Of a stretch of 64,000 nucleotides of DNA, positions 1 to 64,000 are shown piece after piece. Origin of the DNA: Candidatus Marinacidobacterales bacterium (GTDB lineage: Bacteria > Acidobacteriota > Vicinamibacteria > Marinacidobacterales > SMYC01). Each line of letters begins with the position of its first letter. Positions within the stretch are counted from its first letter, which is position 1. Both the position numbers and the translations under genes were made by a program. The stretch spans positions 1,440,001-1,504,000 of the forward strand of contig OZ250169.1 of the NCBI GenBank assembly GCA_965237955.1, given 5' to 3'. A model generated the notes under the pieces. The model saw nothing but the letters and a program-made list of their open reading frames with translations, did not search any database and had not been told where the DNA came from.

Positions 1-2
1 CG

Positions 3-842
3 GTCGAACGGGCCGACGAGGGCGAAGGGCGTCAGTACCGGATGGCCCAAGGACGGCTGCTGCTCGAGCGTCCGGGTCGAATCCGATTGAACATCGAGGC
101 TCCGATCCTGAGCGCCAATATCGCGGAGATGGCATCGAACGGCGAGCGGTTCCAGCTTCTCATCTATCCGCCGGACTACCGCGCCCTGATCGAGGGTCGT
201 AATGATCGAAGCTATCGCGAAGAATCCGCCAAGCTCGATCGGGACCCCGAGCTCGAGAAGGCGGGCCCGCTGGTGAACATTCGCCCCCAACACTTCACCG
301 ATGCGTTTCTTCTTTCGACTATCCCCATCGAAGAGCCGCACACCATCGCTTTCCTGGAAGAAGAGCGCGTCGACGAGCCCGATACGCGGCCACGGGCGAA
401 AGACGGAGCTCTCGTCAGAAAGAGCTACTACGTCGTCACCGCGGTTCGTCTCGGTGAGAGCTCACCTCGCGCACGGTACTGGTTCGACCGGCTGGGCGAG
501 CTCGCGTTGGCACGACAGCAAGTCTATGCTCCGGATGGACGCCTCATCGCCGATATTCGCTACGCGGACTATTTGCCACTGCAGGGCGACGTTGGCGTGC
601 GCATCGCGTCCCGCGTCCACATCGAACGCCCGTATGACAACTACGGGCTCGTCGTCAACGTGAAGCCGGACGGTGTCACGATCAACCGCGATCTACCGGA
701 CACGGCGTTCGTTGTGACCGCGCCGGAAGAGTGGGGCGATAGCGTCCGCCACATTGATCTCGACAATCGCGGCGGAGCTAGTCCCCTGTATCAGAACAAA
801 CTAGATAAAGCAGAGCTTGCCGAAACACTTCTAAGTGCATGA
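3..842 (+). CDS. LolA-like / outer-membrane lipoprotein-sorting family protein (5' partial; C-terminus supplied by a MITE)
   Basis: Frame is open from the window start. GRLLLERPGRIRL...NRDLPDTAFVV resembles LolA-fold proteins. The last 18 codons lie inside the 778-901 element. Confidence 0.5.
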   Translation, partial: VERADEGEGRQYRMAQGRLLLERPGRIRLNIEAPILSANIAEMASNGERFQLLIYPPDYRALIEGRNDRSYREESAKLDRDPELEKAGPLVNIRPQHFTDAFLLSTIPIEEPHTIAFLEEERVDEPDTRPRAKDGALVRKSYYVVTAVRLGESSPRARYWFDRLGELALARQQVYAPDGRLIADIRYADYLPLQGDVGVRIASRVHIERPYDNYGLVVNVKPDGVTINRDLPDTAFVVTAPEEWGDSVRHIDLDNRGGASPLYQNKLDKAELAETLLSA

Positions 843-901
843 ATCTTATGGGCCGGCGAAAAGCCTAACTTTGTATAGTAATCACATATCCAGGGGACTA
901 G
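778..901. mobile_element. MITE-like non-autonomous element
   Basis: CTAGTCCCCTG (778-788) and its perfect reverse complement CAGGGGACTAG (891-901) flank an AT-richer interior. CTAG at both ends could be a target-site duplication. Confidence 0.7.
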
Positions 902-1062
902 CCCGTAAGCGTCAAGACGTGATGGCGCCGAGCGCTTCAGCGAGCGCCGCCGACATCTCTTGCTCGATCATCGGTGACGAGCACACCGGCCGTGATTAGG
1001 GCGATGGTAAGAACCACTTGGGTCCCCCTATAAAGATTGTACCGATGGATTCGTATTTTGGA

Positions 1063-1893
1063 CTAGCGGGGACCGATACGGACGTTACGGAACACGATGC
1101 CGACGATGGTCTCGGCCCGCTCCTCGATCCCCATCTCGATCCAATGCTGATTCGGTCGATAGTGGGGCCCGTAGTTGGTCCGCATGATGGGCCTTTCGTC
1201 GAGGAACACGCGGGCCTGGTTGCCTCCGCCGCTCGGTCCCCACTCGAGTCGCCAGCGATAGGCGCGGCGGGGATCCCAATCGAGAAAATCCCAACCCACA
1301 TCGTGCTGCTCACCCTCGGAGATGAACCGCATGCGCACGTACGGCGCGTTGTGCCCCTGCGTGTCGAGCTTCCTGATGTGCACGCGGAACGGATTCTCGC
1401 GGTAGTCGCCGCGCGAGGGATCCCACATCCCCATGATCGTGAACAAATCCCGCCGCGGGTTGAACGGCGTGAGATTGAGGTTCTCCCACTCGACGAAACC
1501 GGAGGACATTGGTCGAACACGATAGCGAATGAAATTGCCGCGGTGTGTCACTTGCCATCCGGCGCCGGTAAAGATACCTCCGGACACCTCGCCCACCGAC
1601 GTCCGGTTCGTCAGAGGATCGAAGATCGTGGCGTTACCTGCCGGAGAGGGCGGCGGCGTTGGCGCGGGCGCAGGCGTGTTTCCGCCCGTGTTGGTCGGCG
1701 GTGGCGGGGTTGGCGTCGATGTCCCACCAGTTGTCCCTACAACGGAGCTTCCGGTCCCGGTCGTCACGCTCGACGTCCCGGTCAAGGGGGTCGACGGGTC
1801 TTCGAGGCTACAACTGGCGACGAACGCTGTCGCCGCAAGTATCGCCACCGGGCGGCAGAATCGAGTGCGTGTTGCTTCTATCGGAGTGGCCAA
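1063..1893 (-). CDS. Hypothetical lipoprotein with Thr/Pro-rich linker and beta-rich C-terminal domain
   Basis: Lipobox-like FVASC, then a TTGTGSS...PTPPPP linker, then a Trp/Arg-rich beta-strand domain. Confidence 0.6.
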   Translation of the reverse strand: MATPIEATRTRFCRPVAILAATAFVASCSLEDPSTPLTGTSSVTTGTGSSVVGTTGGTSTPTPPPPTNTGGNTPAPAPTPPPSPAGNATIFDPLTNRTSVGEVSGGIFTGAGWQVTHRGNFIRYRVRPMSSGFVEWENLNLTPFNPRRDLFTIMGMWDPSRGDYRENPFRVHIRKLDTQGHNAPYVRMRFISEGEQHDVGWDFLDWDPRRAYRWRLEWGPSGGGNQARVFLDERPIMRTNYGPHYRPNQHWIEMGIEERAETIVGIVFRNVRIGPR

Positions 1894-2096
1894 GGTTGGG
1901 TTCTACCTTTTCCATCAGGTCCACGCCCGGCACGGTGGAACGGTCTTCGCCGGACGAGAGGATCGGTTCGGATCCATGTTTAACGGTCTATGTGGTAAGA
2001 AAGAACAATGATAGCACCCTCTCCCGCCAACGGGAACGGAGAAACGGCCCTATTTGCCGGAACCCGGACGTGGGCTCCGGTGTCCAACTCTGCAGC

Positions 2097-5000
2097 ATGC
2101 GCGACGGGATCCTTGCTTTCGTCGGTCTCTTGGTCGCTCCGCCGACTTTGGCGTGTACGTGCGATTGGCCCCGGCCTCCCCGAGAGGCGCTTGTCGATGC
2201 CCGGGCGGTATTCGTGGGTCAGGTGGTGGCTCGCGACCTCATCGCGGAGTACCGCTACCGGACCACGTTCGAGCTCGACCGCGTCTACAAAGGCGATCGC
2301 GCGCAACACATCGAGGTCTACGACACCGGATGGAATTGCGATTACCCTTTCGAGGATGGCGAGAGCTATCTCGTATACGCATACGGCGAGCTCGATGATC
2401 GCCTGTACACCAGCATCTGCTCCCGCACGAAACCCGCATGGCGCGCTGCCCTAGACACGTCACCGCCCGGCTTCCCAGGACCGATCACCGACGTGCCCGC
2501 CGCCGCGATACCCGAACGGCTTTTGCGTTCCAACACCAATACGAAGCTCGCCGCGCTATCGGCATTGGCGCTCTACCCCGACGCCATCGATGGTTCGGCC
2601 GAGGGGCTCCGGAACATCCTGACCGCGGGCACGGTCATAGAGCGCCGCACCGCGCTCGACGCGCTGGAATATGCGGGCGAGCGTGGGCTCATCGTCCTGC
2701 CGAAGCTCGTCGACAACCTCCAGCATGACTCGCTGAAAATTCGTACCGGCTCGGCGAATGTGATCGCCGCCATCGGGCCGCGGGCGCGAGACGCGGTACC
2801 GGCACTCATCGTTCTCCTCGAAGACGAAGCGTTCGTGTCGCAACTCGTCGAAGCGCGGGAGCGGCTTTCCGACGGCGACTACTGGAGGTTAGAGGACGAG
2901 ATCGAGACGTCGCTCGAGGCGACGGCGCTCGCACTCGGCGCCATCGGACCGTACGCCGCCGAAGCAGCACCAACCGTGCTGAACGCCATCGAGCGCGGCC
3001 GGCTCGAGCCCGACCTCGCAAGGGTGTGCCTGTGGATGGGTGCGGGCGTGGAGGCTGCGCGTGACCATTTTGTCAAGAACCTCACGCACGACAACTCCGG
3101 CGTTCGCGCGGGTGCCCTTTCCGGCCTCGCGGCGTTGGGACCCGCCGCGGCGGGCCTGACGTTGGCGGTGATCGCGCTTCTCGAAGACACCGAGCGATAC
3201 GTTCGCATGGAAGCCGCGGAAGCGCTTGGCCACATGGGTGAGCCGACACTCGCCGTCCCGGCGCTCATCGAAGTGCTGGAGCGAGATCACGACATGCATT
3301 GGTCCGCGGTGACGGCGCTCGCTGCGCTCGGCGAAAGCGAGCGCATCGTTCCGCTGTTTCTTGAAGGGCTCGTTTTCCCCGACAAGGCGGAACGCCTCGA
3401 CGCTTCCGCGGCGACGCCCCTCTTTCTCGAGGCGTTGTCCCATCCATCGAAAGACGTCCGCGCGCAATCTGCGGAATGCCTCGGTGTTGTGGGCGGGCGG
3501 GCGCGCTACCAGAACGCCCCCCGAGCCGCAGGGATTCTCGAAGGGCTCGCGCGAGACGACGCCGCGCCTCGCGTCCGCGCAGAGATCCTCACGGCGATGG
3601 TACGAATCGCGCCGGAGTCCGAAGACGTCGCTGCTCGTTTGCTCGCGGCCCTCGGCGACGAAAGCCCCACCGTTCGCCAAAGAGCCGCAAGCGCCATCAA
3701 AGCCTTGCCGGTTTCCGACAAGATCGTCTCGAGCGTTACCGCCGCGTTGGAAGACCCGGACGCGAGCGTTCGAAGAACGGCGGCGGCAACCTTGGGAGAT
3801 TTGGGGCAGGCTGCGGCGAGCGCCGTCGAGGCCTTGGTCGAGCTGACCGACGACCCCGACCGTGCCGTGCGTGGGCAGGCGGTTCGAGCACTCGGTCGCA
3901 TCGGCGAGCTCGCTCACGAGGCGGCACCGGTCCTTTGGCGCATCGCCCACGAGCCGGACGACGGGCTCGCTGAAGACGCCTGGTTCGCCCTCGAATTCCT
4001 GCACGCGATCGGACCTTCCCAGACCACACGCAAGGTGATGTTTTTCCTGTTCGCCCTCACCGGCGTGTCGGCGGCGTGGCTGATGCGGCGCTTGTGGTTC
4101 CACGGAATCGGAGGACGCGGGACCCGCTGGATGATGGCGACCTCGGCTGCGTTCGCGATTATTCTCGGCTGGGAGCTCCTTGAAGCGCGCGCGAAGTATC
4201 CCTATGAGCGACCTGGCTTTCTCGAGCGGATCGATACCATTCCGTTCGCGACGAACGATCTCGTCCTTGCGATCGGAAACCCGCGAGGTCACGAAGACGC
4301 CTTTGGCTACGCGCTCGCGGCGATGCCGGACGCACTCGTCGTCGGCACGCTCGACGACGGCGCCTATATCTACGAACCGTCGGGCGAGCTGCGAGCGCGC
4401 CTCGACCGCCCGGACTCCGATGGGGACGATTTCTTCGGCAGCCAAGTAGCCGCCGCCGGAACGAATGTAGTCGTCGCCGCGCCTCAGGACGACCAGATCG
4501 TGCGCGACGCCGGCGCGGTATTCCTTTTCGATGGCGCGACCGGCGAGCTCCGCACGCGCATCGATAACCCAACGCCGCTCGTGCGGGAGCTCTTCGGCGA
4601 GGCCGTTGCCGCCAGTGACGATCGAATCCTCGTTGCCGGACCGTGGGATCGCTCGGAAACGGGCACGGGCGCCGTGTACCTGTTCGACATGGACGGCGCG
4701 CTTCTGTTGACGATCGCGAATCCAGAGCCGGAACGGTGTCGGGAGCTCGGCTCGTCGCTTGCGTTTCTCGGCGAGAGCCTCGTCGTCGGCGAGGACTCGT
4801 GCAAACTAGTTTTCGTCTTTGGCGCGGACGGCTCGCAAAGTCTCACGCTCCAAAACCCCGAACCGGGCTCGCGCGATTCTTTTGGTCACGCGGTGGCGAC
4901 CCTCGGTGACGATGTTCTCGTGACCGACGGCCGTTTCACCTATCTCTTCGACGGCACGTCCGGCGAGCTCATTCTGAGCGTGAGTCACCCGGAGCCATCC

Positions 5001-5435
5001 GACGACGTCCGTTTCGGCGGCACGGTCGCGGCCATCGACGGAGCTCGCTTCGCCGTCGGCGCCACCGAGCGCGTTTTTATCTTCGACCGCTCGGGCGCCG
5101 TCGTTCAGGACATCGAATGGCCACGGTTGCCACGGACGGGCATCTATCAGGGACACTTCGGATCCACCCTAGCGGTGATGGGAGGCCGACTCGTGGTCGC
5201 AGCACCCCAGGACGACGCCGGCTTTGTTCGCGCGTGGGCCGCAGTGGGCCTTGCAGCAAATCCTCGCATCCTTCCGTCCCGGCGCCCCACAGGAGGTGCC
5301 GTTTACGTTTTCGAGACGTTTGAACCGACCGAACCGACTTTGTTACAACGGAAGGTCGGTTCTTCGCCTCCTCGACGTGAAAGGTACCGCCCGGCCGCCG
5401 CCGGATCAATCCATCTTTGGATGGATTTACGGTAG
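2097..5435 (+). CDS. Multidomain membrane protein: TIMP/NTR-like domain + HEAT repeats + 2 TM helices + FG-GAP-like beta-propeller
   Basis: Signal peptide then CTCDWPRPP...CDYPFEDGESYLVYA...SICSRT; repeated LxDxDxxVRxxAAxALG; two hydrophobic helices; repeated FGxxVA...AP.DD...GAVYLF. Confidence 0.7.
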   Translation: MRDGILAFVGLLVAPPTLACTCDWPRPPREALVDARAVFVGQVVARDLIAEYRYRTTFELDRVYKGDRAQHIEVYDTGWNCDYPFEDGESYLVYAYGELDDRLYTSICSRTKPAWRAALDTSPPGFPGPITDVPAAAIPERLLRSNTNTKLAALSALALYPDAIDGSAEGLRNILTAGTVIERRTALDALEYAGERGLIVLPKLVDNLQHDSLKIRTGSANVIAAIGPRARDAVPALIVLLEDEAFVSQLVEARERLSDGDYWRLEDEIETSLEATALALGAIGPYAAEAAPTVLNAIERGRLEPDLARVCLWMGAGVEAARDHFVKNLTHDNSGVRAGALSGLAALGPAAAGLTLAVIALLEDTERYVRMEAAEALGHMGEPTLAVPALIEVLERDHDMHWSAVTALAALGESERIVPLFLEGLVFPDKAERLDASAATPLFLEALSHPSKDVRAQSAECLGVVGGRARYQNAPRAAGILEGLARDDAAPRVRAEILTAMVRIAPESEDVAARLLAALGDESPTVRQRAASAIKALPVSDKIVSSVTAALEDPDASVRRTAAATLGDLGQAAASAVEALVELTDDPDRAVRGQAVRALGRIGELAHEAAPVLWRIAHEPDDGLAEDAWFALEFLHAIGPSQTTRKVMFFLFALTGVSAAWLMRRLWFHGIGGRGTRWMMATSAAFAIILGWELLEARAKYPYERPGFLERIDTIPFATNDLVLAIGNPRGHEDAFGYALAAMPDALVVGTLDDGAYIYEPSGELRARLDRPDSDGDDFFGSQVAAAGTNVVVAAPQDDQIVRDAGAVFLFDGATGELRTRIDNPTPLVRELFGEAVAASDDRILVAGPWDRSETGTGAVYLFDMDGALLLTIANPEPERCRELGSSLAFLGESLVVGEDSCKLVFVFGADGSQSLTLQNPEPGSRDSFGHAVATLGDDVLVTDGRFTYLFDGTSGELILSVSHPEPSDDVRFGGTVAAIDGARFAVGATERVFIFDRSGAVVQDIEWPRLPRTGIYQGHFGSTLAVMGGRLVVAAPQDDAGFVRAWAAVGLAANPRILPSRRPTGGAVYVFETFEPTEPTLLQRKVGSSPPRRERYRPAAAGSIHLWMDLR

Positions 5436-5448
5436 ATGTTCTGGGCCT

Positions 5449-6765
5449 TCAGGTGGGACCCATGAGCAGCGTGGGGAGCCACGTCGCGAGAGCGGGGAAG
5501 ATACAGAGGATCACGATGCCCGCCACCATACACAGCATGAACGGCAACGCTCCTTTCAGAACCTCGGGAAGGCCGATGTCGGGCACGATGCTGTTGATCA
5601 CGTAGAGGTTCAATCCCACGGGCGGAGTGATGAGCCCGATCTCCATGTTCACCGTGAGCACGACGGCGAACCAGTATGGGTCGAAGCCGGCCTCGCTGAT
5701 GATCGGTAGCAGAATCGGTGCCGCCATGAGAATGACCGCGACGGGTGGTAAGAAGAACCCGGATATCAGCAAAAAGATATTGATGAGGAACATCAGAACC
5801 CACCGATTCGCGTCTAGAGCGACGATCCACTCGGCGAGGGACTGGGTGACGTACAAGCTCGAGAGCATGTAGCTGAAAAGTCCCGAAGCCGCGATGATGA
5901 ACAGAATCATGACGGACTCGCGGGTCGAATCGCGCATCACTTTCCAGAGCGCGGACGGCTGCCACACGCGATAGATCACCATCACGAGAACGATGACGAG
6001 AAACGCGCCGACGCCCGCGGTCTCGGAGGGGGTCGCGACACCGCCATAGAGAACGTAGACGACCGCGGCAATGATGAACAGAAACGGCATTACTTTCGGG
6101 AGCGCCTGGAATCTCTCCTTCCACGTATAAGTGACGTTGCGGGTCGCAGCGTCCGCGCCGCCAGAGCGCCAGGTCGCAAAAAGTGCCCAGGCCATGAACA
6201 GGGACGTCAACATCAAGCCGGGCACGACCCCTGCCAGGAAGAGCCTACCGATGGATGTCTCGGTCGCGATCCCGTAGACGATCATGGTGACACTCGGCGG
6301 GATGAGAATTCCGAGCGTACCCCCCGCTGCGATGGATCCCGCGGCGAGGCTATCGCTGTATCCGCGCTCGCGCATCGCAGGAATGCCCATCTTGCCAATC
6401 GCGGCGCACGTCGCGGGCGACGATCCGGAAAGGGCCGAGAACAACGCGCCGCCGCCGAGGTTCGAGATGACGAGCCCGCCGGGAACGCGATAGAGCCACC
6501 GGTCGAGCGCACCGTAGAGATCCGCGCCCGCCTTCGACGCGGCGACCGCCGCTCCCATGACGATGAACATCGGGATCGCGAGCAGCGTGAAGTCGTCGAG
6601 CTTGCCGAAGAAGAGCTCACCCATGAAGATGAGGCTCGCCGGGCCATCGTGGATCAGAAGAAAGCCCATCGCGACGATGCCCAGACCAACCGCAACGGGA
6701 ACGCCGGACAACAAGACGAGCGTGGTCACGACAGCAATGAGAACGCCCATCGCGAGAGGCGTCAC
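5449..6765 (-). CDS. dctM: TRAP transporter large permease
   Basis: LLAIPMFIVMG, GTLGILIPPS and EIGLITPPVGLNLY motifs; the GTG start overlaps the dctQ stop (GTGA). Confidence 0.93.
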   Translation of the reverse strand: MTPLAMGVLIAVVTTLVLLSGVPVAVGLGIVAMGFLLIHDGPASLIFMGELFFGKLDDFTLLAIPMFIVMGAAVAASKAGADLYGALDRWLYRVPGGLVISNLGGGALFSALSGSSPATCAAIGKMGIPAMRERGYSDSLAAGSIAAGGTLGILIPPSVTMIVYGIATETSIGRLFLAGVVPGLMLTSLFMAWALFATWRSGGADAATRNVTYTWKERFQALPKVMPFLFIIAAVVYVLYGGVATPSETAGVGAFLVIVLVMVIYRVWQPSALWKVMRDSTRESVMILFIIAASGLFSYMLSSLYVTQSLAEWIVALDANRWVLMFLINIFLLISGFFLPPVAVILMAAPILLPIISEAGFDPYWFAVVLTVNMEIGLITPPVGLNLYVINSIVPDIGLPEVLKGALPFMLCMVAGIVILCIFPALATWLPTLLMGPT

Positions 6766-7274
6766 GAGGCGTCCTCGTATCCCTCGTATTTGGTGACGCG
6801 CGCGGCGACGTCGGCGATGTATTGCAGCAACATGAGGCCGAAACCAAGAGGCAGCGCCGCGTATGGAATCCAAAGCGGCACGGCCCACACCGTTTCGGAA
6901 AGCCAACCGTCGGCCCAGGCGTCGTACCAAAGCACCGAGCCCGACCACAGAAGGACCCCGCAGAAAAAAATGCCGGCCGCCGCGCACGCGAGCTCTTGTC
7001 GCTTCCGTCCACGCTCGGATAGGTAGTGCGGCAACAAGTCCACGCTGACGTGCCCCCCGATCATCAAGACGTAGGGGCTACCGATGAGCGTGGCACCGAC
7101 GAGTAGGTAAGTGACGAGCTCCGTTTGCCACACGGTAGGATCGCCCAAGACATAGCGCACCAAAACCATGTGGCACACGATCAACACCGACGCGGCGATC
7201 ATGGCGGCCGCCAATCTACCGGCGCTCTCGGAGAGTTTCCGGACGAAGGAGATGAAACCGGGAAGGCTCAGCAA
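6762..7274 (-). CDS. dctQ: TRAP transporter small permease
   Basis: Four hydrophobic helices, WQTELVTY and GHVSVD motifs, position between dctP and dctM. Start approximate. Confidence 0.88.
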   Translation of the reverse strand: MLSLPGFISFVRKLSESAGRLAAAMIAASVLIVCHMVLVRYVLGDPTVWQTELVTYLLVGATLIGSPYVLMIGGHVSVDLLPHYLSERGRKRQELACAAAGIFFCGVLLWSGSVLWYDAWADGWLSETVWAVPLWIPYAALPLGFGLMLLQYIADVAARVTKYEGYEDAS

Positions 7275-7281
7275 TCCGGTC

Positions 7282-8260
7282 TCACTCGACGGCGAGTGCT
7301 TCCGCGAGAAGCGCCTTGCCGCCTTCAACGTCTTCGGCGAAGAGCTTCTGGGAGGTTACCCGGGCTAGGGCGTGCCATTGGGCGAGATCGTCCTCACTGA
7401 GGTGCGCGACCTCGACACCGGCTTTCTCGAACGCGTCCTCCGCCTGCTGGTCGAGCTTCACCGCCTGGGTTGCGAAGTACGCCTGGGCTTTTTCGGCTGC
7501 TCGTCTCAGCACGACCTGTTGCTCCTCGGTCAATCGTTCGAAGCTGCTCCTCGCCATGAGCATCGGCTGGTACATGAACCACAGGGCCGTATCGCCTGCC
7601 GCGGTAAGGCATTGGACCTGTTCATAGAGGCGAAACGATACGAAGCTGATGCTGCTCGTCATGGTCGCGTCGAGAACGCCGGTCTGCATGGCGGTGTAGA
7701 TCTCGGAGCTCGGCATGGACGTGATCGATCCGCCGGCTCCGAGCAACATTTGCTCGAACGCTTTGCCTGCGCCCCGGATCGTCTGCCCGCGAACATCTTC
7801 TGGCGAGCGAATGCAGCCTTTTTTCGAAGCAAAGCCACCGGCCAGCCACGCGTCGGCGAGCACGATGACTCCCTGCTCCTCGACTTTTCGGCGGATGGCG
7901 TCCATGAACGGCGACTTGTTGATGCGCTCGGCGTGCGCGTGGCTTCTTACGAGCCCGGGCATGAGCGTCAAGTTGAACTCGGCGTGTCGGCCGGCCGCGT
8001 AGGCCAACGGAAACACCGAGATGTCCAATCGTCCCACGGGTCATCGCCGCCCACTGCTCGCTCGCCCCGAAGAGCGATTGGCCCGGGTAAATGCGCATCT
8101 CGACCCCGACGTCGGCCGCGGCCAGCTCGTCTCGCACGATCTCGAGGAGCTCACCACGAACATCGCCTTCCGGCCACTGGTGGGATGCGCGAAGGACGTC
8201 GGTCCTGGAGCAACCCCCGACAAGCGCACTCGACAGCACGACCAACAGTGCGGCTCGCAT
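7282..8260 (-). pseudogene. dctP: TRAP substrate-binding protein, frameshifted near 8038
   Basis: N-part (lipobox VGGC, LRASHQW, IYPGQSLF, QWAAMTRG) and C-part (GRLDISVFPLAY...EIYTAMQTGVLD) are in different frames, joined by one extra G in a GGG run. May be a sequencing error. Confidence 0.8.
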
Positions 8261-8391
8261 AACGACTCGTGGTTCTAGCAGATCTCGTGACACCCGGTCA
8301 ACAAGCGGCATGCTCGTAAACTTGCGCGTGTCTGCTCCGGCGACTAGCATATTGAGATCTGCCATCTAAAAATAATGTGGGAGTAGCGTGA

Positions 8392-9939
8392 ATGACGACG
8401 GTTATGGAAAAACCCAAGGCCCTGCTCGACAAACTGGGCCTTCAAGATGTCAACGCCGGTGCCTGCACTGGCCCCGACGGATGGATTACCGACACCAAAG
8501 GCAAGGAAATCGAATCCCTGAACCCGACGACGAACGAGCCCATCGCGAAAATCGTTCAAGCGACCCCGGATAGCTACGAGACGGTGATGGCGCACGCTCA
8601 CGAGGCGTTCCAGTCGTGGCGCTCCGTTCCCGCGCCCGCGCGCGGCCAGGTGGTACGGGATTTGGGCGATGCGCTTCGTGAGATGAAGGAGCCTCTGGGC
8701 GATCTGATCTCGCTCGAAATGGGCAAGATTCGCGCCGAAGGTCATGGTGAAGTGCAGGAGATGATCGACATCTGCGACTTCGCCGTTGGTCTGTCCAGAC
8801 AGCTCTACGGGCTCACGATGCATTCTGAAAGACCCAACCACCGCATGTACGAGCAGTGGCACCCGCTCGGCGTGGTGGGCATCATCACCGCCTTCAACTT
8901 CCCGATGGCGGTGTGGGCATGGAACGCCGCGATCGCGGCTGTTTGCGGCGATCCCGTTTTATGGAAGCCCTCGACCGATACGCCGCTCACCGCGATCGCT
9001 GTCCAGCATGTCGCGAACCGCGTCATGGAGGATCACGGTCTCAGCGGCATCTTCACGCTCACGGTCGGCTCCGGTCGCGATGTGGGCGAGCTGCTCCTGA
9101 ACGATCCTCGCGCCGGCTTGGTGTCTTTTACCGGCTCGACGCCGGTTGGCCGCCACGTATCGGAAGCAGTCGCGAAACGCTTCGGTGGGACCATCCTCGA
9201 GCTCGGCGGCAACAACGCGATCATCGTTGCCGAAAACGCCGACCTCGATATGGCGACGAGAGCCATCTTGTTCGGCGCGGTCGGTACGGCCGGTCAGCGA
9301 TGCACGAGCACGCGTCGCATCATCGTGCAAAAGGGCATCGCCGGCCAGCTCTGCAATCGTCTCGTCAAAGCGTACAAGCAAGTGCGCATCGGTGACCCGT
9401 TAGACGAAAGCACTTTGATGGGACCGCTGGTGAAAACCGATGCGGTCAACGACATGTTCGCGGCTCTCGAGAAAGTGAAGGAGCAGGGCGGCGAACTGAT
9501 CGCGGGCGGCAACAAGCTTCCCGACAAGGGAGTGAACTTCGTCGAGCCGACGATCGTCAAGATGCCGCAACAATCGGAGATCGTAAAAGAGGAAACGTTC
9601 GCACCCATCCTCTACATCCTCGAATACGACACGATCGAAGACGCGATCAGAATTCACAACGGCGTACCCCAGGGGCTTTCGAGCGCGATCTTCACCGACA
9701 GCATGCGGACCGCGGAGACGTTTCTCTCGGCCGGGGGCTCCGATTGCGGTATCGCCAACGTGAACATCGGAACGTCCGGAGCGGAGATCGGCGGGGCCTT
9801 CGGCGGCGAGAAAGAAACCGGCGGCGGTCGCGAGTCCGGCTCCGACGCGTGGAAGGCGTACATGCGACGTCAAACCAACACCATCAATTGGTCCAAGGAC
9901 CTTCCGCTCGCTCAGGGTATCGAGTTTGCTAGTTGCTGA
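8392..9939 (+). CDS. Aldehyde dehydrogenase family 7 (alpha-aminoadipic semialdehyde / P6C dehydrogenase-like)
   Basis: GEVQEMIDICDFAVGLSRQLYG, ITAFNFP, LELGGNNA, GQRCT, EETFAP and LPLAQGI motifs. Confidence 0.92.
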   Translation: MTTVMEKPKALLDKLGLQDVNAGACTGPDGWITDTKGKEIESLNPTTNEPIAKIVQATPDSYETVMAHAHEAFQSWRSVPAPARGQVVRDLGDALREMKEPLGDLISLEMGKIRAEGHGEVQEMIDICDFAVGLSRQLYGLTMHSERPNHRMYEQWHPLGVVGIITAFNFPMAVWAWNAAIAAVCGDPVLWKPSTDTPLTAIAVQHVANRVMEDHGLSGIFTLTVGSGRDVGELLLNDPRAGLVSFTGSTPVGRHVSEAVAKRFGGTILELGGNNAIIVAENADLDMATRAILFGAVGTAGQRCTSTRRIIVQKGIAGQLCNRLVKAYKQVRIGDPLDESTLMGPLVKTDAVNDMFAALEKVKEQGGELIAGGNKLPDKGVNFVEPTIVKMPQQSEIVKEETFAPILYILEYDTIEDAIRIHNGVPQGLSSAIFTDSMRTAETFLSAGGSDCGIANVNIGTSGAEIGGAFGGEKETGGGRESGSDAWKAYMRRQTNTINWSKDLPLAQGIEFASC

Positions 9940-9970
9940 GCCTCGTCCGGCTCCACGCGGGAACAAGTTT

Positions 9971-10567
9971 CTAGCGCGTCGGCGGCAGCGTGCGGAAGGT
10001 GGTGTGAAGTGTCTGTTCGCACACATCGACAAGCTCGTGGCGTGCACGATAGGGCCACTCGGTAACGACACGCACTGCCAGGCGATCGGCAACTTCACTC
10101 TTCCGGATGCGCACAACGAAACTCTCCGACAAGTCGCCTCCGCCTTTTCTCACCAATCCCTGTAGCAGCCGCGTTCTAACGATGAGCACGTCCTACAGAT
10201 TGTCGCGAAGCTTGGCCGTGAGGCGCCCCGCCTCCGCCACAGGAACGGGTCGCACCGACACTCCGCCGGGAAGAACTTGCTCGATTTGCTTCGCGAGCTC
10301 CGGAGCGGCGGAGATAATGAATAGCTCTTTCAATCTCTCGGACTGCTCACGAGTCACGAACGTCTGGCCGGCCTCCACCATTTGTAGCACCGCGTCTACT
10401 GACAGCCGAAGCTCATCGTAGCGAGCTTGCTCGCGCGGCTGCATCACGAGAACGTAGTAGAGCACGAGAAAAACCGCGAGTCCGAACGTTCCGACGAGCT
10501 GTACGATGAGCTCCCACCTCGACGGTAGACGTGCAGGGGTATTATCGAAAGGACTTTCGTCCGTCAT
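9971..10567 (-). pseudogene. Hypothetical single-TM protein interrupted by an in-frame TAG (10193-10195)
   Basis: GGGAGG RBS before ATG 10567; TM segment LVGTFGLAVFLVLYYVLV; ORF 9971-10189 continues in the same frame past the stop. Confidence 0.55.
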
Positions 10568-10661
10568 AGCGCACCTCCCAGTTGATACACGGCTCGGCGA
10601 CGGCCGGCCGAGCCCCACAAGCTGCCGCGTGCGAAGCACGCAAGGTGGGCGAATTCGAGAT

Positions 10662-11048
10662 CCCGTAGCGCCACGTCTGTCTCGGTCCAGGTGCCAGGTC
10701 ACCGCTACGGTCGTAAGAAGCGGCCAATCGATTCTCAGACGCTCCCACGATAGCGCGGGCCGAGTGGGCGGCGAATGATCTATGTCACCACAGCCCAGGC
10801 GCCTCCTCACAAACGAGCTATGATACCGTCCGCTGCGATGACCCGCGCCAACCGCCCGCTTTTCGCGGTCCTATTGCTCAGCCTCGGTCTCAACGCGACC
10901 GCCGTGTGGTGGGGACTCCCCTCGCGCTTCGCGTGGGCGCCCGACGAGCTCCAACCAGCGATCATTCTTCAGGGTATCGACGAGCGATTCTCCGGAGATT
11001 GGCACCAGCCCGCGTACCCGCCGTTTCATTATTACGTGCTCGCGGTTT
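10662..11048 (+). repeat. Direct repeat copy 1: upstream region plus truncated 5' end of the glycosyltransferase gene
   Basis: Nearly identical to 13857-14244 (one indel and two substitutions seen). Confidence 0.95.
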
Positions 11049-11344
11049 ACAACTCGGGAGGAACATGGGCAACGATTGGTGGCATACTGAAGAAGCAAGC
11101 TGATACGGCTGACGATTTGTGGTCTCAGAACAACTAATTTCAAAGAAAAAGCGACATTGAAGACAGTTAGGTTTCTGACTCCTCGCGTGAAGTTTCTCTA
11201 TTCTTGCCGCTTGTTCTAGCGAAGTTAAACAGCCCGATTCGGGTCTCGGGAAGAGACATTGTCAAGAGTTGTGGATCACTCTCTGACTCAGGCAGCGTCC
11301 CTCGCTTCTTCGTTCAGTCCGTTGCTTCCGGAGAAGGCGATTCG

Positions 11345-12311
11345 CGCCTGACCGACGGCGAGCGGCGAACCCTGGCTGAGATCGGAAGACAGCTCGGCAG
11401 GCGAGCGCTCGAAGAGGTAGCAAGCATCGGGAGGCCTGAGACGATCCTCGGATGGCACCGCAAGCTTGTCGCGAGGAAGTTCGATGGTTCCAAGAATCGC
11501 GCGTATCCAGGGCGACCACGCGTCGACGAAGAAATCGAGAAGCTGGTTGTACGCATCGCAACGGAAAATCGCTCGTGGGGCTACGATCGGATTGCCGGAG
11601 CGATGGCCAACCTCGCGTATCAAGTGAGCGACCAGACCGTCGGCAACATTTTGAAACGGCATGGCATCGCACCCGCGCCGGAGCGCCGAAAGACCACGAC
11701 GTGGAAGGAGTTCATCCGCTCGCACATGGACGTCCTTGCGGCGACGGATTTCTTCACCGCGAAAGTGTGGACCAAGACCGGGCTCGTCACGTACTACGTG
11801 TTGTTCTTCATACACCTGGCTACCCGGCGCGTTTACATTGTCGGCATCACACCGTATCCCGACGGGCAGTGGATGACCCAGGTGGCACGGAATGTGACCA
11901 TGGCGGATGTCGGGTTTCTCTCCTCGAGTCGTTACTTGATCCACGACCGGGACCCAAAGTTCTGCGAGGCGTTTCAGCTGACCGTCGAAACCGTGCGTAT
12001 CAAGACCGTCAAACTGCCCGCGAGAAGCCCGAATCTGAATTCATTCGCGGAGCGCTGGGTGAGATCGGCGAAGGACGAGTGCCTGTCGAAGCTCATCCTC
12101 TTCGGGGAGAGGTCGCTTCGGCTCGCGCTGAAACACTATGTCGCGCATTTCCACGAAGAAAAGGAATCACCAAGGCAAGGGCAATCTATTGTTGTTCCCG
12201 GCCGTCGAAAGGATGCGTCGGGTCGAAGGCCTGGTTCGTTGTTGGGAACGGCTCGGCGGACTGCTCCGATACTACTATCGGGAAGCTGCATGAGTTTTTT
12301 GACCATACGGG
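11345..12311 (+). mobile_element. Degenerate IS with integrase-core (rve, IS3/IS481-like) transposase; 5'-truncated, frameshifted near 12158
   Basis: ENRSWGYDRI, DFFT, LIHDRD and NSFAERWVRS motifs; RNHQG...RLGGLLRYY tail in a shifted frame. Confidence 0.85.
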
Positions 12312-12507
12312 AATACGCCGCTCGTGACGCGAAACGATTCGCGGCTCGATGAGCCTGCGCGTCAGTCTGCTCTGTGCCGACCAAGGATCGGACGCTTCGC
12401 GCGAAAGCCGATTGTCAAGTGATGTCGCTTCGGTTAAAGTGGGTTCTTCATGTTCGATGCCGCACTTTCGCGGACGAATCGCTCGGTTCTCAATCCAGGA
12501 GGTTCCA

Positions 12508-13209
12508 ATGCTTGATCCCCTATCCAGGATCGGCGACGCAGGGTTCATCGAAGAGCTCGACGCGATCATCGCCCGACACGCAATGCTCGACCATCCGTTC
12601 TACAAGGCGTGGAACGAAGGAGCGCTCACATGCGAAACGCTCGCCGAGTACGCCAAGCAGTACTATGCACACGTGAGCAATTTTCCAGTTTACGTCAGCG
12701 CCACGCACTCACGATGCGACGACATCAAGGTCCGGCAGCTGCTCTTGGAGAACCTGAACGACGAGGAGAAGGGCGAGGAGAACCATCCCGAGCTCTGGAT
12801 GCGCTTCGCGGAAGGTCTCGGCCTGGGGCGCGCGGAGGTCGCGGCTGCCGAATTGCTTCCTGAAACGAACGCGTCCGTGGCGACGATCAAATCACTGACG
12901 GAGGACCCTGACTACCTCAGCGGTATCGCCGCCCTCTACGCGTACGAGTCGCAGATCCCAGAAGTCGCGCGGACGAAACGCGAAGGCCTGAAGGCGTTCT
13001 ACGGTATCGACGACGCGCGAACGGTCTCGTTTTTCACCGTGCACGAGGAAGCGGATCTCGTGCACCGGCAAATGGAACGCGACATTCTCCGTGAGAAAGC
13101 GACCGATTCGGCATCGCGGCAGAAAGTCCTGCGTGCGGCCGACGCGTCGGCGCAGGCGCTCTGGACGTTTCTCGACGGCGTCCACCGGGCGTTCGTTCCA
13201 GCGGAGTAG
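12508..13209 (+). CDS. CADD/TenA/PqqC heme-oxygenase-like diiron protein (CADD-type, putative pABA synthase)
   Basis: AGGAGG RBS; HPFY, ENLNDEE...NHPELW, YESQIP and FFTVHEEADLVH motifs. Confidence 0.85.
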   Translation: MLDPLSRIGDAGFIEELDAIIARHAMLDHPFYKAWNEGALTCETLAEYAKQYYAHVSNFPVYVSATHSRCDDIKVRQLLLENLNDEEKGEENHPELWMRFAEGLGLGRAEVAAAELLPETNASVATIKSLTEDPDYLSGIAALYAYESQIPEVARTKREGLKAFYGIDDARTVSFFTVHEEADLVHRQMERDILREKATDSASRQKVLRAADASAQALWTFLDGVHRAFVPAE

Positions 13210-13601
13210 CGGAACTTCCACCGGCGCGTTGTATTTCCAAACGAAACCCTTAGATTCAAAAAATCATACGGCTTCTTCTTAGAGCGCGCGTTTTATCGGG
13301 GAGAGCTTAAGTTCGTCCCAGGTGGAACGGGTCGTCGTGGGAAGGTTCGGCCTCCTAGAAGAGTTTCTTGGAACCGGGCGTCCAATGAATGCGCGACCGA
13401 CTCAAAAACTTAGGACATTAGATCCATGATGATGCTTGGAAACCATCGGAATTGCGCCCGACGGGGGTTCGAATGAGTTTGCGGGTGGCGCGTGTAGGCG
13501 AAAGAAGGGGCCGTTTGGGCAGTGAGCCTAGGACAGAGTGAGGCGAGGGTGATTTTGGGAACACGGGTCTTGTTCGAATGACCCCCGAATGGCGCCAAGC
13601 G

Positions 13602-13856
13602 CTATGCCCGCGGCAGGGCGGCAGATGGTAAAGGAGGGTCCCGGCTATTACGATTTTCGAGACGGTCCAAGATCTGGCAGATGACGCTGGGCTCGGTGAT
13701 GAAAGAAACGACGCGCATTTTGCCGCCGCAGTTTTTGCAAATCAACGGGTCGGTTTTGAACACACGGCGGATCAAGTTGGCCCATCGTCGACGAAGGGTT
13801 CTGCGCTGGGTGGCGTTGAGCTCGTCGGCGGCGGCTGCAGGTCGTTTTTTCGGGTA
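13602..13856 (-). mobile_element. IS91-family (rolling-circle) transposase C-terminal remnant
   Basis: WANLIRRVFKTDPLICKNCGGKMRVVSFITE...ILDRL matches the C-terminal CxxC motif of IS91-like transposases. Confidence 0.75.
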
Positions 13857-14244
13857 CCCGTAGCGGCCACGTCTGTCTCGGTCCAGGTGCCAGGTCACCG
13901 CTACGGTCGTAAGAAGCGGCCAATCGATTCTCAGACGCTCCCACGATAGCGCGGGCCGAGTGGGCGGCGAATGATCTATGTCACCACAGCCCAGGCGCCT
14001 CCTCACAAACGAGCTATGATACCGTCCGCTGCGATGACCCGTGCCAACCGCCCGCTTTTCGCGGTCCTATTGCTCAGCCTCGGTCTCAACGCGACCGCCG
14101 TGTGGTGGGGACTCCCCTCGCGCTTCGCGTGGGCGCCCGACGAGCTCCAACCGGCGATCATTCTTCAGGGTATCGACGAGCGATTCTCCGGAGATTGGCA
14201 CCAGCCCGCGTACCCGCCGTTTCATTATTACGTGCTCGCGGTTT
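13857..14244 (+). repeat. Direct repeat copy 2
   Basis: Matches 10662-11048 and continues into the intact glycosyltransferase gene. Confidence 0.95.
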
Positions 14245-15545
14245 CCTACCTTCCGGTTCTCGCGCTCGACATCGTGGACGTCGACAGCATCACCGGCCGC
14301 ACCCTGTTCTATTACTTGGGACGCATCATCTCGCTCGGGATGGGCGTCGGGATTCTGCTGACGATCTACTACCTGGGCGTTGCCGTTTTCGATCGACGTG
14401 CGGCGCTCTTGGCAACGCTGATTGCTGCGTTCACCTCGCCCTTCGTCTACTATGCGAAGATCGCGAATCTCGATGTGCCTGCGGCTTTCTGGGTGCTGTT
14501 GTCCCTGTATTTTTTCGTGCGGCACATCAAGACCGACTCGAGTCGAGATCTCGTGCGTTTCGCTTTCACCGCTGTCATCGCGATGTGCACCAAAGACCAG
14601 GCCTACGCGTTCTATGTTCTGCCGGTCGGACTCTACCTGGTACAGCGTTATCGCCGCGGAAACGCGATTTTCGATCGACCGCGCGTGCTCGCGGCCGTTA
14701 CCGGGACGTTGCTGTTTCTCGCGATCCACAACGTGGTCTTCAACTTCTGGGGTTTCGTTCACCATTTCGAGGAAATTCTCTGGGCTCGGAGCCACTACAC
14801 TAGTTTCGAAGGCTCTGTGTCGCAGCTCAGTCTTGGGGGACAAAGCCTTCGCCACGTGAACTTCGCCTTAGGGTGGCCGATGACGCTTGCTTGCATGCTC
14901 GGCGTTGGCTTCGCCATTCGAGGACGGAAAAACAACCCTCTGCCCCTGTGGCTCCTCTTCTCCGGCATTTCCTACTACTTGTGCTTCATCGCCCCGGTTC
15001 GCAGCACATGGCTGCGCTACATCGTGCCCCTCGTGCTGATCCTGGCCTTGTTCGGAGGACATTTCTTGGCGTGGCTCTGGGCACGCGGGGTCCGATGGCA
15101 TCGAGCCGGAATCCTCGTCGGCCTTGGATACTCGTTTTTCTACGCCGCGTCAGTCGACGTGCTTCTCCTCAACGATGCGCGCTACGAAGTCGAGCGGTGG
15201 TTGAGCGCCCGAGTCCACTCCGACCAAATCGTCGGCTTCGTCGGGCCCGAGTACTATCTTCCACGTCTCGATGAGGTCTCCGCGCGGCGGGTTCGCCCGA
15301 CCGAGACCGTCCTCGAACGAGCGCGCCCCGACTACCTCGTGGTGAACCCCGAGTACGCAGCAAGGTTCGAGCCCGGGACCAGAGAGGGCGAGCTGTTCTC
15401 GAGCCTGGCGGGAGGCCGTTCCGGCTATGGGCTTGCGCTCAGCTATCAATCACAGCCCGCGCCCATGCTTCTCGACTTCGACGGCGTGCTCGGGAACATG
15501 GCGAAATTGAACCCGCTGATCGAAGTGTATGAGAGAGCGCACTAG
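14034..15545 (+). CDS. ArnT/PMT-like (GT-C) membrane glycosyltransferase
   Basis: WAPDE, YPPFHYY, YAKIANLD and CTKDQ motifs with many TM helices. Confidence 0.8.
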   Translation: MTRANRPLFAVLLLSLGLNATAVWWGLPSRFAWAPDELQPAIILQGIDERFSGDWHQPAYPPFHYYVLAVSYLPVLALDIVDVDSITGRTLFYYLGRIISLGMGVGILLTIYYLGVAVFDRRAALLATLIAAFTSPFVYYAKIANLDVPAAFWVLLSLYFFVRHIKTDSSRDLVRFAFTAVIAMCTKDQAYAFYVLPVGLYLVQRYRRGNAIFDRPRVLAAVTGTLLFLAIHNVVFNFWGFVHHFEEILWARSHYTSFEGSVSQLSLGGQSLRHVNFALGWPMTLACMLGVGFAIRGRKNNPLPLWLLFSGISYYLCFIAPVRSTWLRYIVPLVLILALFGGHFLAWLWARGVRWHRAGILVGLGYSFFYAASVDVLLLNDARYEVERWLSARVHSDQIVGFVGPEYYLPRLDEVSARRVRPTETVLERARPDYLVVNPEYAARFEPGTREGELFSSLAGGRSGYGLALSYQSQPAPMLLDFDGVLGNMAKLNPLIEVYERAH

Positions 15546-15588
15546 CGTGCGCGTGGCTGCCATCGGCCGGCCGCGCTAGAGTGGGGAG

Positions 15589-16155
15589 ATGAAGGACTCG
15601 ATGGCGCGCTTCAACTCGTTGGCGAGTGACGTCGCTCGCAAGTTCGAAGCGATACGGCGGCGGAACCACGGACGCATGGAGTGCCGGGAGGGCTGCGCGG
15701 ATTGCTGTCGCTGCCGCTTGTCGATCACGCGTGTGGAAGAGGCCTATCTTCGCCAAGGGTTGGCGCGATTGCCGCTGTCGGTCCGGCTCGAGCTAAAAAC
15801 CCGAGCCACCACTGAGCCCACTGATTCTGACACGAACGAGATGTGCCCGGCGCTGGACGCGAACGGCTGCTGTAAGATTTATGAGTCGCGCCCGTTGATT
15901 TGTCGTTCTCACGGCGTTCCGCTTCGTTACCGTTACCCGGTGCCGCTGATCCATCCCGCTGTCATCGACGTGTGCGAAAAGAACTTCGCAAACTTAGATG
16001 GTGTTTCGATGAAGTCCCTGCCGATCGAAGACGTTCTCGACCAAACGAGTTTGACGGCCGAGCTCGCAGAGATCGACGCGGACCACTGCGACGAGCACGA
16101 GCTACCGCGCGGCGAGAGGGTGCCGCTCGCACGTATTCTCGCGGAATGCGTCTGA
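15589..16155 (+). CDS. YkgJ-family cysteine-cluster protein
   Basis: CREGCADCC...CPAL...CKIYESRPLICR. Confidence 0.88.
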   Translation: MKDSMARFNSLASDVARKFEAIRRRNHGRMECREGCADCCRCRLSITRVEEAYLRQGLARLPLSVRLELKTRATTEPTDSDTNEMCPALDANGCCKIYESRPLICRSHGVPLRYRYPVPLIHPAVIDVCEKNFANLDGVSMKSLPIEDVLDQTSLTAELAEIDADHCDEHELPRGERVPLARILAECV

Positions 16156-16170
16156 TGTTTTCAAGAAAAA

Positions 16171-17448
16171 TCATGCGGCGTCGCGGCCGCCGGAGATGCG
16201 GTCCATACCCTGGTGAGCAATCAGCAGTTCGCCGCAGTCGTACTCGCCCCACATCGCATCGTTCAACGAAGCCGCGATCAGCTCCTGGTATTGCGGAAGG
16301 TTGTGGTCTTCGATCGCGGAGAGAATACGGTCGCGGCTGCGCGTCTTGACGCGACGCGAGTAAAGAGCGCAGCAATCCTTATAGGGCTGGATGGAAATAT
16401 CATACGTCCCGATGCGCTCTGCGACTTTCATGATCTCGTTCTTGTCGAAGCCGACGAGCGGTCGCAGGACCGGCATGTCGACGGCTTTGTCGCTCGCGAT
16501 GAGATTCTCAATCGTTTGTGACGCGACCTGAGAAAGACTGTCTCCGGTGCAGAGCGACACGGCTCCCGTCTTTTTCGCCACCGCCTGCGCGACCCGGAAC
16601 AGAAAACGCCGGAAGAGGACGGGCTCGTACCCAGTGTTGCGCCCGCTCAACGCGAGGTCGAAGTGCGTGTAGGGAACGACGAAGAGCCGCGAGCGTACCG
16701 TAAACCGACTGAGCTGCCGCGCTAATTGCCCCGGAACCGACTCCGCGAAGTCATCCTCGGAAACTTGGGACGCGCTCATGTGAACCCAGTCGACGGTGCA
16801 CCCTCGCCGCGCGAGAAGGTACGACGCGACGGGTGAATCGATCCCCCCGGACAAAAGACCCAAAATCGACCCGCTCGTTCCAACGGGAAGGCCTCCGATG
16901 CCTTTCAGCCTATCGGAATAGAAGAACAGGCTGTCGGAATAGATATCGATGTAGAACGTCTGGTCGGGATCGCCGAGCCGCACTCGATCCCAATCGGTGC
17001 GCTCTCGAATGGCCTGTCCCAGCCAGGTTTCGAGCTCGGACGACGGAAGCGGGAACCTCTTGTCAACGCGATGCGCGCGCACCGCGAACGTACGGTCAGG
17101 TTGATAGCTCTCCTCGGCCAGGCGTACGGTGAGGTCCTCCACGGTGGCGCGATCGAGCTCACCGTCGACGAGAATGTCGCCTCGTTTCAATCGCACCGCG
17201 GGAGCTAGCGAGCTCACCCCGGCCACGCGTTGCAGCGTTTCCAGAACCGAGCGGAGCGATTGCGCGTCATAGTCGCGTGCCTCGACGTAGAGGCGCCCGC
17301 AGTTCATCTTGACGGGCCAGCGGAGCTCGTGCCGGCGCAGCACGTGTCGTACGTTCGCTTTCAACCGCGCCCAGAAGTCCCCTTGGTTTCTCCCTTTCAG
17401 CGTGATCTCCGGAGAACGGAGAATGATTTCCAGCGCCTGGGTACCCAT
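16171..17448 (-). CDS. thiI: tRNA 4-thiouridine sulfurtransferase (THUMP + PP-loop, no rhodanese domain)
   Basis: EITLKGRN, GGLPVGTSG, LLSGGIDSPVA, GDSLSQVASQT and DCC motifs. Confidence 0.92.
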   Translation of the reverse strand: MGTQALEIILRSPEITLKGRNQGDFWARLKANVRHVLRRHELRWPVKMNCGRLYVEARDYDAQSLRSVLETLQRVAGVSSLAPAVRLKRGDILVDGELDRATVEDLTVRLAEESYQPDRTFAVRAHRVDKRFPLPSSELETWLGQAIRERTDWDRVRLGDPDQTFYIDIYSDSLFFYSDRLKGIGGLPVGTSGSILGLLSGGIDSPVASYLLARRGCTVDWVHMSASQVSEDDFAESVPGQLARQLSRFTVRSRLFVVPYTHFDLALSGRNTGYEPVLFRRFLFRVAQAVAKKTGAVSLCTGDSLSQVASQTIENLIASDKAVDMPVLRPLVGFDKNEIMKVAERIGTYDISIQPYKDCCALYSRRVKTRSRDRILSAIEDHNLPQYQELIAASLNDAMWGEYDCGELLIAHQGMDRISGGRDAA

Positions 17449-17589
17449 GGCTCGTCCGGTCACGGCATTTCAGCTTATCAGTTCATTCACGGCCAAGCAC
17501 ATTCCCGCGCCCGGCATGCGACAATAGTTATGTCGCCGAAGAAGGCTTCGGTGCGGTTGGGGGCCACTTATGGTGGTGTACCGGGCCTT

Positions 17590-17790
17590 CTCGGCGGCAT
17601 TGGCATCCTCTGTCGTCGAGGTGCTGCCGGAAATAGCCCTTTCGGTGCACGAGGGTGATGGCGACGAGCGGGAGCCCCCAATCCGCCGCCGTCAACGTAT
17701 CGCCCGCGAGCACTCCCAACCCTCCGGAGTAGGTATGGATATCCTCGCTGAGGCCGATCTCCATCGAAAAGTAAGCAATCTTGAGCTCCG
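17590..17790 (-). pseudogene. glgP: Alpha-glucan phosphorylase N-terminal fragment
   Basis: [10 protein letters not shown]...[11 protein letters not shown]...GYFRQHLD, then the similarity stops. Confidence 0.8.
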
Positions 17791-17927
17791 GCAAAACCGC
17801 AAAACCCTCCTGGAAGCCGAAAAGACTAGCATACGGCCGGCTAGAAAGCCGACGAGATTGCAGGTAAAATTGAAGCCAGACCTCGAAAATCACTTAACCC
17901 GCTGGACTTCAGAGAGAGGATCAACCC

Positions 17928-18392
17928 ATGGAACTCTATTTGGTGCGGCACGGCGATGTAGATCCGAACGTCGGCGATGCGGGCGAGGGACCGCCCCTCA
18001 CAGAAGCCGGGTTGGCGCATGTGCGCCGGTGCGCCAATTTCGCGGCCCGACTCGGCGTGGAAATTGGTGAGATCCGGCACTCGGAAGCGCTGCGATCCAT
18101 CCAAACCGCGCAGGAGTTTGAGCAGACCCTTCAATGCCCGCGGAAGCAAGTAACCGGCATCGGGCCAGACGACGATATCAACCCGCTTCGGAGAGAAGCC
18201 GCCGGGCTAAAACAGAACGTCATGGTCATCGGCCATCTCCCGTACTTGAATCGGATCGCCGGTGCACTTCTCGCCCAGGACGAGAGCATGCCCGTGGTCG
18301 TCTTCCACCCTGCGTCCCTAGTCCGCCTGGACCGCAGAGAGGACGCAAGGTGGAGCATTCAGCTTGTATTGCCGATTGGGGTGATGCCCTAG
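17928..18392 (+). CDS. sixA: Phosphohistidine phosphatase
   Basis: LYLVRHG, RSIQTA and VIGHLP motifs. Confidence 0.88.
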   Translation: MELYLVRHGDVDPNVGDAGEGPPLTEAGLAHVRRCANFAARLGVEIGEIRHSEALRSIQTAQEFEQTLQCPRKQVTGIGPDDDINPLRREAAGLKQNVMVIGHLPYLNRIAGALLAQDESMPVVVFHPASLVRLDRREDARWSIQLVLPIGVMP

Positions 18393-18423
18393 TGAGCTCC
18401 CCTACGGGGAGCGGTTCCGCCCT

Positions 18424-18524
18424 CGGCCATCCGCCCTCGGCCATCGGCAGGGGACAGTTGATGGCTGGCCCTGGTCAGCGTCACATCACCGCGAGCTGAT
18501 GGCTGACGGCTGATGGCCGATGGC
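18424..18524. repeat. Inverted pair of heptamer tandem arrays (GCYGAYG-type)
   Basis: cggccatccgccctcggccatcggc ... gctgatggctgacggctgatggccgatggc. Confidence 0.75.
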
Positions 18525-18539
18525 GCCGCGATAGTGGTT

Positions 18540-18712
18540 TTACTGCGGTCCCCAAATCCTCAGGCTGCCATCCCCCAACGCGCCCACGATCTGGGGCTCC
18601 TCGCCAGTGACGACGACGCCAGTGAAGACCTCGTCCGCGCCGCCCCAGAGCGTCGTGCGCGGGTTGCCGGTGTTCAAATCCCAAATGATGAGGCTGTTGT
18701 CCATCGCGACGC
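18540..18712 (-). pseudogene. WD40-repeat protein C-terminal remnant
   Basis: DNSLIIWDLNTG and DGSLRIW motifs; abuts the IS5 end. Confidence 0.55.
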
Positions 18713-19640
18713 TGCCTTGGTGCACAACTCCGATAGAGGCCGAGAGCTCGCTTGGCCCCGACTCCCATCATCCGGTCATCTCGCTATCAGGCATCCCGAG
18801 CGCCGTCATGGTGTTGAGAATCTTGCACCCGATCCTTGCCTCGACTCTCTGTGCCGCCAACCCTCTCGCTCGCATCGCTGAGCCCACGATAGCCTTGTAG
18901 CGATGGAACGTTGTCTCGACTTTGCTCCGTTTGCTGTAGCCCGATTCTGTGTGCCACTTTCGTTTGCCGAGCCGAGCTTGTGCTGCAATATTGCGATTAC
19001 GCTGTCGGCTGCTCGCCGGCCCCGATGCGAGCTGGGCGCCCTTGCGCGGCGGTATCAGCACCCTCGGCGAGCGATGAGCGCTGTGATTTTCGATCGCCTC
19101 ATAGACGCCGCTGGCGTCGTATGCGGTGTCAGCTCTAGCCGATGAGATGGGACTGTCGATCTGTCCGACAAGCGATGCAACCCGCGATGAATCGCGGGCT
19201 CTTTTGCTCGTCAGCTCGCAGGCGACGACTTCGCCACGCTGCTCGTCGACACACAGATGGAGCTTGCGATAGTCCCTGCTATTTGGTGCTCTGCGCAGCT
19301 GGCCGGCGTGGACAGCGAGACCGCTGCTGTCGATCAAGATGTGCAACGGCGTCTTCTGCTTGTCTTGGTAGAAGGGGACCTTACCCAGCTTCGCCTTGCG
19401 CCTCGAGATCGTGGTGTGATCGGGCACATCATTGTCTAGCTTCATCAGAGCGAACAACGATCGCAGCAATCCCTCGCTCTGCCTAGACGACAGATGAAAC
19501 ACCATGCCCAGGGTGACAGCCGTCTCGATGGCGTGGTTCGAGTACTTGCGTTGACGGCCCGGTTTCCTCCTCCTTGGCCGGGGCGCGTCCCAGTTCACAA
19601 GCTTGCCGGCGGTGAGCGAGATCCAGACGGTCGCTGGGAC
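18713..19640 (-). mobile_element. IS5-family (IS903 group) transposase, 5'-truncated, with one terminal IR
   Basis: GRQRKYSNHAI, PDHTTISRR, IDSSG, RKLHL, DTAYD and YSKRSKVETTFHRYK motifs. IS903-like end gccttggtgcacaactc at 18714-18730. Confidence 0.88.
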
Positions 19641-19762
19641 TCGCCGGGATGGGAATGGGCTCGATGATGTAGTCTTTCAACCGTTACTGGCGAACGTTTA
19701 CTGTCGGCAACAAGAAAAGAAACCCGACGCTCCAAGACTTCAACCAGGTCCTCCTCTTCGCG

Positions 19763-21577
19763 TCATTCCTCGCGCCGCTTCGGTCTCTGGTTCGCGGCCA
19801 GAATCCGCTTTCGGAGACGAATCGAGCTCGGGGTCGTCTCGACGAGCTCGTCGTCGCGGATGAACTCGAGCGCTTGCTCGAGATTGAGCTCACGATGAGG
19901 CGTTAGCTTCACGGCGATCTCGGCCGTCGACGAGCGCATGTTGGTGAGCTTCTTTTCCCGGGTGACGTTGACGTCGAGATCCGCGGGTCGGGAGTTCTCG
20001 CCAACGACCATCCCTTCGTAGACTTCCACTCCGGGTCCGATGAAGAGCGCGCCTCGATCTTCGAGGTTATGAAGCGCGTACGCGGTCGAGCTCCCACGCC
20101 TGTCGGCCACGAGCACCCCGGTCAAACGTTTGGGCACCGCACCTTGCCAATCGTCGTAACCATCGAAGAGCGTGTTGAGCACCGCCGTACCGCGTGTATC
20201 GGCAAGAAGCTCGCTCCGGATCCCGATGAGCCCTTGCGACGGGACGCGAAACTCAAGTCGCACGCGTCCCGAGCCGTGGTTCACCATGTGCGTCATCAAG
20301 CCCTTGCGGATACCAAGCTTCTCGACGACGACGCCTTGGAACGGCTCGGCGACGTCCACGAGCAGAATCTCGAAAGGTTCTTGCTTCTTGCCGTCGACCT
20401 CCCGCATCAGAACCTCGGGATTGCCGAGCGCGAGCTCGTAGCCTTCCCGCCGCATCGTTTCCACGAGGATCGCGAGCTGCAGCTCGCCGCGTCCGAAGAC
20501 TTTGAAAGAATCCGCCGAGTCCGTCGGCTCCATCTGCAGAGACACGTTCGTCAGAAGCTCTTTTTCGAGACGCTCTTTGATCTTGCGCGACGTCACCTGC
20601 TCGCCTTCCAGGCCGGCGAACGGAGACGTGTTGACCGAGAACACCATCGAAAGCGTGGGCTCGTCGATCCTGAGTCGCGGAAGCGCCGACGGCGTCTCGG
20701 CGCTGGTAACGGTGTCGCCAATCGCAATCCCGCCGACGCCAGCGATACACACGATATCGCCCGTGCGCGCTTCGTCGGTAGGTACGCGCTCGAGGCCAGA
20801 GAACGTAAACAGCTTCGTAATCTTGGTCGTCTCGACGGTGTCGTCGGCTTTGGCGATGCCGGCTTCGTCGCCCGCCGCAAGCGTCCCATGAGAGATGCGG
20901 CCAATCGCCAGACGACCCAAGTAGTCGTTGTAGTCCAGATTGGAGACCATGAGCTGGAGCGGTGCGGTCGCATCACCTTTCGGCGGTGGCAAGTGCTCCA
21001 AGATAGCGGCGAACATCCGTCTCATATCGGTGTCGTCTCCGTCCGGTTCGAGACGCACGGTGCCGCTGCGGGCGTTGGCGTACAGAATCGGAAACTCGAG
21101 CTGGTCCTCGGTGGCGTCGAGGTCGATGAAGAGGTCGTACACTTCGTTCACGACTTCCTGAACGCGCGCATCCTGCCGGTCGATCTTGTTGATCACCAAC
21201 ACCAACGGAAGTTTTAGCGCAAGGGCCTTGCCCAAGACGTATCGGGTTTGCGGTAAGGGGCCCTCGCTGGCGTCGACGAGCAGCATGACGCCATCGACCA
21301 TGCTGAGCGCGCGCTCGACCTCGCCGCCGAAATCCGCGTGACCCGGGGTGTCGACGATGTTGATTTTGACGCCTTGGTAGTGGATGGCCGTGTTCTTGGC
21401 AAGAATGGTGATGCCGCGCTCGCGCTCGAGATCCCCCGAGTCCATCACCCGCTCGCGCACTTCCTGGTTCTCCCGGAAAACGCCGCTTTGATGAAGAAGT
21501 GCGTCGACGAGCGTGGTCTTGCCGTGATCGACGTGGGCAATGATCGCGATGTTCCTTATGTTGTCGATGCTCTGCAC
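19763..21577 (-). CDS. typA: Translational GTPase TypA/BipA
   Basis: [33 protein letters not shown] and KKLTNMRS motifs. Confidence 0.97.
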
Positions 21578-21649
21578 AGGACGCGTATTATGACACGCCG
21601 ATTCATCGCCACCGTATTTCGTTCGATGACGTGAGCTACAATGCTCAGC

Positions 21650-22372
21650 ATGCGCCGGATCATCCTAAACGCCCCCATGGTGCTGCTGCTCTTGCAGAGC
21701 ACCGAGCCTGAAGAGACCTGTCTTCCTTGTGGCGGCGCCAATCACCGGGGGGTGGTGACGGTCCGTGACAAGCTTCAAGAAGCCTTCCGCCTGTCGATGA
21801 CCGTTCCCGATTGCGACGGAGCGGACAACCTCGAAACGTGCCGATCGATCGAGAGGCTCCTCGAAGAAACGTTCGACACTCTCGACGGCGTGGTTGCGGA
21901 AGGCGAGGCAGCGGGCTCGATCGACTGTGTGAGCTGCGACCCGAGGCCGCATTTGAGTCCGCTGATCTCGAGCTTCGAAACTGTCGCCGCCGTGCTCGTC
22001 GACCGAGGCTACACCGAGTTCGTGGGCAAGCAGATGCGCATGCAGCAGGAGATCGAGCTCTGGAAAGGCTACTCGTGCTGTGCGGCGAAGGCGAACCCTG
22101 CACGACCGCGCAAAAACCGCGAGATGGAAGCCCGCGCCGTGCTCACGGAAAAGTGTGGCGCCAACTTCGAGAAAAATCGCAGTGGTCTCAAGCAGGTCGT
22201 GAGGATGCCGGGTGATCGCCAGGGGTGTTTCCAATCACGCGCGTGCCGCGACGCGACCCAGCACAACGGCCAGTTCATGGAGGCCGGTTTTTGGACTTAC
22301 GACGGCGAGTACTGGTACATCTGGGAAGAGCGCAAAACGCCGCGCGGCAATTGGATCGACTGCAATCCCTAG
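21650..22372 (+). CDS. Hypothetical Cys-rich secreted protein
   Basis: Hydrophobic N-terminus; CLPC, CVSC, CC and other Cys; TACAAT box 7 nt before ATG 21650. Confidence 0.6.
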
Positions 22373-22702
22373 CTACTTCGCGGGAAGCGTCTTGGTGAAG
22401 GCGACCGCGCGCTTGACCCAGCCTCGCAGATCTTCGTCGGTCTTGTAACCGGCGGGCCGCAGGTACACCATGCTCGCGAGCGGCGTCCCAGTGAAATCCA
22501 TCTCGCGTGTATGCCGCTCCTCGAGCGCCTTCCCGGCGCCCTCTTTGCCGAGTCGCAAAACGACGTTCTTGTCGATGACACCGCAGCACATGTTGCCATT
22601 CATCAAGAACGCGAGACCGCCGAACATTTTTCGTTCGGTGATCCCCTTCCGGCGCGCGAGCGTTTCCCGCAAACGGGCGGCCACATCTTCGTTGTAGGCC
22701 AT
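22373..22702 (-). CDS. TfoX/Sxy N-terminal domain protein
   Basis: ERKMFGGLAFLMNGNMCCGV...MDFTG...WV. Confidence 0.88.
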   Translation of the reverse strand: MAYNEDVAARLRETLARRKGITERKMFGGLAFLMNGNMCCGVIDKNVVLRLGKEGAGKALEERHTREMDFTGTPLASMVYLRPAGYKTDEDLRGWVKRAVAFTKTLPAK

Positions 22703-22705
22703 CGA

Positions 22706-23119
22706 TCAAGCCTCCTGTAGTTTCGCTCGGTACACCAACCCGATCGCGAGTCCTACGATCGCGAACTGCACGACAAAGTAGGCCGTCTCGATGCCAAGCC
22801 ATATCGCAAGCGAGCTGACCTCGTGCTTCGCTGCCGCGGCGATGACTTGGCTACTCCAAAGGAACAGGCCCATGAGAAGGCCGAACTTCACTCCTGCCTG
22901 GACTGCACTCGGGCCGCGATAGATGAGCGGGAAAGCATACGAAAGAAAAAGTCCTTGAATGAGGATGGCGACGAAGCCGAGTGCCAGGATCGGCTGTTCG
23001 CGGTACATTCCGAGCTTGTCATAGATGCCTTTGAACACCACCATGTGCCAAACGAACGCGAGCGGAAACGTAACCAGGAGATAGGAAAGTGCACCTCGTA
23101 CATACGTTTTCATGTTCAT
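22706..23119 (-). CDS. Four-TM hypothetical membrane protein
   Basis: Four hydrophobic segments; third gene of the ArsR-SRPBCC operon. Confidence 0.7.
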   Translation of the reverse strand: MNMKTYVRGALSYLLVTFPLAFVWHMVVFKGIYDKLGMYREQPILALGFVAILIQGLFLSYAFPLIYRGPSAVQAGVKFGLLMGLFLWSSQVIAAAAKHEVSSLAIWLGIETAYFVVQFAIVGLAIGLVYRAKLQEA

Positions 23120-23121
23120 GC

Positions 23122-23571
23122 TCAATGCTCCTCGGTCAGCAATGTCTCGAGGCGGTCAAACGTCGTCGCCCACCCCGCTTCGTGCCGATCTCTCGATTCG
23201 TTGGTTGGGAACCGGTCGTGCGATACCACGACCTCCGTTTCCGCACCGTCCTCGCGCAAAACGATGGTGACCAACGTCTCGATCCCGGCGTGTGGATCGG
23301 GCGCCTCCCACGTCCAAGTGAACGCGAGCCGCTCGGGCGGCTCCAGTTCCCGGAACGCACCACGCACGGTGTCGCGCTTGCCGTCAGCGAAAATGAATTC
23401 CAGTCGATACGATCCCCCGACGCGCAAGTCGTGCTCGAGAACTTCGGTCCCGATGTCCACGCTCGGCGAGAACCAGCGTACGAGCTGCTCGGGATCGGTA
23501 AACGCCCGAAACACTTCTTCTCGCGACGCGCGGAAACGTCGCCGGATGAAAACGCCGAGCTGACTAGCCAC
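23122..23571 (-). CDS. SRPBCC/AHSA1 domain protein
   Basis: VFRAFTDPEQLVRWF, DLRVGGSYRL, PPERLAFTW and HEAGW motifs. Confidence 0.9.
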   Translation of the reverse strand: MASQLGVFIRRRFRASREEVFRAFTDPEQLVRWFSPSVDIGTEVLEHDLRVGGSYRLEFIFADGKRDTVRGAFRELEPPERLAFTWTWEAPDPHAGIETLVTIVLREDGAETEVVVSHDRFPTNESRDRHEAGWATTFDRLETLLTEEH

Positions 23572-23878
23572 GATCACCCAACAGGTCGCCCAACCGCTCG
23601 AGCGTCCCCTCCCAGAAGTCCCGGTGGCGCGCAATCCACGCTTCGGCTTCCCGCATTCTCCTCTCGACCAAGCGAAACCGGTGGGTTCGCCCATCGATAC
23701 GGCGCTCGAGAAGCCCGGCTTGCTCAAGAACTCGCAGATGCTTCGACGCGGTGGGTTGAGAGACCTCGAACGGCGACCCGAGCTCGGAGGCCGTCAGCTC
23801 ACCGCGCCGGGAGAGCATCGACAACATGCCTCGGCGGGTGCCGTCACTCAAAGCGTGGAACGTGCGATCCAAATACAT
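23564..23878 (-). CDS. ArsR/SmtB-family transcriptional regulator
   Basis: FHALSDGTRR, SQPTASKHLRVLEQAGL and GRTH motifs. Confidence 0.9.
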   Translation of the reverse strand: MYLDRTFHALSDGTRRGMLSMLSRRGELTASELGSPFEVSQPTASKHLRVLEQAGLLERRIDGRTHRFRLVERRMREAEAWIARHRDFWEGTLERLGDLLGDRG

Positions 23879-23892
23879 AGCCAACTGGCTAT
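23877..23892. promoter_or_regulatory. Palindromic operator at the ArsR start codon
   Basis: ATAGCCA-AC-TGGCTAT overlaps the ATG, as expected for an autoregulated leaderless ArsR gene. Confidence 0.7.
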
Positions 23893-23938
23893 ATATTAGA
23901 CCAAACTCGAAGAAGAAGCAAGGTTTTTTCAGCATCTG

Positions 23939-24023
23939 GCTATCCGCCGTCCGCTATCCGCTACTACGCGGCTTCACACGGTTTCGAGTGCCACCGGACA
24001 GCGGGAAGCGGATAGCGGGTAGC
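23939..24023. repeat. Inverted pair of heptamer tandem arrays (GCTATCC / GGATAGC)
   Basis: gctatccgccgtccgctatccgctac ... ggacagcgggaagcggatagcgggtagc. Confidence 0.7.
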
Positions 24024-24038
24024 GACATCGGCACTACG

Positions 24039-24560
24039 TTAAGGAGTCAACCAAGCCGTCAGCGGTTTGAACCGTCCGTTGTCGAGCTCACAGATGAAGC
24101 CCGCCTTCTGCGCGTGATGGTCGGTCTCCGAGATGCTGACCGGGGGCAGGATCCCGCCGCTATCCCAATTGCGGATCGACTCCATGGCGTCGAGAAATTT
24201 GTCGCGGGTGAGGTCTTCGCCGCGCTCGAGTCCTTCCACGACGAGCTTGGCGAACACGTACCCGTACAGTGAGTAGCGGTTGAGCTCGTGGCCGGGAAAA
24301 TACGTTGCCATGAGCTTGCGATATTCCACGATCCCGGGCGCGTCGTTCTCGTTCGGATCCGGGTAGTGACAAAAGCCCAGGGTTCCCTCCGCATGCCCAC
24401 CTTCGACGTTCAAGTACTGCTCGTCGGTAAGGGGGCCAGACGAGACCAGGCGCACGTCGGTCCAACCGAGGCTCGCTTTTGCTTCCATACCTTTCTCGCC
24501 CCCGCCGGAAGAGGGCCATGATCACGACGTCCGGTTCCTGTTCGCGAAGCGCTCGCATTC
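24039..24560 (-). pseudogene. Branched-chain-amino-acid-type ABC substrate-binding protein, C-terminal remnant
   Basis: PDVVIM, YSLYGYVFAKLVVEGLE, DLTRDKFLDAME and DHHA motifs; N-terminal half absent; frameshift near 24505. Confidence 0.7.
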
Positions 24561-24673
24561 GGTGACGCCCTGAGCGACCAGGAGCAAGAACAAAAGAGTC
24601 TGCATGACGCCGCAGCATAGCCAACTGGAGGCCGAATTTGCTACCGTGGTTTTGAAGCTTGACGGAGGTAGAC

Positions 24674-25036
24674 ATGCCCGCATATACGCCAGGACCGTGG
24701 CGCACCGGTTTCGAAGACGGCACGGGGTGGATGGACGACGAGGACGGCGGGTGGATCATCGGGTTCGAAGAAGAAGTCGTCGTCGCCGGGGGGAGCCATG
24801 AAGGCCTCAAATACGGTGTCCCCGACGAGCACAACGGGCTTCTGATTGCGGCCGCTCCCGAGTTGCTCGAAGCAGCCAAACGCGCCTATGCGTTCTTCAA
24901 GGTTCTGGCAGAGAAAAAAGCAGCGGAAACGGGCGAGACGGACGTCGAGAAATGCATGGAGCCCGAAGCGCTCTTGCTGCGCGAGGTCTTGGAACGCGCC
25001 GAGCGACCACAGCTGCCCGACAACGGCGTCCCTTGA
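24674..25036 (+). CDS. Phage-type small hypothetical protein (TPGPW...LIAAAPELLEA family)
   Basis: GGAGG RBS; YTPGPW and NGLLIAAAPELLEAAK motifs common in phage early proteins. Confidence 0.7.
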   Translation: MPAYTPGPWRTGFEDGTGWMDDEDGGWIIGFEEEVVVAGGSHEGLKYGVPDEHNGLLIAAAPELLEAAKRAYAFFKVLAEKKAAETGETDVEKCMEPEALLLREVLERAERPQLPDNGVP

Positions 25037-25207
25037 CGGACATGAGATTTTCTTAGGATGAAAGCGACCAGCTCGTCCCTTTGGAACGACTATCGTGAGG
25101 GGAGCCGTTTCTTCATCAAAGAGGAGACGTCTACGAATGACGACAACGAACTTGGAATAACTCGCCTCCGTCAATTACCCAAGCTTGTTTTTCCGGGAAA
25201 GAAAAAC

Positions 25208-25371
25208 TCACCGCAAAGGCGCGGAGGACGCAGAGATTCGCAGAGGGGAAAAACAAGGGTGGAAGTCGCTGTGCGAAAGAACACCTGGTACCGATTTGCT
25301 TTTTTTCGACCTTGGGTCCTAGCGTTGTTTTCCTCTGCGTTTCCTTTGCGTCCTCTGCGCCTCTGAGGTGA
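25208..25371. repeat. REP-like inverted repeat built from CGCAGAG/CGCAAAG units
   Basis: tcaccgcaaaggcgcggaggacgcagagattcgcagagg ... cctctgcgtttcctttgcgtcctctgcgcctctgaggtga. Confidence 0.75.
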
Positions 25372-25386
25372 TCTTTTCTTTTCCAG

Positions 25387-25422
25387 AAAAAAAGCCTCGC
25401 CGCGCGGAGGCGACGAGGCTTT
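25387..25422 (-). terminator. Intrinsic terminator of the csp gene
   Basis: aaagcctcg...cgaggcttt stem followed by a T run on the minus strand. Confidence 0.75.
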
Positions 25423-25438
25423 CGTGAAAGAGATTCGA

Positions 25439-25639
25439 CTACAGGGGCTTCACATTCGCAGCCTGGGGTCCCTTGGGGCCCTGGGTGATCTCGAACTCAA
25501 CTCGCTCGCCTTCTTGGAGCGATTTGAAGCCTGTGCCGACAATAGCCGAGTGGTGAACGAACACGTCGGGGCCGTCTTCACGCTGGATGAAGCCGAAACC
25601 CTTGCTGTCGTTGAACCACTTCACAGTACCTTCCGCCAT
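25439..25639 (-). CDS. csp: Cold-shock protein (CspA family)
   Basis: [24 protein letters not shown] and [10 protein letters not shown] motifs; AGGAGG RBS. Confidence 0.96.
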
Positions 25640-25849
25640 GCTAGGTCTACCTCCTTTCTTCAAAATTTAACCCGGCCGAAGCCGGGGTATTGTGTAGACC
25701 TCGCACTGGCAACAACAAAAAAGACCGCAAGGCGATGTTTTCTCCCTGCGGTCCACTGCTGGTACAGGTAGAGAAAAACTACACTCTACAAAGAAAACAC
25801 TACCGCGTGTTTGGACTGGTGTCAAAGGTCAACCTGGACTCGGTGAGCA

Positions 25850-25880
25850 GCCATCGGCCATCAGCCGTCAGCCATCAGCC
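25850..25880. repeat. Heptamer tandem array
   Basis: gccatcggccatcagccgtcagccatcagcc. Confidence 0.75.
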
Positions 25881-25929
25881 GGCGCCCGCTTGCGCGCCGG
25901 AGCCGCGGGTCGGCATGATCCCTATGTGC

Positions 25930-26406
25930 GACCCCAGTCACTTCCGGTTATCGACATCACCGCCGCCAGTGCGCCGGGGGCAATCCGGGAGGCTTGTCAG
26001 GACGGTGGCTTCTTTTTACGTCGTGGGGCATGGGGTCGATGAGGCGCTCTCGACGGGGTTAGAAGAACTGAGCCGCGAGTTCTTTGAGAAACCGAGCTCC
26101 GAGAAGCTCGCCATCGGCATGGAGCTCGGCGGCCGGGCGTGGGGTGGCTATTTCCCCGTGGGCGACGAGCTGACGTCCGGGAGTCCCGATCAGAAGGAGG
26201 GCATCTACTTCGGCGCCGAGCTTCCGGCGAGTCATCCGAAAGTCGTCGCCGGCACGCCGCTCCACGGTGCCAATCTCTTTCCTGATGGCATGCCCGGCTT
26301 CCGTGAGACCGTGCTCGACTATATCGATGTCCTGACGGGACTCGGCCACAGGATCATCGAGGCCGTCGCGCTGAGCCTCGGCCTCGACGCGGCCTACTTA
26401 TCATGA
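25930..26406 (+). pseudogene. Isopenicillin-N-synthase-like 2OG-Fe(II) oxygenase, N-terminal fragment
   Basis: LPVIDI...REAC in one frame and FYVVGHGV...GELT...DQKEG...LHGANLFP in another; ends before the catalytic HxD domain. Confidence 0.75.
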
Positions 26407-26451
26407 GTTTTTCCCGGGCTTCGACGCGACGTGCTTTGATGGAGCTACGCC

Positions 26452-27339
26452 TTGCCTGATATCGAGACCGAGCTCGTCGCGCCGGAAGGTTACAACCTGC
26501 GGCGAACGATGTCGGGGTCGCGCCTCGGCGCCTACGATCCCGCAACCCGCATCGAAGAGGGCGCCATCGCACTCGCGCTGCGAACACCGGAAGGCACCGC
26601 GAGCGTGGCGGTGGCTCAGCGAGACGGAACCCTCGAAGTCCAAGGTTGGGGCGACGGCGCGCGGTGGCTCCTCCCCCACCTTCACGGACTCCTTGGCTTG
26701 GAAGACGACCCGAGCTCGTTCACACCGGAAGACGGCGTGGTGAGGAAGCTAAAGCGTCAGTTCATGGGAACGCATCTCCCGAAGTTTCCTCGCGTTTTTG
26801 ATCGTGTCGTGCGCGTGACGCTTCTCCAAGTCGTAACCTGGCAGGAGGCGTGCCGCTCATGGGGACGTTTGGTGCGCGAGCTCGGCGAAGACGCTCCAGG
26901 ACCTCTCGACGTCCGCCTGCCACCGTCGGTCGAAACGCTGAGGTCGACGCCGGACTACGCTCTCATCGCCCTCGGCATCCGGCCGAAGCAAGCGCGCACG
27001 GTCCTGCGCATCGCCAAATACGCGTCGCGCATCGAAGCCGCCGCCGAGTCAGGCGCTCCCGCCCTCGCCACTTTACTCGGAGCCCTTCCCGGCATCGGGC
27101 CGTGGACGATCGCGTACGTTCAGGGAAACGCACTTGGTTGTCCCGACGTCGTTCTCCTCGGCGACTACAATCTTCCCCACACCGTAGCCTACGTTCTCGC
27201 GGGAGAACCGCGTGCCTCGGAGGAGCGGATGCTCGAGCTCTTGGAGCCCTATCGTGGGCACCGCTTCCGAGTGATCCGTCTTTTGTGGATGAACGGTGTT
27301 TCAGCGCCGCGTCGAGGACCACGACACCAAGTCGGGTGA
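26452..27339 (+). CDS. AlkA-like HhH-GPD DNA glycosylase
   Basis: LPGIGPWT helix-hairpin-helix, GDYNLP and LEPYRGHR motifs. Confidence 0.85.
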   Translation: MPDIETELVAPEGYNLRRTMSGSRLGAYDPATRIEEGAIALALRTPEGTASVAVAQRDGTLEVQGWGDGARWLLPHLHGLLGLEDDPSSFTPEDGVVRKLKRQFMGTHLPKFPRVFDRVVRVTLLQVVTWQEACRSWGRLVRELGEDAPGPLDVRLPPSVETLRSTPDYALIALGIRPKQARTVLRIAKYASRIEAAAESGAPALATLLGALPGIGPWTIAYVQGNALGCPDVVLLGDYNLPHTVAYVLAGEPRASEERMLELLEPYRGHRFRVIRLLWMNGVSAPRRGPRHQVG

Positions 27340-27346
27340 TATCGAG

Positions 27347-28825
27347 ATGCCGTACCGTGCCGCTGTCTCCTTCGTGCGATGGGTGCTCCGTGTCTTTTTT
27401 CGCAAGATGGAAGTCACGGGTCTCGAGAACGTTCCCGAAGAAGGCGGCGGGCTCGTCGTCTCGTGGCATCCCAACGCGCTCGTCGACGCCGCGCTCATTC
27501 TGATCTTTTTCCCGCGGAAGATCGTCTTCGGGGCGCGACACGGCCTCTTCAGCTGGCCGCTTCTCGGCCGTCTCATGCGCGCGCTCGGAACCGTACCGGT
27601 CTATCGACGGCAAGACTTTCCCGGCGGCGACCCCGGCGGCGATGATGACGCGCGGCGCACGGCAAACCAAAAAAGCCTCGACTCACTCGCGGACGCTGTT
27701 GCGGGCGGCGCGTTCTGCGCGCTCTTTCCCGAAGGCGACAGCCACGACGAGCCGGCGCCGACGGAGCTCAAGACCGGAGCAGCACGGCTCTACTACCGGG
27801 CCGAGGAGCTCACAGCCACCGACGCGCCACCGACGGTGATCATTCCCGTCGGGCTTCACTACGACAAGAAGCGCGTTTTGGGCTCGAGCGCGCTCGTCGC
27901 AATCCATCCTCCGCTCGAGTTGAGCACGGGAGTCTCCGAGCCGCCACCGCCGGACGCGTCCTTTGACGACAAGCGGGTGCGCTACCGCGAGCTCACCGAC
28001 GAGATCGAGGCGACGCTTCACGAAGTCGTGCATGCGACCGAAAGCTGGGAGCACCATCACGCGCTCCATCGGGTCCGCAAGATCATGCGCGCCGAGCGCG
28101 CCCATCGTGTCGGTGCGACCTTGAAGCGTCCCGACATGAAAGAACGCGTGCTCGCGTTCTCGCGCCTCGTTGCCGGTTACAACGAAAGGGCGCGCACGCA
28201 TCCGCAAGAGGTCGAGCATCTGTTTGCGCGTGTTCGCGAATACGATGAAGACCTCAGAGAGCTCGGTATGAATGACCACGAGCTCGACGCGCCGCCCCGG
28301 CTCGCATCGCCATGGCTCGCGGCGATTCTCCTGGGCCAAGCCGTGCTCGTGTATTTGCTCCTGCCTCCCATTCTGATCCTCGGCTACGTCACCAATCTGC
28401 CGGCAGCCCTCGTCGTATGGGCGGTCGCAAAGTCAGCTGCACGAAAGCACAAGGATGAAGCGTCACTCAAGCTCGTCGCCGGCGTCATCGCTTTCCCTCT
28501 GACGTGGCTCGTGGTCGCGTTTCTCGTAGCTTTGGGGAATCGAGCTCTACAGATAATCTACCCGGATATTCCAGGAGCCCCGTTGGTGACCGGTCTCATC
28601 GCATTTTGCTTGAGCGCCACCGGCGCTTTTGTCGCGCTCAACTATCAACGCTACGCGCGCCAAACGCTCCGATCGCTCAACGTGCGCCTGACACGCGTTC
28701 GCCGGAAGCGGACGCTGGCGCATCTGCGCCAAGAACGCGCCGAGCTCTACGACGCTTTCGTCGAGCTCGGTCGCGGACTCGACTTGCCCGGCACTCTCGC
28801 CCCCGATGGGCGGGTAACCAACTGA
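27347..28825 (+). CDS. PlsC-domain glycerophospholipid acyltransferase with C-terminal TM helices
   Basis: HPNALVD, FPEGDSH, LKTGAAR and IPVGLHY motifs. Confidence 0.88.
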   Translation: MPYRAAVSFVRWVLRVFFRKMEVTGLENVPEEGGGLVVSWHPNALVDAALILIFFPRKIVFGARHGLFSWPLLGRLMRALGTVPVYRRQDFPGGDPGGDDDARRTANQKSLDSLADAVAGGAFCALFPEGDSHDEPAPTELKTGAARLYYRAEELTATDAPPTVIIPVGLHYDKKRVLGSSALVAIHPPLELSTGVSEPPPPDASFDDKRVRYRELTDEIEATLHEVVHATESWEHHHALHRVRKIMRAERAHRVGATLKRPDMKERVLAFSRLVAGYNERARTHPQEVEHLFARVREYDEDLRELGMNDHELDAPPRLASPWLAAILLGQAVLVYLLLPPILILGYVTNLPAALVVWAVAKSAARKHKDEASLKLVAGVIAFPLTWLVVAFLVALGNRALQIIYPDIPGAPLVTGLIAFCLSATGAFVALNYQRYARQTLRSLNVRLTRVRRKRTLAHLRQERAELYDAFVELGRGLDLPGTLAPDGRVTN

Positions 28826-28954
28826 GGGGAAGTTGCCTCTTCTGTAGGTTTTTCCCCATGGCTTCCGAAGGCTCGACCGCCATAAACCCATGACAGAAAG
28901 CAGTTTTGCTTCGCGCCAATCTTGGCGCTCGGTTTGCAATGACAACACTCTGCC

Positions 28955-30457
28955 ATGGGACTCAAAGTCAGACCCCCTCAGGGAAGGCTCGAGACGGCCG
29001 TACTGCCACGCATCGTGCGCGACCTCTGGAGAGCCGAAGCCACGGGCATCTTGCACCTGTGGAACAAAGACGCGAGCAAACGCATCGTGTTCAACCATGG
29101 CGACATCGTCTTTGCCGGGACGAATCAAGAGCACGAGCGGCTCGGCGAGCGGCTGATACGGGCCGGTAAGATCAAACGTTCGGTGCTCGATCTGTCGTTC
29201 CGGGTCATGGAGCGCTCGAACGAGCGTTTCGGGAAGACCGTGGTCGATCTCGGCTGGGTCAGCCCAATGGAGATGCAGCGCGCGGTCGCAGCGCAGATCA
29301 AGGACATCATCTATTCCGTTTTCACTTGGTACGAGGGCGACTAACGCTTCGAAGTATCCAACGATCCCGTGTCCGATGACCTCGCGCTCGAGCTTCACAC
29401 CGCCGAGGTCATCTACGAGGGTGCGTGTCGGATCAGCGACTTGGCCGCGATCCGCGCCGGTGTGGGGTCGTGGAAGAACACCTTGGTGCTCACCGACGGC
29501 AAGCGGCTCGGCATTCCAGTAACTCAGGACGATGGCTACATCCTGTCGCGTGTCGACGGCATGGCCAGCATCGGCGACATCGTTGCCACCTCGCCTCTCG
29601 GAGAAGAGGAAACCCTGCGCCGAATGTACGCGCTGTTGCTCGCCGGCGTGGTCGAGATTGGAGACCCGGAAAAGCGTCCGCACGAGGTTACCGTGGTTGA
29701 GGAGGACACGGTCACCGAAGACGAACGACATTTTCGTGACGCCGTGCTCGCCCGCCACGCCGCGCTCGAATTCGGAAACTACTACGACAGGCTCGGCGTC
29801 GACCTCGACGCATCCGGGAAGAGGGTGCGTGCCGCCTACGAAGAGGTCATGGCGTCGCTCGAGCCACAGGCCGCGTATCGGGATCGCATCGGCGATATCG
29901 AAAAAAAGCGGGCCAATGTTCGGCGGAAGGTTCGGGAGGCCTACGAAGTCCTCAGCGTCGCCGAAACTCGGTGGCAGTACGAACGGAGCTTCGCGAATAC
30001 GTCGCCCGAGTCGACGCTCGCGGCCCACACCGTGGCGCGCCATCCCTGCGACTCCCGCACGGACTGGGCGCAAACGCTCGTGCCCGGTTCGTCGCCCAAG
30101 AAAGAGCAAGCCGAGCTTCTCTTCCTGGAGGCGAAGCGCTTGTACAACGACGGCGACTACTTCGACGCCATCGCATCTCTCAACGAGGTACTGAATCTGG
30201 AGCCCAGCAGTGGTCAGTACAATCGACTCCTCGCCCAATGGCTCGCGCAGAACCCCGGTTGCCGGGAAGCGTCGCAGGAGCACTTCGAACGCGCCATCGA
30301 GCTCGACGCCCAAGACCTGGAAGCGTATCTCGGCCTCGCAGCGCTTCACGAAGAAGCGAGCCAGAAAGATAAGGCTTCCCCGCTCTACGAGCACATCCTC
30401 ACCCTCGACCCAGACAACAGAGTCGCACTCGAAAAACTCGAGCACCGCGCGAGCTAA
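28955..30457 (+). pseudogene. DUF4388 + J-domain-like + TPR protein with an in-frame TAA at 29342-29344
   Basis: TGILHL...ERLGERLIRAG, NYYDRLGV...EAYEVLS and C-terminal TPRs. The two ORFs share a frame: GD*RFE. Confidence 0.75.
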
Positions 30458-30468
30458 GCTCTCTAACT

Positions 30469-30499
30469 GGCCGATGGCTGACGGCCGATGGCCGATGGC
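30469..30499. repeat. Heptamer tandem array
   Basis: ggccgatggctgacggccgatggccgatggc. Confidence 0.75.
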
Positions 30500-30529
30500 G
30501 AATCGATGCTCGATGATAGAATTCCTCTC

Positions 30530-31774
30530 TTGGATACTGCGGCATCGGGAGGCTACCTTGCACTCGTTCGAGGCAACAGAAACTTCCGTAATCTCTGGTG
30601 CGGACAGATCGTCAGCCTCTTCGGCGACTGGTTCAACCTAATCGCGTCTGCTTCCCTCGTCGCATCCCTCACCGGTTCGAGCATCGCCGTTGGTGGTCTC
30701 TTCGTCGTCCGGATGCTCGCGCCGTTTCTCGTCAGCCCGTTCGCCGGTGTCGCCGCCGATCGCTACAACCGCAAGCACCTTCTCATCCTCACCGACGTCG
30801 TTCGAGCGGTCGTCGTCCTCGGATTTCTTCTCGTCGATTCTCCCGAGCTGCTCTGGCTCGTGTACGCGTTGACGTTCGTGCAGCTCGCGATGCATGGCGT
30901 GTTCTACCCGACGCGAAATTCGATCCTGCCGGACGTCGTTTCTCCCCCGGAGCTCGGCGCCGCCAACGCGATTACCGGCACCACGTGGTCGGTGATGCTC
31001 GCCATGGGCGCGGCAGCGGGCGGTCTCGTTGCTGGCGGCTGGGGCATCTACCCGGCGTTCGTCATCGACTCGGCGACTTTCCTCGTGTCGATCGTCTTCA
31101 TCGCCAGGATCCAGTACCGCCCGCGGCGGCAAGTTGCGCGCGACACGAGCCTGCGAGCTGCTTTGAGCGACTACTTGGACGGACTTCGTTATCTCGGGCG
31201 CCACCGCGACATCCTCGTGATCGTGCTCCAAAAAGCTGCGCTGACGTTGTTCGTCGTCGGCGCCTTCGAAGTGCTCCAGGTCGCGATCGCCCGAGACGTG
31301 TTCGTGATCGGCGATGGGGGCGGGATAAGCCTTGGGATGATGTACGCGGTGATCGGCGTCGGCTCCGGACTCGGCCCGATCCTTGCGCGCTCTATCACCG
31401 GCGATCGCGAACGCCCCCTGCGGATTGCGATCTTCGTCTCCTACATCGTAATGGCCATCGGACTCACCATCGTTGCAACCCTCGACAGTTTCGGGGCCGT
31501 GCTCATCGGCACGACCATCCGGTCCATTGGCGGGGGCACGCTCTGGGTTTTCTCGACGCAGCTTCTCCTCCAACTCGTGCCCGAGCACATCCGCGGACGC
31601 GTGTTTTCGACGGAGTACGCGCTTCTAACCCTCTCGATGGCAACGAGCGCCGGCCTCGCCGGTTGGTCGCTGGACCAAACCGCGCTCGATATCTCGGGAC
31701 TCCTGACGTGGATGAGCTGGGCGATCTTGGTGCCAGGAGCGCTGTGGGCTCTTTGGATGCTTTTGCGGCGTTAG
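30530..31774 (+). CDS. MFS transporter (DHA3/MFS_3-like)
   Basis: SLFGDWF, GVAADRYNRK, VIDSATF and RGRVFS motifs; TAGAAT box 7 nt before TTG 30530. Confidence 0.9.
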   Translation: MDTAASGGYLALVRGNRNFRNLWCGQIVSLFGDWFNLIASASLVASLTGSSIAVGGLFVVRMLAPFLVSPFAGVAADRYNRKHLLILTDVVRAVVVLGFLLVDSPELLWLVYALTFVQLAMHGVFYPTRNSILPDVVSPPELGAANAITGTTWSVMLAMGAAAGGLVAGGWGIYPAFVIDSATFLVSIVFIARIQYRPRRQVARDTSLRAALSDYLDGLRYLGRHRDILVIVLQKAALTLFVVGAFEVLQVAIARDVFVIGDGGGISLGMMYAVIGVGSGLGPILARSITGDRERPLRIAIFVSYIVMAIGLTIVATLDSFGAVLIGTTIRSIGGGTLWVFSTQLLLQLVPEHIRGRVFSTEYALLTLSMATSAGLAGWSLDQTALDISGLLTWMSWAILVPGALWALWMLLRR

Positions 31775-31787
31775 GTCGGGATTCGGG

Positions 31788-31950
31788 TATACTCAATTCC
31801 GACCGCGAGCCGGGTAGCTGGCTGACGTACTCGGGCAACTACGCCGGATGGCGCTACTCCCCCCTCACCCAGATCACGCGCGACAACGCCGACCGGCTCC
31901 GGCTCCAGTGGGTACATCAAATGCGGCACCACCAGATCGAGACGACCGCC
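31788..31950 (+). pseudogene. PQQ-dependent dehydrogenase N-terminal remnant
   Basis: EPGSWLTYSGNYAGWRYSPLTQITRDNADRLRLQWV...ETT. Confidence 0.75.
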
Positions 31951-31963
31951 CACTTTTTTTGTT

Positions 31964-31987
31964 GGCTGATAGCTGATGGCCGATGGC
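31964..31987. repeat. Heptamer tandem array
   Basis: ggctgatagctgatggccgatggc. Confidence 0.65.
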
Positions 31988-32161
31988 GTAGCGAAGAGGC
32001 AGTTCGACATTACAAAAAAGTAATTCTCCCGTAACGGCCCGGAGAGGCCCGCTCGCCTACACTCGAATCGAGCCGACGCACCTGGTCGTGTCACCCTGGA
32101 ATGGCTCCGGACGCGCCGCCCTTTTTGGCGCGTCCGATCTTTGAAATCGAGGAGGCAAGCA

Positions 32162-33637
32162 ATGCAGCGATTTACAGTTTTGGCGGCGCTGGTCGCCGCG
32201 AGCGCTTTCGGACTGTGGCAGCTCGCCCCGATGCCAGCGGTTTCGGCGGGCCCTTCCGTCGACCAACAGATTACGACCCTCGCCGGAACGCCGGCGAGCT
32301 TCGCTGACGTCATCGAAGCCGTTCAACCGGCGGTGGTGAATATTTCCGTCACCGGACCCGCCGCGCCTCAGACCAGCGGTCACATCCCGATGCAACCGGG
32401 AACGCCCGGAGCGGACAACTTCGAGGATTTCTTGAGACGTTTCTTCGAGCGTCAGAGCTATAACGTCAACGGCCCCACGCCGACGTTTCAAGGCATGGGT
32501 TCCGGTTTCATCATCGACGCTGAAGGCTATGTCGTCACCAACAACCACGTCGTCGAGCACGCGTCCGAGATCGCCGTCACGCTCAATGACGGTACCCGGC
32601 TCGAGGCGGAGCTCGTAGGCACCGACCCCAAAACGGATCTCGCGGTTCTCAAAGTCGAATCGGACGAGCCGCTCCCGTACGCTCGGTTCGGTGACTCTGA
32701 TGCTACGCGGGTCGGCGACTGGGTCATTGCCATCGGCAATCCTTTCGGCCTCGGCGGATCCGTCACCACCGGCATCGTGTCGGCCCGCGGCCGCGACATT
32801 CAATCCGGTCCGTTCGACGACTTCTTGCAGATCGATGCTCCCATTAACCGGGGCAACTCGGGAGGACCCTTGTTCGACTTGAACGGACAAGTCATCGGCA
32901 TCAACACGGCCATCTTCTCGCCGAACGGCGGGAACGTCGGCATCGGTTTCGCCATCCCCTCCGAGCTCGCCGAATCCGTGATCGACCAGCTCCGTTCCTC
33001 GGGCCATGTCGAGCGCGGTTGGCTCGGCGTGACCATCCAGCAGGTCGACGAAGAGCTCGCCAGCGGTCTCGGATTCGATGGGGACACCGGCGCGCTCGTC
33101 GCGAGCGTCCTCCCGGAAAGCCCGGCCGACATCGCGGGAGTTCAACCGGGCGACGTCATCGTCGCTATCGACGGTGAGGACATTAACCATCTCAAGGAGC
33201 TCACGCGAAAAGTGGCCGCGGTCAAGCCCGACGAAAAAGTCGAGCTCGAGGTGTGGCGCAACGGTGAGCGCAAAACACTCGATGTTTCCGTAGGACGTTC
33301 GCCGAACGAGACCAAGAATGTCCGCGCCGAGACCACCGAGTCGAAAATGCGTCTGGGCCTAGCCTTGGGCGAGCTGACGAACGTCGCGCGCCAGCGGTTC
33401 CGTGTCGACGAAGACGTTCGCGGCGCGCTGGTGACGAACGTCGCGCCGCAAAGCCCCGCCGCGGCGAAAGGACTGAGGCCGGGAGACGTCGTCGTCATGG
33501 TGGGCCAGACCCAAGTGACGAATCTCGACGATGCGATGAGCGCCATCGAAGACGCCAAGTCGGATGGTCGCGAGAGCGTTCTGCTTCGAATCGTTCGCGG
33601 CAGCGATGCGCGCTTCGTGGTTGTCCCTTTCGTCTGA
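32162..33637 (+). CDS. DegP/DegQ (HtrA) serine protease with two PDZ domains
   Basis: TNNHVV, DLAVLK, GNSGGPL and two PDZ repeats; GAGGAGG RBS. Confidence 0.95.
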   Translation: MQRFTVLAALVAASAFGLWQLAPMPAVSAGPSVDQQITTLAGTPASFADVIEAVQPAVVNISVTGPAAPQTSGHIPMQPGTPGADNFEDFLRRFFERQSYNVNGPTPTFQGMGSGFIIDAEGYVVTNNHVVEHASEIAVTLNDGTRLEAELVGTDPKTDLAVLKVESDEPLPYARFGDSDATRVGDWVIAIGNPFGLGGSVTTGIVSARGRDIQSGPFDDFLQIDAPINRGNSGGPLFDLNGQVIGINTAIFSPNGGNVGIGFAIPSELAESVIDQLRSSGHVERGWLGVTIQQVDEELASGLGFDGDTGALVASVLPESPADIAGVQPGDVIVAIDGEDINHLKELTRKVAAVKPDEKVELEVWRNGERKTLDVSVGRSPNETKNVRAETTESKMRLGLALGELTNVARQRFRVDEDVRGALVTNVAPQSPAAAKGLRPGDVVVMVGQTQVTNLDDAMSAIEDAKSDGRESVLLRIVRGSDARFVVVPFV

Positions 33638-33655
33638 TTTTTGGACTAAGCTCTC

Positions 33656-33685
33656 GGGGAGGGTGCGGATGCACCCTCCCCTTTT
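33656..33685 (+). terminator. Intrinsic terminator-like hairpin
   Basis: ggggagggtgc-ggat-gcaccctcccc followed by tttt. Confidence 0.65.
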
Positions 33686-33695
33686 GTGTTTCAAC

Positions 33696-34385
33696 ATGCG
33701 CGTACTCGTCATCGAAGACGACCTTGAGACCCTCGATTTCATCGTGCAAGGTCTGAGCGAGAGCGGCCACGTTGCCGACAAAGCCGATAACGGCAAGAAC
33801 GGACTGTTCATGGCACTCGAAGAGCCGTATGACGCCCTCGTCGTCGATCGGATGTTGCCGGGCCTCGACGGCTTGTCGCTCGTGCAAACGCTGCGATCGG
33901 AAGGCAAGCGCACACCGATTCTCATCCTGAGCGCGCTCGGTGAAGTGAACGATAGAGTCGAAGGGTTACGCAAAGGTGGCGACGACTACCTCGTAAAACC
34001 GTTCGCGTTCTCCGAGCTTCTCGCCCGGCTCGAAGTGCTCGCTCGCCGGGGAGATGCGGAAGCGCCGGAAACGAAGCTTTCCGCCGGGGACCTCGACTAC
34101 GACTTGCTCGCCCGAACCGTGACCCGCGCCGGGCGCACGATTGCGCTTCAACCTCGCGAGCTACGCCTTCTCGAGCATCTCATGCGACATCAAGGCCAAG
34201 TCGTCACCCGAACGATGTTGCTGGAGAAAGTCTGGGACTACCACTTCGACCCCCAAACTAACGTCATCGACGTCCATGTGAGCCGCCTCCGATCGAAGAT
34301 CGACAAGGACTTCGACTATCCCCTCATCCACACCGTTCGCGGCGTAGGATACGTGCTCCGTGTACCCGAAGAAGCTTCTTCGTAG
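33696..34385 (+). CDS. OmpR-family response regulator
   Basis: VIEDD, DRMLPGLDG, DDYLVKPF and IHTVRGVGY motifs. Confidence 0.95.
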   Translation: MRVLVIEDDLETLDFIVQGLSESGHVADKADNGKNGLFMALEEPYDALVVDRMLPGLDGLSLVQTLRSEGKRTPILILSALGEVNDRVEGLRKGGDDYLVKPFAFSELLARLEVLARRGDAEAPETKLSAGDLDYDLLARTVTRAGRTIALQPRELRLLEHLMRHQGQVVTRTMLLEKVWDYHFDPQTNVIDVHVSRLRSKIDKDFDYPLIHTVRGVGYVLRVPEEASS

Positions 34386-35721
34386 CTCGGCGTTCCGGCT
34401 CGCACTCGGCTACGTGGCACTGTTCAGTATCTCTGCGGTGCTGCTCCTGGCTTTCATCTATTGGTCGACGGCGTCCTATATGCAGCAGCAAGCCGATGAG
34501 ACCATCGAGGCCGAGATCGTCGGTCTCGACGAGCGGTACCGGCTGACCGGTCTCGCGGGTTTGACGGCATCGATCCGCGAGCGTCTCGGACGCCGGCCGG
34601 CGGGCTCATCGATCTACCTTCTGACGGACGGACTCTCGACTCCCATCGTCGGGAACCTCCGCCGCTGGCCGGCGGGTGAGCTCGACGCCGACGGCTGGAT
34701 GAGTTTCGAGCTCAACGTGATGAACGATGAACCGAAGCACGCAGTCCGGGCGAAACCGTTCGCGCTTCCCGGCGGTTTCCGTCTTCTCGTCGGACGCGAC
34801 ATGTACGAGCTCCAAACGATGCGATCGCGTCTCGTGGGAACACTGGGCTGGGGGCTGGCCCTCACGGTGGGCCTCGCCCTCGTGGGCGGCGTGGTGATGA
34901 GCCGTAGCCGAGTCCGACGGATCGGCGCCATCAACGAGGCCATCGGCGAAGTCATGGAGGGCGACCTCTCTCGGCGCATCCCGACCGAGTCCACCGGCGG
35001 TGACGTCGAGGAATTGGTAACCAAGCTCAACCGCATGCTCGATGAGCTCGAAAAGCTCGTCGAAGGCGTGCGCCGGGTTTCCGACAACATTGCCCACGAC
35101 TTGAGAACCCCTCTCGCACGGCTGAAGACGCGCTTGGAACGCTTGCGCTACGCCGGCGTTAGCGACGAGGCCGACAAGGCGGTCGAGGAGGCCGATAAAC
35201 TTCTCGCGACGTTCGCGGCGCTTCTACGGATCGCCCGCATCGAGTCGGGCGAGCGGCGCGCCGCGTTCCAGACGGTCGACCTCACCGGGCTCGTCGACGA
35301 CGTGGCCGAGCTCTACCGCCCGCTCATGGAAGAGCAGGGCAAGAAGCTCGTGATCCACAACGCTCCCGACATTACTGTGCGGGGGGATCGTGACATGCTG
35401 TTCCAGGCGTTCGCTAATCTCCTCGACAACGCGCTCAAACATACGCCCGCCGATGGGCGGGTCGAGCTGTCACTAGGGAAAGCGAACAGCCACATCCACA
35501 TCGTCGTTGCCGACGACGGGCACGGGATTCCGGCGGACGAGCGCGAGAAAGTGATCGGCCGCTTCTACCGGGTCGATCAAAGCCGCGCGACACCTGGCTC
35601 GGGACTGGGATTGAGCCTCGTTGCCGCCGCCGTCGAGCTTCATCACGGCAAGCTCTGCCTCGAAGACAACGCCCACGGGCAGGGACTACGCGTCGTGGTG
35701 CAACTTCACCACCCCGAATAA
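34360..35721 (+). CDS. HAMP-domain sensor histidine kinase
   Basis: AHDLRTPL, NLLDNALK, DDGHG and GSGLGL motifs; two TM helices. Confidence 0.95.
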   Translation: MYPKKLLRSSAFRLALGYVALFSISAVLLLAFIYWSTASYMQQQADETIEAEIVGLDERYRLTGLAGLTASIRERLGRRPAGSSIYLLTDGLSTPIVGNLRRWPAGELDADGWMSFELNVMNDEPKHAVRAKPFALPGGFRLLVGRDMYELQTMRSRLVGTLGWGLALTVGLALVGGVVMSRSRVRRIGAINEAIGEVMEGDLSRRIPTESTGGDVEELVTKLNRMLDELEKLVEGVRRVSDNIAHDLRTPLARLKTRLERLRYAGVSDEADKAVEEADKLLATFAALLRIARIESGERRAAFQTVDLTGLVDDVAELYRPLMEEQGKKLVIHNAPDITVRGDRDMLFQAFANLLDNALKHTPADGRVELSLGKANSHIHIVVADDGHGIPADEREKVIGRFYRVDQSRATPGSGLGLSLVAAAVELHHGKLCLEDNAHGQGLRVVVQLHHPE

Positions 35722-35820
35722 GCGTCGGGTTGCCACGGATTCGAGCACGGCGGTACCCTCGCTGAGCTTCCTCGATGAACGTTTGCTTCTACGGCCATCC
35801 CCGGCAACGAGTGCTAAGGT

Positions 35821-36803
35821 TCAGTCCTCAGGCTCCAGAGTTATGATGACATTTCCCTTCTTGCGCCCGGTGTCGACGTAGCTGTGAGCCTCGGCGATTT
35901 GCTCGAACGGATAGCGCCGATCAATGACCGGTTTGAATTCTCCGGCCTCAGCCAGTTCCGCGAGGAAACGCAAATCCTCTGCGTGCCCGGGTGCTGGCCC
36001 AGCGATTACTTTCTTGCTGCTTGTCATCGACACCCATGGAATCTGAAGCATGTCTAGCAGCCCACCTAAAACCAGAAGAAGGCGTCCTTTCTCTTTCAAC
36101 GAACGTTTGCTACGGGAGAACGGAGCCGTGCCGGCTGTATCGACAATGACGTCATAGGTTTCACCGTTTTCCGTAAAATCCTCTTTGGTGTAATCGATTA
36201 CATGATTGGCACCCAGAGATCTCACCATTTCCACGTTCGCGTCACTGCACACCCCGGTCACGTCTGCCCCGAAATGCTTGGCAAGCTGCACCGCACAGCT
36301 GTTCCTACCCCTCCGGAGGCGCCATTGACGAGTACTTTTTCTGCGCTCTGAAGGTTTCCTCTTCTGAAGAAATGCAACGCCGTTGTTCCGCCAAAAGATA
36401 TTGCGGCGGCTTTATCGTAGGTCAGATTGGCCGGTTTTAGTGCCACCGCCCCGTCTTCTGGCATGCATTTGTACTCCGCATGGCAACCCATGCCGGCACC
36501 GCTGAATGCAAAGACCTGGTCACCGACTTTGAATTTGTTTACGTCTTTGCCGACCGATTCAACTTCCCCGGCGAGCTCTGTCCCTAGAATAGGTTGCCTT
36601 GGTCTCGAGACTCCAAAAACCAAACGCGAGATGAACCCGAAGCCGACAGGCACATCGAGACTGCGCGCCCTCCAGTCCCCTGATGTTACCGTTGTCGCAT
36701 GTGTTTTTATCAAGACTTCATTGTCCTTGGGCGTGGGCTTTCCCACCTCCTTCAATTCAAGAACATCGGGCGGCCCATATCTTTCATACACAATTGCTTT
36801 CAT
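35821..36803 (-). pseudogene. NAD(P)-dependent alcohol dehydrogenase / quinone reductase (MDR), frameshifted near 36292
   Basis: YGPPDVL and NGASGGVGT in one frame, VQLAKHFGA...GRKKGNV in another. An IS sits 9 bp upstream of the ATG. Confidence 0.85.
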
Positions 36804-36875
36804 ACGTCGCCCGGTAGTGGTCTAGTTTGAAATCGAGGCCGCTGGATAGACGCTTGCCTTGTGGTATCCTGTGGT

Positions 36876-37121
36876 ATGCCTACACGAGCAAGCAAGAAAA
36901 AGAGGCCACGTGATACCAATCAACTTGCCTGGCAGATCGTACAGGAAGCTACCGGCCAGGCCCCGCTAGAAGAAGAGGAAGAAGACACGCGGAATCCTGC
37001 CGCTGTGGCTCTCGCGAAGCTGGGTGCGTCCAAAGGCGGTAAGGCTCGAGCTAAAAAACTCAGCCCGGAGCGAAGGGCTGAAATCGCCCGAAAAGCGGCA
37101 AAAACCAGATGGAAAAAGTGA
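36876..37121 (+). CDS. Small basic IS-associated protein ('histone H1-like')
   Basis: RPRDTNQLA...NPAAVALAKLGASKGGKARAKKLSPERRAEIARKAAKTRW; TG-G-TATCCT box just upstream. Confidence 0.8.
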   Translation: MPTRASKKKRPRDTNQLAWQIVQEATGQAPLEEEEEDTRNPAAVALAKLGASKGGKARAKKLSPERRAEIARKAAKTRWKK

Positions 37122-37285
37122 ACACGGGCTGTAATTAATCGCGTTGGTCTGGCTAGACGACCTATCGTGAAATGTAACTTCCCTCTACTGTAAATAACAA
37201 CAGCCCAGACGCAATCGCAGACGCCTAGTCCCTGTTACGATTTCTGGGTTGCGCCGTGTCCGCCTTCCTGTTACACTGATTAATC

Positions 37286-37681
37286 ATGGAAGCGAGAGAA
37301 GAACTACTTCAGCTGAGACAGCGTCTATCGGGCCGAATTGACGTCTTGCGCGCCGAGCTGGAAACCGTAGACGCATCGATCCGGCTCATCGAAAGAGAGA
37401 AAGGACTCGAACCCGCTTCTCACGGTGAGTTTGCGGAGATGGGCTTAACCGAGAGTTGCCTACGGATCCTTGAGGCTGACTTTCGCTCGCCGACGGAAGT
37501 CCGAGACCTTCTGATCCAGGGCGGCTATCCGAAATCAGACAGAAAGAAGCTTCTCGGATCCGTTTATGCCACTTTGAAGAGACTTCACGATGCGGGAAAA
37601 GTTGAGTTCCGAAAACGGCGTGGAGTAGGAGGACGAAAATATCGAGTAAAACACTACACTGCTGAACCGAGCGAAGAATAA
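37286..37681 (+). CDS. Hypothetical coiled-coil + winged-HTH-like protein
   Basis: Heptad-like N-terminus, then SPTEVRDLL...SVYATLKRL...GKV...KY; TG-T-TACACT box upstream. Confidence 0.65.
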   Translation: MEAREELLQLRQRLSGRIDVLRAELETVDASIRLIEREKGLEPASHGEFAEMGLTESCLRILEADFRSPTEVRDLLIQGGYPKSDRKKLLGSVYATLKRLHDAGKVEFRKRRGVGGRKYRVKHYTAEPSEE

Positions 37682-37708
37682 AGGGCGGGGCTCGAAAAAG
37701 CCCCGCCC
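37674..37708 (-). terminator. Intrinsic terminator on the minus strand (possibly bidirectional)
   Basis: GGGCGGGGCT...AGCCCCGCCC stem (37683-37708) followed on the minus strand by TTTATTCTT. Confidence 0.7.
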
Positions 37709-37910
37709 ACAGCACTCTTTTCAGTTTCCGGTCCTTCGGTGTGTTCACGCACATCGAAAAACATGGACCGGAAAAGAAGGAGGTAAGACGATGAAAGTAT
37801 GCTTCATCGTAGCCGTATTTCAGACGGCCAACGGATTTTACGCCGTGGTCGTCTGGATAATACGGCCCCCCGCTCCGGGTTGCTCCGGGGCGGGGACGCC
37901 TCCACTTTTC
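37675..37910 (-). ncRNA. Candidate structured non-coding RNA inside the IS
   Basis: Own promoter (TTACAA-17-TATCAT) and terminator; five mutually compatible stems visible by eye. Confidence 0.5.
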
Positions 37911-37982
37911 GTTTGCATGATAGCGCATAAAGGGCTGTTTTGTAACCCCAAAAATATCGGGAGAAGTGTCGTTTTTGCTTGA
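37791..37982 (+). CDS. Small ORF with hydrophobic N-terminus (candidate type I toxin)
   Basis: AAGGAGGT 6 nt before ATG; MKVCFIVAVF...FYAVVVWII; antisense to the candidate RNA. Confidence 0.4.
   Translation: MKVCFIVAVFQTANGFYAVVVWIIRPPAPGCSGAGTPPLFVCMIAHKGLFCNPKNIGRSVVFA
37917..37945 (-). promoter_or_regulatory. Sigma70-like promoter of the candidate RNA
   Basis: Minus strand TTACAA (37940-37945), 17 nt spacer, TATCAT (37917-37922). Confidence 0.5.
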
Positions 37983-38007
37983 CAATGCGTGCGCGAGCAA
38001 GCATAAT
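37976..38007 (+). promoter_or_regulatory. Transposase promoter with overlapping inverted repeat
   Basis: TTGACA-17-CATAAT, 7 nt before ATG 38015; TGCTTG...CAAGCA overlaps both boxes. Confidence 0.75.
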
Positions 38008-38014
38008 GTCTATT

Positions 38015-38839
38015 ATGAACAAGCTAGATACGAAACGACGAGTGCATGTGGTCAAGGCTCTGGTCGAGGGCAATAGCCTTCGTGGAACAGCGCGGATGAC
38101 GGGCGTTGCGCGGGCGACGGTCGAGAAGCTGCTTCGAGAGCTCGGCTACGTTTGCGCCATGTATCAGGACGTCGCCTTTCAGAACCTGCCCTGCCGGAGA
38201 ATCCAGGTCGATGAGATCTGGTCGTTCACCTACGCGAAAGCGAAGAACGTCGCACGGGCGAAAGCGGCACCCGAGGGCGCGGGCGATACCTGGACCTGGA
38301 CGGCCATTGATGCGGATACCAAGCTTGTCCCGTGCTGGCTCGTAGGGGGCCGTGACGCTGGCTACGCGACGGAGTTTCTACAGAACCTCGCGGGACGGCT
38401 TGCCCACCGCGTGCAGCTCACCAGCGACGGGCACAAATGCTACCTCCAAGCCGTCGAGGATGCGTTCGGCGGGGATATCGACTATGCCATGCTGGTCAAG
38501 CACTATGGGAACGCGCCCGAAGGTCAGAGGCGATACAGCCCCGCCGTCTGCACCGGAGCGACGCGGATGCGCGTTACCGGCGACCCCGACGACGCGCACA
38601 TCAGCACCAGCTACGTCGAGCGCCAGAATCTCACGATGCGGATGGCGATGCGGCGGTTCACACGGCTAACGAATGCCTTCTCGAAGAAGGTCGAGAATCT
38701 AAAGCACTCGGTCGCTCTACACTACATGTACTACAACTTTGTGCGGATCCACAGCTCGCTGCGCGTGACCCCGGCGATGGCGGCTGGCGTCACCAACAAG
38801 CTGTGGAGCATCGAGGACATGATTGGGCTGCTAGATTGA
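38015..38839 (+). CDS. IS1-like DDE transposase
   Basis: N-terminal HTH (EGNSLRGTARMTGV), QVDEIWSF, TSDG, TSYVERQNLTMRM and TPAMAAG motifs. Confidence 0.9.
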   Translation: MNKLDTKRRVHVVKALVEGNSLRGTARMTGVARATVEKLLRELGYVCAMYQDVAFQNLPCRRIQVDEIWSFTYAKAKNVARAKAAPEGAGDTWTWTAIDADTKLVPCWLVGGRDAGYATEFLQNLAGRLAHRVQLTSDGHKCYLQAVEDAFGGDIDYAMLVKHYGNAPEGQRRYSPAVCTGATRMRVTGDPDDAHISTSYVERQNLTMRMAMRRFTRLTNAFSKKVENLKHSVALHYMYYNFVRIHSSLRVTPAMAAGVTNKLWSIEDMIGLLD

Positions 38840-38920
38840 AACACGTAAAGATACTTGAGCCCAAAACAGATGGGAAGGCAAGCTCCCTCGGGGCGTCGCG
38901 TCTCCCGTAGTCTGGTTTCC

Positions 38921-39334
38921 TTAGATATCCTCAAAAAGGATCTGTTTCAAGGCAAGTCTGAGAATCTGCCACGGTTGGTACTGCCCTTCACCATCGATCG
39001 TATATCGGCAGTCCCCATCATTATTCAATTCTATTTTTAGAATGAGCGGGCCGTTACCAATTCGGGTTACGGAAATGTGGTCCGCCATCAGTCGGAACGT
39101 AACGTCAGCGGAACGTAGAAGAACTCCATCTTGCGGAGCTCTTGAGACTACGAGTTCCGTGTTGTCTTCTCCTGGTTCGCTAAACGACACGTCAAAACCA
39201 TCTTCTCGCTTGAGGCTTCGCTTTCTGCGCGTTACGTCATTTTGGGCTTGCAGCACAAGTTTTAGAAACTCATTCGATAATGAGCAGTCGAGTTGCGCCT
39301 GAACCCAGTCGAAATCGTCCGGTTTTGGACTCAT
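38921..39334 (-). CDS. Hypothetical passenger protein (AT-richer)
   Basis: 137-aa ORF converging on the transposase, inside the terminal IRs; no recognisable motif. Confidence 0.6.
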   Translation of the reverse strand: MSPKPDDFDWVQAQLDCSLSNEFLKLVLQAQNDVTRRKRSLKREDGFDVSFSEPGEDNTELVVSRAPQDGVLLRSADVTFRLMADHISVTRIGNGPLILKIELNNDGDCRYTIDGEGQYQPWQILRLALKQILFEDI

Positions 39335-39526
39335 TGCAATCAGTCTACTACAGGTCGTCATTCAAGTGCTACCACCGGCTTGGCCCGAGCTGCTATGGAG
39401 CATCGAGGATATGTTGGGGCTGCTGGATTGAAACTAGACCACTACCCGTCGCCCTGCAGGGTTGCTTTGATCCGGTCATTGTGGTCAGGCTAGCAGCTCC
39501 CGGGCCGGGACGATGGCGCCCGGTGT

Positions 39527-40252
39527 CTACCGACGCCAGCGAAGCTCGAGCTCGTAGTTGTCGGCTCCTCGTTTGTCGTCTTCGATGCGAATGATCGCGG
39601 TGTAGCCGTTTTTGGCGTCGGGAGCCTGGATGAGCTCGACGACACCGCGACCGTCCAGCTTACGGAGCGACACCGGGACGTCGCGCTCGGGCAGAGAGGA
39701 CTCGAACTCGACCCGGTCCTCGCGCACACCCTGACCACCCAGGTTGGTGACGGTGTGGCTGCCACCGCGGATCTCGATCTCGGCGCCGATGTCGACGCGG
39801 CCCTTCCAGCGAAACACGCCGTCGTCGCCATCGGAATCGTCGTTCCAGCGATCGTCGCTACGCCCATCGCTTCCCCAATCGTCACCCCAACCATCGTCTT
39901 CGTCCCAAACGACCTCGAACTCGTAGTCACTCGCGCCGCCGCGGCGGTCTTCGATACGGACCACGACGGTGTAGTCGTTTCTCTTGCTCGGTTGTTCCAT
40001 CAGCCGAACCGTCCCGCGGCCCTCGATGGGATGAAGCTCGACCTCCACGGCGCGCGCCGGAAGGGGCGCACTGAAACGGTGGTCCTGGTACTGGATGGGC
40101 TTCGCCCCCAAGTGGTCGACGCGAACGGAGCGGCCGCGGATCAAGATGTCGTCCGCGCCATCGACCCGGCCCTTCCACTGGAACCGCTCTTCTGCTCTCG
40201 GAGCGGTCGCGCCGGCGAGCATGACCAACAGAAAAAGCAAAGCTCGTCTCAT
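39527..40252 (-). CDS. Secreted protein with two internal ~95-aa beta repeats
   Basis: Signal peptide; FxWKGRVD...GRG.V.L...P...N.YT...IED..GGA..YE..W occurs twice around an Asp/Trp-rich linker. Confidence 0.7.
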   Translation of the reverse strand: MRRALLFLLVMLAGATAPRAEERFQWKGRVDGADDILIRGRSVRVDHLGAKPIQYQDHRFSAPLPARAVEVELHPIEGRGTVRLMEQPSKRNDYTVVVRIEDRRGGASDYEFEVVWDEDDGWGDDWGSDGRSDDRWNDDSDGDDGVFRWKGRVDIGAEIEIRGGSHTVTNLGGQGVREDRVEFESSLPERDVPVSLRKLDGRGVVELIQAPDAKNGYTAIIRIEDDKRGADNYELELRWRR

Positions 40253-40400
40253 CTGGCCTCCTTGCGTGTCATCGAGATGTTTCTTACACTGGATCCATTC
40301 TCGAAAATGAATGGCGCAAGCGCAAGCGCGCCACCTTCGCTACGCCCTCTTCGGATTTCCATCCTGGTCAGTAGCGCTCACTCGATAGGAGAAAAATAGC

Positions 40401-40829
40401 ATGAAGCACCGAATCAGTCAGATGGTCATTTTGAGCGTACTCGTCGTGTTCTGCGGGACCGCGTTCGCCCAGAAACAGCGCATCAACAACTACCACAGGT
40501 CTCTGCAAAAGAAATTGGAAGCGATGGTTTCGGACGGCCAGAACTGCAAAGTCAACATGAACGACTCGGAGGACGGCAAGGGCATGGACGCCGAGATCCG
40601 CCTCACCATGGGCATCCGCGAGTTCGAGTCATTCGCGCCGGTGGCGGCGCTCGAGGCCGCGGCGCTTCCTCACAAATTTCCGGCAGTGAACATCTACTTG
40701 CGACACGAAGGAACGGGCCGCGTCGGGCGGATCAATTTCCGCGACGCCGAACCACTCGCGGCGCAGTACAAGGCGGGCGAGAGAGAGAAAGCGACCGCGG
40801 AGATGGCGGATTCCATCACCTGGCACTGA
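40401..40829 (+). CDS. Hypothetical secreted protein
   Basis: AGGAG RBS and a signal peptide ending AFA. Confidence 0.65.
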   Translation: MKHRISQMVILSVLVVFCGTAFAQKQRINNYHRSLQKKLEAMVSDGQNCKVNMNDSEDGKGMDAEIRLTMGIREFESFAPVAALEAAALPHKFPAVNIYLRHEGTGRVGRINFRDAEPLAAQYKAGEREKATAEMADSITWH

Positions 40830-41958
40830 GATAAATCGCAAACAGTTCTGACACTCTGGCCTCGGCGTCAACGGTAAGGACGCCGAGGCGGAGCCTTCCG
40901 TCGCGAAGAAGGTCGAGCCGCATGAAACCGGCGGTGGCTTTCTGGTAAAGCGTCTCGTCCCTCCACTTCGTCGGTGACGTGTGGCCGTAGTAGCCCGCGC
41001 CGCTGACGACGATATAGGACACGGTCTTCCCTTCGAGCACTTCGAGCGTGTGCTCGTGCCCCGCCGCGTAAATCAGAGGTGGGTCGGACGCGAACGCTTC
41101 CTCGAGCCTCGTGCGCATGCGCTCGTTCTTCGATCCCGACAGGTCTTGCGACGAGATTCCCGCGACGCGAGCGAGCGGGTAGCCCGAGCCGATGATCGGC
41201 AACGGAATCCACAACGGCGCCCACACTCGGACCGTGGGGAACAAATGGTCCTGCCAGTTGAAGTAGCCTCCGTGAGGCCCGCTCGATATCAGTGGGTGAT
41301 GGGCGACCACGACCGCGTGCCGTTCGCCGCGCTCCGACAGTGCTCGCGCGATCGCCTCCACCACCGCCTGCTCAGTTCCCGGCGTGCAATCGCTCGGGCC
41401 CGGTTTGTCGTTCGAGCGAAGCCACCACTCGGTGTCGATCGCGACAAGCCTCAGACTCTCGCCGAAGTCCACGACGCTCGGCCCAGGGCAGCCACCTTGC
41501 GGCAACAAGACGACGCGACCTTCCTCGCCATGCTCGGCGATAAACGCTTCTTGCCGGCGCACCGCGCTCCACCCGTCCCCGCCTGAATTGTCCCAATCGT
41601 GATTGCCCGGAACGAAGATTCCTCGCGCGTCGGTGCGCACAACCGCATCGATCTGATCCTTCAGACGTCGCTCCATCTCCTCGTTATCTTTGGACGTGCG
41701 CGGCGGCAGCCCGGCTGGATAGATGTTGTCGCCGAGGAACACGACCAAGGATGGCGCCGCGGACGCGTGCATCGTCGCCGTCAATGCCTCGAGCACGGGC
41801 TCGCCGTGCTCGTTTGGCTTACCCCCGTCCCCGACCAAAAAGAGTGAGAGCTCGACGTCGCTCGCCGACGTGACCGGAGGCGCGGGCGGTGGGGCTTTGC
41901 CGGCGCACGCCGCGAGTGCGAAACAAAAGACCCACGACACTTGGCGTAGGAGCCGCAT
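40816..41958 (-). CDS. Metallophosphoesterase lipoprotein
   Basis: Lipobox LAAC; GDGG, GDNIY, GNHD and GHEH motifs. Confidence 0.85.
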   Translation of the reverse strand: MRLLRQVSWVFCFALAACAGKAPPPAPPVTSASDVELSLFLVGDGGKPNEHGEPVLEALTATMHASAAPSLVVFLGDNIYPAGLPPRTSKDNEEMERRLKDQIDAVVRTDARGIFVPGNHDWDNSGGDGWSAVRRQEAFIAEHGEEGRVVLLPQGGCPGPSVVDFGESLRLVAIDTEWWLRSNDKPGPSDCTPGTEQAVVEAIARALSERGERHAVVVAHHPLISSGPHGGYFNWQDHLFPTVRVWAPLWIPLPIIGSGYPLARVAGISSQDLSGSKNERMRTRLEEAFASDPPLIYAAGHEHTLEVLEGKTVSYIVVSGAGYYGHTSPTKWRDETLYQKATAGFMRLDLLRDGRLRLGVLTVDAEARVSELFAIYLSAR

Positions 41959-42023
41959 GCGATTACACTTCCTCTCGCATCGCTCGTGACTATGCGGGAG
42001 CTCCACGAAAGGAGAAAGTGAAC

Positions 42024-42295
42024 ATGGCAGAGGATTACTATATCGAAATCGACGGGTGAAGTGTGACCGGAAGCTCATCGAGCTCGCCGACGGCGCGGTC
42101 GCCGGTAAAGGTGACGGCCGGGTATCAGTCGATGACGCGAAAGTACTCTTCGCCGCCGTCAAGGATCACGACGACTACACCGATATCGAAAAAAACACGG
42201 TGAAGTACATCCGCGAGAACTACAACTTCACCGTCAAGGCCGACGCTTGGTTCCGGACTGAAGTCCGGAAGTGGGCCGCCACCAAGGGCCACTAG
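42024..42295 (+). pseudogene. Small conserved protein (YY.IDG.K.DR...GDGRVS), frameshift near 42055
   Basis: AAAGGAG RBS, MAEDYYIEIDG then stop; adding one G restores VKCDRKLIELAD...KWAATK. Confidence 0.6.
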
Positions 42296-42309
42296 CAACA
42301 CTGCGAGCT

Positions 42310-42516
42310 GTGGACGAGCCGAGACGCCATCCTTGGGTCTGGCTCGTCTACACCACTCTGTTCGCGGCCGCCGTTTCCTGGTATTTGCCACCGGAGGCAG
42401 CTGCTACCACGTGGCTCGGGTTCCCTTTCTGGGTCACGCTCTCCCTCACCGCCACTCTCGGCATCGCCGTTTTTACCGTCTTCGTCATCCATCGTTACTG
42501 GGGGGATGACGAATGA
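42310..42516 (+). CDS. Small 2-TM SSS-associated membrane protein
   Basis: Two hydrophobic helices with WLGFPFW; ATGA overlap with the SSS gene. Confidence 0.7.
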   Translation: MDEPRRHPWVWLVYTTLFAAAVSWYLPPEAAATTWLGFPFWVTLSLTATLGIAVFTVFVIHRYWGDDE

Positions 42517-44000
42517 CCTCTCTGTCGCTCGGCTTCGGCGCGATTGTCGTCATCAGCATCTATCTCGGCCTGATGATCGGTCTCGGCGTGCTCGCCCGCC
42601 CGAGAATATCGAAACGAGACGGCGAGTCGCTGAGCGAGTTCTATCTCGCCGGGAGAAGCCTGGGTCCTCTCGTCCTGCTCCTCACCCTCTACGCGACCCA
42701 ATACAGTGGCAACACCGTCGTCGGCTATCCGGCCGAGGCGTCGCGGCTGGGCTACGCCTGGATCATGAGCGTGAGCTTCATGATGGCGATCATCGTCGTC
42801 TATTTGCTCTATGCTCCGCGACTCCAGCGTCTCGCTAGAGCGCGTGGCTTCGTTACTCCCGGCGACTGGGTGGACTACCGTTTCGGCTCGAAGCCCCTTT
42901 CTCTTCTCACGAACTTGTTGCTGGTCGTGTCGATCGCGAATTACTTGCTCGCGCAGTTGATGGCGATGGGGCACGTCGTCGCGGGTATCTCGGGAAACTT
43001 GATCCCCTACTGGATCGGTGTCCTCGTTCTCGTCCTCGTCATTATTATTTACGAAACACTCGGTGGTCTCCGCGCGGTCGCATGGACGGACGTGGCCCAA
43101 GGCTCGATGCTCTTGATTGGGCTATTCGGCCTCCTCTATGCCGTCGCACCCGGGCCGGCTCACTGGCAAGCCCTGACGGACTGGCTGAGCACTCACGCTC
43201 CCGAGAAGACCGCGGTGCCGTCGGGTGAGGTTGCGGCTCGATGGTTCTCGAGCATTCTACTCGTTGGCTTCTCGGGCGCTGTTTATCCTCAGGCGATTCA
43301 GAGGATCTATGCCGCGGGCAGCGTCCGCGCTCTCAAACGATCCCTCCAGGGGATGATCTTCATGCCGCTCATCACCATGCCCGTCGTCGTGCTCGTCGGG
43401 CTCGTGGGAGTGCGCCGGTTTACCGATCTCGACGGAATCGCGGCGGATCAGATCATGCCGATGCTGCTGCGGGAGTGGGCGCAAGCGTCTACGTGGACGT
43501 ACATGATGGCGGTGCTCGTCGTCACCGGCATACTTGCCGCGATCATGTCTACCGCGGACTCGGTCCTTCTTAGCCTGTCGTCGATCCTGTCGAAAGACTT
43601 CCTCGGGAAAACGCTTCTCGCCGGTGCGCCCGAGGAACGCCTGACGCGTGTGGGCAAGCGCATTTCATGGCTGGTAATGGGCATTCTCGCGCTGGCGGCG
43701 TTCGCACCGCGCATGACGCTCTGGGGACTCACCGAGCTCAAGATGGAAATCCTCGTTCAAGTATCCCCTGTGTTCGTGCTGGGATCGATCTGGAATCGCC
43801 TCGACGCAAGAGCGGCTCTCGTCGGAATGTTGGCGGGCGCGAGTGTCTCCGGAGGACTGGCGCTGGCAGGTATCGGAAGTCTCGGGGGAATTCAAGGAGG
43901 CGTCGTCGGGTGGGCGCTCAACGTGTCGTTGTGCGTGGGGCTTTCTATATTGCGGACAGGAGAGCGGAACGAAATCCGCTCTGCTGTCGATGCGAAATAG
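42513..44000 (+). CDS. Sodium:solute symporter family protein
   Basis: FYLAGRSLG, GGLRAVAWTD and AAIMSTADS motifs. Confidence 0.92.
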   Translation: MTSLSLGFGAIVVISIYLGLMIGLGVLARPRISKRDGESLSEFYLAGRSLGPLVLLLTLYATQYSGNTVVGYPAEASRLGYAWIMSVSFMMAIIVVYLLYAPRLQRLARARGFVTPGDWVDYRFGSKPLSLLTNLLLVVSIANYLLAQLMAMGHVVAGISGNLIPYWIGVLVLVLVIIIYETLGGLRAVAWTDVAQGSMLLIGLFGLLYAVAPGPAHWQALTDWLSTHAPEKTAVPSGEVAARWFSSILLVGFSGAVYPQAIQRIYAAGSVRALKRSLQGMIFMPLITMPVVVLVGLVGVRRFTDLDGIAADQIMPMLLREWAQASTWTYMMAVLVVTGILAAIMSTADSVLLSLSSILSKDFLGKTLLAGAPEERLTRVGKRISWLVMGILALAAFAPRMTLWGLTELKMEILVQVSPVFVLGSIWNRLDARAALVGMLAGASVSGGLALAGIGSLGGIQGGVVGWALNVSLCVGLSILRTGERNEIRSAVDAK

Positions 44001-44223
44001 CGCGGCTATTGAATTAACCCGTGAACCCACATGGTGCCGAATCCGATAAGGATAAACGGCCTTACCTTCGAACTTGCCTTCGCCGGGGAAAACGTCCACC
44101 ACCAGGTGGCCAGTGGGATCGTTGCCCGTCGCGAACATGGAGTCGAGCTTGATGAGCTTTGGACATGTCGGGCGAATCACCGAAGGCGAGCTCACCGGGA
44201 GACAGGACCATCGTCATTCCTCG

Positions 44224-44763
44224 TCACCTACCGCCTTCGGTAGCTGATGGCTGACGGCTGATGGCCGAAGGCAGATTGTGCAACCGCAACGCCCCGCGAT
44301 AAAGACAGTACAACCCACCCATTTGAATCAGGTGGTAGAGATCGTTCTTGTTGAAGTGCTCGTGAATCGAAAGCTTTGCGACGAGTACGGCCAGGCCTAT
44401 CAGGCTGACCACGATGCCGCGTTTGAGCCAGCGGATGCCTTCGCTTCGCTCTCTCGCGCCCCGGGTCTCGGAACGAAGGACCGAGCGTACGCCGGCGGTA
44501 ATCAAAAGAACCGCGCTAGCGACGATCGACCGCACCGTGAAGGTCCAAACGCTGTCCCACCTGTCTCCGAGCGACACCCGAAAGCCGTGCGCGGTCCCGC
44601 CGGCAAGCGCGGCGAGCGCGGTCACAAGAAAAGCCGCAATCCACAATTCCACACGGCGTCCCCCCGCCTGGCGTGAGCCGCCCCAAAGTGCCGCCGCGAA
44701 GTACAGGCATAATGCGGCCAAGGCATAGTCGGACAGCATCGTGGTCGGCTCGGTAATCCGCAT
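44224..44763 (-). CDS. Hypothetical multi-TM protein
   Basis: EPTTMLSDY, GGTAHGF and NDLYHLIQM; the C-terminus reads into a heptamer array. Confidence 0.65.
   Translation of the reverse strand: MRITEPTTMLSDYALAALCLYFAAALWGGSRQAGGRRVELWIAAFLVTALAALAGGTAHGFRVSLGDRWDSVWTFTVRSIVASAVLLITAGVRSVLRSETRGARERSEGIRWLKRGIVVSLIGLAVLVAKLSIHEHFNKNDLYHLIQMGGLYCLYRGALRLHNLPSAISRQPSATEGGR
44243..44272. repeat. Heptamer tandem array
   Basis: gctgatggctgacggctgatggccgaaggc. Confidence 0.75.
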
Positions 44764-44820
44764 TCAGCGAGGTATATCAGATAAACTACAAAGCCTCCCT
44801 TTCTTTTTCGAGGAGAAACC

Positions 44821-45845
44821 ATGCTCTCACGAAGACTCTTGGTCCTCGTCCTGTGGTTTACGAGCCAGGGCTTTCTCTGGGCTCGTGAGAAAACGGACGT
44901 TGTCCATTTCACGAACGGTGATCGTATCCACTGCGAGATCAAAGAGCTCCGACGAGGAAAGCTGACGGTCAAGAGTATCGGCTTCGGCTCCATCAGCATC
45001 GAGTGGGACAAGATCGCCCACCTGGAAAGCGACCACGTGTTCCGCCTAGAGCTCCAGTCCGGCATACGCTACGTGGGCTCTCTCGCGCCCGGGGACGAGG
45101 ACGGCAAGCTCGAAGTCGAGACCGTGTCTGGCACGAATCGGCTCGACCGAACTCGCGTCGTCGACATCGATCCAGTCAACGAGAGCGTTTTGACAGCAAT
45201 CGACGGATCGGTCGACATCGGATACGACTTCACCCAGGCGGCGGATGCAACGAGCTGGAGCCTCGGAGCAGAGGCAAAATCCAAAAAGGAAAAATTCGAG
45301 GTCGCCTTGATCCTGGACTCGCTCTACAAGACACAAAACGACGCCGAGCCCGTGAATCGTCAGAACCTCACCGGGAACTACATCCGCTATCTCGAGGAGC
45401 GTTGGTTCGCATTCGGGTTGGGCCAAATCGAAAAAAACGAAACCAGTCCCTCGAGTTTCGCGGGATGGCCGGTGGCGGTGGCGGGCGCCGGATGCTGCAG
45501 ACGAACCGGACCGACATCCATTTACTCGTGGGTCTCGGTGGCACCAGGGAGAAATTCACCGACACGGATTTCTCGGCGAGCATGGAGGCCTTGACCGGTT
45601 TCTTGTTCGATACTTACCGTTTCAATTCACCTGAGATTCAGTTCACCACGAGCTTCCTGTTCATCCCGAGCATCACCAAGACAAACCGTTACCGACTACA
45701 GCTCAACAGCAAAGTCCGCCTGGAGCTGTTCAAAGACCTCTTCTGGCAGCTATCGCTATTCGAGACATTCGACAGCAACCCTCCCAGTGAGACCGCGCAG
45801 CAGAACGACTTCGGTATCACCACCTCATTTGGTTGGAGTTTTTGA
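44821..45845 (+). pseudogene. DUF481-like outer-membrane beta-barrel, frameshift near 45440
   Basis: Signal peptide, NGDRIHCEIK, amphipathic strands and terminal SFGWSF in a second frame after an A run. Confidence 0.75.
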
Positions 45846-46803
45846 CACCGTGAGCTTGTAGCTGATGAGAGCGCCCAAAAGCGCCGCGGTAACACCCGCG
45901 GCCACGTCCACGGCGTGATGGTAGCGGGTGTACACACACGCAAGGCTCAGCCCGAGCGCGAAGAACCCGAGAACGAGCGCCGCCCTTCGGTGAACACCCA
46001 CTAGCCCGAACACTGTGCCCCACGCGCCGGCCACGTGGGAGCTCGGAAAACAGCCTCCCGAGACCGCGCCGTGCTCGATGATCCTCTCGACGACGGGGAC
46101 TAAGACGAAGCCCCCGAACGACGTCATCCCCGCCATGATCTCCGGATTTTCCCACGGCCCGCGAGCGGGGAGAAACGGATACCAAATAAAGCACAGGAAG
46201 AACGCAATGATCACGGACGTCAGAGTCGTTTGAAAGCCCGGGGCCGGCTGAGGGCGAGCCTTTCGTGCCGAACCACGCGAACGTCACGCCGCCGCCGAAA
46301 ATGAAATAGTAAGAAAGATAGAACCCGTGCAAGAGCTCGTCCTGTAGCGGACCCACCCAGCTGTTCATGATGAAAACGGGGAGCTCACCAAAGACCCAGC
46401 GGTCGGCGGCATACAGGTAGCTCTCGAACCAGTGCGGCGCGGACGACCACATGGCGTTCACCGTTTGATGGCCTTCCTCGAAGTAGAACAAGATGAGCAG
46501 CAGCGGGTAGCTATAGCGGAAGAACCGGGCGACCCCGCGGACGTGCCGCGGCCACCCTTCGATGGGCACGCTCTCCCACTTCGCTCCCCGCGGCGGCACG
46601 AGAACCATCGCGGTCATAATGAAGACGTGGAGCGCCAGAATCGACAACGGATTCGGCATGGTTTCGTGAAAGATCGCGGTGAAAATCGCGATATATGCGG
46701 TGTAGCCGAACACGAAGTAGTCGAGCGCGAGAAAACGGCGCTTGAAATCGACTCGGTCTTTGGCCACGGTGCTCGATTGGTATTCTAGTGAAACCTTTTC
46801 CAT
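45825..46803 (-). pseudogene. PAP2/Aur1-like membrane phosphatase, frameshift near 46245
   Basis: PARGP, CFPSSHV and RYHHAVD in the C-part; TM N-part in another frame. Confidence 0.78.
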
Positions 46804-46976
46804 GTCACCTCTCTAAGCGGATAGTCGTAGCTAACCGATCGGATAGACGGCCGCTACCGCGACCAAAGTTTTGCCCGCTTTTTCGCTTCAGCCGCCGACA
46901 CGGCAAGGCTTTTGCAAAGGGTATGCCTGAGTTCAAAAAACGGCTACACTCGCCGCCGTTTTCACCAGGAGGAGAT

Positions 46977-47414
46977 GTGAACAAACTCGCTTCTTTGATG
47001 ATTGCACCTGGACTGCTCGCGACCATGGTGGCCTGCGATACGTCCGACTTCACGACCAGCCCCGACGTCGCGATCGAAGATCCCACGGGGGCGTGGGCGC
47101 TCGAATCGTTCCAGCTCAGTGACGGAACCATTGTTCCCGTCCCCGATCCTTCGAGGTACCGGCTCGAGCTCGGGGTCACCGAGGCCGGGCGCGCCCATAT
47201 CCGGGCCGACTGCAATGTTTGCAACGGCGGTTACGAGGTATCGGGCTCGACGATCACGTTCGGGGTGGCAGCGTGCACACTCGCAGCGTGCGAGCCCGGT
47301 TCGCTCGAGCACGACTACCTCTTCGCGCTCGCGGCGACGTCGACGTACCAGCGCTCCGGGGATACGCTGACGCTGACGTACGACGATGGCGTGCTGCGAT
47401 TCCAGGCGCGCTGA
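46977..47414 (+). CDS. META-domain (HslJ-like) lipoprotein
   Basis: AGGAGG RBS; MVAC lipobox; DCNVCNGGY, CTLAAC and LTL...LRF motifs. Confidence 0.82.
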   Translation: MNKLASLMIAPGLLATMVACDTSDFTTSPDVAIEDPTGAWALESFQLSDGTIVPVPDPSRYRLELGVTEAGRAHIRADCNVCNGGYEVSGSTITFGVAACTLAACEPGSLEHDYLFALAATSTYQRSGDTLTLTYDDGVLRFQAR

Positions 47415-47507
47415 GTCAACCAACTCTCATGCACGACGGGGCCGGCCCACCGCCGGCCCCATTCTTTTCGTTGTAGTATTGTCCTCCGCTGTTCTTGGCG
47501 AATTTTG

Positions 47508-47548
47508 TCCTCTGCGTTTCCTTTGCGTCCTCTGCCCCTCTGCGGTGA
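47508..47548. repeat. Copy of the REP-like arm at 25331-25371
   Basis: 39 of 41 nt identical by manual alignment. Confidence 0.8.
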
Positions 47549-47583
47549 GTTTTTTGCGACTTCGCTGCGCTGTCTCTGTGGCG

Positions 47584-47618
47584 AAAAAAAGCGTGCCCCT
47601 CGGGAGAGGAGCACGCTT
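47584..47618 (-). terminator. Intrinsic terminator of the DUF4136 gene
   Basis: aagcgtgc...gcacgctt stem followed by a T run on the minus strand. Confidence 0.65.
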
Positions 47619-47633
47619 GGAAAGATCCTTGCC

Positions 47634-48185
47634 TTAGTCCGAGACCGGCGGATAGTCCTTGAATAGCTTCTCAGCCGCGGTGTTGATCTTCTTGGCGTTT
47701 TTCTGAGGATTGTCGGACATCGTGTCGGAGACGGTGCCGCGCCACACCAGGCGCTTCTGCTTGGCATCCCACAAGTCCAACACCACGGTGGCGACGCTGT
47801 AGTTGCGAACCGAGGTCGTCGAGCTGCCCATGCCGCCCATGCCACCGCCCCAGCCCCAGCCGGGACCGTAGCCCCAACCGCCACTCATATAGGTGGTGTT
47901 CAAGGACATTTGCTGGTTTTCTTCCGAGTGGTAGGTTACGTAAACGTCGGGATTTGAGCTGACTTTCTGAAAACCCTGCGCGGCGAGCTGACTGTCGATA
48001 GCGCTGATGAAACGCTCGTGGGCGAGCGGATCCGTATCCTGGACATTCGTATCGCTGTCATGCCATGCGTAGGTCTTGTACGTCGAAAAGTTTGCCTGGC
48101 GGTCCCAATCGTGATTCACCTTCATGCTAGAGCAGCCGATCGCGACACCCATAGCAGCCACCGCAATTGCCAATCGTGCTTTCAT
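47634..48185 (-). CDS. DUF4136 lipoprotein
   Basis: AIGC lipobox, FSTYKTYAW, Gly-rich loop, LVWRG and YPP motifs. Confidence 0.85.
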   Translation of the reverse strand: MKARLAIAVAAMGVAIGCSSMKVNHDWDRQANFSTYKTYAWHDSDTNVQDTDPLAHERFISAIDSQLAAQGFQKVSSNPDVYVTYHSEENQQMSLNTTYMSGGWGYGPGWGWGGGMGGMGSSTTSVRNYSVATVVLDLWDAKQKRLVWRGTVSDTMSDNPQKNAKKINTAAEKLFKDYPPVSD

Positions 48186-48332
48186 GTTTTCCTCCAATAA
48201 CTCCGTAGTAGTAGTGCCCGACTTCTGGCCTCGTCGAACTTGACCAGGCCGAGCCGGATAAAATTACCGCCCCATACATTCGCACAAACTCACCACCTCC
48301 GCAAAACGAGTTCCGGGCTAGAATCGATGGCA

Positions 48333-49355
48333 ATGAACGCTTTTCTGCTCGTGGTGGCCTCTTTGCTGGCCCAACCTTACGAGGTCACGGATCTCAGCGG
48401 GCGGGACCGGCTCGTCATCCTGGTGTTCGGCGATAGCGGCACCGGAGACGCCGGGCAGCACCGCATCGGCAGAGCGATGTACGAGGTCTGCCGGCAGCGC
48501 GGCTGTCAGCTGGCGTTGATGCTGGGCGACAACATCTACGAGAACGGAATCCGGGTCACGATGCGCGACAGCGTCGAGGGCAGCTATCGAGAAATTCTCG
48601 ATCAATTCGAGGAGAAGTTCGAGGCCCCGTATCAACGCTTCGAGAACATTCCCGGATTTCACTTTTGGGCGGTGCTCGGCAATCACGACTACCGCCGGAA
48701 TACGCTCGCCACCCAGATCACCTACTCCGAGTTCAGCAAGCTGTGGCGCCTGCCCGCGCTGCATTACGAGGTGCCCAGACTTCCCGACTGGATTCAGATA
48801 TACGGACTCCATACGGACACCGACGTCCGGCGGGACTTGAACGGACTACAGATCCACTCGGCGCGACGCGCGCTGTGCGAGGATCGGAGCTCGGAGCGTT
48901 GGAAGATTGCATTCGGCCACCAGCCGATCTACAACAGCGGCCAACACCGGGACGATGCTAGCGAGCGCCGCACGCGATCGCTCGTCGAGGAGCCGCTTAT
49001 CCGCGCGTGCGGCGTGCACGTGTATCTCGCCGGGCACGGGCACCACCAGGAGCACGTCACCGCCACCGGTTTCGAGCACGTCATCCAGGGTGCCGCCGGC
49101 AAGTCGAAGGGTAGCAATCGCCACCCGAAGTTTCCTGGCGTCGCCCAGCGCCATTTCTCAAGCGAGTTCGGGTTCGCGGTGCTCGAGATCGACGCCGAGA
49201 ACCTTCGACTCGACTTCTACGATGTGTTCAACACGAGAGAAAAGGCAGACACGGTCGAGGAACCCGGCCCGGAGGACATTTTCGCGTCCTACTCGTGGTG
49301 CGGTACCCGCGCCGACGTGGGAAAGCCGTCTTCGCCGCCGCCGCCGTGCCGCTAA
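48333..49355 (+). CDS. Purple-acid-phosphatase-like metallophosphoesterase
   Basis: GDSG, GDNIY, GNHD and GHGH motifs. Confidence 0.85.
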   Translation: MNAFLLVVASLLAQPYEVTDLSGRDRLVILVFGDSGTGDAGQHRIGRAMYEVCRQRGCQLALMLGDNIYENGIRVTMRDSVEGSYREILDQFEEKFEAPYQRFENIPGFHFWAVLGNHDYRRNTLATQITYSEFSKLWRLPALHYEVPRLPDWIQIYGLHTDTDVRRDLNGLQIHSARRALCEDRSSERWKIAFGHQPIYNSGQHRDDASERRTRSLVEEPLIRACGVHVYLAGHGHHQEHVTATGFEHVIQGAAGKSKGSNRHPKFPGVAQRHFSSEFGFAVLEIDAENLRLDFYDVFNTREKADTVEEPGPEDIFASYSWCGTRADVGKPSSPPPPCR

Positions 49356-49387
49356 CCGTATCTTCTCACCACGGAGGCAAAATCGAA

Positions 49388-49966
49388 ATGGAGCTGACCC
49401 GAGACGAAGCCTGGACCCACTTGTGCGCATGGACGGAGACGGATTCGTTGCGCAAGCACGCGCGCGCGGTGGAGCTCGTCATGCGCCAGGCCGCTCGACG
49501 ATACGGCGACGGCGACGGCGACGAGGAGACCTGGGGCGCCACCGGCATGCTGCACGACGCCGACTACGAGAAGTGGCCCGAAGATCACCCGAACCGAATC
49601 GTTGCCTGGCTCCGCGATCGTGGCGAGGAAGAGCTCGCTTACGCCATCTCGGCGCACTATACGAAATGGAACGTACCCTACAAGAGCGCTCTCGACAAAT
49701 CTCTTCTCGCCTGCGACGAGCTCACCGGCTTCATTGTTGCCTGCTGTCTCGTACGCCCCGAAGGCGTCTCCACACTGAAATCGAAGAGCGTAAGAAAGAA
49801 ACTCAAAGACAAGGCATTCGCCGCTAAAGTGGAGCGCGCCGAAATCAACGCGGGGGCCGAGCTCCTGGAAGTCGAGCTGGCCGAGCACATCGATTTCATC
49901 ATCGACGCCCTCAAGCCGCACGCCGAAGAGCTGGGAATCGGGGGTAGAGATCTCGGAAACGCCTAG
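49388..49966 (+). CDS. HD-superfamily hydrolase
   Basis: LRKH, LHDADYE, DELTG and KDKAFA motifs; GGAGG RBS. Confidence 0.88.
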   Translation: MELTRDEAWTHLCAWTETDSLRKHARAVELVMRQAARRYGDGDGDEETWGATGMLHDADYEKWPEDHPNRIVAWLRDRGEEELAYAISAHYTKWNVPYKSALDKSLLACDELTGFIVACCLVRPEGVSTLKSKSVRKKLKDKAFAAKVERAEINAGAELLEVELAEHIDFIIDALKPHAEELGIGGRDLGNA

Positions 49967-49971
49967 TTTTC

Positions 49972-50065
49972 AACGCAAAGGCGCGAAGTCGCAAGGGCGC
50001 AAAGTGAAGAGCGCCTTCGGCGCTGATTCTTGCTTTGCGTCTTTGCGACTTGGCGCCTTTGCGTT
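49972..50065. repeat. REP-like palindrome of CGCAAAG units between convergent genes
   Basis: 33-nt inverted arms (49972-50004 and 50033-50065) around an agcgcc-ttc-ggcgct hairpin. Confidence 0.8.
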
Positions 50066-50077
50066 AAGAAAGAATCG

Positions 50078-50683
50078 CTACACGGCCTGGGTCAGGTTGC
50101 GCTCGCTTTGGTGGGTTTGCAGGACCTCGGGGCCGATGCGCTTGCTCAAATAGACTTTGGACTTGCCGTTGTCCAGAGCGTCGCGCTCGTACTTGACGAC
50201 GTCGAAGTTGAGATGGGTCAACGTCCCTCGCATTCCGTAGAACTTGTTCTTCGTTTTGACGACGACTTCCTTGAAGCCCTCTTCGAGCGCCCAAGCTTCC
50301 TGTTGCTCCGTGAGGGCGCGGAAGTGTCCCTGCGCGCGCCAATCCGAGCGCGTGCCGCCAATCCAACTGTACAAAATACGCCGGCCTGCAAACTCCACCG
50401 AGCCCTTCAAGCGAGTGACGAGATCCTGCAGTTTGGGATCGGACTCGTCGGCGAAGATCTCGTGTCCCACCTTGAACGACACCGGGACGACTTGGGAGGG
50501 ATCTTCGGGAAGGCGATCTTCCGCTATCTGGATGACGTGCGTTCGGCCTCGCAGCCGTGCTTCGATCTCGGGCGCCGTTTTCTTGCGGTCGAACTCCCCA
50601 AAGAACTCCTCGATGTATTGGATCTCCAAGGCACCGAGCTCGAGCGGATACTGCTTGATCTGGTAGGTTCGCGGCCCGTCCAC
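50078..50683 (-). CDS. GNAT-like protein
   Basis: YSWIGG...WRAQG motif A and VKTKNKF..M. Confidence 0.65.
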   Translation of the reverse strand: MDGPRTYQIKQYPLELGALEIQYIEEFFGEFDRKKTAPEIEARLRGRTHVIQIAEDRLPEDPSQVVPVSFKVGHEIFADESDPKLQDLVTRLKGSVEFAGRRILYSWIGGTRSDWRAQGHFRALTEQQEAWALEEGFKEVVVKTKNKFYGMRGTLTHLNFDVVKYERDALDNGKSKVYLSKRIGPEVLQTHQSERNLTQAV

Positions 50684-50743
50684 GACATCATTATATAGAG
50701 TGATGCGGCCGAGGTCAGATTGGGTGCGGCCGCCCGTTGTGAG

Positions 50744-51208
50744 CTACGAATCTTTCTCGATGTGCTCACCCAACCTACCGAGCTCCTCGCCGAGGTCTTC
50801 CATCATGTTGTCGAGCCCGACCGTGGTGGGTGCCTGCTGGCCGGGAAGAACGGGCTGGTTGAAGCTGGGGCTCTCGAGAAGTTCGCGCAGTCGCGCCTTT
50901 TGCTCCGGGTCTTTGATGCGAAACCGCACGCCGTACACGTACGACGACTTGTGCTTCTCGTCGCTCTCGTCGCGCACCCACACGACATCCGCGGGTGTCG
51001 CGAACGGCTCGCTCGGGTCGAAGCCAATCCTCAAGAGGACGCGACTACCCGATTCGAAGCACACGCCCGCGACGACCTGGGCGCCGCCTTCCGAGACGTT
51101 CGCGATGACGCCGTAGGCTTGCTCGCCGTCCGGTCCGAAGATAGACACCATGACCGACCCCGCGGGCACCAGGCGAGGCCAAATCCGCTCGGGAAAATAT
51201 TTACTCAC
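50744..51208 (-). CDS. PilZ-domain protein
   Basis: RIWPR, NVSEGG, VVWVR and YGVRF motifs. Confidence 0.75.
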   Translation of the reverse strand: MSKYFPERIWPRLVPAGSVMVSIFGPDGEQAYGVIANVSEGGAQVVAGVCFESGSRVLLRIGFDPSEPFATPADVVWVRDESDEKHKSSYVYGVRFRIKDPEQKARLRELLESPSFNQPVLPGQQAPTTVGLDNMMEDLGEELGRLGEHIEKDS

Positions 51209-51409
51209 GCTACACAACACAAGCAATGATCGATCCAACTAGGTTCCTAGCGAATCAAGAGGCGAATCTGTTTGGAATCGAAACACTTAGACGGTTCGCT
51301 CGCCCCAGATCGGAACAGTGCCCGTGGGGAGAAACCTACAGAAACGCAGACAACTTCCGGTACAATCGCGCCCGGAACGAAAGGAGCCAGCCCGTGCTGC
51401 CATGGATTA

Positions 51410-51568
51410 CGAGCCGTACCGTCGTCCTCCTACGGGGTCTCCGGGATTCTTGGCGAAATCGACGACATCCGCGCGCACGGCAAAGACGAGCGCATCGGTA
51501 TCGAAGCGTTTTTCGAAGGACGGAAGTTTCTCGATCGGCTGACGAGAACGTTAGCGGGCGGGCAATGA
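51410..51568 (+). pseudogene. M20-family peptidase C-terminal remnant
   Basis: YGVSG...RAHGKDERIG..AFFEG motif without the upstream catalytic domain. Confidence 0.6.
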
Positions 51569-52213
51569 CTCCGTAAACGCGATCAGCTCGCGGTGAAATT
51601 CATCAGGGCTATCCAGATAGCAGGGGTGGCTCGCGCCTCGGAGGATCACGCGCCGGCTATCGGTAATCGCGGCCGTTAGCACAACGGAGTCCTCGAGCGG
51701 AATGACCTGGTCGTTTTCACCCCACACGACCAACGTGGGGACACTGACCTTCCGGAGCGCCTTGACATTGGCGTCGATGCCGCCCGGCGCCACTGGGACG
51801 AAACCAAGAACCCGATCGGTAGCGCGGATCACGAGCGGGAAACTGAACGCACCGCTCATCGACGGAGACACCACGACCGCTTTGTCGATAGCAAGAGCAT
51901 CCATGATCGTGACCAGCAGCTCGTTTCGGTCGATGTCGACGGTCTGCGATCGCCCGAACCCGGGTAAGTCGAGAGCAACGACGTAGTATCCGGCGTCGGT
52001 GAGCTTGTCGATTGTGCCCAGCTTGCGCCACGTGTCCGAGCTGAACCGGGCCCCGTGCAGCAGCAACATCGTCGTACGGCCAGGCTCGCCCGCCTCGAGA
52101 TAGTGGAGCTTCTTGCCCGAGAGCACCAGCTCACGCTCGGCGGTCTCTGCGGATGCGCCCACGCTGCACTGTAAACCAAATACGACCACGGCGAGACATC
52201 CCAGTCTCTTCAT
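51551..52213 (-). CDS. ABHD14-like alpha/beta hydrolase
   Basis: LLHGARFSS, DLPGFG, VVSPSMSG and HPCYLD motifs. Confidence 0.85.
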   Translation of the reverse strand: MKRLGCLAVVVFGLQCSVGASAETAERELVLSGKKLHYLEAGEPGRTTMLLLHGARFSSDTWRKLGTIDKLTDAGYYVVALDLPGFGRSQTVDIDRNELLVTIMDALAIDKAVVVSPSMSGAFSFPLVIRATDRVLGFVPVAPGGIDANVKALRKVSVPTLVVWGENDQVIPLEDSVVLTAAITDSRRVILRGASHPCYLDSPDEFHRELIAFTESLPAR

Positions 52214-52277
52214 GGTGAAACTCTAACACAGCATCGTCCACGGGTCGCTCCCTCACCCGCTGCAGTAAACTTGAAGC

Positions 52278-53534
52278 ATGCGTTGGGCGATTGCGTTTTG
52301 GTGCACGCTTTCCATCGCTACATTCGCGCGCGGTGAGACGCACGAAGTGCGAACGCCTCATTTCACCGTTGTTACCGATGCAGGCCTTGACGTGGGCAAA
52401 GCCGTCGCCGCAAGGCTCGAGAGCATCCGCGTGCTTCTCGAAGAGGCGTTCCCAACGGAAAATCGCAGAGGTATCGCGACCACGTCGTCGTGCATGCGGT
52501 CTCGGACGAGCAGGCAATGGCGCGTCTACTGCCCGCCATGTAGGAGGACGAGAACGTCCGCAAGCCGGACGGGCTCTTCTGGGAAGGACCTGACAAGGAC
52601 TACATCGTGGTTCGACTCGATGCTCCCAGTGAGGGGCCCTACGCCACCGTGTACCACGAGTACTTTCACGTCTTCGCGCGCGCCCGCTTCGGACGGCTTC
52701 CGCTGTGGCTCGACGAAGGTCTCGCCAAGTTTTGGGAAATGACGTCGACCGACTCGGGTCGGGTACGCATTGGCGTGCCTAGCCGGCGGAACTTGAAGAT
52801 CCTCGACGACGAGCCGTCGTTGCCGCTGCCGATCCTCTTCGCTGTCGACCACGGCTCGCCCCACTATGAAGATACCGAGCAGTCCGCCGTTTTCTACGCG
52901 CAGTCCTGGGCGCTCGTGCACTTTCTACTGTTGGGGGACGACACCGGGGAACGTCGTCGCCAGCTTCTCCAATACGCGCGCGCGTCGAGGGACTACTTAG
53001 AACATCCGTTCGGCGATCTCGAAGCTTTGGCCCAAAGCGTGAACGCTTACACGCGGAGGCGCCGGTTCGCCGGCATCGAGCGTCCCGCGCCCGACACCAT
53101 CCCCGAGAACGAGCTTCGAACGCGATTGCTGAGTGAAGCCGAGGCATTGGCGGTTCGAGGCGAGTTCCTCGTCCACGGCGAAACACCCCAACGAGCGCGT
53201 CCCGTCCTCGAACGAGCGCTCGCGCTCGACCCGGAGCTCGCGGTGGCCCACGAAGGTCTCGGTTTTCTCTTGCTCCGAGACGGTTGCACCCAGGAGGCCC
53301 TCGACGCATTCGCGCGTGCCGCCGAGCTCGATTCTTCGAGCTTTCTTGCACACTACTACCACGCGATCGCGAGTCTTCGCGCCCGCGCATCTTTTCGTCG
53401 CCACCTCAGTGGCCGAGCTCCCATTTGAGTACGACGACTACGAGCGTGGCGCGACGGCTCTCCTGAAGGCTGGAAACGAGTCCGAAGCCACAGAGCACTT
53501 CCGCACCGCCGAAAAGCTCGGCTACGAACCGTAA
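52278..53534 (+). pseudogene. DUF1570/zincin (HExxH) + TPR protein, disrupted
   Basis: HEYFH, WLDEGLA, FYAQSWALVH and TPRs; frameshift near 52465, in-frame TAG at 52541-52543, further frame change near 53380. Confidence 0.7.
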
Positions 53535-53616
53535 CCCGCGGTCCGGCTCTTTTTTTCATCCCCGCAGGGAGGTTTTCCCCACCAATTCTCGTCTTCAAGA
53601 AGAACAAGGAGGCGAA

Positions 53617-54741
53617 ATGCCAATGCTCAATCCCTTTAGCCACGTCAATCTCGTGCCGAACGAGGAGCTCAAACAGTTCCTTTTGCACGACGACATCATG
53701 GTACGCGAGAGCGTCGCGTTCTATCTGTTCGAATCGTGGTCGCCCGACGACGCTCTCATCCCGCTCGTGCTCGAAGGGTGCCGCCGCTATGGTGAAGAAT
53801 CCTCGTTCGCCATACTCGGGTTCGCCCGCCGGTTCCGCTTCAGCACCGGGGCGCTCCTCGACGCGGTGCAAGAGCTCGAACGCTCACAACCACCTCACGT
53901 GGAGGAGTGGCTCGGCCGCGCACCGCTCGGGCTGATCCAAAGTCACGAAGATCTGCTGCGAACCGTCCTGTCGTTGAACACGATGGCGCGCATCGAGCGC
54001 CGGCGAGCGTTTGCGGGTATGTCTACGACCGAGCTCTGGCGTCGGTTGACGGCTACCGCGCACCGCTTCGATGCGCAGGGCTCGGACCGCGAGGAGCAGC
54101 ACGAGCTCGAGGACGTGAAGGAAGCACTTGCGACCCGCGAGACGCAACCGGCGGTCCTGGAGAAAGTGCGGGAGCTCGATCAGCTTCCGGGACATTGCTT
54201 GAAAACGTGCCTCATCGAGTTGGCCGGCGCGATGAGGCTTCACGAGCTCACGCGTGTTCTCGTGGAGCGTCTCGGCGATCCCGACGACGACGAACTGGCG
54301 GAAGCCGCGGCGGCATCGTTGGCCCGTCTGGGCGCTCCCAGCGTCGTCCGACAGATCCGCGAGCAGTATCCGGACAGGCCCTGGGATTTTCGTCTATTCG
54401 CCCTGGGCGCGCTCCAGGCGATCAAAACCGAGAGCGCCGAGACGACACTGCGCGCTCTCCTCGAGATCGAAGACGACCCCGCGCTCCGGGGACGCATGTT
54501 CGACGCCTTGCGATTTCATTTCACCCAAGAAGCGGCGGCACGGATGCGCGAAGAGATCCGGGAGCGTAGCTCATGGATGCTCGACGACGAGCTCAAAAAA
54601 GCCCTCTACGTGAACGCGGTGATCCTCGGACGCGACGACCCGGAAGCCGAAGCCTGGGTGTTTGACGACGACGATGTCGCTGAGGACGGCATCCTGTTTC
54701 ACATCCCGGTGATGGATTTTGACGAAGGGCCCCTCGAGTAA
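53617..54741 (+). CDS. HEAT-repeat-containing hypothetical protein
   Basis: AAGGAGG RBS; helical repeats such as LGDPDDDELAEAAAASLARLG. Confidence 0.65.
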   Translation: MPMLNPFSHVNLVPNEELKQFLLHDDIMVRESVAFYLFESWSPDDALIPLVLEGCRRYGEESSFAILGFARRFRFSTGALLDAVQELERSQPPHVEEWLGRAPLGLIQSHEDLLRTVLSLNTMARIERRRAFAGMSTTELWRRLTATAHRFDAQGSDREEQHELEDVKEALATRETQPAVLEKVRELDQLPGHCLKTCLIELAGAMRLHELTRVLVERLGDPDDDELAEAAAASLARLGAPSVVRQIREQYPDRPWDFRLFALGALQAIKTESAETTLRALLEIEDDPALRGRMFDALRFHFTQEAAARMREEIRERSSWMLDDELKKALYVNAVILGRDDPEAEAWVFDDDDVAEDGILFHIPVMDFDEGPLE

Positions 54742-54763
54742 CTGCGCCATATAATGTCCCTCT

Positions 54764-57151
54764 GTGAAAAAGCGTCTCCGTGTGAGTGTTCGTGGGCTGG
54801 TGGAGCATTGTCTCCGCTCGGGAGACCTCAACCTCGAATCGTGGGGACCGTCCTCGTCGTCCTCTTTAGGCGACGCCATCCGTGCCCACCAGAAAGTACA
54901 GAGCTCGCGCGGCGAGGGTTATCGCAAGGAAGTCACCCTCTCGCATGTCGTCGAGAACGACCACTTCGCCCTCGAGATCGGCGGCCGCATCGATGGCGTC
55001 CTGACGAGAGACACCGGCGTCATCATCGAAGAGATCAAGACAACGGCCGGCGATCTCGATGCCCGCGCGGCCCGGCCCGTTAGCTTCGGCTTCGCTCCGA
55101 CGCACTGGGGCCAGCTTCAGGTCTACGCCTATATCTACGCGCTCCAAAACGATCTCGAGGAAGTCGAGGGACGACTCACCTACTACCAACTGGAGAGCGG
55201 ACGCACTCGCGAACTGGAGCGGCATTTCACCATCGCGGTCCTTCGCGAGATGTTCGACGAGCTCGTCGAACAATACCTCCGTTGGGCGAAACGTATCGAG
55301 GACTGGCTCTCCGAAAGAAACGACACGATTACTTCGACGGAGTTTCCGTTCCCGGCCTATCGTCCCGGCCAACGGGAAATGGCGGTTCAGGTCTACCGCG
55401 CGATCCAGGAAGAGGGCCGGCTTCTCGTGCGCGCGCCCACCGGTATCGGCAAGACCCAAGCTACGATCTTTCCTAGTATCAAGGCGCTCGGCGAACGTCG
55501 AATCGAGAAAATCTTCTACCTCACGGCGAGGACGACCGGCCGCGCGCTCGCGGAACAAGCGGTGCGCGAGCTTCGCATAAGCAACGGGTGCGGGCTTCGA
55601 CTCAAGTCGGTGACTCTCACGGCGAAAGACAAGATCTGCTTCAACCCTGACAAAGCCTGTAACGGCGACGAGTGCGAGTTCGCGCGCGGCTTCTATGATC
55701 GCATCGACGCCGCGGTCGAAGAGCTCTTCACACAGGACGACTTCTGCCGTGAGAGCATCGAGACCGTCGCCCACACGCATCGAGTCTGCCCGTTCGAGCT
55801 GTCGCTCGAGCTCGCCCTTTGGGCGGATCTCATTGTGTGCGACTACAACTACGTTTTCGACCCACGTGCGTATCTCCGCCGGTTCTTTGCCGACAACGGA
55901 GGTTCGTATGCGTTCCTCATCGACGAGTCACATAACCTCGTCGACCGCGCGCGAGAGATGTACTCGGCCGAGCTTCGAAAGCGGGACGTGCTCGCCCTGC
56001 GCCGACTCGTCGACAGGGGCCGCCATCGCGCGCTCCATGGAAGCTTGAACGCCATCAACCGTGCATTTCTCGACGCGCGCGAGCGATGCGACAGCCCGAG
56101 AGCCGACGCCGAAGCGCCCGAACCACTCTATGCGCCGCTCAAAACCTTCGTGCGCCAAGCGGAGAGCTTCCTCGCGGCTGGCCTCGAACGCGGCCATCCC
56201 GTGCATCAGGTACTGCTCGACCTCTACTTCGACGTATCACGATTTCTTCGTGTCGCCGAACGCTTCGACGAGCGCTACGTCACGTGTTACCAGGCAGTTG
56301 GTCGTGACGTCCGCGTGAAGCTCTTCTGCACCGACCCGTCGAAGGAGCTGGCCGAATCGCTCGACAAAGCGAAATCATCGGTGTTCTTTTCCGCCACCCT
56401 CACGCCGATGAACTATTTCCGAACGGCGCTCGGTTGTGGCGCGGACGCCGCCTCGTACGTCCTTCCTTCGCCGTTTCCAGCGGAGCACCTTCGAGTCCTC
56501 GTGAACGATCGGATCGCCACGACGTACAAGAAACGCGGCCAGACGCGCGTCGCGCTCACGCGGCTTCTCACGACGTTCGTCGAGCAGAAGCAGGGAAACT
56601 ACTTGCTGTACTTTCCTTCGTACGAATACATGAGCGCGGTCGTCCAAGAGTTCGAGGAGCTCGCAGCTGACGTCGAGACGCTGGTACAACGCCCGGACAT
56701 GAACGAAACGGAACGCGGCGCGTTTCTCGAGCGATTCTCCGACGACAACACCGACACGCTCGTCGGCTTCGCGGTCATGGGTGGGTTCTTCGGCGAAGGC
56801 ATCGACCTCGTGGGCGAGCGTCTCACCGGCGCCGCAATCGTGGGGGTCGGCCTTCCCAGCCTTTCACCCGAGCGCGATCAGATCCGCGACCATTTCGACC
56901 GCACCGCCGGCAGCGGGTTCGACTACGCCTACGTGTTTCCCGGGATGAACCGTGTGCTCCAGGCAGCGGGACGCGTCATCCGCTCCGAGTCGGATCGCGG
57001 CACGATACTGCTCGTCGACGAGCGATTCGCCCAGGCTCGCTATCGCAGCCTCCTTCCGGCCGAGTGGCAACCCGTCTCTGTCGCCAGCGAGCTCGAGTTG
57101 AGGGAGACTCTGACCACGTTTTGGTCGCGGAACGTCGGGGCTTCGGTATAA
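54764..57151 (+). CDS. Rad3/XPD-family Fe-S helicase with N-terminal PD-(D/E)XK nuclease-like domain
   Basis: GRIDG...EEIKT..QL.VY, APTGIGKT, four-Cys cluster (KIC..C....C...CPFE), DESHN, SAT and QAAGRVIR motifs. Confidence 0.92.
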   Translation: MKKRLRVSVRGLVEHCLRSGDLNLESWGPSSSSSLGDAIRAHQKVQSSRGEGYRKEVTLSHVVENDHFALEIGGRIDGVLTRDTGVIIEEIKTTAGDLDARAARPVSFGFAPTHWGQLQVYAYIYALQNDLEEVEGRLTYYQLESGRTRELERHFTIAVLREMFDELVEQYLRWAKRIEDWLSERNDTITSTEFPFPAYRPGQREMAVQVYRAIQEEGRLLVRAPTGIGKTQATIFPSIKALGERRIEKIFYLTARTTGRALAEQAVRELRISNGCGLRLKSVTLTAKDKICFNPDKACNGDECEFARGFYDRIDAAVEELFTQDDFCRESIETVAHTHRVCPFELSLELALWADLIVCDYNYVFDPRAYLRRFFADNGGSYAFLIDESHNLVDRAREMYSAELRKRDVLALRRLVDRGRHRALHGSLNAINRAFLDARERCDSPRADAEAPEPLYAPLKTFVRQAESFLAAGLERGHPVHQVLLDLYFDVSRFLRVAERFDERYVTCYQAVGRDVRVKLFCTDPSKELAESLDKAKSSVFFSATLTPMNYFRTALGCGADAASYVLPSPFPAEHLRVLVNDRIATTYKKRGQTRVALTRLLTTFVEQKQGNYLLYFPSYEYMSAVVQEFEELAADVETLVQRPDMNETERGAFLERFSDDNTDTLVGFAVMGGFFGEGIDLVGERLTGAAIVGVGLPSLSPERDQIRDHFDRTAGSGFDYAYVFPGMNRVLQAAGRVIRSESDRGTILLVDERFAQARYRSLLPAEWQPVSVASELELRETLTTFWSRNVGASV

Positions 57152-57158
57152 TGTTCAC

Positions 57159-58805
57159 CTGATAACCACCTTACTGGCGGAGCTCGATGTCCTCGCGCTC
57201 GACTGCCAGGCGACGGCACCCAACTCCGCCGACGGGCATCTTCTGGAGATCGGCTGGAGCGACGTCCGCGCATCGGAGCCGTCATCACCGATCGAGGCGG
57301 AGCTCTTCCAACTCCCGGAAGGGGCCGACCTTCCGAGGCGCGTCAGCCGCGTCACCGGCCTGGACGAGGCTGCGCTCGCCGCCGGGCTCACCCCGGAGAA
57401 GGAGTGGCCTTCGGTCGTGAAAACAGCGCGATCGATCGCGGAGCGAAACCGACAACCACGCTGCACGACCGTCATCCACTTCTCTCGATTCGAAGAGCCG
57501 TACCTCCGCTGGTTAGAGGAACACGTAGGTGCGTCGTTTCCTCTCGGCATCGTGTGCACCCACGAGATCGTGCGGAGACTTCTTCCCGCACTTCCCCGCC
57601 GCGGCCTGAGAGCTGTCGCCGGCTATTTCGGGCACTCCGTGTCCGAGCTCAGGCGCGCCTCGCAACACGTCTCGGCCACGGCCGCCGTGTGGCGCGCTTC
57701 GGTTTTGCTCCTCGAGCAGAAAGCGGGTGTTCGCACGCTCGATGAGCTCGACGCGTGGCTCCAGGGACCGCGGTCTCGAGCGAAGCCAACGCGCGCGTAC
57801 CCGATGAGCTCAACGAAGCTCCGCGGCCTCCCGAACCGACCCGGCGTTTACCGCATGCTCCGCGGAAACGGTGACATCCTCTACGTCGGGAAAGCCACGT
57901 CGCTGAGACAGCGCGTCAGCAGCTACTTTCAAACGCGCGCGCCCCACGCCGAGCACATTCTCGAAATGCTCACCCAGGCACGCGACCTCGAGCTGACCGT
58001 GACGGGCTCCGCGCTCGAAGCAGCATTGGAAGAAGTCGATGAGATCAAGAAACTCTCACCGCCTTACAACAAAGCGCTTCGCGCCGGCGAGCGCTCGATC
58101 GTGTTCGCGACACCCGCGCTCGATCATGTTTCCGACACGCCCGAGGGCGAGCACCGGCTTGGGCCACTCGCCGGTAGCGATATATGGAAAGCGGTCGCAC
58201 TGCTCAGGCAGAACAACCTCGACACGACGCCTTCGGACGTGTTGGTCGTACCCGAGTCGTACGCGCCGGAGGAGTCGACATTCAGGTCGGGCTTCGAGCG
58301 TTTCCGCTCCGAGCTAGGGACGACGTCACTACTCGCGCACGGAGCACGGTTGTGGCGCGAGAGCCTCGAAGACGACGTGGAAGAAGAATTCCAGCTCGAG
58401 ATGCAATACGACGTCGGTGCCGAGCGGTGGACTCCCGAGGGCGTCAAAAAACACCTGCATGACGTCGTGAAACGCGCCGCGCATCTAGTTCGCCGGGGAC
58501 ATTGGCTTTGTCTTTTGAGCGAGTCCACACTCGTTTGGGACGAGCCCGGTGAGGGTGAAATCGCACTCGTGATCGAGGAAGGACGGATTCGCTCACGTCA
58601 CGACCGCTTCACCGCACAGGCGGCCACTTACAGGACATTCGACGAACGCCGCCGCTCGTTCGACCTCGACACCTACGATCGCTTGACGGTTCTCACCAAG
58701 GAGATTCGCCGCCTCGTCAGCCAAGATCGACCGCTACATCTCCACGTCGGTCCGTCGGCAACACTCACGAACGACCAGCTACGAGCACGACTGCGATGGA
58801 TCTGA
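57159..58805 (+). CDS. DEDD-exonuclease-like + GIY-YIG (UvrC/Cho-like) nuclease
   Basis: Frame open from 57114; LDCQAT...LLEIGW N-domain; PGVYRM...LYVGKATSLRQRVSSYF...PPYN. Start codon uncertain. Confidence 0.8.
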   Translation: MITTLLAELDVLALDCQATAPNSADGHLLEIGWSDVRASEPSSPIEAELFQLPEGADLPRRVSRVTGLDEAALAAGLTPEKEWPSVVKTARSIAERNRQPRCTTVIHFSRFEEPYLRWLEEHVGASFPLGIVCTHEIVRRLLPALPRRGLRAVAGYFGHSVSELRRASQHVSATAAVWRASVLLLEQKAGVRTLDELDAWLQGPRSRAKPTRAYPMSSTKLRGLPNRPGVYRMLRGNGDILYVGKATSLRQRVSSYFQTRAPHAEHILEMLTQARDLELTVTGSALEAALEEVDEIKKLSPPYNKALRAGERSIVFATPALDHVSDTPEGEHRLGPLAGSDIWKAVALLRQNNLDTTPSDVLVVPESYAPEESTFRSGFERFRSELGTTSLLAHGARLWRESLEDDVEEEFQLEMQYDVGAERWTPEGVKKHLHDVVKRAAHLVRRGHWLCLLSESTLVWDEPGEGEIALVIEEGRIRSRHDRFTAQAATYRTFDERRRSFDLDTYDRLTVLTKEIRRLVSQDRPLHLHVGPSATLTNDQLRARLRWI

Positions 58806-58927
58806 CCCGCGTCCTCTTCGTCTCCGATACGCATCTCGGATTCGATCTTCCGCGAAGGCCTCGCGTCGAGCGACGCCGACGAGGGCCGGACTTCTTCGAG
58901 AACTTCGAACGAGCTCTCGAGCCCGCG
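58796..58927 (+). pseudogene. SbcD/Mre11-like metallophosphoesterase 5' fragment
   Basis: VLFVSDTHLG...DFFENFERALEPA, then the similarity is lost. Confidence 0.7.
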
Positions 58928-59074
58928 CACGACGACCACCCAGCCCGGGTGAAGGGTCTCTCCGTCGAAAACGTGAGACGACTCGATGGCGTAGACATCT
59001 TCCGCGTGCGAGCGCGACGGAGCAACGAGGACCACAAAGGATGCGATCAACATCATGAACAGCGCCTTTTTCAT
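58922..59074 (-). pseudogene. Secreted amidohydrolase-like protein 5' fragment
   Basis: GAGGAG RBS, signal peptide, VFDGETLHPGWVVVVRG, then it reads into the antisense of the SbcD-like fragment. Confidence 0.6.
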
Positions 59075-59131
59075 ACGAACGTCTCCTCGACGACGGATGT
59101 TACAATGTGAACGATCCGAGACAAACAAACA

Positions 59132-59887
59132 ATGAGCGAGAAAGAGCAAACCTCCACCGAGGAGCCGTTCTTACTGACGATCCTTCCGTTCGTCGGCCTG
59201 GGGTTATTGCTGGTACTCGCCGTCGTTTGGCGCGTGCTTCCTGGTCGGGCGGAAGAGCCTGGTGAGGGTCCGTCGACTGCGTCGCCCGAAGAGATTGCCG
59301 CGACGGTGATCGCTCGCTGGGAACAAGCGCCTACGCGTGACATCCCGATCGAAGCGGGCCGCGACTTCATCCTTGGACCCGAAGACGCTCGGGTCACGCT
59401 CGTGGAGTTCAGCGATTTCGAGTGTCCCTATTGTCGTAACGCCGCGAACGGTGTTCACGACATCATGGAGAAATTTGACGGTGACGTTCGCCTCGTGTTC
59501 AAGAACTTTCCTCTCGACGTCGCCTGTAACCAACAGATGAAGGAGCCGATGCACCGTCTCGCGTGCAAGGCGGCAACGCTCGCGTGGTGTGCGGGCCGCC
59601 AAGATGAAGGGCTGTTCTGGAAAACCCACGACGCGCTCTTTCGCGAACCGCAACTGACGGCGGACACATTGAACCGCATCCCGAAGGATATCGGCGTCAA
59701 TCGAGAAGAGCTCGACGCCTGCATGGACGCGCCCGCATCGACCGCGGCCGTGCAAGAAGACATCACGCTAGGACGACGCGTTGGCGTTTCCGGAACCCCA
59801 ATCTTCTTCGCGAACGGCCGCAGGGTCTCCGACTACCGGCGCGCCCCTCTCGAAGCCGTGGTCGAGCACATTCTGTCCGAGAATTAG
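59132..59887 (+). CDS. DsbA-family thiol-disulfide oxidoreductase
   Basis: EFSDFECPYC, FKNFPL and GTP motifs; N-terminal TM helix. Confidence 0.9.
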   Translation: MSEKEQTSTEEPFLLTILPFVGLGLLLVLAVVWRVLPGRAEEPGEGPSTASPEEIAATVIARWEQAPTRDIPIEAGRDFILGPEDARVTLVEFSDFECPYCRNAANGVHDIMEKFDGDVRLVFKNFPLDVACNQQMKEPMHRLACKAATLAWCAGRQDEGLFWKTHDALFREPQLTADTLNRIPKDIGVNREELDACMDAPASTAAVQEDITLGRRVGVSGTPIFFANGRRVSDYRRAPLEAVVEHILSEN

Positions 59888-59896
59888 AAGCCCGAC

Positions 59897-60031
59897 TCAA
59901 ACGCCGACCTTCGAGTAGAACCGGATGCTCGGCCGACCTTCGAGGAGAGCCGCAAGCTGGCCGAGCACTCCTGTCTCATCGCGCCACGCCAAGTACTTGT
60001 CATAGTGCGCACGCGATTCCCACTCACCGAC
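59897..60031 (-). pseudogene. Antibiotic-biosynthesis-monooxygenase (ABM) domain C-terminal remnant
   Basis: Manual translation EWESRAHYDKYLAWRDETGVL...PSIRFY*. Confidence 0.6.
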
Positions 60032-60114
60032 ATATCTCTACCCTCCCTAAATGCGCCTGGTCTAACCTGAGACTCGACGTCGGTGACATCAGGTTCGCAC
60101 GGCGCGCCGTGATC

Positions 60115-60555
60115 TCAGAGAATCGAATCCGGCGCCGTCTCGAACGGATTGACGACCATCAGCCCATCGAGATCTTGACCGTCCTGCAAATCCTCGGTCA
60201 GCAGGAAAGTGCTGCGGGATTGCCGCGCCGCGGAGACGATCAGCGAATCCCAAAAGGAGAAGCCGTACCGGTCCTGGACCGTCCAGGCTCCCTCGAGAAC
60301 CATCGAGTCGAGTGCGATCGGCCTCCAAGTCACGAGCGAGCGCACGTCAGCGCGGGCGAGTCGCTTCGTCAGACCAGGGTCGAGCTTCTGGGTAACGATC
60401 GAGTAGTACTCGTGAAGCACTAGGTAGCTCAAGCGGCCGGCGCGGCTGTTCCAAAGGTCCATGACCCAGCGCCAAGCTTTCCGATGTTTGTCGCCCTCGC
60501 TCGGATCGCGCGCGTAGACCAAGACGTTTGAGTCAACGAAGATGGTCTCGGTCAT
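60115..60555 (-). CDS. vapC: PIN-domain toxin (VapC-like)
   Basis: FVDSNVLVYA, VLHE, SFWDSLI and LLTEDLQ motifs. Confidence 0.9.
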   Translation of the reverse strand: MTETIFVDSNVLVYARDPSEGDKHRKAWRWVMDLWNSRAGRLSYLVLHEYYSIVTQKLDPGLTKRLARADVRSLVTWRPIALDSMVLEGAWTVQDRYGFSFWDSLIVSAARQSRSTFLLTEDLQDGQDLDGLMVVNPFETAPDSIL

Positions 60556-60775
60556 GGAGCTCCTCCCGCGTGGGATACTTGGCGTCGGGCTTTTTCAAGG
60601 GAGTCGGCTTCACGGACAAGTAGCTTTCCCGCGCAATCTCGTAGCTTCGCTCCTCTTCCATCAGGCGCCGCAGCATCTCGCCGACGAGGCGGGACACGCT
60701 AGTGTCCTCCTCCGCGGCACGAATGCGCGTCCAACGCGCCACGTCCTCTTCGAGTGTGATGGTGACGTTTTTCAT
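60533..60775 (-). CDS. RHH/CopG-like antitoxin
   Basis: MKNVTITL...TSVSRLV...TREELHDR; overlaps the toxin start. Confidence 0.85.
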   Translation of the reverse strand: MKNVTITLEEDVARWTRIRAAEEDTSVSRLVGEMLRRLMEEERSYEIARESYLSVKPTPLKKPDAKYPTREELHDRDHLR

Positions 60776-60781
60776 AACACT

Positions 60782-60810
60782 ATTATTGTGTAGCACGAAG
60801 TTCGTGTCAA
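60782..60810 (-). promoter_or_regulatory. Toxin-antitoxin promoter with operator palindrome
   Basis: TTGACA-17-AATAAT, 6 nt before ATG; CACGAA-n-TTCGTG at 60794-60806. Confidence 0.72.
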
Positions 60811-60847
60811 TAAAGGCCCGAGAAATCGGGTATACTCCCAAAACAAC

Positions 60848-61071
60848 GTGACTAACCCCTCACCCATCGCCGGACGGGTTATCGGGACCGAGGATGATAC
60901 GCTCCTCGAGCTCTGGGTGGCCGTCGCCGAGGGTCAGTTCCTCCAGCTCGATGGTGTCGTCACTCTCGCGCGTGAGCTTCCGAGCGGCGAGACGGTCATC
61001 ATCTTATGAGTTGGTGCGTCGACGCCCGCGCCGGATCCGAAGGGTCGGATCCTTTCGACGGGCTACCATAG
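60848..61071 (+). pseudogene. HerA-like ATPase remnant (N-terminus and extreme C-terminus only)
   Basis: GRVIGTED..LELWVAV..GQFLQLD.VV N-terminus and DPFDGLP* tail directly upstream of sbcD. Confidence 0.55.
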
Positions 61072-61077
61072 GAGCGC

Positions 61078-62241
61078 ATGCGTTTCCTTCACACCGGAGA
61101 CTGGCACGTCGGGAAAACGCTCCGCGGACGGAGCCGTGCCGACGAGCATCGCGCGGTCCTGAAAGAGATTGCCGAGCTCGCCCGAGACCAGAAGGTCGAC
61201 ATCGCTCTCGTCGCCGGCGATCTGTTCGACTCCGCATCGCCCACCGCCGAATCCGAGGAGATCGTTTATGGCGCGCTGTTGGAGTTAGCGCACGCGAGCG
61301 AATGGGTGGTCGTCATCTCGGGAAATCACGACAACCCGAGACGGCTCGCGGCGGTCGAGCCGCTGATGCGGCTCACGAACATCCGCGTGCGGCCGGCGCT
61401 AGCGCTCCCTGAAGATGGAGGCGTCATCGTTCTCCAGACGAAAGTCGGTGACGCGCGCATCGCGATGCTCCCGTTCCTGTCACAACGTCTCATCGTGAAG
61501 GCCGACGACCTCATGATGCGCGACACGTTCGAGCATCTCGGGAGCTATGCCGAGCGAGCGCATCGGATCATCCAGTCCTTGTGCCCTGATAATGCTGATG
61601 CGCCGCCTCAGACCGTAGATATTCTGCTCGCGCACGCGATGGTGCATGGCGGCGTCATGGGCGGCGGCGAGCGACAGGCTCACACCATCTTCGAGTACAG
61701 TATTCCCACGACCGTGTTTCCGAGCTCGCTGCACTACACGGCTCTGGGCCACCTTCACCGTGCGCAAAAGCTTCCGGGCGCATGTCCCATCTGGTACTCG
61801 GGCTCCCCGCTCCAGCTCGACTTTGGCGAGACGCGTGACGATAAAAGCGTCAACATCGTGGATGCGGAGCTCGGCGTGCCGGCCACGGTGGCGTCCCTTC
61901 CGCTCACGGCAGGCCGTCACTTGCGCCACGTCAAGACGACCATGGAAAAGCTTATCGAGGTCGCCGCCGAAGCGGGCGACGACTACCTTCGCGTCGAGAT
62001 CGATGCACCGCCGGCACCGGGCCTCGCCGATCAGGTGCGCGCACGATTGCCGAACGCCGTCGACGTGCAGATATCGAGGTGTCACCCGAAGCGCGATGAC
62101 ACCGATCGAGCGCACCCGACTCGCATCGGACGCTCGCCCCGCGAGCTCTTCCACGAGTATCTGTCCGAGCGCGGCGAGGACGACCGACGGCTCAAAGCAC
62201 TCTTCGACGAGCTTCTCGAGGAAGTCTATGCGCCCGATTAG
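61078..62241 (+). CDS. sbcD: SbcD/Mre11 nuclease
   Basis: HTGDWHVG, AGDLFD, GNHD, ALGHLH and YSGSP motifs. Confidence 0.93.
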   Translation: MRFLHTGDWHVGKTLRGRSRADEHRAVLKEIAELARDQKVDIALVAGDLFDSASPTAESEEIVYGALLELAHASEWVVVISGNHDNPRRLAAVEPLMRLTNIRVRPALALPEDGGVIVLQTKVGDARIAMLPFLSQRLIVKADDLMMRDTFEHLGSYAERAHRIIQSLCPDNADAPPQTVDILLAHAMVHGGVMGGGERQAHTIFEYSIPTTVFPSSLHYTALGHLHRAQKLPGACPIWYSGSPLQLDFGETRDDKSVNIVDAELGVPATVASLPLTAGRHLRHVKTTMEKLIEVAAEAGDDYLRVEIDAPPAPGLADQVRARLPNAVDVQISRCHPKRDDTDRAHPTRIGRSPRELFHEYLSERGEDDRRLKALFDELLEEVYAPD

Positions 62242-64000
62242 ACTCGAGCTCGAAGGTTTTACGGCGTATCGCGAGTACACCGTCCTCGATTTCGACGGCG
62301 CCGACTTGTTCGTGCTGACCGGACCCACCGGCTCAGGCAAGTCGAGCATCATCGACGCAATCACGTTCGCACTCTACGGAAGCGTGCCGCGGTACCAGAA
62401 CCCGAACCTCGTCCATCCCGTGATTAGCCAGGGGAAAGTCGAGGCCAGAGTCCGTTTCGACTTTGCGATCGCGGAGCGCGTGTACACAGCCGTGCGAGTT
62501 GTCCGCAAGACAGCCCGCGGAGGCGCGACGACCAAAGAAGCCCGTCTCGAGACCGACGGCCGCCTCGTCGCCGGCACCGCCGACGACATCACGCGGAAGA
62601 TGCGCGAGCTCCTCGGACTCAACTTCGAGCAGTTCACGACGTGCGTCGTGCTGCCACAGGGTGACTTCGCGCGCTTTCTCCACGAGAAACCCGCCCAACG
62701 TCAGGACTTGTTGACGAAGCTTCTCGGTGTCGACATTTACGAGAAGATGGGGACCCTCGCCCGCACCCGCGAGTCGGTGGCGAAGCAGAAAACTCAGCTC
62801 CACGAGGACGAGCTCGAGCAGATCCAGAACGCGACCACGGTGGCGAAGAAAGCGGCGGCATCGAAGGTCAAGGATCTCGAAAAGCTCAAGGTTGCGATCG
62901 AAAAGGCCGAGCCCGAGCTCGAGCGCCTCGACAAGGAAGTCGAGGCGAAGGGGGCCGAGGCCGTGCTTCTCGAAGCCGACGCCGAGCTTTTGAAGAGCTT
63001 GCGAATACCGCGTGGACTCACCGAGTTCGCCGACAAGATCGAGAACGCGCGTGCCGACTACGATCGGGCGCGGAAGGCACGTAGCGAGGCCGACGACGCC
63101 TTGCACCGGGCAGAGGCCGCGCGCGCGCAACTCGGCGACCCAGCGGAGCTCAAAGAGATACTTCGCGCACACGAAGATCACACCGAGCGAGCCCAAGAGC
63201 TCGAAGCGGCGAGAAGCGACTCGGCCGCGGCCGAGTCCCAACTCCAAAAGCATGAGTCGGGTCGCGCCAAATCGGAAGCTCGACTCGCCCACGCCCGTGC
63301 GGCCGTCGACGCCGCTCGCCGCGAGCTCGCCGCCCACGACCTCGGCACTCATCTGAAGGCGGGTAAGCCGTGCCCAGTGTGCTTGGTAGTTCTTGCCGAG
63401 GTCCCAGCGCTCACGCTCCCACCAGCACTCTCGAACGCGGAAAAAGACCTCGAGCGTGTCGAGAAAGAACGAAAGAAAGAAGACCGGGCTTTTCGTGACG
63501 TCGAGAAGCAGGCGACGCTCGCCCACGAACGGGTCCGCTCTCTTGCCAGCAAGCTCGAGGCGACCGAGAAAACGCTCTCAAAGGTTGATCCGACGGCGAT
63601 CGAGACCGAGCTCAGGGAGATCGAAAAAGCCGAGACAGAGCTCGCCGTCGCGCGCAAAACGGACCGCTCCGCGCGGAACCAAGAGAAGCGTGCTCACGAA
63701 GAAATGGATCGCTTGTCCGACGAAGAGACGCGCGCCTGGAAACGTTTCGAGGAAGCGCGCGACGCGGTCGCTACCCTGAGCCCTCCGCGAACCGACGGGG
63801 AGGCTCTGGGAGAAGCGTGGACGAAGTTGTCCGCATGGGCGAAAGCAAAATCGCCGCAGCATCTCGAGCTGGCCGAAAAAGCGTCGGCAGACGCTCGGGC
63901 CGCCGTGCAGACCAAGGCAAAGCTGATCGATGAGCTACAAAAACAGGGTGACGAGCTCGGCGTCGCCCTTCCCGAGGAGCGCCCTCGGGACGCTGTCGTG
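62228..64000 (+). CDS. sbcC: SbcC/Rad50 SMC-like ATPase (3' partial)
   Basis: MRPIRLELEGF, GPTGSGKS, LPQGDF, coiled coil and CPVC zinc hook near 63371; runs off the window. Confidence 0.92.
   Translation, partial: MRPIRLELEGFTAYREYTVLDFDGADLFVLTGPTGSGKSSIIDAITFALYGSVPRYQNPNLVHPVISQGKVEARVRFDFAIAERVYTAVRVVRKTARGGATTKEARLETDGRLVAGTADDITRKMRELLGLNFEQFTTCVVLPQGDFARFLHEKPAQRQDLLTKLLGVDIYEKMGTLARTRESVAKQKTQLHEDELEQIQNATTVAKKAAASKVKDLEKLKVAIEKAEPELERLDKEVEAKGAEAVLLEADAELLKSLRIPRGLTEFADKIENARADYDRARKARSEADDALHRAEAARAQLGDPAELKEILRAHEDHTERAQELEAARSDSAAAESQLQKHESGRAKSEARLAHARAAVDAARRELAAHDLGTHLKAGKPCPVCLVVLAEVPALTLPPALSNAEKDLERVEKERKKEDRAFRDVEKQATLAHERVRSLASKLEATEKTLSKVDPTAIETELREIEKAETELAVARKTDRSARNQEKRAHEEMDRLSDEETRAWKRFEEARDAVATLSPPRTDGEALGEAWTKLSAWAKAKSPQHLELAEKASADARAAVQTKAKLIDELQKQGDELGVALPEERPRDAVV

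Follow-up and report, generated by a model that had tools for sequence, protein, structure and literature searches.

The window, a stretch of 64,000 nucleotides from a Candidatus Marinacidobacterales genome (G000), contains a 2,634-bp mobile element at 36813–39446 (Table 1). Its existence is confirmed as originally predicted: the coordinates give perfect 16-bp inverted repeats (IRs) at both tips, extending to 19 bp if one mismatch is allowed, and an intact 8-bp target duplication, CGTCGCCC. The chance of an 8/8 match at one given site is ~2e-5, and that of a 16/16 IR match is ~5e-10. Its ends read GGTAGTG, and the ends of its family start with GG. Its open reading frames (ORFs) are those listed before, namely a basic 81-aa protein, a coiled-coil/HTH protein of 131 aa, a small ORF (37791–37982), a 274-aa transposase, and a convergent gene. 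A second transposase tail, a -35-like TTGCTT outside the right end, and a collapsed form of the element are additions to that list.

Table 1. Features of the element and its flanks; the collapsed form is a remnant of two facing IRs described in the text.
Feature	Position	Strand	Remarks
Target duplication, left copy	36805–36812		Single copy at empty sites
Left IR (16 bp perfect, 19 bp with one mismatch)	36813–36831	+	19 bases form the part kept by the collapsed form
-10-like box (TG-extended)	36865–36870	+	5 nt before basic-protein ATG
81-aa basic protein, family core gene	36876–37121	+	Present in 66/67 related elements
Promoter-like TTGCGC-17-TACACT	37249–37277	+	8 nt before ATG of 131-aa gene; consensus match only
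131-aa coiled-coil and winged-helix-like cargo protein	37286–37681	+	Weak PadR/TrmB matches, below cut-off
Highly structured RNA region, chain of hairpins	37683–37946		z = -11.35, 0/200 shuffles
Predicted transposase promoter TTGACA-17-CATAAT (leaderless type)	37979–38007	+	7 nt before ATG
274-aa transposase: N-terminal helical (HTH) part and RNase H core	38015–38839	+	PF03400, conservation, model
Transposase 3' end and inner 7 bases of former right IR	38800–38842	+	Sister element ends here
137-aa convergent cargo gene	38921–39334	-	Own -10 box 39342–39347; 5 homologues
Relic tail of second, related transposase, fused to right IR	39392–39434	+	5 differences in 43 nt: 3 synonymous, one Ile/Leu codon
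Right IR	39428–39446	-	19 bases form the part kept by the collapsed form
Target duplication, right copy	39447–39454		Matches left copy
-35-like hexamer TTGCTT	39462–39467	+	Outward position 16, the family's preferred geometry; poor -10 partner

The proposed IS1-like identity holds, as the transposase matches PF03400 above its cut-off (27.4 vs. 24.1 bits) and its homologues are named 'IS1 family transposase'. The best NCBIfam family is NF033558 (E 7e-15), yet the score of 55.4 bits lies below the cut-off of 100. By its sequence the enzyme is placed in a divergent branch of IS1. Across 74 sequences D66 and D138 are invariant and E202 nearly so, and these are likely the catalytic residues. The structural model (pLDDT 86) finds its best fold match in ISCth4 (Z 13.9, rmsd 4.1, 220 aligned) at 14–18% identity. 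The protein is encoded by one ORF and begins with three helices; it has no match to a zinc-finger family, and the Mutator family is absent among its Pfam and NCBIfam matches. Apparent transposase fusions of 500–670 aa were attributed to over-extended starts, as they display no N-terminal Pfam domain (nine tested) and have an internal Met at the usual start (four viewed).

The basic protein was described originally as a passenger, which its near-universal presence in relatives contradicts. Its homologues are labelled 'histone H1' in databases; it has no Pfam or NCBIfam family, its three-helix model gave no match in a fold search, and prediction of a complex with the transposase gave no verdict (score 0.00). 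Leaderless promoters had been proposed for each of the longer ORFs, with the -10-like boxes TATCCT, TACACT, CATAAT, and TAGACT located 5, 8, 7, and 7 nt before the ATGs and no Shine-Dalgarno (SD) motif. The last spacing is valid for a convergent start at 39334 but not for the first ATG at 39361. Single boxes are weak because a strict promoter scan of 36700–39600 finds only 2 sites vs. 1.3 ± 1.3 in shuffles, and their support comes from a family-wide test. A YANNNT box lies 5–8 nt upstream of the basic gene in 25/48 relatives vs. 58/891 control ATGs, the -35 box of the transposase recurs in 45/51 vs. 18/891 controls, and an SD-like motif precedes the transposase in 1/77 family members. By these counts the case for putative leaderless promoters is good for the transposase and for roughly half of the basic genes.

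Among named Atlas clusters, the one closest to the 131-aa cargo protein is HARE-HTH (score 0.89; the name applies to 28% of members). Its gene is shared with a sister element and found by tblastn in 0/67 other elements. The adjoining RNA region contains an SD at 37774 and a short hydrophobic ORF from 37791, along with a leftward promoter-like site (37946–37917) and a leftward terminator (37708–37683). By analogy it may be a type I toxin-antitoxin or sRNA locus, and no Rfam match better than E = 1 was found. Around 23 codons of the hydrophobic ORF are common to the sister element, which stops there. The small ORF as a full 63-aa protein is doubtful given that the sister's version ends after about 25 codons.

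The convergent gene has a different history. No Pfam family matches its product, whose length is that of 4/5 homologues. It is missing from the sister element, its homologue of 33% identity occupies the same slot in another locus (L012), and the gene with its promoter box recurs as an 82% nucleotide copy in a different context in another genome (G015). This context is presumably IS1595-like, going by motif; a 75-aa piece within it has no Pfam or NCBIfam match. Sequence comparison marks the gene as a late addition with its own putative promoter. The 3' end of the transposase is repeated as a 43-nt copy fused to the right IR (38800–38842 vs. 39392–39434, 88%). A sister-like element that fused with a decayed neighbour, taking over the right end of the latter, may have acquired the gene in this way. 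Such a duplicated tail is not a general mark of cassette capture, as it occurs in 0/35 relatives with more than 150 nt past the transposase (one weak 17-nt match).

A total of 67 related elements of 1.4–5.4 kb were found, 60 of them with an exact 8-bp duplication. They share a fixed core of the basic gene at the left end and the transposase. Passengers flank the transposase on both sides inside one IR pair and differ between relatives, including HigB-like, HTH_3/peptidase M78, and others. Together with the sister lacking the convergent gene and the recurrence of this gene in G015, this bears out the modular cargo that had been proposed. Recent insertion was likewise predicted correctly: a relative (G009) has an empty site with one copy of the 8-mer (7/8 bases alike), and the empty allele is seen in sequencing runs X5 and X2. 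The segment is an autonomous IS1-related cargo element of a widespread group.

IS1 family members have IRs starting GGnnnTG and 8–9-bp duplications. ISfinder lists an IS1 subgroup with passengers, the ISMhu11 group, whose features were reportedly set out by Siguier et al. in 2009. Members have an HTH without a zinc finger and passengers inside one IR pair, and both features recur here. Further similarities are the single-ORF DDE transposase with PF03400, the GG-starting IRs, the 8-bp duplication, and passengers on both sides. The element differs from this group in falling below the NCBIfam IS1 cut-off (55.4 vs. 100) and in its near-universal basic core gene. E. coli IS1 has the InsA zinc finger and an insA/insB frameshift, whereas neither an N-terminal zinc finger nor a frameshift is present here. 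The novelty implied originally for cargo in an IS1-type element does not hold, since transporter ISs (tIS) are already a category defined in PMC9330008. As a cargo IS the element is of a known kind and ordinary. Its more unusual features, promoter targeting and IR–IR scars, were both missing from the original prediction. Literature searches found no description of promoter-spaced targets or of IR–IR scars for IS1-type elements.

Target choice was assessed from the flanks of full-element insertions. TTG occurs at outward position 16/17 in 42/61 of these (control mean 4.3, maximum 7), and on sequence grounds family members appear mostly to insert 15–16 bases upstream of promoter-like boxes. The DDE transposase likely inserts the element ~15 bases upstream of -35 boxes with an 8-bp duplication. 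Against promoter targeting, few TTG sites have a TANNNT partner (11/46 vs. 5/76 on other sides) and the -10 at the element's own site is poor. Parts of PMC3942029 describe the same geometry for TnGBS/ISLre2/ISKra4 elements, which insert 15–17 bp upstream of -35 boxes (peak 16) with 8–9-bp duplications. The element shares with these the promoter spacing, the duplication size, and symmetric IRs giving both orientations (PMC3942029), and its closest solved fold, ISCth4, is an IS256-family enzyme. Conversely, their IRs end in C and not G (PMC3942029), while the protein here is much shorter and has no Mutator-family HMM match. The element resembles this group in target choice but is not a member. 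By analogy with TnGBS/ISLre2, targeting may occur via contact with the RNA polymerase holoenzyme.

Besides 3 intact elements, G000 contains 8 remnants of 32–41 bp made up of two facing IRs only. Target duplications at these scars are perfect in six cases and 7/8 in one, and no duplication-flanked end pairs lie between 41 and 2,209 bp. Among 25 matches listed, 6/6 short hairpins flanked by a perfect 8-bp repeat have the ends of this family. Eleven other IS types in G000, several with perfect 14-bp IRs, supply 375 full-size end pairs and not one inward pair <100 bp. None of the other mobile elements examined in this genome was seen to collapse to a scar, and these family-specific remnants of two facing IRs are what is new here. 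The 28–44-bp units could instead have been inserted by the transposase in their present form, as miniature non-autonomous elements. Their outer IRs are complete, duplications are present, the target bias is that of full elements, and two units (a 32-mer and a 33-mer) each occur at unrelated sites. Such an origin is very unlikely: the 8 scars all differ, mirror at least five different IR types, and are not amplified, whereas two other families in G000 have multicopy miniature elements of ~113 bp. Transposase-bound ends only 30 bp apart would also be hard to pair.

One scar can be tied to the full element itself, which again argues against insertion as a miniature. Contigs from the sequencing runs join 36831 to 39428 with TT between, giving 19+2+19 bp, and the two bases of this known-parent junction are found on neither side. 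The depth of the joint is 8.54 in X1 and 2 in X2. Added to that of the element contigs (~11.6 and ~3.3), it comes roughly to the depth of the flanks (16–19 and 4.5–5.8). However, the joint lacks visible flanks in the contigs, so that a different locus with an identical IR could be its source, and the identical junction in both runs represents one event at most. No circle (abutted-end) or figure-eight junction is among the run joints listed; three end-spacer-end arrangements in loci may be stacked insertions. In-place collapse to a ~30–40-base scar made of the two ends is nonetheless likely. Sequencing or assembly artefacts of hairpin-prone long molecules are a scarcely credible source of the scars. 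Scar-bearing relatives are near-complete assemblies of few contigs, as this would predict, but scars also occur on short contigs of fragmented assemblies and metagenomes, many have diverged arms and duplications, and the same assembly contains intact IR-bounded elements of other kinds.

Scars extend beyond G000 and recur throughout the phylum, with 11 in 5/30 relatives, 8 of them with a perfect duplication. Pattern matches keeping the duplication (at most one mismatch) number 22 of the 73 examined, occur in 15 genomes, and all measure 28–44 bp, compared with 0/13 matches of 45–58 bp. The phylum matches examined are 70 among the matches listed, with 26 more beyond these. A raw count of 53/401 genomes was set aside as a reversed-pattern control gave similar numbers, and duplication-bearing matches alone were counted. 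Metagenome contigs contain 10 distinct scars with the same IR, 6 with the duplication. Two scars are clean insertions of 33+8 and 40+8 relative to empty sites in 4 and 3 congeners, respectively. Scars carry the target signature of full elements (17/36, control mean 2.4). Each arm keeps 12–22 bases, sizes end at 44 bp, and intermediate remnants of 59–89 bp gave 2 matches vs. 13 in the control across five scar-bearing genomes. In 50 mostly alphaproteobacterial genomes, each with a related transposase, 3 matches were found, 0 with a duplication. A stricter pattern gave none in 201 alphaproteobacterial genomes, some of which may lack the element. Collapse is therefore not universal but host-dependent, as these searches (251 genomes, mostly alphaproteobacterial) gave no scars. 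The presence of Ku was rejected as the explanation, since 28/31 relatives have Ku, including G009 with several elements and no scar.

The junctions bear on how scars arise. Overlaps are <3 bases in 21/29 classifiable junctions and ≥3 in 8/29, and 10 carry extra bases, although without a known parent these may be parental sequence or later mutation. Of the scars, 17/36 were unclassifiable, and parent ends are known for one junction only. Replication slippage or annealing between near-palindromic TTT(G/C)AAA cores in the IRs, helped by fold-back, could form scars independently of transposase, with family specificity coming from this internal palindrome. Most family ends contain the core, and a crossover within it gives exactly 33 bp, the commonest scar size, with several scars being that product; the 8/29 longer overlaps also fit. 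This explanation is nevertheless rather improbable, given that most junctions overlap by <3 bases, the known-parent junction holds bases from neither side, the end pairs of other elements leave no scar, and there are 8 scars but only 3 intact elements. Tn10 offers a parallel in its nearly precise excision, where fold-back-helped slippage leaves a small remainder of the two ends with the duplications intact. This excision is a rare, transposase-independent deletion between fixed internal direct repeats, whereas the junctions here vary and the remnants are frequent and family-specific.

The preferred explanation, to which we give an even chance, is that the interior is lost during transposition at the donor site and the ends are sealed by Ku/LigD end joining, leaving the 30–40-bp scar. 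Strand transfer may proceed through an initial copy-out-like stage in which one strand of the element is released. The strand left behind would fold back on its 17–24-bp IRs, and the unpaired interior would be degraded or skipped. Stem ends would then be joined with 0–7 bases of overlap or a few added bases, with the end-joining enzymes Ku and LigD of the host as the probable agents; in G000 the domains of Ku, LigD polymerase, and LigD ligase all score above cut-off. IS1 forms circles, and abortive copy-out is a published route of IS loss (10.1101/2023.06.07.543989). In that source, the loss of ISApl1 from Tn6330 and IEE-enhanced excision are similarly transposase-linked, with 2–4-base microhomologies and a PrimPol of the class including the LigD polymerase. 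The published deletions span roughly one IS and spare little of the ends (10.1101/2023.06.07.543989), the reverse of the retained IRs and duplications here, which counts against the preferred explanation. The 8/29 junctions that fit simple slippage and the failure of Ku to predict scars (G009) also weigh against it.

Footprints of the Drosophila P element keep 15–17 bp of each end. A P-element-like cut-and-paste reaction with a deep stagger would leave ~19–21 nt of each IR as donor 3' overhangs to be end-joined. The 12–22 bases kept per arm, the size limit of 44 bp, the retention of both duplications, and the mostly single-copy elements beside many scars suit this pathway. The P element itself has an 8-bp duplication, promoter-proximal insertion, a long (17-nt) stagger in its IRs, and NHEJ donor repair (PMC7776569). 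Its enzyme is a eukaryotic, GTP-dependent protein of 87 kDa, while the 274-aa protein comprises an HTH and a compact RNase H core, and profile searches and the model reveal no THAP or GTP-binding domains in it. The P transposase (6p5a) is only a weak fold match (rank 32, Z 6.9, rmsd 5.5, 216 aligned) compared with ISCth4 (Z 13.9). With IS1 reported to form circles (10.1101/2023.06.07.543989) and alphaproteobacterial searches without scars, a staggered cut is unlikely. More broadly, a -35-aimed transposase might remove the element by an undescribed route in which one strand of each IR stays, through a P-like cut or strand peeling. Every jump would then leave a 30–40-bp palindromic scar immediately upstream of a promoter, and the scars of Acidobacteriota would record past jumps, a tentative proposal we hold as possible but doubtful.

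An outstanding question for insertion sequences that form circles is what becomes of the donor site. A small (274 aa), widespread transposase group gives a distinctive, countable donor product in the IR–IR scar, and since a single locus seems to exist empty, full, and collapsed, the question is directly testable. Promoter-spaced insertion has been described for Mutator-like enzymes, and its occurrence in a branch related to IS1 suggests either that it arose a second time or that the two share an ancestral connection to RNA polymerase. The scars also bring a stable hairpin into the part of the promoter where UP elements lie, which could change expression.

The element spans 2,634 bp (36813-39446), occurs once in its genome assembly (G000) and has a G+C content of 0.546 vs. 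0.602 for the genome. Its inverted repeats (IRs) are perfect over 16 bp and reach 19 bp with one mismatch, and the target CGTCGCCC is duplicated, one copy lying on each side. The five ORFs and their -10-like boxes lie where the original prediction placed them; the start of the convergent gene is at 39334. The proposed IS1-like identity also holds, as the transposase exceeds the Pfam IS1 cut-off and its homologues are labelled IS1 family transposase; in an NCBIfam profile search it falls below the IS1 cut-off. It is matched by 2,009 clusters at E < 1e-30, the nearest transposases being records of Ca. Marinacidobacterales, an Acidobacteriota order. Its predicted structure places an RNase H core after three N-terminal helices, with ISCth4 as the closest fold (Z 13.9) in structure comparison. 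We take the element to fit a passenger-carrying subgroup of the IS1 family. A cargo element as such is an already known kind, and this one belongs to the transporter IS category defined in the available text of PMC9330008.

Candidate ends were obtained from 78 of 99 inspected loci, and exclusion of candidates with other ends and four duplicates gave 67 unique elements with family-type ends (1.4-5.4 kb), 60 of which have an exact 8-bp duplication. The basic protein occurs in 66/67 and is therefore a core gene rather than the passenger initially proposed. The expected variation in cargo was found: the window's winged-helix gene occurs in 0/67 and its convergent gene in 1/67. A HigB-like toxin and an HTH_3/peptidase M78 partner are carried by 18 and 25 of 68 elements, respectively, and tRNAs by 5/70; SDH-type protease and HARE-HTH proteins are further cargo. 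On the G000 contig, basic-protein homologues stand apart from the window transposase type at 867056-868157 and 3611702-3613342, next to a methylase-like ORF and further small genes; the core gene may also belong to a different element family. Another intact family member on this contig contains a stretch (1295221-1295521) whose motif resembles a tRNA or tmRNA 3' end; ARAGORN makes no call there.

Features and their coordinates (window positions, or loci carrying related elements)
Feature	Location	Strand	Remarks
Structured RNA region	37683-37946		Very stable hairpins in a row, z -11.35
Zinc-alcohol-dehydrogenase-like gene	35821-36803	-	Split into two ORFs in G000
tRNA-like genes within related elements	L007, L011, L013, L014, L077		Gly, Ser, TTA anticodon, Leu, Gln

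The transposase ATG is preceded by a -35 box in 45/51 relatives vs. 18/891 internal ATGs, and by YANNNT at a distance of 5-8 nt in 34/51 vs. 58/891. An SD-like motif is found there in 1/77, and YANNNT precedes the basic gene in 25/48. These family-wide motif counts support the suggestion of leaderless genes for the transposase and about half of the basic genes. The structured RNA region contains an SD and a short hydrophobic ORF, plus a promoter-like site and a terminator on the opposite strand. It is kept in the sister element (a relative in genome G015) and is, judged from sequence, suggestive of a locus for a type I toxin-antitoxin system or an sRNA.

The sister matches 36813-38842 at 79% and stops at 38842, its transposase stop codon falling within the right IR, as in three further relatives (L100, L106, L108). 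The window element retains only the inner 7 bases of such an IR (38836-38842). Beyond them lies the convergent gene, and after this gene another transposase tail, joined to a complete IR. Three synonymous changes and one Ile/Leu codon distinguish the two tails, so this further tail came from a different, once-functional transposase. G015 also has an 82% copy of the convergent gene and its -10 box, behind a methylase-HNH gene. The sister's end point, the second tail and this gene indicate that the window element is likely a chimera of two relatives. A duplicated tail as a general pattern was ruled out (0/35 relatives with over 150 nt beyond the transposase). Separately, at L055 (6597), L166, L167 and L215, family ends or scars (units of two facing IRs) lie 8-16 bp away from a further family end, stacking that suggests repeated insertion at one promoter and a route to chimeras.

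The insertion had been called recent, and empty sites agree. In the related genome G009 both flanks are directly joined with a single copy of the 8-mer (7/8 bases alike). In sequencing run X5, a 12.8-kb contig (depth 22) omits exactly 2,642 bases, 8 bases fitting either side, and differs from the element's flanks in the window at only 2 and 5 positions. Run X2 has the identical skip (depth 5), and pieces crossing the element are present in X1, X2 and X3. Beyond the duplication, the element lies one base upstream of the ATG of the zinc-alcohol-dehydrogenase-like gene, separating its start codon from its upstream region. The G009 counterpart is also broken, by a 127-nt deletion.

Promoter targeting was tested by the position of TTG outside the ends. 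In 42/61 full elements, TTG starts at outward position 16 or 17 of one flank, which can be either; other position pairs give a mean of 4.3 and a maximum of 7. The window element has TTGCTT at position 16. A TANNNT partner follows TTG at only 11/46 sites vs. 5/76 on other sides. Scars show promoter spacing too (17/36). The available text of PMC3942029 describes the same geometry relative to promoters for TnGBS, ISLre2 and ISKra4, which resemble the window element in this respect but are not of its family. Promoter-spaced insertion by an IS1 element was not found in the literature search.

G000 contains eight scars of 32-41 bp, each two facing family IRs, six with a perfect duplication and one at 7/8; two bear the window element's IR type. 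Intact family elements number only three, and no duplication-flanked end pairs between 41 and 2,209 bp were found in G000. A shuffle control gave 0, and in an unbiased hairpin scan (25 rows) all six distinct hits with a perfect 8-bp repeat belonged to the family. Eleven other repeat types in G000, with 375 full-size end pairs, gave zero inward pairs < 100 bp. An artefact fits poorly and is very improbable. Relatives added 11 scars in 5/30 genomes, eight with perfect duplications. Among 73 pattern matches examined, 22 (28-44 bp, 15 genomes) retain the duplication within one mismatch, compared with 0/13 of those longer than 44 bp. Metagenomes gave 15 contigs representing 10 distinct same-IR scars, six with duplication. 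Two scars are clean insertions relative to empty sites of congeners. That scars are stand-alone miniature elements is a poor fit and improbable. A contig from X1 and X2 links 36831 to 39428 via TT, a 19+2+19 form whose depth fits the difference between flank and element depths; seen at the joint without its flanks, it likely arose at the window locus. No scars were found in 50 transposase-carrying genomes (mostly Alphaproteobacteria), 201 Alphaproteobacteria genomes or G009, which counts against their generality. A literature search, with most subscription papers and the main IS reviews outside it, found no IR-IR scars described for IS1-type elements.

Junctions were classed where the IR type is in the reference set, 17/36 of one set being unclassifiable; the resulting 29 comprise overlaps of at least 3 bases (8) or 1-2 bases (6), blunt joints (5) and apparent extra bases (10). 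Slippage at the TTT(G/C)AAA core accounts for the 33-bp scar class but leaves the others unexplained, and is unlikely as the source. G000 encodes Ku and LigD domains. According to the available text of preprint 10.1101/2023.06.07.543989, IS1 forms circles, and aborted copy-out is a model of transposase-dependent IS loss; ends are lost there but kept in the scars. Together, these observations favour a reading to which we give an even chance: the interior would be lost in the course of transposition, the leftover strand would fold back on its IRs, and end joining would seal the folded ends into a scar. A staggered cut like that of the P element (PMC7776569, available text) would give identical scars but is without structural support, and is less probable than slippage.

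Other repeats on the G000 contig include a 1,315-bp multicopy element, whose ends, presumably IS3-type, abut outward at 716013-716049 across a spacer of 3 bases, as in the junction of an IS circle or in a tandem dimer. Multicopy miniature elements of ~113 bp (e.g. 122805, 899650, 1147290, 2891643) share ends with two 1,087-bp IS types (10 and 1 copies). An imperfect palindrome of 84 bp is repeated dozens of times, and a second repeat, 100-120 bp long, has TTGACA inside its ends; 169239-169322 and 591228-591347 are examples of the two jointly. A copy of the latter repeat adjoins the sister element in L095.

Follow-up and report, generated by a model that had tools for sequence, protein, structure and literature searches.

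An IS1-family insertion sequence of a 'Candidatus Marinacidobacterales' bacterium carries, between a winged-helix gene and its transposase gene, a strongly folded unit that encodes a short hydrophobic peptide on one strand and a predicted antisense RNA on the other. We put the probability that this unit works like a type I toxin–antitoxin (TA) locus, one belonging to no known family, at about 0.5. The unit is real, conserved, and uncatalogued, but rare. An earlier note on this DNA had raised the type I TA idea, which has since gained support from a conserved Shine–Dalgarno (SD) sequence, a hairpin at the start codon, indels that preserve the frame, a pair of anti-SD elements, a terminator conserved on the minus strand, and a location in a TA and defence slot; the structured molecule is likely the plus-strand mRNA and not, as the note had it, the minus-strand RNA. 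Positions are those of the window, i.e., the whole 64,000-nt stretch of DNA that was analysed.

The Host Element

The unit belongs to a cargo-carrying element of 2,634 bp (36813..39446, plus strand). The element is bounded by terminal inverted repeats (36813-36831 and 39428-39446) and an 8-bp target-site duplication, the left copy of which (36805..36812) is identical to the eight bases at 39447-39454. These ends and the 8-bp duplication, together with an IS1-type DDE transposase, place the element in the IS1 family. The transposase (274 aa; 38015..38839, plus strand) matched Pfam DDE_Tnp_IS1 above the cut-off (E 4.8e-6) and the NCBIfam IS1 model with an E-value of 7e-15, under that model's equivalog cut-off. 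The element is single-copy in its own genome (one full-length blastn match in G000). Its gene order is small basic protein, 131-aa winged-helix protein, folded unit, transposase, and second cargo gene.

The gene for the small basic protein (36876..37121, plus strand; start at 36861 according to the ORF finder) is a regular companion of this transposase clade. A plus-strand tblastn match to it was detected in 76 of the 80 sister loci compared, and the protein matched no Pfam or NCBIfam family. The transposase promoter, TTGACA-17-CATAAT (37979..38007, plus strand), is strong, with 11 of 12 consensus positions. Among the 80 sisters, a -35-like word was found 34-38 nt upstream of the transposase ATG in 69, and an SD-like word in one; the transposase mRNA is likely leaderless. 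The second cargo gene (146 aa; 38921..39361, minus strand) is bracketed by a duplication of the transposase 3' end, a 43-bp direct repeat with 88% identity (38800-38842 / 39392-39434); this arrangement suggests that cargo is gained or lost via recombination at the repeat. The gene is absent from the nearest sister element (L001).

The insertion lies immediately 5' of the start codon of a gene similar to zinc-type alcohol dehydrogenases (35821-36803, minus strand), which is split across two overlapping frames near 36258-36291. Elsewhere in the window, an intergenic palindromic REP-like repeat with dozens of genome copies (49965-50070) is unrelated to the folded unit. In the same genome, a tRNA-Cys(ACA) was called by ARAGORN directly upstream of another IS1-like transposase (G000:C1:1295353-1295426).

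Copies of the Unit

Three full copies of the unit were found, in the window, L001, and L096, and run X6 contains part of a fourth allele. The copies are 76-81% alike, and in each full copy the unit lies between a winged-helix gene and a transposase gene. L001 comes from a 'Candidatus Marinacidobacterales' genome (G015) of the same family as the window's genome and is 76% identical to the window over the unit and its flank. L096 was recovered in a metagenome scan; L097, from the same scan, was a false match and was rejected.

Searches for further copies were otherwise blank. Its DNA matched only G015 among 101 related genomes and nothing among plasmids and phages, and viral contigs matched neither of two DNA patterns nor the winged-helix alignment. 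RNA-model searches yielded the window and G015 among 141 genomes and one copy in the window's own genome; the model built from the three copies found those three alone among 93 sources. A 32-bit match among the 141 genomes proved to be an isolated GC hairpin that follows a stop codon and was rejected. With the peptide profile, the window alone was significant among 401 genomes of the phylum; 25 other matches had E-values of 0.001-0.05 per genome, which is about chance level. Rfam gave no match at the gathering score in the window, and the best E-value over 37100-38100 was 1.9.

Structure of the Folded Unit

The sequence features described in the earlier note could be located again. On the minus strand, these are the promoter TTACAA-17-TATCAT (37945-37917), the terminator with its stem at 37708-37683 and T-rich tail, the GGAGG/CCUCC pairing that closes three hairpins, and the TTCCGGTCC/GGACCGGAA hairpin. 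On the plus strand, they are the SD sequence AAGGAGGT (37777-37784) and the frame of a 63-codon ORF (37791-37982). Near-complete folding was borne out as well: the minus strand has a minimum free energy (MFE) of -121.1 kcal/mol (z -8.56), and 0/200 shuffles were as good. The plus-strand fold of the 246-nt stretch has an MFE of -136.7 kcal/mol (z -11.67), again with 0/200 shuffles as good, and lies 57.6 kcal/mol below the GC-matched expectation from 260 window tiles (residual sd 8.4).

In order of position, the first of the parts is H1 (37683..37708, minus strand), the predicted intrinsic terminator of the antisense RNA, which was called in all three copies. The remaining elements are on the plus strand. 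An upstream anti-SD (37713..37722) is followed by the long leader hairpin H2 (37725..37774), which is kept in all three folds and, in L001, has changed from U-A to C-G at two sites, both double changes. Next come the SD sequence (37777..37784), of which AGGAGGT is kept in all copies, and H3 (37788..37810), a hairpin that buries the start codon; it is paired at 8/8 positions in every copy, with one G-C to A-U double change and one G-U site. The long hairpin H4 (37812..37866) lies within the ORF, and its core, including a conserved U-G pair, is identical in the three copies. In the GC-rich hairpin H5 (37868..37895), one position is U-G, U-A, or C-G across the copies, giving one double change. 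Last comes the downstream anti-SD (37896..37910), in long-range pairing with the SD, with predicted duplex energies of -16.1, -15.7, and -10.5 kcal/mol in the three copies. A tRNA origin of the four-way fold was considered and rejected, with no tRNA call at the unit by Rfam or ARAGORN.

The earlier note had taken the minus-strand unit for the structured RNA. That strand does fold, but the plus strand folds better in all three copies (z -11.7, -12.4, and -8.3 versus -8.6, -10.2, and -4.9), and only the terminator favours the minus strand. Allowing G-U pairs gained 18.8, 20.8, and 22.6 kcal/mol on the plus strand versus 6.0, 11.3, and 9.6 kcal/mol on the minus strand. The anchored helices H2-H5, read on the plus strand, contain 99 oppositions over the three copies, comprising 89 Watson–Crick, 10 G-U, and 0 A-C; the 10 G-U cells represent six distinct sites, and the plus fold guided the choice of the helix anchors. 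H1 on the plus strand has 30 oppositions, of which 28 are Watson–Crick, none G-U, and two A-C; its two non-Watson–Crick positions become G-U only on the minus strand.

Other counts were less clear-cut. In a cruder tally, with loop-flanking positions counted too, there was no asymmetry between G-U and A-C (7/9, 11/9, and 11/13). RNAalifold reported double-changed pairs at 11 of 66 pairs in the minus-strand alignment and three of 71 in the plus-strand alignment, these being automatic alignments with visible misalignment on the minus strand; the consensus energy of the minus strand (-76.8) was worse than that of the plus strand (-85.5). Three sequences cannot reach significance for covariation. 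On balance, the pairing patterns suggest that H1 is a minus-strand terminator and H2-H5 the structure of a plus-strand message. The folded molecule is likely the mRNA of the peptide, and the minus-strand RNA its full-length complement.

Predicted Control of Translation

Both the SD and the start codon are predicted to be paired in the full-length folds of all three copies. In 3'-truncated folds, which represent the nascent mRNA, the SD pairs with the upstream anti-SD (37713-37719 in the window, the equivalent in L001, and partly in L096). Once the downstream anti-SD has been made, the SD switches to it in the window and L096; in the corresponding fold of L001, the SD stays paired upstream.

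The antisense RNA predicted from the placement of promoter and terminator spans 37675..37910 on the minus strand (~235 nt; about 230-238 nt among the copies). It is complementary to the leader, the SD, the start codon, and the conserved part of the ORF. Its divergent promoter (37917..37945, minus strand) has the -10 boxes TATCAT, TATCAT, and TATCCT in the three copies and the -35 boxes TTACAA, TTCTAA, and TCCCAA, which are good in one copy, fair in one, and poor in L096. The promoter scored 9/12 in a scan that found two sites against 1.3 expected; taken alone, the promoter sequence is weak evidence.

The Peptide

The 63-codon ORF described earlier (37791..37982, plus strand) stands as a frame but not as a length. 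The copies have 63 (window), 25 (L001), and 43 (L096) codons, the tail past codon ~25 is not conserved, and in L096 a 1-nt difference within the loop of H5 shifts the frame. Contigs of the public runs X3, X4, and X5 are identical to the window across the ORF region, so the 63-codon frame does not stem from a sequencing error. Conservation is confined to the first ~24 codons, and the start (ATG or GTG) and the SD are kept in all copies. This core (37791..37862, plus strand, 24 codons) consists of a hydrophobic run, a Q-T-x-x-G turn, an aromatic residue, and V-x-V-W-I. Between the start codon and the Gln, the three copies have spacings of 10, 13, and 11 codons and the X6 allele one of eight, in frame throughout, and the turn contains another 3-nt indel. 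Over 18 codons of the three copies, changes at the first, second, and third codon positions number 8/4/11 and are mostly swaps among V, I, and F. The third base of the Gly codon differs among all three copies.

The core is leucine-free, and V/I/F/T/Y/W account for 15-17 of its 24-25 residues. Its maximum 19-residue Kyte–Doolittle value (1.65-2.06) is borderline hydrophobic. AlphaFold2, run with a 3-row alignment, placed strands at residues 5-13 and 16-24 with a mean pLDDT of 87 over residues 11-20, so the core is predicted to be a beta-hairpin; the model is of a water-soluble style, and the membrane state may differ. An alpha-helical transmembrane segment, a feature of membrane type I toxins, was not found in the model. 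A fold search gave a weak best match (E 0.69). The ORF had no match in Pfam, NCBIfam, or PHROG and no usable match in the ESM Atlas; among 5.8 billion proteins it matched itself alone, ORFs so short being often not called.

Two reading frames on the minus strand were considered and rejected. The mirrored ATG in H3 opens just 20, 31, and 3 codons in the three copies, with no SD, and a 204-aa ORF is broken in L001.

The Winged-Helix Gene

A gene for a 131-aa protein (37286..37681, plus strand) precedes the unit in all three full copies. The AlphaFold2 model (pLDDT 83.6) has a helix at residues 2-39, predicted to form a coiled coil, and then a winged helix-turn-helix domain. The top Foldseek matches were weak and were to Fur/PadR/MarR-type regulators (best E 0.0055). 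The predicted promoter of the gene, TTGCGC-17-TACACT (37249..37277, plus strand), occupies the same site as in L001 and L096, where the -35 box reads TTGACA and TTGACG; the window's own version was missed by the promoter scan. No plus-strand promoter nearer to the peptide was seen in the three copies, and H1 lacks a U-tail on the plus strand; from these two observations, we infer a two-gene message. The plus-strand mRNA of the peptide likely starts from the winged-helix promoter. A 9-bp box upstream of this promoter (37214..37222, plus strand) is present exactly in the window, L001, L096 (twice), and L108, another locus with a winged-helix relative, and is possibly an operator. The box also looks like the invariant arms of H4, perhaps by coincidence.

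Protein searches yielded six matches, five of which were further close winged-helix proteins (P0001-P0005), and there was no match on plasmids. Relatives of the winged-helix gene were found at 11 other loci, none of them matched by the RNA model. At five of these, a tRNA-like gene lies just downstream on the same strand (minus strand; L100:1226-1325, L101:1244-1328, L102:1344-1426, L106:1286-1385, and L108:1280-1352). The Rfam tRNA model matched at five of the eight loci scanned, and ARAGORN made calls at three of 11. The anticodons are TAA (L101), TTA (L102; it would read a stop codon), and AGC according to ARAGORN (L108); those read by eye are CCA on a Ser-like body (L100) and CAA (L106). 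A transposase-like ORF follows the tRNA-like gene, judged by eye, in at least L100, L101, L102, and L108. The combination of a winged-helix gene and a tRNA looks like a recurring cassette of mobile elements. Separately, L098 (1400-1500) and L108 (1395-1490) contain a convergent small-RNA candidate of ~90 nt with a TTGACG-17-TAnnnT promoter; as in the window, it ends at a hairpin directly past the winged-helix stop codon, but the peptide is absent.

Phage P22 has an antisense-RNA switch-off in its sar/ant genes, and by analogy the peptide could be a non-toxic regulator under the same RNA control, for example one that counteracts the winged-helix protein as an anti-repressor or one that modulates the transposase. 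We consider this rather unlikely. The peptide does follow the winged-helix gene in every full copy, and a beta-hairpin of borderline hydrophobicity would be better suited to docking on the edge of a sheet than to crossing a membrane. The winged-helix relatives at the 11 other loci, however, indicate that the partner is not needed, and double burial of the SD combined with a full-length antisense RNA is a typical safeguard for a harmful product.

The Cargo Slot in Sister Elements

The best 80 of 431 transposase relatives served as the sister set. The unit was present in one of these 80 IS1 elements and missing from 79, all of which keep the transposase. When the 240 nt upstream of the transposase promoter were folded in 81 stretches, only the window and L001 had z below -9; the next-best fold had z -5.7. 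On this comparison, the unit is cargo and not a core RNA of the insertion sequence.

Other elements carry other genes at this position. The slot contained 161 ORFs in total, of which 100 were scanned against Pfam and 22 against PADLOC. The families recognised were HigB, HTH-IrrE, Panacea, Fic, HipA-like, GmrSD, STAND, P63C, RhuM, SDH protease, HARE-HTH, PD-Lambda-2_B, RmrT (RmrT-like), and PDC-M63/M66. A HigA-IrrE-like (HTH-IrrE) gene on the minus strand was detected by blastp in 35 of 80 loci; the one scanned matched PD-Lambda-2_B (E 4e-40). Judged by gene content, the region from the basic gene to the transposase serves as a swappable defence/TA slot with a divergent promoter.

Several further structures were seen in the slots. 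A tRNA-like gene lies right upstream of the transposase promoter in L007 (Gly-CCC), L011 and L013 (both Ser-GCT; 2785-2860 in L013), and L077 (Leu-TAG; 2670-2763). In L007, L011, and L013, it is preceded by a gene on the plus strand, a hairpin, and an SD with an ORF of 9-10 codons, and a divergent promoter faces it. Related minus-strand HARE-HTH genes in L019, L034, L038, and L080 have structured leaders (z -3.5 to -5.7) located 100-300 nt upstream of the transposase, and in L019 and L034 an SD and a 5-codon ORF were visible by eye. Another minus-strand structured leader is shared by L012 (2700-3000; z -5.7) and the window's genome (G000:C1, about 700-950 nt upstream of 6450188), where it precedes different small genes in two IS1 elements.

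The position of the antisense promoter is also that of other cargo. A minus-strand ORF of at least 85 aa starts 50-260 nt upstream of the transposase ATG in 52 of 80 loci, and in 37 of 80 such an ORF starts 85-115 nt upstream of it; the predicted start of the antisense RNA is 105 nt upstream. The RNA's 'own promoter', as claimed earlier, is thus present but not special to the RNA, being at the element's usual position for a divergent cargo promoter. This generic position makes the antisense promoter more believable, yet less specific to the RNA.

The same position would fit a unit that is only a decaying remnant of a once-functional small-protein gene, with the antisense promoter left over from earlier cargo (105 nt versus 85-115 nt in 37/80 sisters). 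The variable stop position and the very few copies point the same way. We nevertheless find a remnant quite unlikely, as the helices are intact, with double changes, in copies 76-81% alike, and the terminator and the -10 box are kept in all three.

A further explanation, which we regard as improbable, is that the unit, with its folded leader, short ORF, and convergent RNA, serves as a read-through brake shielding the transposase gene from the winged-helix promoter, in which case the peptide sequence would matter little. The ORF tail is free to vary, and L098 and L108 also have, by eye, a convergent promoter and terminator past the winged-helix gene without the peptide (fold z -6.0 and -2.8). 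A brake would not account for a peptide core that keeps its frame and hydrophobic residues; moreover, the transposase is served by a separate strong promoter, likely giving a leaderless mRNA, and its message lies outside the antisense RNA.

Finally, the suggestion in the earlier note that the minus-strand product is a functional non-coding RNA of the insertion sequence, working with the transposase or the basic protein, is highly improbable despite its promoter, terminator, and fold (z -8.6): it is absent from 79/80 sister elements, while the basic protein is found in 76/80, conservation with the transposase as in bridge- or guide-type RNAs was seen at 1/80 sister loci, and the inner-helix changes suit the plus strand, i.e., the opposite strand, which is under coding constraint.

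Proposed Mechanism

The preferred reading remains a locus that works like a type I TA system. Transcription from the promoter at 37249-37277 would yield a two-gene message, encoding the winged-helix protein and then the peptide, by reading through H1. During transcription, the SD would be caught by the upstream anti-SD and later by the downstream one, with the start codon locked in H3. The divergent cargo promoter would supply the ~235-nt antisense RNA, ending at H1, which would pair with the message and lead to cleavage by RNase III; a role for this enzyme here, beyond the aapA1 and yonT precedents, is our assumption. If the antisense supply stopped, through loss of the element or phage shut-off of the host, the surviving message would be trimmed or refolded and the peptide made. 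The peptide, predicted as a hydrophobic beta-hairpin, would then harm the cell, resulting in addiction or abortive defence, like the genes that it replaces in the slot. The winged-helix protein would repress the shared promoter.

Several points weigh against the type I reading, among them the poor -35 box of L096 and the large sizes of both RNAs. The peptide, as modelled, is a leucine-free beta-hairpin of borderline hydrophobicity, unlike helical membrane toxins. The variable ORF length (25, 43, and 63 codons) could mean decay. The generic position of the promoter need not reflect selection for an antisense RNA.

Comparison with Known Systems

The unit resembles Ibs/Sib in its full-ORF antisense layout, in which the small ORF is covered from end to end by an RNA from the opposite strand (PMC8594479), and in a very short hydrophobic peptide. 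Ibs is a helical peptide, and membrane type I toxins are helical (PMC8309996). The unit differs from Ibs/Sib in its leucine-free predicted beta-hairpin, its ~235-nt antisense RNA, a message likely shared with the winged-helix gene, and carriage by an IS1 element, and Rfam gave no Sib match for it. Sizes deviate as well. Usual type I antisense RNAs are 60-200 nt and messages 150-400 nt, as typical ranges and not strict limits (PMC8594479); the likely message (>600 nt) and the predicted antisense RNA (~230-238 nt) exceed both. With respect to the type I ORF size of about 20-60 aa, L001 (25) and L096 (43) are within the range and the window (63) is just over.

In aapA of H. pylori, the SD is buried by transient upstream hairpins and then by the full-length fold (PMC5416894, PMC6733600). 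Activation of both AapA/IsoA and Hok/Sok requires 3' trimming (PMC5416894, PMC6733600; for hok, PMC8594479, PMC5367252). The predicted double burial of the SD in the unit is similar to these systems. The unit has no sequence or Rfam similarity to them, its peptide type and host phylum are different, and IsoA and Sok, unlike the predicted antisense RNA, do not span the whole ORF (PMC8594479).

The yonT/SR6 system of the B. subtilis prophage SPbeta has a type I toxin on a polycistronic message and a convergent antisense RNA, which is the arrangement inferred for the unit (PMC5848175). SR6, by comparison, is 100 nt long and overlaps gene ends, and no winged-helix gene is described in the abstract of PMC5848175. 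Similarity between yonT/SR6 and the unit was judged by Rfam and Pfam, both blank.

As a carrier, the element is like cargo-carrying IS1-family elements (transporter IS), which have a single-ORF transposase, GGTA-type ends, an 8-bp duplication, and cargo upstream. We take ISMhu11 to be the subgroup name of such elements. Their cargo, like that of TA-carrying Tn3 transposons (PMC7157771), is often a TA/defence gene pair. The Tn3 pairs described there are type II, and the phrase 'type I TA' is absent from that paper. The cargo described here is an RNA-controlled peptide gene and not a protein–protein pair.

Neither Rfam nor the peptide profiles linked the unit to an established type I family (Ibs/Sib, AapA/IsoA, Hok/Sok, or others). 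No description of the module turned up among titles and abstract openings of open-access papers on type I TA systems of IS1 and other insertion sequences, on toxins with a beta-hairpin fold, on tRNAs as passenger genes, or on Acidobacteria. A relative could be present in T1TAdb or in the tables of candidate toxins by Fozo et al. (2010).

The reach of these findings is set by three full copies and one partial allele, with a function predicted from sequence. From the sister comparison, a swappable defence/TA slot behind a divergent promoter emerges as a feature of this IS1 clade. If the type I reading is true, a type I-like locus with a predicted beta-hairpin peptide on a small insertion sequence would widen the range of hosts, vehicles, and toxin folds of such systems.
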